The notes beneath the pieces were generated by a model. That model saw only the letters and a list, made by a program, of their open reading frames with translations, ran no database searches and was not told where the DNA came from. A program made the position numbers and the translations under genes. From Bipalium vagum (Eukaryota), in assembly GCA_037834085.1 (NCBI GenBank), contig JBBMKC010184296.1, forward strand, positions 1 through 36,933: DNA of 36,933 nucleotides, given 5' to 3'. This document shows, in pieces, positions 1 through 36,933 of the stretch. Each line of letters opens with the position of its first letter. Position 1 is the first letter of the stretch.

Positions 1-1538
1 GTTTTGCTTAGGGTTTAAATAGTACCGAGTTATCGTAAACTGCTGGATCTGCTTTAGTTATCGATAAAATTAAAATTTTCGCTGCAATTAGGGGCTGTAA
101 AATTGACGTTGGAATGATAATCGTTGCAATTAGAAATCATATAATTGTTGTTGAATTGTTAATTGTTGTTGCGATAACACTGATAATTGATGGTGGTCGA
201 GTAGTAATTATGATGGTTGGGATAATTGAACAAATAGATAATTTTATATTTGGATAACTTTTATTATATAAAATATTTTGTTATTCCTTTTTTTTGTGTT
301 TTGTAAAAAATTTTCAATTGCTTTTATATAATTAATTTATGTATATTTTTATTTTTAGTAATTCTTTTATACTTTATTTAATTTACTTATCCTATTTTAT
401 TTCTACTTATAATAAAACTTAAAAATTTTTTCCATAAATTCTATTTTTAGTAACTTAATGTTACTTAAAAATTTTCCTTTTATAAATCTAATAATAATAC
501 CTATATTTTTCAAATATTATTTAATTTTTATTTAAATTATTAATTATTATTATTATCTTTGATTATTTAATTATTATTCGGTCAGAATTGTTTTAACAAC
601 TACACAATAAAATATTTTAACAATAAATACATATATTTTTTATACATAAAATTTTTGATTCATTCACTTTCATGCACACGTGGGATAAAGAAATAATTCA
701 TATTTATGCACACATGGGATAATAATGTTAATTGTAAATAATTGTCAAAGGTTAATCCCTTTACAATGGTTGTTGGTTTTCCACTGTGCTTGATGGTTTC
801 GTTGTTGTTGTTCGGGATGTTGATTGAGTTGATTTTGATTGAGTTGATTATGATCCTCGTAGTCTCCACAATACAAATCCCTTACCTTTTATTGTTACCG
901 GTGTCTTAAAAATTTCTTTAATTCAAATAGCTGTAAGCATATTCTCAAATTGATTAAGGGCGTTTTGAATATATACTCATGTTTTCCACATTTTAGAGGT
1001 TCTCATTGGCTCTATTCAAACTTACTAAATATAAATTGATGTGTGGGCGGTTTCTATTTTAAGTACGTTTTTCTTACTAATAATAAAATTTGCGTAGGTG
1101 TTCACTATTTTAAGTAATTTCTTAAACCACAGAACTTACTATATTTAATAACCCCACTTCCAAAAAATTTACTTATGGTAAATTATGTAATTTCGATAAT
1201 TATAATAATAATAATAATGCTTAATCATGTTGGTTAATTTTCTAATTAATATCTAACTCCACTTTAAATATATTTATTGTAACTTTTATTTTATTTAAAA
1301 ATGATTATTATTAATAACTTTACTAATTATCATTTACAACATAAAATAAAATTCAAATTCCTTTTTTCAGAAATATTAAAAAAATAGTCGGCCTTACGAA
1401 GCCTTTTCATTTATATCAATATAAAATGTAAAATGTAAAATAAATATAAATTTAAATTCAAATGTTAAATGTTAATCAAATTTTTCAATGTCGATCACCA
1501 ATTTCGGAGAGCTGCCATCATTCTCCATCGGTTCCTGA

Positions 1539-2220
1539 TGTTCGTCTGTTTCTTTTGATTTTGTGTTTGATCTGACTGGTTTTATACCAGTTTTACTGTG
1601 GATCCCAACAAAAGTAAAGCAAACACAAATAATTTAAAATCACAAATTCAAGATGAGTAAAATGAAGTTTTTGTTAATCATAAAAATAAAACAAAGGTGA
1701 AGATACTCTTGTGAAGATACAAGGGGTTCCCGGGTCGTCAACTGGGTCCTTTGCAGGTCACCTAGAGATTCCCAAACCCGTTGGGTTCCCTTGGTAAATC
1801 CGTTATTACCGTCATCAGGTTGAAAAAAATTGAAATTAAATTACTTGAGCAATCAAATTTCTAGACTTTGTATTTGTCGAATAAAACCAAATTTCTCGAA
1901 CGTCTAAAAATCAAATTTCGCGTATAAATTCGTTTAATTCTGGGCTGAATTTATGGGAATAGCCGTTTCTTTATACAATCGTAGAGATTGGTCTAGGATC
2001 ACCAATCCATAAGCTTCGAGACGGCTATTTCCACTAATAGCAATTAATCAAGCTCTATCTCCACGCCGAGATTGAGTTTCACCAAACCAGAAGGAAAAAA
2101 GTAAAACAGACAGTACCAACATATCCTTTTTATCCTCCATTAATGTGTCAAAATTTCATTTGCCTAATATATCAAAATCTCGCCGTGGCTTTTTTTAAAA
2201 TAACAAAAAAAATTGTTAAT

Positions 2221-2255
<35 letters not shown>

Positions 2256-2308
2256 ACAATTCCGTATTATCATAATTATCGCGGTTTGAGCCTTTGGCAA
2301 ACCCAATA
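1539..2308 (-). mobile_element. Degraded LTR-like sequence related to the solo LTR at 13935-14771
   Basis: Minus-strand start TATTGGGTTTGCC resembles TGTTGGGTTTACC of the solo LTR. A TATA-like GTATAAAG lies about 335 nt from that end in both. Both have AGTAAAGCAA(A)CAC about 70 nt from a TGTTC left end. No TSD found; boundaries uncertain. Confidence 0.4.
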
Positions 2309-2653
2309 ATAATAACAATTAAGTGATTTACCATTTTTACATTTTTTCAAAATATTAACAAAAAATCACTTTTATAAAAATTTGACTGCTTCTGAATATT
2401 AAAATCATAATAAGAGTAAAATCAATATGGATCCTTTTTTGGTTCGATTTTAATAATTTCTTAAAAACAATTCACAATATTAATTAAATAAAATAAAGAA
2501 CTATTCTAGTTTGAAAATATTATTAATATTAAGGTTAATTCTTTTTGATTTATTTAGAATTCCCAAAAAAATGTATATACCAATAAATCCTAAATCTTTT
2601 CATTTATTGTTTTAATATATCAAAATAATCGAATTTAAGGTAAAATATTTCAA

Positions 2654-5600
2654 ATGATTGAATTTACTAAATTTCTTTACGACTTTAAATATTTACTCGT
2701 TATTGTTGGAATATATTTATTTTATAAGTATTTTTTTCTTATTAATTCCTCTAAAATAATGGAAAAATTTAGATTAGGTAAAAAAGGGTTCAACCTTCAT
2801 TTGAAACTGGGTCATGAAGGTCCACCACCTTTGCCGTTTGTAGGAAATCTATTTGACTTATACCGATATGGAATGCGAGAATTTGATAGAATCTGCCTAC
2901 AGAAATATGGAAGACTTTATCCGTAATATAATATTTTATTCTAATAATATGAAAATCCAAATCTCAGGTTTTACTTTGGCAAAATTAAAGTGTCTATCGT
3001 TGCCGATGAAGAGCTTTTGAAACAGATATTAGTTAAAGAATCAAAATGCTTTACCGATAAAATGGTTGAACTTATTTATATAATTTTAAATATATAAAAA
3101 ATATTATGTTTTATTTTGATTATTTTATAAAATAAAATTAAAATGTTATTATTATAAAATCTTTTAAATATATAAAAAATTATTTTATTCTGTATTATTG
3201 TAAAATTAATTTCAATCAATTATTATCACATAAATCAATAATAATTATTATGAATTATTAATTTATTAATTATTTATTAGTTGGAAAGAGGAAAAAGTTT
3301 TTAAAATGAAATTGTAAAAATTCTGCAGGACTCGTTCTACTAAAATATCAAGATAGAACCTTTCGGTTAAAATTTTTAATAATTTATAATTATTGTCATT
3401 AGTTAATACTTATCTAAAAATGAATATTATTTTAATTATTTGCTTTATCAGACTCTAATTTTATTTGACATATGATAATTGCTCTTGAACTTTACATTTA
3501 GAGTATAAAGCTCACGAACCGGAGAATAATAACCTTTCAAAATAATTAATAAATAAATTTCGAAAAGTTTTTGGATCATGACATTCTTTCGATTACAAGA
3601 TAATTATAGATTTATGTGATCTTAGTATTATCCTTCGAAATTCATATGGTCTTTGAATTAATGCTTGATATCATTTCTGATCCTTTGTGTAGCCCCGTTA
3701 AAGCATAAATTTTATTCTTTCATTCTGCTTATAACATATATGTATCTCTGTAATCGCTGAACATATAACATTATAATATAATATATAATATTTATGATGT
3801 CAACGTATTTTGATTTCATTATTTGTTTTATTAATTTGTTAAGGATGTAGGATTTCATGGGAAAAGTACCAAGAAAATGTTGACAGTTCTAAAGGGGAAA
3901 GATTGGCAAAGAGTGAGGAGCTTAATATCACCGATCTTTACATCTGGCAAGCTAAAAAGGGTATGGAAAAGTTTAAAAAATCACTTTCAATTCATATTGG
4001 TATTTGATTTAAGACAAAATCTGATCATAACCGTTATTAACTGTCACGCTAACCTGGCTAAACTTAAAATTCATAGGTCAAAATTGAACGTAATATTTTT
4101 TTGACAAAAATAGTCGAGTAATTGAGAAAAAGGTACTTAAAAATCAATCAAAAAGTCTTTATATATCTTAACATTATTATGAGATTCTTCAACCATTTAT
4201 TTTAGGGACCGGTTAAGTCGATAAAGTGAAATTAATTTCACATTATATATTTTAGGTAGAGAACATAGTGAGAAAACATAGATCAGACATCTATTTCATT
4301 GCCTTGATACATGTGCATTGGAACATGCTCTAAAAATAGTCCATGGATCAAAGTTTAATACTACTTTATGCAGTTCTCATCTTGATATTTCCTATTGAAA
4401 CCGTTATGGCAACAAGTATTAAAAATACTCATTAAAGGCATTTTTTATTGTATGAGTATGGTCATGGCAAAAAATTTAACGAGGCCTCACGAAAGAGTCT
4501 GAAAATCTATTTATAAAGGATTCAGTTGTTGGCCAATGGAAAATGGTGTAGAAAATATAAATAGGGCAACAGAAGTCATACGTTGTCGACATTGACAAGC
4601 AAAAACAATTGATTGAAAAGAACCTAAAAACAAAGTTCTGAAGAATTAAACAATTTTCGATTGTCATGCGGAGATGATAACAACTCACTTTCATGAAATT
4701 GGGAAATCATGTAGAGCCGGAAGATGGGAACCATGTGCCATATTGGACAAACAAAAAAAGATGTGGGTTACTATGTGTAATGCAAATCTCATCAGATATG
4801 ATCGAGATTCATTTTGGAAAAGAATTGTGGCATTCAATAAAAAGTTTGTTGAATACCCTAATAATGATCATCGCAATCAAAGGTTATCAACTGAACATTA
4901 TTCTCTTGTGACCTCAAAACCAGACCTATTCACATAAAAGTTTCTATTGTCTGTTTGAGGAGATTGTTTAGGAGTCATTGGGAACTCCTTAAATGACGAA
5001 CCTGTTAAATCTGAACGTTACTGCCAACAATTAAACAGCTTATATTTGCCTCTTCAAAAAATAAGATTCAGTTTGGTTAGCAGAAAAGGGGTTATTCTTC
5101 AGCCTTATAATGCAAAACTTCATTCATTCGAAATGAAAAAAAGAGAATTTTTAGGACGTTTAGAAATGTCCACCAAGTAGCCTAGACATCGTGGCTAAAG
5201 ATTATCACTTATTCCACTCAATGAGACACTTTTTGAAATGATTTTTATGAAAACCTGGGTGATATAAGAAATGACTTGCAAACGTTTTTTGATAAGAAAA
5301 CCTGCAGAATTTTATTCCGATGGCACACATTCTTTGATAGATAGATGGCAGAGAGTAGTTGACACTGGTGGATGTTGCCTGCCAGCACAACATTTCTCAT
5401 ATTGAAGTTTTTTGAACCATATCAGACATGTTCGTATCTTTATTATATCCTTGCCTTAAACAACAAATATCTTTTCGTTTTTACTTTATTATAACAATAT
5501 AATAAAATACGGCGGACATGTTTATTTTCATTATCCATTTTGAAATGCTGCAGAAATAAAAATCTATTTTAATCGATTAAAATAAATTTAAAATTTGAGA

Positions 5601-8600
5601 TGACGAAAAATTAAACTTTTAAAACATATATAAAATATATAGTTATATATTTCTCTTTTCTTTAAGTGCTTGAAAATCAAACAAACCGAACCAGGTAAAA
5701 CTTGCACGAACTTTATGAACATCCCAATAATTATACAGTAATACTGGGCCCAAATTACAGAATTAAAAATTCCAAAAGTATAGAAGGTTCATGAAAGCAA
5801 AAGACAATATTTAATTTGTATTCACAAAAATTTTTGGGTGCCAAATTTAATAGGTTTCACTACATAATTTGAATTTCATTTTTATCATTCTTAATATATT
5901 TTCTTATTTTTTCTTTATTATTGATTGATTTATTATTAATTAATCAGATGTCTACTCTAATTTCTGACAGTGTACAACTGCTGGAAGAGCGTCTGGCAAA
6001 ACAACATATGGATAGACCTCTTGATGTCAAGGAGTAAGATTAAATTCCTATATCCTTTCGTGTTTTATTTTACAGGAAATAACATTAACTTAAAGGTATT
6101 TAATCATTAAGTGCTTCTGAATAAAAATGAACTTCGAAGTTTGTTTGCAACTAATAAACAAATGCAGCAGTCTCGAGTAAAAAATGAAAAATCTCACTTT
6201 AGTTTGCTCTATCTTTATTTATCTCTTTTAAAAATTGGTTTAATTATAGTTTACAGGGTGCTTGAGATAAATCGGGAATTTCTACATAAATAAAATAATG
6301 TAATTAGAATGACCCAGTGAGTGTAATTAAATTAGAATTGTTATACATTATGAAGTGTAATCTGAATGAGATGACTCACACAACGTTGAAGGATCTCGTC
6401 AGCAGCATCGACAAGATCTGGTTCCTCAATGAAAATTGTTATGAGATGCTCCACAAATCCATTGACATTATGCACAAGCGTTTGAAGCAAGTGATCGATG
6501 ATAAAGGCGATCATACGTCCTATTAGTTGAAAATATTGTTAATTACAATTATTTAAATAGTTTTAAATTTTAATTACTCCTTTCACGATAAATGTATTGA
6601 TCAACAAGAAATAATGTTCACAAAAATATAGATTAAATACTTATATATGTATTTAAGATAAATTGAAAAAACATCAAAAATTACGCATACTGCAAATTTC
6701 AGGGTGACGCAAAAGCTCGTGCTCAAAATTATATATATATTTATTTATTTACATTACTCCATACCATAAAAAACCCGATTTATTTATTAGAATAGAATTT
6801 GTGTTTCTATTTTGTTTAATTGATGTAATATTGATTATTATAGATGGAGCTGTCTAACAATAAGAAAATATTAATCTTAATCCACTATGAGAGGATTCTC
6901 ATGAAAATTGGCAAAGTACAGTTACAATTGAAAGTCTATGTGATGCATTCAATGTTAACCAAGATTACTCACATGACTTATGAAAGAATTTATTTGAAAC
7001 AGTTACTCTGGACAGAAAGAGTGGTTCAGGAAAAAGCATATCGAAGGATATGTTAACAGATGACAGCGAGTTATGGAATCTATTTGGAGGCGGAAATCTT
7101 CTAACATTTTATGTATTTCTGAGGAGACTTAGATTCCACATACAAAGAATCAGGAAAGAAGAAGGAACGAGACTTATTTCCAGAAGAACATTCCCTCTGG
7201 TAACTGATGACCAGGTATTGAAGGAGCTAAGATGGTGTCGACAGAATCGTCATCAACAATGGAAGAGTCATGTTGACATAATTGAGAATTAATTAATTAA
7301 ATAATTAATTTATTTTTTGGTAAAAGTAAATTTCACGATTTGTGAGACCCCTGACAAAGTATTTTACAGTATAATTTTTAGTTAAATTTTATAAATTTAC
7401 TAACTTAAACAATCTAAACTTTCTTTATCAGATTTTTTGGTGCTCTCACCATGGATGTTATAGCGAGAACAATGTTTGGAATTCGAACTGATGCCCAGAC
7501 TAATCCAAATAACCTATTCATTAGAAATGCGAAAAAACTTCTGAACTTTTCTCCTTTCAACCCGTTCATCTTATTATTTTGTACTTGAATTTCTTTCGGA
7601 TATAAAAAAATAAGTTTTCGTTTCAGTTCTATTTCAAAAATTTGCAAGATTGATTCCAAAGATCTATCCAAAATGGGAAGTCTTTAATCAATCTGCAATA
7701 ACGTTTCTCGTCGACAATTTGAAGAGAGCAATTGAACAGCGAAAAGGATCCAGTGAGGTTAGTTATTTTCAAGTTTTCGACTTTAAACAGAGAAAGAGTG
7801 ATCCGGCCTTGTGATCATCGAGATAACCTAAAATAATAAATAATCATAAGTTTAACAGAACAAATCAGATGTCTTTTAATGTGTTTTCATCATACAGGAT
7901 TTGTACAAGGAAAGTATCCAATTTTGGTGGTCAGTAACATTATTAACATAATTAAATGTGTTCATTTTATATTTTTCTAAGAACAAGAATTTCCGAAAAT
8001 TAATGTGAGTGTTTAATTGTTTTAATAAGTCAATATTATCGAATTAATTGCGAGAAATTCGAATTTTGATTATGTCCTGAAATGAAAAGAGTGAAAATTG
8101 TTTTTTTGAAAGCTAAGATGGAATAAGTCACATTAGTCAGACGACATTTAGAACAATTGAAATAAAAGATATACCTACACTGATGACTATGAAGAAGACT
8201 GGTTTGTGATCTTTGGAAATATGGAAGACCGCACACTGACGATGAGAAAATATGTGAAAATAAGTCAGGTTTATGAAGAAGCACCAGAGACATTGATAAG
8301 AACTGTTGCAAAGAAAATTTTGTGCAGTTTTAAAGCTGTTAAAAGTACGAGAAAAGTAATACGAAAATATTTTCAACTTTATCCATACAAGATCCAAATT
8401 AGTCATAAGTTACAAGGCGAGGATTATACTGAAAGAATTGCAATGTGCGAAGACCTAATAAATGAAATCGAAAATAAACCATCTTTTCTTCAAGACCTGA
8501 TCATCACCGTTAAAGCAACCTTTTCCTTAAATGAATATGTCAACATGCACAATTGCATAATTTGGAACCCTAAACTTCATGAAAATATCATACCACAACT

Positions 8601-11600
8601 TCATTCCAGTCCAATAATTAATGTTCAAAATTCCGTGTTTATGATTATTTTTCATGGAAATGTGATTGAAGAAAGAATGTTTAGACATGCTTACGTCTGC
8701 CATCATGACACAACTTTGTTGATGAATTAAACCTAAGCTTTTTCTCAACAATATGTTCATTATTTACGTCCTATAAGAGAATTTTCAATCAGATGAATTA
8801 GTAGGACTGTGAGGTTCCATTAGGCGCCAGATCAGCGGAAAAAATACTACCTGATTTTTTCTCTTGGGGCATCTGCAGACACGACTATATAGATGAAAAT
8901 CCAAAGATATCCAAGATCTGTAAAGTAATATTCAAATGGACGCAGAAAAAATGTGTCAAAATGTTATGAATGACTTATATAATCGCTTACATAAATGTAC
9001 TAGAGCTAAAGGTCATTCTGTGGAAAATCATTAAATATTATCGTGTCAAACATTTCCAGTCTTATGTTGAACACATTTTACGGTATTACAATTTAAAATC
9101 CCATACTTACTTTCTCCACACCCTGTATGTTTATAAATCTTAATATCTTTTCGAGTCTCGTTGCTTTGTTAAATAACTTTTTTCGAATTCCTTTTATTAT
9201 GACACAAGGTCGAGTGTTATCAAATCGCAGAATAACATCTTTCTGTTATTTAATACTTGTGTGTGTACAGTTTTCTTTAAATTTAAACTGGAAAAATGAG
9301 GACTGTAGACATTATTAATAATAATTTCACTCGTTATGAACAAGACCAAAACTAATTCACCAACATACACAAGATTGGGTTTTTTGCAGAATAAGATAGA
9401 ATTTGATAACATACATTGGGGTCTTGCACAAGTAAACAATAAACCCCTTTAGGCTTCAAAGCTGAAATTTACGAACATATAATTGAATGGGTAAATAGTC
9501 ATGTTCAAAATTACACTGCTCCCTTTTTATAACTTATAAAGTATAAAAGGTTTTATGTCTCGAGATACCAGTTTTCAACGAATTTAATTGCAAAGGTTCA
9601 CATACAAGTGAATCAAATGTTCTCATGACCATAACATGAAGATTGAAAATTATTCAATTTGTGCTCTATTTAAAATAGAACATTACCTTGTTGCAAACTT
9701 TGTATATAAAATGAATTTAGGAATATAATGACTTCATAAGTCTGATGCTGAGAGCACATGAAGAAATTGATGAAAAGAGTTCTGAACAGATCAAAGCTGC
9801 GGGTTCGAGAACATTAACAAACGAGGAAATCATGGCCCAATCTTTAATATTCTTACTAGCTGGCTATGAGACCACGTCAACCACCTTGAACTTCCTCTCT
9901 TATTTTCTGGCATTAAATCCTGATGTGCAATCGCAGATTTATGGGGAAATTTTGAACCAGATCGGAGCGGAAGTAATTTATTATAATAATTATCAATATC
10001 CACTTAAACATTGTTTTTGTTGTTACTCCATCACACTGTGATCGATTGAACTTGATATGTTTAGGGAGATATCACATACGATTCACTGATGAACATGCCA
10101 ATATTGGACGCAGCTATAAATGAAACGCTGCGATTATGTACACCGGTAGCCAGATTTGAACGAGTCTGCACTCAGGATGTGACTTTGACAACGTCTGACC
10201 ACAGGAAAATAATAGCAAAAAAGGGAGACATCTTTTCAGTGCCTGTTCATGCAATTCACACTGATCCTTCCTTGTGGCCAAACCCAGACTCTTTTAACAT
10301 AAAACGGTAAAATGTTTTTGGGTTTCACTTAAACAAAAGCCGAACATATTCAAACAAAGATCATTCATAAAGTGTTCAGAGACATTCAAACCCTTAGTGC
10401 TTATTGAATTCGATAATAATGTTCGAAGATAATTGATCAAAATACCCTTTTGGTGTTCGTAACAGTTTATTATTATAATTTTTATTTAAAAAAATGTCGA
10501 ACACTGTTTTTTTACTTAAGAGAAACAATGTTTTTTTATTACCTATCTTCTTTTTCTGACTTACAAGAAAAACCAATGTCAATAAGAACAAGAAAGACAA
10601 AATTGACAACCAGCAATTATATTTTTAGTAACAAATTCATCGTTTCTCCAAAGCTATTACGGTATTGTGACCACATAAATTCTTGAAGAAAAACAACTTT
10701 GAGGTGATTATATGCTCCATGCACAGCTTTCACCCTTTCTTTGATCTTGTTGTTTTAGCTTTTGACATTGTGGTCATAATTAACAAACTGATATTTATGA
10801 CAAACCGATTCATGTATACATGTTTTGTCTAAGTCACGATATTGTCGTGCCTCATCAGTGTTTAACTTTCTAGCTGATTTCTTTTTTTTGTTTGTTGTAA
10901 GGTTTCTGTTAATTTTTTTGATAAATGTTTTCGTTCTTACGGTTCTTGGACGTCCAGGAGAATTTCGAGCTAGTAATGATTTTTCCTCTTTTTTTTAATT
11001 TAGTCCATCCATAAATAGTAGACTTTGGTACCGTTTTTGCTACAGCTTCATAAATTCCTTCCGATTTTTTCCCATTTTCATAATGGGTTTTTATCAAATT
11101 TCTTACACAGCTCTCATACGTCATTACCTAAAAGAAAATATTGCTAAAAATAAAGTATGTTTATTTTGCAAGATATCGAAAACCTTGGCATAAATTAAAT
11201 CAATTAATAATTCAAATTTAATTTTTTTTATTTTAAAAATAATGTATTTAAAAAATTATCATTCTTTATTGGCCATATTGCACATATTGAATTCTTGTAT
11301 AAAGTTTAATTTATATATGGATTTTTCCAATGATACCAATGTGTCAAAAATGACCTATTATTTACACCTGTATCAAAAATGACCTGCCCAATACCCAATG
11401 TGTTTAATTTGGCTTACAATCTTGCCATAGGTAAAAAAACATTGTCCAAAATATCAGTATTACAGCTTTGATTCGGTGCACATAGAGTCTATATAATAGT
11501 AAACATAATTTTTCTTTTCTTCCTTAAACTATCTTCTTTTGGAAGTTGTAGATTAAGATTTGATCAACCCTTTTATCATTTATATTCAAACTTTGTGTAT

Positions 11601-11978
11601 TATTAATAACATATATCATTTACTTAATCGTGACTATTACAAAACCTTTCACTAAGATCAACTCTTCCATTTACAAACACTATTTAGATTTGATCCCGAG
11701 AATAGGTCAGCACACAGCCCTTACTCTTTTATGCCCTTTGGAATGGGTCCGCGCAGTTGTATTGGAATGAGATTTGCTTTACTGGAAGCAAAATGGGCAA
11801 TCACAGCAATTTTACAAAGATTTAAATTCGTTCCATGTGCGGAAACGGTGGTAAGATTGATAACATCTTTTGTTTATAAAGTAAAAGTGATTATTATCAG
11901 AACTCCATTAAATTTACCGGTTCAAGATTAGCCAATCCAACAAAACCAATTCTTCTGAAGGTCGTTAAGCGAAGTTGA
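2654..11978 (+). CDS. Cytochrome P450, CYP3 clan (CYP3A-like), 11 exons, 512 aa
   Basis: Exons 2654-2727, 2773-2922, 2968-3064, 3844-3960, 5948-6033, 7432-7580, 7627-7757, 9721-9972, 10065-10306, 11688-11850, 11901-11978. All introns are GT-AG and join into a 1539-nt stop-free frame. Motifs: N-terminal membrane anchor, [32 protein letters not shown], heme motif [11 protein letters not shown]. Confidence 0.95.
4406..5390 (+). mobile_element. Mariner transposase pseudogene in CYP intron 4
   Basis: Broken frames read RHFLLYEY.., [14 protein letters not shown] (WVP motif), [31 protein letters not shown] and DYHLFHSM, with many stops and frameshifts. A mariner-like TIR (GCACGAACTTTATGAACATCCCAATA) lies at about 5704-5729. 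Confidence 0.85.
6317..6526 (+). mobile_element. Tc1-like transposase C-terminal fragment in CYP intron 5
   Basis: Ends ..[22 protein letters not shown], the typical Tc1 C-terminus (SMP.R...VI...G..T.Y). A TA-CAGGGTG terminus-like sequence is at 6252. Confidence 0.7.
6700..7353 (+). mobile_element. Internally deleted Tc1-like element in CYP intron 5
   Basis: Degenerate inverted ends CAGGGTGACGCAAAAGCTCGTG / CACGATTTGTGAGACCCCTG. Internal frames give RKSGSGK and [27 protein letters not shown] (Tc1 HTH-linker region); no DDE domain. Confidence 0.6.
7895..9125 (+). mobile_element. Tc1/mariner-superfamily (maT/rosa-like) DNA transposon, decayed, in CYP intron 7
   Basis: TA-flanked degenerate TIRs CAGGATTTGTACAAGGAAAGTAT.. 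and ..ATACTTACTTTCTCCACACCCTG (24/33 match including the TA). ORF 8206-8730 has [36 protein letters not shown]; downstream PRS..PDFFLLGHL..LY and RLHKC..KG. Confidence 0.85.
10550..11124 (-). mobile_element. Tc1-like transposase N-terminal fragment in CYP intron 9
   Basis: HTH-like VPKSTIYGW followed, after a frameshift, by [19 protein letters not shown] (GRPR motif). Confidence 0.7.
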
Positions 11979-12043
11979 TTGTATCTTATAACAAAGACTG
12001 TGGTTCTATGATTGAATTTATTAAATGAATTTTATTTTTAATT

Positions 12044-12049
12044 AATAAA
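12044..12049 (+). promoter_or_regulatory. Polyadenylation signal of the CYP gene
   Basis: AATAAA about 65 nt after the TGA at 11978. AT-rich context makes a chance match possible. Confidence 0.5.
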
Positions 12050-13250
12050 AAATGATATTCAAAAAATCATTTAAATGTTATAGTGAGATAATGATTTGCT
12101 ACCCGAGACCCTTATTTAGAAATAATGTAACCACGGTGAATGTTGAAATCGGTTGAGACTTACTATTTACAGGGTACTCAGTGAAATGTTATTCAAAATG
12201 AAAAATAAATTTAATTGAACCAAAATTTTCTGTACATTAAAAATCGTAGAATACCCGATTATTAAAAAAAATTAGAAGAGGAGGCCTTTAGTTTTTAAAA
12301 CAAGTCAGAAACGGGAAATTATATTCATATCATGCTTATTAATTAATCAATTGTGAATATAATAAATGCACTGACAATTGATCAGATATTGATAAAAATC
12401 ACTTTGAAATCTTCTACTATCAAAAATTTATCATAAATATTATTTTTATAATGGCGTGATTATGGAAAACTGAAAGAAACTTTAATAAAATTTAGTTCTG
12501 TATATAAACTTATTATCGAAGTTCCCAACAGCGAGTCTATCAATATTTGTATATCCAATGTTGATAAATCCTCAATAATCAATCAAGTCAAAACATCATC
12601 AAAAGCATAACAATATAAATAGATATTAAAAATATATACACGCTAGGCTGTCCGAAAAGTTCCTGACCTTAACCATTAATAACAATGTAAAATGTATAGT
12701 TAATATTATGTAAAAATGTATATGCTTATTTTAAAAAACAATCTTCTAAGTTAATGAATATAAAAATTTATTGATTTTGGTAAATTATCTTGTTTTATTC
12801 AATCAATTTATTCGATCAATGTTTTAATATCCGCATTTTTGAAATTTTATATTACTATTATTTATTATCTTTTCGACTATTACTCTTCCTTTTCAACGAT
12901 ATTTATAGGAAAACTCTACGTGCTACCAACCGTATATTAATGTAACTTCATTAAAAAAACAGAGCCTCTCCTTCTCATTGGAATTATTGAAATAAAATAT
13001 TTTTATTTGTTGTCATAGAAAAATGTTCGTACTTAAATATTTCAATACGTCCCAGTTAATATCAATTGGCTTACAATTTAAACTACAAGTCATTTTTGAG
13101 TAAATTTATTAAGTAGTAAAACAAATAATATTTAATTAATAATATTTTCTCATATATTTTCCTTTTTTAATTTTAAAAATAGTTTACTTTTAATATGTGA
13201 TTCATACATATACTTTTTAAATATTTTAAAATATTAACCAATAAAATATA

Positions 13251-25299: not shown

Positions 25300-25860
25300 T
25301 GAGATAAATTCACTTAAAAAAAGAATAAGTATAAATAATTATGTCGACCAGTATAAATATTTTTCTTTTGAATTGTTACTGTAATTACTATATTCAAATT
25401 CCAAATATTTTCCTATGTAATTTTAATTTTGTATTGTATTAAAATAATGTAGAAAATATTCTTTTGTATCTTTAAATCCAAATGTACTTGGAAAATCTTT
25501 TAATGAAGATACTGTAAAATTTTTAGAATCAACAAATCTAATATTGAAATACTTAATACGCAAACAAGTTATTTTACTACCAGACATAAATACTATTTTA
25601 CTGGTAATTTGTTTTGAATTAACAAGTCTGATATTAGATGAATACCGTAACCTTTTTATCATGATCTATGAAAGTATATTGTTTAAAATCTTTACAAATA
25701 AAAATTTTTCAAAAAGTACCAAATAAAAAATTGAATCTTCAATTATTATTTCTTTTTGAAATTTAATATTATCTAATATATTATGAGTAAAAATAAATAA
25801 TGCGGATTTTTTAGTAATCAAAGGATGGTAATTTTGAAACAAAAATAATTTATTCAAATC
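25300..25860 (-). pseudogene. Second Polinton-type PolB fragment (exonuclease region)
   Basis: QYTFIDH..KGY, MSGSKITCL..IRFVDSKNF..SLKDFPSTFGFKDTKEYFLHYFNTIQN*NYIG, matching the AHN.KGYD / RFIDS / KGYFPH.FN..NQ.Y.G pattern. Confidence 0.82.
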
Positions 25861-25868
25861 GAGGTGAA

Positions 25869-26130
25869 TCATTCATTTTGAATATCTTCGTACGATTTGA
25901 AGTTCTGCTCAGCAATTCCATGTCTCATTAAACGGAACAGGTGAAGATTGGAAGGAGCAAGATCTGGTGAAAACGGTAGGTGAGTGAGTATTTTCCATTT
26001 CATATCTTTAAACATGCTTTTAACTGCTTTAGACGTGTGATACGTTGCGTTGTCACTTAGAAAAATTAATTTGACATGTTTATTGACCAATTCTGGACGT
26101 TTGATTATTAAAGACTGATTCAGCTGGTCT
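25869..26130 (-). mobile_element. Mariner transposase C-terminal fragment
   Basis: KRPELVNKH..IFLSDNATYH..WKILTHLPFSPDLAPSNLHLFR. Confidence 0.9.
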
Positions 26131-26488
26131 ATTTTTTTTGGTAAAAAGGGAATTGACATTCCCCATTGATAAAGCTGGTCTACGATTGATTGATCGTCTG
26201 ATCAGAATAGTATATAAGGAGATGGAATCCGCAGTGTATTGTTATAAAATTCTCAGAGAGAAATTTTCGTGACCATGAGATATTCAGGATATTCGTCAGA
26301 AGAAGGCTGCAAGATACTCGACCACGAGACATTCGAATACGAAATATTCGATATATTCATCAAAATGTTTTCCGTCATTCTTTATGCCCTCTATGCGACA
26401 GGAGCTCACGACGGGTCCTGTGCTGTTAGGGGGTTTCTGAGCGGACCGGATTGGCCTCAGCAAACCACCCTTTAAACCTATCGTCACA
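26131..26488 (+). mobile_element. Partial LTR-like sequence
   Basis: AATAGTATATAAG TATA box identical to that of the solo LTR, GC-rich hairpins, and an end ..GTCACA followed by AG-TGG. No 5' TG end or TSD found. Confidence 0.4.
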
Positions 26489-27265
26489 AGTGGTTTTTGA
26501 TTTTGTTTATTTTTTTTCTTTTTAAATTAATCCTTACTGACATTTAATTGGTATTGGTATTTAATTATTTGATTTTAATTTAATTGATTATTATTCTTGA
26601 CGCTGATTTTCAGTGTGATATATTGATCATTTGAAACATTTTGATATTGGTTGTTATTGTTATTTTAGCAATAAGGTTTTGTTCATAGTTGTTTGATTCA
26701 TTCATGTGCATACACGTTTAGACAAAAATGAAGGGGTCAGTAAACTTTGCGAGCTAAGTATTACGTTAGTGTTCATAGTGAAATAATAGCGTAATAAATC
26801 CATCCTTTTAATGTTCTAGTAGTAGTAGTTTGACTACATTATTGCTATAAGCCTTATTATTATAAATTATAATCATATTCTATTACAAAGCCTATTCTCA
26901 AGTTATCTTTCTTGTATATATTGATACATTGTTAAAAGTAATATTTATTAGAATAAAATTTTGAATACTTTAAGATATGACATTATGCCATGTAAGTACA
27001 TAGTTAAAGTTAAATTCTACTTAGAAAACAGTACAGCTTATACAAGATTAATTTTTAAAAATAAAAAATTGTCATCATTTTCTTAAAGGTAAAATTATTA
27101 AATTAACAAAAAAGCGAAAAAGATGTAATTAGACTACATTTTACAAAAAAAGTAATATGTATATTAATTTTTCATAAGGTTTTTTCATAAACATTTGTTT
27201 AAATATATTTAGTTAAAATATTTCAATTTGTAAACAAATATCTAAAAATTATTATTTGATATATA

Positions 27266-29420
27266 ATGACTAATGAGGTAATTATGTATTCATGGTAAAA
27301 TTTCATTTGCTTTTATTTCAGTTAGCAGATGCAGAATTAGTTTTGCAAGGTTTAAACATTAAAATATTTAAAAATAAATTATAATCATTATTTAGATAAT
27401 GATGATTTAGATAACATTATTGGTGCTCCACCTGAGGATTTATCCGATGAAGAAATAGTTAACAAAGATATTAAAAATGTTCCTTATAAAAAACTCTCAG
27501 AAAAAAACTCTGCAGGAAGATTGCGTACTAAATAATTTTTGTTCTATTTAATTTATAATTACGTCAATTTTTAGAAATGAGAGTACCAGATGCTCCAGAT
27601 AATTTGATTGAATTGGTTTATCAGAAAAAATGTGTTGATTGTAGTGCCATTCTAACCACAATATGTAGTGCATTAATGCATTACAATAGCGTTAAACATC
27701 AAAATAAAATTGCATTAAAATTTTTGCCACACGGGACTTATAATTTGCCTTTGTCAAAGGAAGAAATACGGGAAATTGAAACAGGTTCCGCCAAAGCAAG
27801 TGAAACAAAAGCTTCTAAAGTACCTTTCAAAGAAATTGTAAAGGTATGAACGTGCGATTGTATAAATTTAATTCTAAAGATTTTTATAATTCTCATTGCT
27901 AAAAGAAGATTTAAAGAAAAATAATATTTTTAAAGTACCCTTTCATCATATTCTTAATCGTATATCAGATTCAAAATGTTTACATGAACCATTATTTGTT
28001 AAAAATTAATTTTGTAAAGTGTTTTAATTGATTTTTAAATTTCATAAAACGTTGATTTTTTTAAATAAATTTATAATTGATATTATTTTTTTGTCAATTA
28101 TTTATTGATAGTTAAAATACAATCATTAACATGAGGTGTGTATTATAATTAAATAAGATTTTCGGATATAGATTTTGAATAATTTTAAGATAATTAATTT
28201 TATTATTATATAAGTAATCCAATTGATATTTAAAACAACCTTTTCTTTAGTTAATTAATCATATTATTAGTACTTGTTAGGAAAGTATTTTTTTATAATC
28301 ATGTTATTAACTAATATCTTTTTAAAATTTTGTTGACATTTTGACTCTTTTAGACCTATATATTAATAAGTGATCAAATATTCTGTTTTTTAAAAAAATA
28401 AAATCATTTGTAAAACTTATGACTAGTTTAAATAGTATTACGACACAAAGTAAAAACTCGAGGAAAGTCACATTTGAGCTTGGTCACAAAGCCTAAAATT
28501 GATGTAAATTTTATTGTTAATTTGGTATTTTTTGTTGATAGAAATATGAAATAGAGGAAGACGTTCGAAAATTGGATTTGCAATTTTGTCGATTGTGTGA
28601 AACACCGTTTTCGTCAAAGGTCGCTGCACTTCAACATTATTCAGGAAAGAAACACAAGAAAAAAGCTGAAAACTGGTCACCCTTCAATCCCGTGCAAGCA
28701 ATCGATACCAAAGACGATCAGAAATGCGACGTTTGTAACGTGATATGTGAATCGGTCATGCACATGGAATCACATCTGGCCGGTCGAAAACACAAAATCA
28801 AAATGAAAGCATATCTGGAACGAATGAACGCCGGTGTTTTTGCACCGCCGATGTCGTCGCGAGGGTTTTGTGATTTTAACAATGTCGAGCGTGAAGAAAT
28901 GAATCCCATTGATCCATCAAGCTTTGTAGTGGAAAAAATTCTTCCAAAGAATTTGGGAGGATCATTTTTGGATAAATTTGAATCGGTGGACGGATTGAGA
29001 AGTTATGCAGCAGGAAGACCGGAAGAAGTAGAAGAAGAGGAGAGATTGAGGGAAGAAAACAATCGTTTCGGGGTTAGGGGTTATTGTGACAGATTTGAGA
29101 ATCCTCACTCTGACATGATGAGACGAGATCATAGATCGATATTTGATGATTACCATGAAGACATTAAGCCTATAGTGCCACCCCCGGTGTCGTCGTTTAC
29201 CCCAAACATGTATTCCCCGGACTTCCAGAGGAGATCATTCAATGAAGTCGCCGATTATGATTATCACGGTACCAATTCTTTGCGCAGACACGGATCATTG
29301 CATGACCCAGAATTCAATTCTCCTTATGCACCAAGATTCACTAATAAAGTTCCATTCAGAAATTCAGTGAAAAGTTTTGGGCCAACAAAATTTAGATATA
29401 ATTCTCATGGACAATTGTAA
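27266..29420 (+). CDS. Matrin/U1-type C2H2 zinc-finger RNA-binding protein (ZMAT3/ZNF385/ZNF346-like), isoform A, 438 aa
   Basis: Exons 27266-27277, 27322-27349, 27396-27524, 27575-27843, 28542-29420; GT-AG and in phase. Three C-x2-C-x12-H-x5-H fingers (CVDC..HYNSVKH, CRLC..HYSGKKH, CDVC..HLAGRKH). The first two micro-exons are less certain. Confidence 0.85.
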
Positions 29421-29967
29421 AATCAATATTTTTCGTTATCGGTTTAACTAATTTGTGTGTTATTAGTAATATAGGTTTTAAACGACGTTTTTATTTTCGG
29501 AAGAATAGATTTTTAAATATTGTTTATTGTTATTAAGGAGTTTGCAGTTTTAAGTGTTCATGACCACAAAAAGAATAGGTTTAAATTAATTGTTCCGGTG
29601 TTTTAAGATGATTCACAGTGATTAGAAAATGTTATCATTGTGAAAAAACTTTTTTGTTTAGTAATAATGTTTGTATATTAATTAAATATGTAGTAATCAG
29701 TTTAAGAATGGTATTCTCTTAATTATTGATCGGTTTTTAAAGAACAATAATATTGAGAAAGAATCTTGTTTTCATTATTAATAAGCGTTATATTTAATTG
29801 ATTTGAAAAAACAATTTCTGAATTTAAAATTGATTTTACAATCTAGAAACACTTGAAAATCTATATTTAAAATTGAGTTTTTGTTTTTTATTGCAACTCA
29901 TTTTTATTTGAATAATTTTTAAAATATTTAATATTTAACGTAGTTTTTGAAAAATTGAGCTAACTTG

Positions 29968-31077
29968 CACCCTTGTGCAAATTAATTGAAACATGGTATG
30001 TTATACATAAAATTTCATATACAAAAACAGTAATAACTATGACCTCTATTTCTAAGCAATATTTGAATATGTTTTAGCATTGAGTTTTGAAAAGTCACTG
30101 ATGATTTTCGGATCCCTACACCAAGCTAGAGTCATTACCGAAATAAGCTTTTTCATTGTCATACAGTCCATAGAATTCCAGTTTGCATATGGGCCATAAA
30201 TTTTCGATCGGATTAAAGTCCGGAGTGTTCCCGGACTGATATGCTTTTCTGTCATAAAATTCTTGAATTTTTCGATGTGTGACAGAGTAAGGTCATCTTG
30301 AAAGGTCCTAGAACCACCAGGAGTCCTCTACAGCTCAGGAAAACTCGTTTTTCTAAGATTTTCAATTTTCTGTTGGTGCTAGACATACAAAACTATGTGG
30401 AAGTTGCAAAAATTCTCTGTAGGTAACATACGAATATGCAAAAAAATATACGTATACAAAAAAATCGCTTTTGTCGCTGAAAAGGAATTTTCTTTTGCCA
30501 AATTCTTTTACTTTTTTGGCCAGTGATACCATTTTACTTTCATTGGTTTGGTTAAAATCTCTTCACAGGTCTACTAGGTTTACGATCAGCTCCGATAAGG
30601 CGTCTGCGAACTTTAGAGGAACTAATTTCAGTTCCTTTCTCCTCTAAATCCATTTTCAAATCATCACTCAATTTGTGGGTATCTTTTTTACTTTGTCGCA
30701 TTAAGGACGATCATTTATTAATGTAATTTTCTTCTTATGACCATACTTTCTTTTGCGTTTTGGAAAAAGCTATTCTGTATCCTATTTGTGATGACACGAC
30801 TGAAAGTTGATAATCTCTATTTCTTTTCTATATATTCTTCTTGTGATTCATATTTGTCACATCCATCTGGAACAACAGTTGACTTTCAACTAATTTACGC
30901 TTTATTCATGATATAATGTTTCCAAGATTTAAAATACCTGGTCAATAAATCATTAAGCTAATCCATTAGTCATAATACAAAACCTGTTATGTATATATTT
31001 CATAATGGCATGGTTTGCTACAGGAAATAGAATTTTTATTGATAAAAATTCTGTTTCACTTAATTTGCAAAAAAAAT
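29968..31077 (-). mobile_element. Tc1 DNA transposon, decayed
   Basis: TIR cores TGCAAATTAATTGAAACA / TGTTTCACTTAATTTGCA; relics KVRRRLI, FSDKSDF, FQDDL and PGNTPDFNPIENLW. Confidence 0.88.
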
Positions 31078-32899
31078 AATTTTAGGTTTAAATAAATGTA
31101 TTTGTAGATCAATTTATGCTCTTTTAAGAAATTACTTTATTGAAAACTTTAAATTTTTTATTGATTTCTAAACGTTTTCTCTTAATTTCAGTTAAAATCT
31201 GATTAAATTATACTTAGATAAAGCTTTTAATGCTAAATATTTTTTCATGTGTAAAATTAAAAAAAATTGAAATTACAAAATATTTATATTCTTAAATTGT
31301 TTCGATAAAAATAATTTAATTAAAAATTTCAGAATATATACTTATTATGGTTTTATTTTAATAAATCAATTTGTGCCATAGCAGTAAGTATTTATTTAAA
31401 ATTTTGGTGACAAAATTATTATTATCAAAAAATTTAAATTTTAACTAGATCAGTTTCTTATTAAACGGTTGAAATATTGTTACTTATTGTCAGTTAAAAA
31501 TGCTATAGTATTTATTATTGACAGATCACTAAGTTATTGGTTAATATTTCAGTAGGTTTAATTCCAGTATTATTTAATTTTGTTTAACTGTACTATTAAG
31601 TCGGTTTTATTTTGACGTGTAATGTTGAAAATTGCAATTGTATTGCTTTTCATTTTGCATAATGCTTTGATTGTCAGCCTGTAATAAGTTTAAAAATTAA
31701 AATTATTCATTAAAAGTGGAAACGAAAAATAAGATCTGGTTAACCAAACTGACCATCGATTGGATTGATCTTCAAATCTAAAAATGTATACACCTTAAAG
31801 TGGAACGAACATTAACTAGGAATGGTAGTCTCAGTCTGAAAAATGAATAAAACGCTTTAAATGAAAGTGTATAAAACACTGAATATGTCGTATTCAATTT
31901 TTTTATTAGTCCAGTTATTACAGAAAGTTGATAATTGACAGGCATATGTAGAGTTTGAGGAATTTTTCAATCGAATTGACAATGAATCAAATCTTACTGT
32001 GTTTGTTATGGTTTTTGTATATGCTAATTGATCAGTAAAAAAACATCCAGTGCAAAAATTATTTAGATATTTAAAAGATTTTTGGTCGGGTTTTAGCAAT
32101 TTATCACTGTTCAAGCCTGTTTAATTTATGTAAATTTTCTTTTTACTCCTGTACCTTGTTCCCTATAGTTTGACAACGGTAAATTTTCTCTACGGACCTG
32201 ATTGAAAGAAGATAACTATTGATTTTCCTCTTAGGTTATCATATCATCATAGAATTTTTAGATTTATATTAAACTAGTTTATGTATAACAGTTTTATTCA
32301 TTGTTAGCTTTAAAGCGAAGAATTGTAATACTTAATTTTTGTGAAAAATAAAACATGTATGTTCTTGCTAGTTCGTATCATTGCTAGAAACTAAAGATGA
32401 TCATTTTGAAAATAAATAAATGTTATATTTGTCTCTTTTCATATAAATAATATTATATCAAAGTTCTTTTGAGTATAAAATTGCAGAATTATATAATTAT
32501 GGGTTATTTGTTTTAAAAGAATTTATTTTTATTGAAATTAGTGATGATAAATAATATAACATATCTTTTGTTTCATTAACATCATTTCTAAAAGGATATG
32601 TCCAATTTTCGTACTCTTCTTGTCAGAGAATAATCTTTAAAACGGATACTTGCATGGAAAAAAGTGTAAATGACAATATTATTTATAAAATTTTCAGACT
32701 ATTTAAATGATTACCTTAACTTAAACGCAATATTTAAAACATGAGCACCGAAAAAATGTGTGAGTTGAAACTTCACGTAGAGAAATACAGATACTTGGAA
32801 GATTAACTTCAATCTGGGTAGCTTTTGTTACCAATAATAACATAGTTTATTGCCTTGTTAGTAAAGAATTTCACGAGTATGAGTGTTGAGATTTATTTT

Positions 32900-33430
32900 T
32901 AAATTTACAAAATTTAAAAACCTTGGATGCTATTTCGGAAATGAAATGCTGAAATGAGGAAATTGGATAGTATTGGTATCGTCATTTCTCTTATGCAATA
33001 AAATAAGGTTTTTGAATTGTGAATGTATTCAATGATGAAGTGTGAATTATTGAACAAATTGCAGTTGTTCTTGAAAAAATTTAATGAAACTCCAGAGCTA
33101 GATACAAAGAATACAAACAAAAGATACATCCAATGAAAATGTTTGTGTATTTGTTGAGAATTCAGGTTAATTATTCATTATGAACATATCAAAAGCAGTA
33201 ATAAGTTAATAAGAGAGAAATAATGTAAGCAGATCATTAGATTGGATTCATTTATACTTCTAAAACTCCGACTTTGATTAATATAAAAGAATAAATAGCC
33301 ACTGTGACAATATCCGGAATGATCAGGCTATTAAATTGCCAAAGCTCTTTTTCAATATGAAATTGAAAAGGTTGTAGATCGATGGAAATCAATTTGTTGA
33401 GAGAAGTGAAGGATATGTAGCTAATTAATA
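32900..33430 (+). mobile_element. Highly degraded mariner-like fragment
   Basis: C-terminal FQYEIEKVVDRWK..EGYV resembles mariner GI.KL..RW..G.Y; upstream WYRHF. Boundaries approximate. Confidence 0.5.
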
Positions 33431-33600
33431 ATTTTTTTATTGAAGTTATCTTTTATATTTTTTCCTTTATAAAATCAAGTTTGGACTTTTATAATGATTC
33501 AATACATAAGTGCAATTGCAAAATATGACTTTGTTAACTTAAAAAATTCATTATGTAAAATTGAATATTCGATGTCATTTGAAGTTATTATTTGTAATAG

Positions 33601-34398
33601 AAATTTGAAATAAAAGAGAACGTGCGAAAATTGAATCTTGAATTTTGTCGACTTTGTGAAATTCCATTTTCGTCTAAAGTTGTAGCATTGCAACATTATT
33701 CGGGGAAGAAGCACAAAAACCAAGCTGAAAACTGGTCTATCTATAATCCAAACAAGCCTGTCGACACTAAAGACAAGTTGAAATGTGACGTGTGCAACAT
33801 TGTTGTTGAGTCTTTTATGCACATGGAGGCTCACTTGTCTGGGAAAAAACATCAATTGAAAATGAAGATCTATCTTGATAGGATTAATGCATGTTCAATC
33901 GCACCGCCCATGTCTTCTCGAGGTTTTTGTGATTTCAACAATGTGGAACGCGAAGAAGCAAATCCTGTTGATCCTTCTAGATATCTTCCAAATCCACCTG
34001 TTATGCCACAAAAAGCTACTCGATCATTTATAGGTCGTTTTGAGCAGAATGATCGTCAGCGATATCCAGACAAATTCATTGAGCCTGATTATGGATTTTC
34101 TAGAAATATGAATTTTGGATATATATCGGAATTTCATGAAGATTATAAACCAACCAGTTCTTTCAATTATACCAATTACTTTCCACCTGATATTAGTAGG
34201 CGATTCAATAGTATGTCGGGCGACACACCTTTGCAATTAAATAATACAGCGTTCAATCCTCATAGAAATGATTCTTTAAGTCGCTCTCAATTGAACTCTC
34301 CATATGCTTCATACTTTGTGGATAAAGTTGCAACAAGATTCCCTGTTCAGAGTTTTGGACCGACTAAATTTAGATATAACAGGAAACAGCTATTATAA
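33601..34398 (+). CDS. Duplicated terminal exon of the zinc-finger gene (putative isoform B, 411 aa if spliced to the 27843 donor)
   Basis: Acceptor TTTGTAATAG at 33591-33600, phase 0, begins KFEIKENVRK (copy A: KYEIEEDVRK). Two intact fingers, open for 265 aa, AATAAA at 34406. Confidence 0.8.
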   Translation, partial: KFEIKENVRKLNLEFCRLCEIPFSSKVVALQHYSGKKHKNQAENWSIYNPNKPVDTKDKLKCDVCNIVVESFMHMEAHLSGKKHQLKMKIYLDRINACSIAPPMSSRGFCDFNNVEREEANPVDPSRYLPNPPVMPQKATRSFIGRFEQNDRQRYPDKFIEPDYGFSRNMNFGYISEFHEDYKPTSSFNYTNYFPPDISRRFNSMSGDTPLQLNNTAFNPHRNDSLSRSQLNSPYASYFVDKVATRFPVQSFGPTKFRYNRKQLL

Positions 34399-36149
34399 AT
34401 ATTTCAATAAAATCGTTCAATATTTTGTGTATGTTCTTAAAATTACATTTACTTAAAATTGTTATTTTTTTTATTCTGAAAAAAATTTTTTTTTCATTAA
34501 TAATTTTTGCATGGTAGGGTAATGTATTAACAAAAAATAAAAATATAAAATATATTTTTATTTATAAATATAATTTTCTTAATAAGTGATCTTTAATTAA
34601 ATAATTTTAGAAAATGTTTGTACTGAAAAGATAACATATATCTTCTGCATAGTTAGTTTCATTTTTTGTCAAAATCCAAAAGAATAATTAAAATAAATTT
34701 ATAAAATATGATTTCAACGATCTCGGAAATTTAGAAAACATTATTTAATTGTTACCATCTAGTAAAGTTTTGATAAAATAAGTCTGATAGGTGTTAAAAG
34801 CTTTCAATGTTGAAACATTTTAATGAAAAATATATTCCAACAAGGTTATAAAAGTATAATAATTCCAAGTGGTTCTTGAACAGCTTGATTGCTTTTTAAA
34901 GCTTCTGGATTTTGCTAAAGATGGTTGAAAAATTGACTGTTAAATTATCATTAAAGAAGAATGATATTGAAACGGTTATACACTTGCAAATTTTTCGTAA
35001 GTTTTTCACCACGTTTTTTATTAACACCATTTATAATAATATCCATATATAATAATAAAAGAATATCTCATCTATTCAGTTCAAGCATATATTCATTCTG
35101 CAGACACTGATAATAATATCAAAGGAATAACACTGAATTTCTTTTAAAAATAGGTAATACTAAGAAGTTTATTAAACAAATAACATTTTTGTAAATTATT
35201 TTGAACTTGATGATTCGGTAAACCCTCGAGAGACAGTGTCGAATACTAAAAATGTGGCCGTTCAATTAGGAGTATTTTATTTGTAAACCCAATATTGTAG
35301 AAAAATGTAATCTTTTAGTACTATTATTAGCCTTTATTACTTCCTTTAGGTTCGTTAATACTTTTAGAACTATTTTCAAATATTATTTATTTTTATATTT
35401 ATTTGAGATTATTTATTAAAAATTTCACACAAATATATTTCAACCATTTCAGTTAATAATAAAAATACATACAGATCAAAATGAAACTGATCTTAATAAA
35501 TAATTAGGAGTTAATAAAATTGAAACTTATCAATTGAATGAATGAAAAACAGAAAGAGTACTAACCGCAGAATCTTATAAACTTATTTTATAAAAAATTA
35601 GAGCAGAGCTTTTGCAAGCTAGAATTGGGTTCACCTAAACTAGATCAGAATTCAGATAATAAAGGATCATTTGTTGAGAACAATAAAAGAAATGAAAAAA
35701 ATGAATTGAAATTGAGTGCAAATAAGAAAATACCCAAAACAATATTGTAAGGAAATATTTTAAGAATTAAATAAAGGAGAATTTTTTATTTAAATAATTA
35801 TATAAATTAGAATAATATATAGTACAAAAAGGTTCACGAGACAATTTTAATTTTTCTTATTTTAAAACGTCAACAAAATTAATAAATAACACCTCAAGAA
35901 AGAACAGACAAATTATTATGTGTACAACTATGACTCCGGTTTTTTTAAAAGGATAATAAAAAATTGTTTGAATATAATAATTATATTGAATTGATTTATA
36001 AACAAAAAAATCATATATTTAATAATATCACGAGACAGTTGTTTGAATATTCCTTGTTTAAATTTATAGTGATTCAAAATGTCATATGATCTATTCTATC
36101 TTTTCATATGATCTATTACTAATTTTTAAAATCTTTTCAAACACTAACT

Positions 36150-36512
36150 AGTGAACTTTATCGATCACAATTAATTCGTTTGAAGCAAGCTTTGAATGAA
36201 AAACGACCGGAATACGTGGCTAGACACGAAAAGATAATTTTACAACATGATAACGCAAGACCACACGTTAATTCAGTTGTAAATAATTACTTAGAAGGTA
36301 CAAAGTGGGAAGTCTTACCTCACCCGTTCTATTCACCAGACACCTCTCCTTCGGATTACCATTTGTTCCGCTCTATGCAATCAGCACTTTTCAGAGAGCG
36401 GTTCAGTTCCTTTGAAGATCTTCAAAATTGGATTGACAGCTGTATTTCATCAAAAGAGCCAGAGTTTTTCTTTCATGCAATTCATTCGTTACCTGAAAGG
36501 TGTGTGAAGACT
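36150..36512 (+). mobile_element. Mariner (DD34D, Mos1-like) transposase C-terminal half
   Basis: YRSQLIRLKQAL.EKRPE..RHEKIILQHDNARPH..WEVLPHPFYSPDTSPSDYHLFRSM; 34 residues between the second and third catalytic D. Confidence 0.93.
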
Positions 36513-36821
36513 TCCAGGCCCTGTTCCAAATTTAGTCTCAAATTCTCGACAAAATAACAATAAATGACAATATAGTAATTATTCTGAAAACATTATAGTG
36601 TTTTAGTGTTTTTTGTTCTTTTATATATTTGTTTTTGTGTTATTTTCAAATATAATTTTTTTATGTAGAGTTAAAATCCGGAGTTTAATTAATTTTTCTT
36701 CCTATCTGTTTAAAATATAAAATTATAGTAAAATAATATATAAAATATAAAAATTTATTATAATTATGATTAATTTTGATGATTAATTTATTAAATATTT
36801 GGAAAAAATGTTTAGTTACTA

Positions 36822-36933
36822 CAGTAGGCGAATTAAGTAAGTTCACCCCCTAAATGTTGACGACTTTTGCTTATATTTCACAAATTAAAGCTTAATTTAT
36901 AAATATTATACGTAAATTTGTTTATCTGCATCA
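36822..36933. mobile_element. Possible Tc1-type terminal inverted repeat at the window edge
   Basis: TA-CAGTAGGCGAATTAAGTAAGTTCACCCCC resembles Tc1-family ends; partner not in the window. Confidence 0.35.

What the first reader, a model, noticed from the sequence alone, without database searches (positions are those of the whole stretch)
27266..34411. Zinc-finger RNA-binding gene with two swappable, tandemly duplicated terminal exons
Seen: exons 1-4 end at one phase-0 donor (27843). Two homologous large last exons (28542-29420 and 33601-34398) start at the same codon position after good acceptors, and both are fully open. They share about 73% aa identity over the first 126 residues (manual count) and have divergent low-complexity tails. 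No copy of exons 1-4 is visible between them, only Tc1/mariner relics. The distal exon has AATAAA 8 nt after its stop; the proximal one has no AATAAA within about 550 nt (only ATTAAA at 29681). Inference: one gene makes two proteins sharing finger 1 but exchanging fingers 2-3 and the tail through alternative last-exon/polyadenylation choice, possibly a tissue, stage or sex switch. An ORF caller would wrongly split this into two genes.
Basis: partly seen in the sequence, partly recalled or inferred. Interest (0 to 1): 0.75.

Follow-up and report, generated by a model that had tools for sequence, protein, structure and literature searches.

The report
Zinc-finger gene with duplicated last exon
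A gene for a three-finger, probably double-stranded-RNA-binding protein is followed by two old, well-preserved copies of its large last exon, so it probably makes two protein versions, but no RNA data could be reached to show that both are used.

Summary
Exon 4 ends at a phase-0 donor (27843). Two homologous open exons (28542-29420, 33601-34398) start at the same codon behind AG acceptors, and 92 of their first 126 residues are identical. Each encodes two zf-met/JAZ-type fingers.

Both copies are old and under purifying selection. Synonymous sites are saturated, and identity by codon position is 0.75/0.90/0.50. Neither exon has a usable ATG, and an in-frame TAG forms each acceptor, so both must be entered by splicing.

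No copy of exon 3 or 4 lies in the spacer. It holds one Tc1-like element and single-copy DNA. A public 309-aa relative aligns colinearly with exon 4 and then with the start of either copy.

Alternative last-exon use is the best reading (about 0.55), but it is unproven.

Rivals are a spliced leader donating an AUG to the distal exon, an unseen 5' exon, and a silent relic.

The two versions differ mainly in the tail, not the fingers. The scan has noted other duplicated alternative exons in this genome on other DNA, but not this locus.

The parts
27266..27277 (+). Coding exon 1 (ATG + 3 codons), donor gtaatt
   Evidence: Sequence. Phases computed. The paralog on C201076 has the equivalent ATG-GCA-GAG|gt.
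27322..27349 (+). Exon 2, 28 nt, ends in phase 1
   Evidence: A 28-nt exon with the same phase and similar residues is readable in the paralog (read by eye).
27396..27524 (+). Exon 3, 129 nt, acidic segment (..APPEDLSDEEI..)
   Evidence: the paralog's exon 3 is also 129 nt and its peptide is clearly homologous.
27575..27843 (+). Exon 4: divergent first finger (C-x2-C-x12-H-x5-H by eye) and linker. It ends at the single phase-0 donor AAG|gtatga.
   Evidence: It is 85% identical to C201076:924-1220. It aligns with P0039 residues 29-95, E 3e-15. It has no Pfam finger hit.
28542..29420 (+). Proximal last exon 5a: fingers 2 and 3, a 166-residue tail with an acidic insert, and the stop codon
   Evidence: (zf-met E 3.2e-13, 2 stretches).
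29681..29686 (+). ATTAAA, the nearest polyadenylation-type hexamer after 5a (+261)
   Evidence: This is only a motif match; function is not shown.
29962..31073 (-). Degenerate Tc1-like transposon inside the spacer or long intron, with terminal inverted repeats about 29973-29993 and 31052-31072
   Evidence: 47 further genome matches at 67-82% identity. Inverted 21-nt match. Weak Pfam HTH_Tnp_Tc3_2 and DDE_3 hits.
33601..34398 (+). Distal last exon 5b: fingers 2 and 3, a 139-residue tail, and the stop codon
   Evidence: (zf-met E 6.7e-13, 2 stretches).
34406..34411 (+). AATAAA 8 nt after the 5b stop
   Evidence: This is only a motif match. The hexamer is common in this DNA (3.5 per kb on the + strand).

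Best explanation
This is one gene for a three-finger, JAZ/ZNF346-like (probably double-stranded-RNA-binding) zinc-finger protein, and its large last exon was duplicated in tandem long ago.

The primary transcript starts before 27266. After exon 4, the donor at 27843 is joined either to the near acceptor (28541) or to the far acceptor (33600).
- Near acceptor: a 698-nt intron is removed, and the result is a 438-residue protein ending in 5a.
- Far acceptor: a 5757-nt intron is removed, containing 5a and a Tc1-like element, and the result is a 411-residue protein ending in 5b.

The two proteins share the first 146 residues, including finger 1. Their fingers 2-3 are very similar, their tails differ strongly, and they share a C-terminal motif.

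Shown here: the anatomy, the homology, the selection on both copies, and that each exon depends on an upstream exon. Inferred: that the distal junction is actually made, and that the choice is a competition between splicing to 5b and 3'-end formation after 5a.
For: - There is a single phase-0 donor, and two acceptors lie at the homologous codon.
- An in-frame TAG forms each acceptor, and the first in-frame Met is only at about residue 73, inside finger 3, so neither exon can be read without an upstream exon.
- Both copies are selected. pS is 0.80 (saturated) against pN 0.16 in the finger part, and identity by codon position is 0.75/0.90/0.50. A 265-codon frame stayed open in only 125 of 20000 simulations at 0.1 substitutions per site, and in 0 of 20000 at 0.3.
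- All zinc ligands are intact in 5b, and Pfam zf-met is above its cut-off in both exons.
- 5b is no more decayed than 5a. It scores higher against the outside relatives P0001 (286 against 253 bits) and P0003 (250 against 167 bits), and its terminal branch is shorter (0.59 against 0.87).
- No exon-3 or exon-4 copy lies in the spacer. No Pfam domain, Rfam family or tRNA was found there.
- The public protein P0039 aligns with exon 4 at residues 29-95 and with the start of 5a and 5b at residues 117-231, so exon 4 joined directly to such an exon is the family's normal protein. A distant paralog, C87999, has fingers 1 and 2 in one exon.
- The genome holds 4 copies of the last exon (5a, 5b, X, Y) but only 2 close copies of exon 4. 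This fits two last exons per gene.
Against: - No RNA evidence of any kind was obtained.
- The far intron (5757 nt) is much longer than the other introns of the gene (44-698 nt).
- The polyadenylation-signal contrast is within chance.
- The 4:2 copy ratio comes from a very fragmented assembly of 272,664 contigs. Copy Y is a 232-nt contig without context.
- The paralog's contig shows no second exon within 1380 nt after X.
- The family tree is an unresolved star, so the age and order of the duplications are unknown.
- A short new 5' exon in the roughly 2.5 kb of single-copy spacer cannot be excluded by sequence alone.
Confidence: 0.55

Rival explanations
1. The distal exon is expressed on its own. 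A spliced leader that ends in AUG is trans-spliced onto the acceptor at 33600. Because the exon starts in phase 0, that AUG opens the frame, and a 266-residue two-finger protein without finger 1 is made. This could happen instead of, or in addition to, cis-splicing from exon 4.
For: - The acceptor is in phase 0 and the exon has no start codon of its own.
- Passages of PMC12582326 state that all reported flatworm spliced leaders carry a 3'-terminal ATG that can provide a start codon, and that internal acceptor sites are used.
- Earlier notes of this scan call the genome flatworm or planarian and raise leader-donated AUGs for other genes. These are unchecked AI notes.
Against: - I did not verify the organism's identity or find its spliced leader.
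- Phase 0 has a one-in-three prior and is inherited from the parent exon.
- The homologous acceptor of the paralog X very probably receives exon 4 in cis.
- The family's normal protein has three fingers.
- The 4.2-kb distance, with a transposon in it, is long for an operon-type arrangement.
Confidence: 0.12
2. The distal exon belongs to a separate transcription unit. That unit would have its own promoter and one or more short, new 5' coding exons hidden in the single-copy spacer (31074-33600) that are unrelated to exons 1-4.
For: - About 2.5 kb of single-copy DNA with slightly raised G+C (0.25-0.31) lies before 5b.
- Short ATG-containing exons with a phase-0 donor cannot be recognised or excluded in such AT-rich sequence.
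Against: - No + strand open stretch of 35 codons or more in 31074-33600 gives a Pfam hit. Both of the two tested had none.
- There is no homology to exons 3 or 4.
- Such a protein would lack the conserved finger 1 and linker that the family keeps.
Confidence: 0.13
3. The distal exon is a silent relic of a tandem duplication, left over from a whole-gene or exon duplicate. It is no longer spliced into any mRNA, or was silenced only recently.
For: - There is no expression evidence.
- Its G+C (0.36, third positions 0.30) is the lowest of the full-length copies.
- It lies far from the donor.
Against: - The 265 codons are open in DNA where about 1 codon in 12 would be a stop by composition (my arithmetic from 26% G+C).
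- Second codon positions are 90% conserved and third positions 50%.
- The ligands are intact and the C-terminal motif is kept.
- It is closer to outside relatives than 5a is.
- Only a very recent silencing would escape these tests. At 0.05 substitutions per site, 1483 of 20000 simulated copies stay open.
Confidence: 0.08
4. The tandem arrangement is an assembly artefact that joins two paralogous loci.
For: The assembly is very fragmented (272,664 contigs), and I could not lay reads on it.
Against: - The contig is continuous between the two exons. The window's only N letters (204) lie where the frames listed read X, about 23.5-23.8 kb.
- The spacer outside the transposon is single copy.
- The one run found holds all of the stretch's sampled words (share 1.00), though it may be the source sample.
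Confidence: 0.02

Closest known systems
ZNF346 (JAZ), Xenopus ZFa and related multi-finger zf-met double-stranded-RNA-binding proteins
   Same: - The fingers are U1/matrin-type C2H2, separated by long linkers. Pfam zf-met and zf-C2H2_jaz are above cut-off in both last exons.
- The nearest solved chains are ZNF346 (2mkd, E 2.3e-4) and ZFa (1zu1, E 2.9e-4).
- The Atlas's nearest clusters for the relative P0039 are named ZNF346 (score 0.95).
   Different: - Similarity is confined to single fingers.
- This protein has three fingers with its own conserved linker and C-terminal motifs (..PPMSSRGFCDFNNVEREE....NSPYA..FGPTKFRY).
- Those motifs were found in only 2 of the 150 best of 1256 profile hits in 1.84 billion representatives.
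- Orthology to ZNF346 is not shown. RNA binding is inferred from the family name only.
Drosophila lola (with fruitless, broad and mod(mdg4), which I recall from memory): constant 5' exons joined to alternative 3' exons that each encode zinc fingers
   Same: The logic matches: a constant N-terminal part plus alternative C-terminal exons that each carry their own finger pair and stop codon. [quoted passage not shown]
   Different: - There is no BTB domain here.
- The fingers are RNA-binding type, not DNA-binding type.
- There are only two alternatives, and their fingers are nearly the same, so the variable part is mostly the tail.
- Use of the alternatives is not shown here.
Flatworm spliced-leader trans-splicing with a leader-donated AUG
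   Same: The exon is in phase 0, lacks an ATG and sits behind a good acceptor. This is the configuration in which a leader's terminal AUG could start translation (PMC12582326 passages). Cheng et al. 2006 was seen only as a cited reference in that paper.
   Different: The acceptor is homologous to an ordinary internal cis-splice acceptor of the same gene family. I saw no leader, no junction and no proof of the organism's identity.

Membership tests
zf-met / JAZ-type zinc-finger proteins (Pfam PF12874, PF12171) | C-x2-C-x12-H-x5-H U1/matrin-type fingers that score above Pfam's gathering cut-off | tested here: met
   5a scores zf-met 50 bits (cut-off 21.2) and zf-C2H2_jaz 33.3 (22.6). 5b scores 48.9 and 34.9. 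Each has two stretches. Exon 4's finger is not detected by Pfam; it is recognised by pattern and only.
zf-met / JAZ-type zinc-finger proteins (Pfam PF12874, PF12171) | Several fingers separated by long linkers in one polypeptide | tested here: met
   Fingers 2 and 3 lie about 45 residues apart within each last exon. The relatives P0039 and C87999 carry fingers 1-3 in one protein.
zf-met / JAZ-type zinc-finger proteins (Pfam PF12874, PF12171) | Binding of double-stranded RNA | not testable with these tools
   Inferred from the family description only.
ZNF346 orthologue | Full-length similarity to ZNF346 beyond single fingers | tested here: not met
   The PDB match covers residues 14-42 only, E 2.3e-4. 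Profile hits other than P0002 and P0003 match finger positions only.
Gene with alternative last exons that arose by tandem exon duplication | Two homologous terminal exons in tandem on one strand, each with its own stop codon, behind one shared in-phase donor | tested here: met
Gene with alternative last exons that arose by tandem exon duplication | Both copies kept by purifying selection | tested here: met
   (pN 0.16 against pS 0.80; codon-position identities 0.75/0.90/0.50; decay simulation).
Gene with alternative last exons that arose by tandem exon duplication | A 3'-end (polyadenylation) signal of its own after each terminal exon | tested here: inconclusive
   AATAAA lies at +8 after 5b. 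Only ATTAAA, at +261, follows 5a. Both are within chance in this AT-rich DNA.
Gene with alternative last exons that arose by tandem exon duplication | Both splice junctions observed in RNA | not testable with these tools
lola-type BTB-zinc-finger locus | Constant N-terminal BTB domain | tested here: not met
   Exon 4 has no BTB hit. Exons 1-3 are too short to hold one.
Spliced-leader-dependent gene with leader-donated AUG | The first coding exon starts at a phase-0 acceptor and lacks its own ATG | tested here: met
   The same holds for 5a and X, which are ordinary internal exons, so the feature does not discriminate.
Spliced-leader-dependent gene with leader-donated AUG | The organism has spliced leaders ending in AUG, and leader-exon junctions are seen | not tested
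   The organism is called a flatworm only in earlier unchecked notes. A leader sequence would have had to be typed from a paper, so I left that step out.

The most novel reading that the evidence does not exclude
In this flatworm-type genome the duplicated last exon has a double life. It is both an alternative last exon of the three-finger gene and, through a spliced leader that donates its AUG to the phase-0 acceptor, a stand-alone gene for a two-finger protein. The whole small family (two genes, four last exons) may be built this way. That would make tandem duplication of a terminal exon, combined with leader-donated start codons, a route by which an exon becomes a gene.
Probability: 0.08. 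Interest if true: 0.65.

Novelty: new member of a known kind. Interest (0 to 1): 0.3.

Why it matters
If both junctions are made, this is a clean, small example of protein diversification by tandem duplication of a terminal exon in an RNA-binding zinc-finger protein. The fingers are held nearly constant, the disordered tail is exchanged, and a short C-terminal motif is kept. That pattern points to different partners or localisation rather than different RNA targets.

It also matters for annotation. ORF-based callers already list such exons as separate small proteins: P0001-P0003 in public collections are exon-sized fragments. In a flatworm it would additionally be a test case for telling cis-spliced alternative exons from leader-started genes.

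In itself the mechanism is a known kind, and nothing here is shown at the RNA level.

Tried and rejected

Wider relatives.
- The word search found only 3 exon-sized fragments with 5a, and the same 3 with 5b.
- The profile search of 1.84 billion representatives gave 1256 hits. Among the 150 listed, only P0002 and P0003 extend beyond the fingers, and P0039 is a distant full-length relative.
- The metagenome scan gave 577 pattern matches and no relative.

Timing of the duplications. The tree of 7 rows had 0 of 4 inner branches supported. For P0002 I had cut off the N-terminal 55 residues because they look out of register.

dN/dS as a ratio. It could not be computed because pS is at or above 0.75 in all pairs.

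Walking from the 232-nt contig of copy Y. No overlapping contig was found.

Polyadenylation-signal argument. Rejected as evidence.

Other contents of the spacer. One Rfam hit far below its threshold, lying inside exon 5a and not in the spacer (RMST_3, 24.5 against 55 bits, E 0.38). There was no Rfam hit in 32542-35500 and no tRNA. Five of 5 spacer ORFs had no Pfam family.

Full report
WHAT IS THERE

The window is AT-rich animal DNA with 18-33% G+C per kb. On the + strand, four short exons can be read with consistent phases: 27266-27277, 27322-27349, 27396-27524 and 27575-27843. They sum to 438 nt, or 146 codons, and end at the donor AAG|gtatga in phase 0.

This 5' model is not guesswork. A paralogous contig of the same genome (C201076, read on its reverse strand) has the same layout (exons 1 and 2 compared by eye):
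- a start exon ATG..GAG|gt;
- a 28-nt second exon;
- a 129-nt third exon with a clearly homologous peptide;
- a fourth exon 85% identical in protein that ends in GTGAAG|gtaatc.

Two large open exons follow exon 4. The first is 5a, at 28542-29420, with 292 codons. The second is 5b, at 33601-34398, with 265 codons. In each case the acceptor is the AG of an in-frame TAG, so the frame cannot be extended upstream. The first in-frame Met lies only at about residue 73, inside a finger.

The two exons are homologous over their whole length (BLASTP E 1e-90, 48% identity). At the DNA level, detectable homology covers 28526-28921 against 33586-33980 at 73%. It reaches only 16 nt into the intron.

WHAT THE PROTEIN IS

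Each last exon carries two zf-met / zf-C2H2_jaz fingers above Pfam's cut-offs. The nearest solved chains are ZNF346/JAZ and Xenopus ZFa, but the match covers single fingers only (E about 2e-4).

Exon 4 has a C-x2-C-x12-H-x5-H pattern that Pfam does not score.

A 309-residue public protein, P0039, was found by the profile search. It aligns with exon 4 at its residues 29-95 (E 3e-15). It aligns with the first 113-120 residues of 5b and 5a at its residues 117-231 (E 2e-21 and 2e-20).

The 19 exon-4 residues left after the aligned part fill the gap. Exon 4 joined directly to the start of such an exon therefore reproduces the family's normal three-finger protein.

The window genome's own copy of that distant relative (C87999) even has fingers 1 and 2 in one exon. 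The Atlas places P0039 next to clusters named ZNF346 (score 0.95). This is a lead, not proof of orthology.

The family proper is recognised by the linker motif after finger 3 and by a C-terminal motif. It is very small in public data. It has three exon-sized ORF fragments, P0001-P0003. Only P0002 and P0003 extend beyond the fingers among the 150 hits listed, out of 1256 hits in 1.84 billion representatives.

ARE BOTH COPIES ALIVE?

All pairs among the four copies in this genome (5a, 5b, X on C215209, Y on C163773) are saturated at synonymous sites (pS 0.76-1.06). Non-synonymous differences in the finger part are 0.10-0.20.

Between 5a and 5b, identity by codon position is 0.75/0.90/0.50.

A simulated neutral 5b keeps its frame open in the following fractions, with indels ignored:
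- 1483 of 20000 trials at 0.05 substitutions per site;
- 125 of 20000 at 0.1;
- 3 of 20000 at 0.2;
- 0 of 20000 at 0.3.

5b keeps all eight zinc ligands and the C-terminal motif. It scores higher than 5a against the outside relatives P0001 and P0003, and its terminal branch is shorter than 5a's (0.59 against 0.87).

So 5b has been kept as coding sequence for most of its history and is not the more decayed copy. A very recent silencing cannot be excluded.

WHAT LIES BETWEEN

The 4180-nt spacer holds one old Tc1-like element, at about 29962-31073 on the minus strand. Its terminal inverted repeats give a 21-nt match. It has 47 further genome matches at 67-82% identity, and its Pfam hits to the Tc3 HTH and DDE_3 domains are weak.

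The rest of the spacer is single copy. No copy of exon 4 is in the window, and no copy of exon 3 is in the spacer. No spacer ORF tested has a Pfam family (5 of 5 blank). No tRNA and no Rfam family was found in the spacer. The one weak Rfam hit, far below its threshold, lies inside exon 5a.

A short part of the spacer, which read laying named as not layable, was left out of everything after that call.

HOW IT MOST LIKELY WORKS

5b is selected, and it cannot start translation. It begins at the acceptor homologous to the one that normally receives exon 4. The only in-phase donor found upstream is 27843. The simplest route to expression is therefore cis-splicing 27843>33601, which skips 5a.

That gives two proteins, of 438 and 411 residues, with a common first 146 residues. 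I give this reading about 0.55.

What differs between them is mainly the tail. The fingers differ little (pN 0.16). The tails differ strongly (pN 0.44), and 5a has an acidic insert. The last roughly 30 residues are again conserved.

The poly(A)-signal contrast is real as a count but not beyond chance: 1.78 AATAAA were expected after 5a and none were seen, while the hexamer occurs 3.5 times per kb in the window.

One supporting hint is copy number. The genome holds four last-exon copies but only two close exon-4 copies. The paralog (C201076, then an (AAT)n run, then C215209) looks like a simple gene of exons 1-4 plus X. Copy Y is unplaced and is closest to X (82%).

That hint is weak. The assembly has 272,664 contigs, Y is a 232-nt contig with no overlapping neighbour, and the adjacency of the two paralog contigs is inferred only from their shared microsatellite ends.

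RIVALS

(a) Earlier notes of this scan call the genome flatworm or planarian and raise leader-donated start codons for other genes. These are AI notes and I did not verify them. Passages of PMC12582326 say that all reported flatworm spliced leaders end in ATG and that internal acceptors are used. A leader on the phase-0 acceptor at 33600 would make 5b a stand-alone two-finger gene. I give this 0.12. It does not exclude cis-splicing.

(b) An unseen new 5' exon and promoter lie in the single-copy spacer (0.13).

(c) 5b is a silent relic (0.08).

(d) The arrangement is an assembly artefact (0.02).

COMPARISON WITH WHAT IS KNOWN

By domain, the protein is a JAZ/ZNF346-like zf-met protein. Orthology to ZNF346 was tested and not met, because the similarity is confined to single fingers.

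The gene logic resembles lola: constant 5' exons plus alternative 3' exons, each with its own fingers and stop codon (10.1101/132027; I saw the listing, the abstract start and passages). It also resembles fruitless, broad and mod(mdg4), which I recall from memory and did not check in any call. There is no BTB domain here, the fingers are of the RNA-binding type, and there are only two alternatives.

My paper searches for 'alternative last exons' + 'tandem duplication' + 'zinc finger' found 0 papers. The search for 'alternative last exon' + 'exon duplication' + 'polyadenylation' found 2, neither about such a gene judging by title and abstract start. These searches do not show that the arrangement is unpublished.

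The scan has recorded several other duplicated alternative exons in this same genome on other DNA, so the kind of feature seems common in this animal.

VERDICT

It is a new member of a known kind, of modest interest.

Noticed in passing
L010 (G000:C201076, reverse strand) and L006 (G000:C215209:91-1275): This is a paralogous gene. Exons 1-4 lie on one contig and a 394-codon last exon (X) on another, and both contigs break in an (AAT)n run, so they are probably adjacent. X is much richer in G+C than the window's copies (0.54, third positions 0.60, against 0.36-0.41 and 0.30-0.38). It also has a long Gly-rich insert in its tail.
   Followed up: partly
L004 (G000:C163773:1-232, reverse strand): A fourth copy of the last exon (Y) sits on a 232-nt contig. 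It spans 77 codons, is open, and is 82% identical to X. No overlapping contig was found, so its place in the genome is unknown.
   Followed up: partly
P0002 (public ORF fragment, 276 aa): This outside relative has letters other than Cys and His at the ligand positions of finger 2, and its tail lacks the C-terminal motif. It may be a decayed or frame-shifted copy in another organism.
   Followed up: no
L018 (G000:C87999:3451-6624), minus strand, ORFs 1916-2497 and 1270-1653: This is a distant three-finger paralog, 72% identical to the public protein P0039, with fingers 1 and 2 in one exon. The intron that separates exon 4 from the last exon in the window's gene is therefore absent here.
   Followed up: partly
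window 29962-31073: This is a Tc1-like element with 21-nt terminal inverted repeats. The search found 47 further matches to this part of the spacer in the genome, at 67-82% identity, so it is an old dispersed family.
   Followed up: partly
window 25869-26159 (-) and 36180-36557 (+): Mariner/Tc1-type DDE_3 transposase remnants flank the gene on both sides (E about 4e-5, below Pfam's cut-off).
   Followed up: partly
window about 23450-24070: The window has 204 N letters, and the frames listed here read a run of X. The DNA around it is a short-period low-complexity repeat that gives long artificial ORFs on both strands.
   Followed up: no
window 2654-2926 and 9745-10041 (+): These open stretches look like cytochrome P450 exons (..PFVGN.. 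and ..AGYETTS.. motifs). I recognise them from memory; they were not tested.
   Followed up: no
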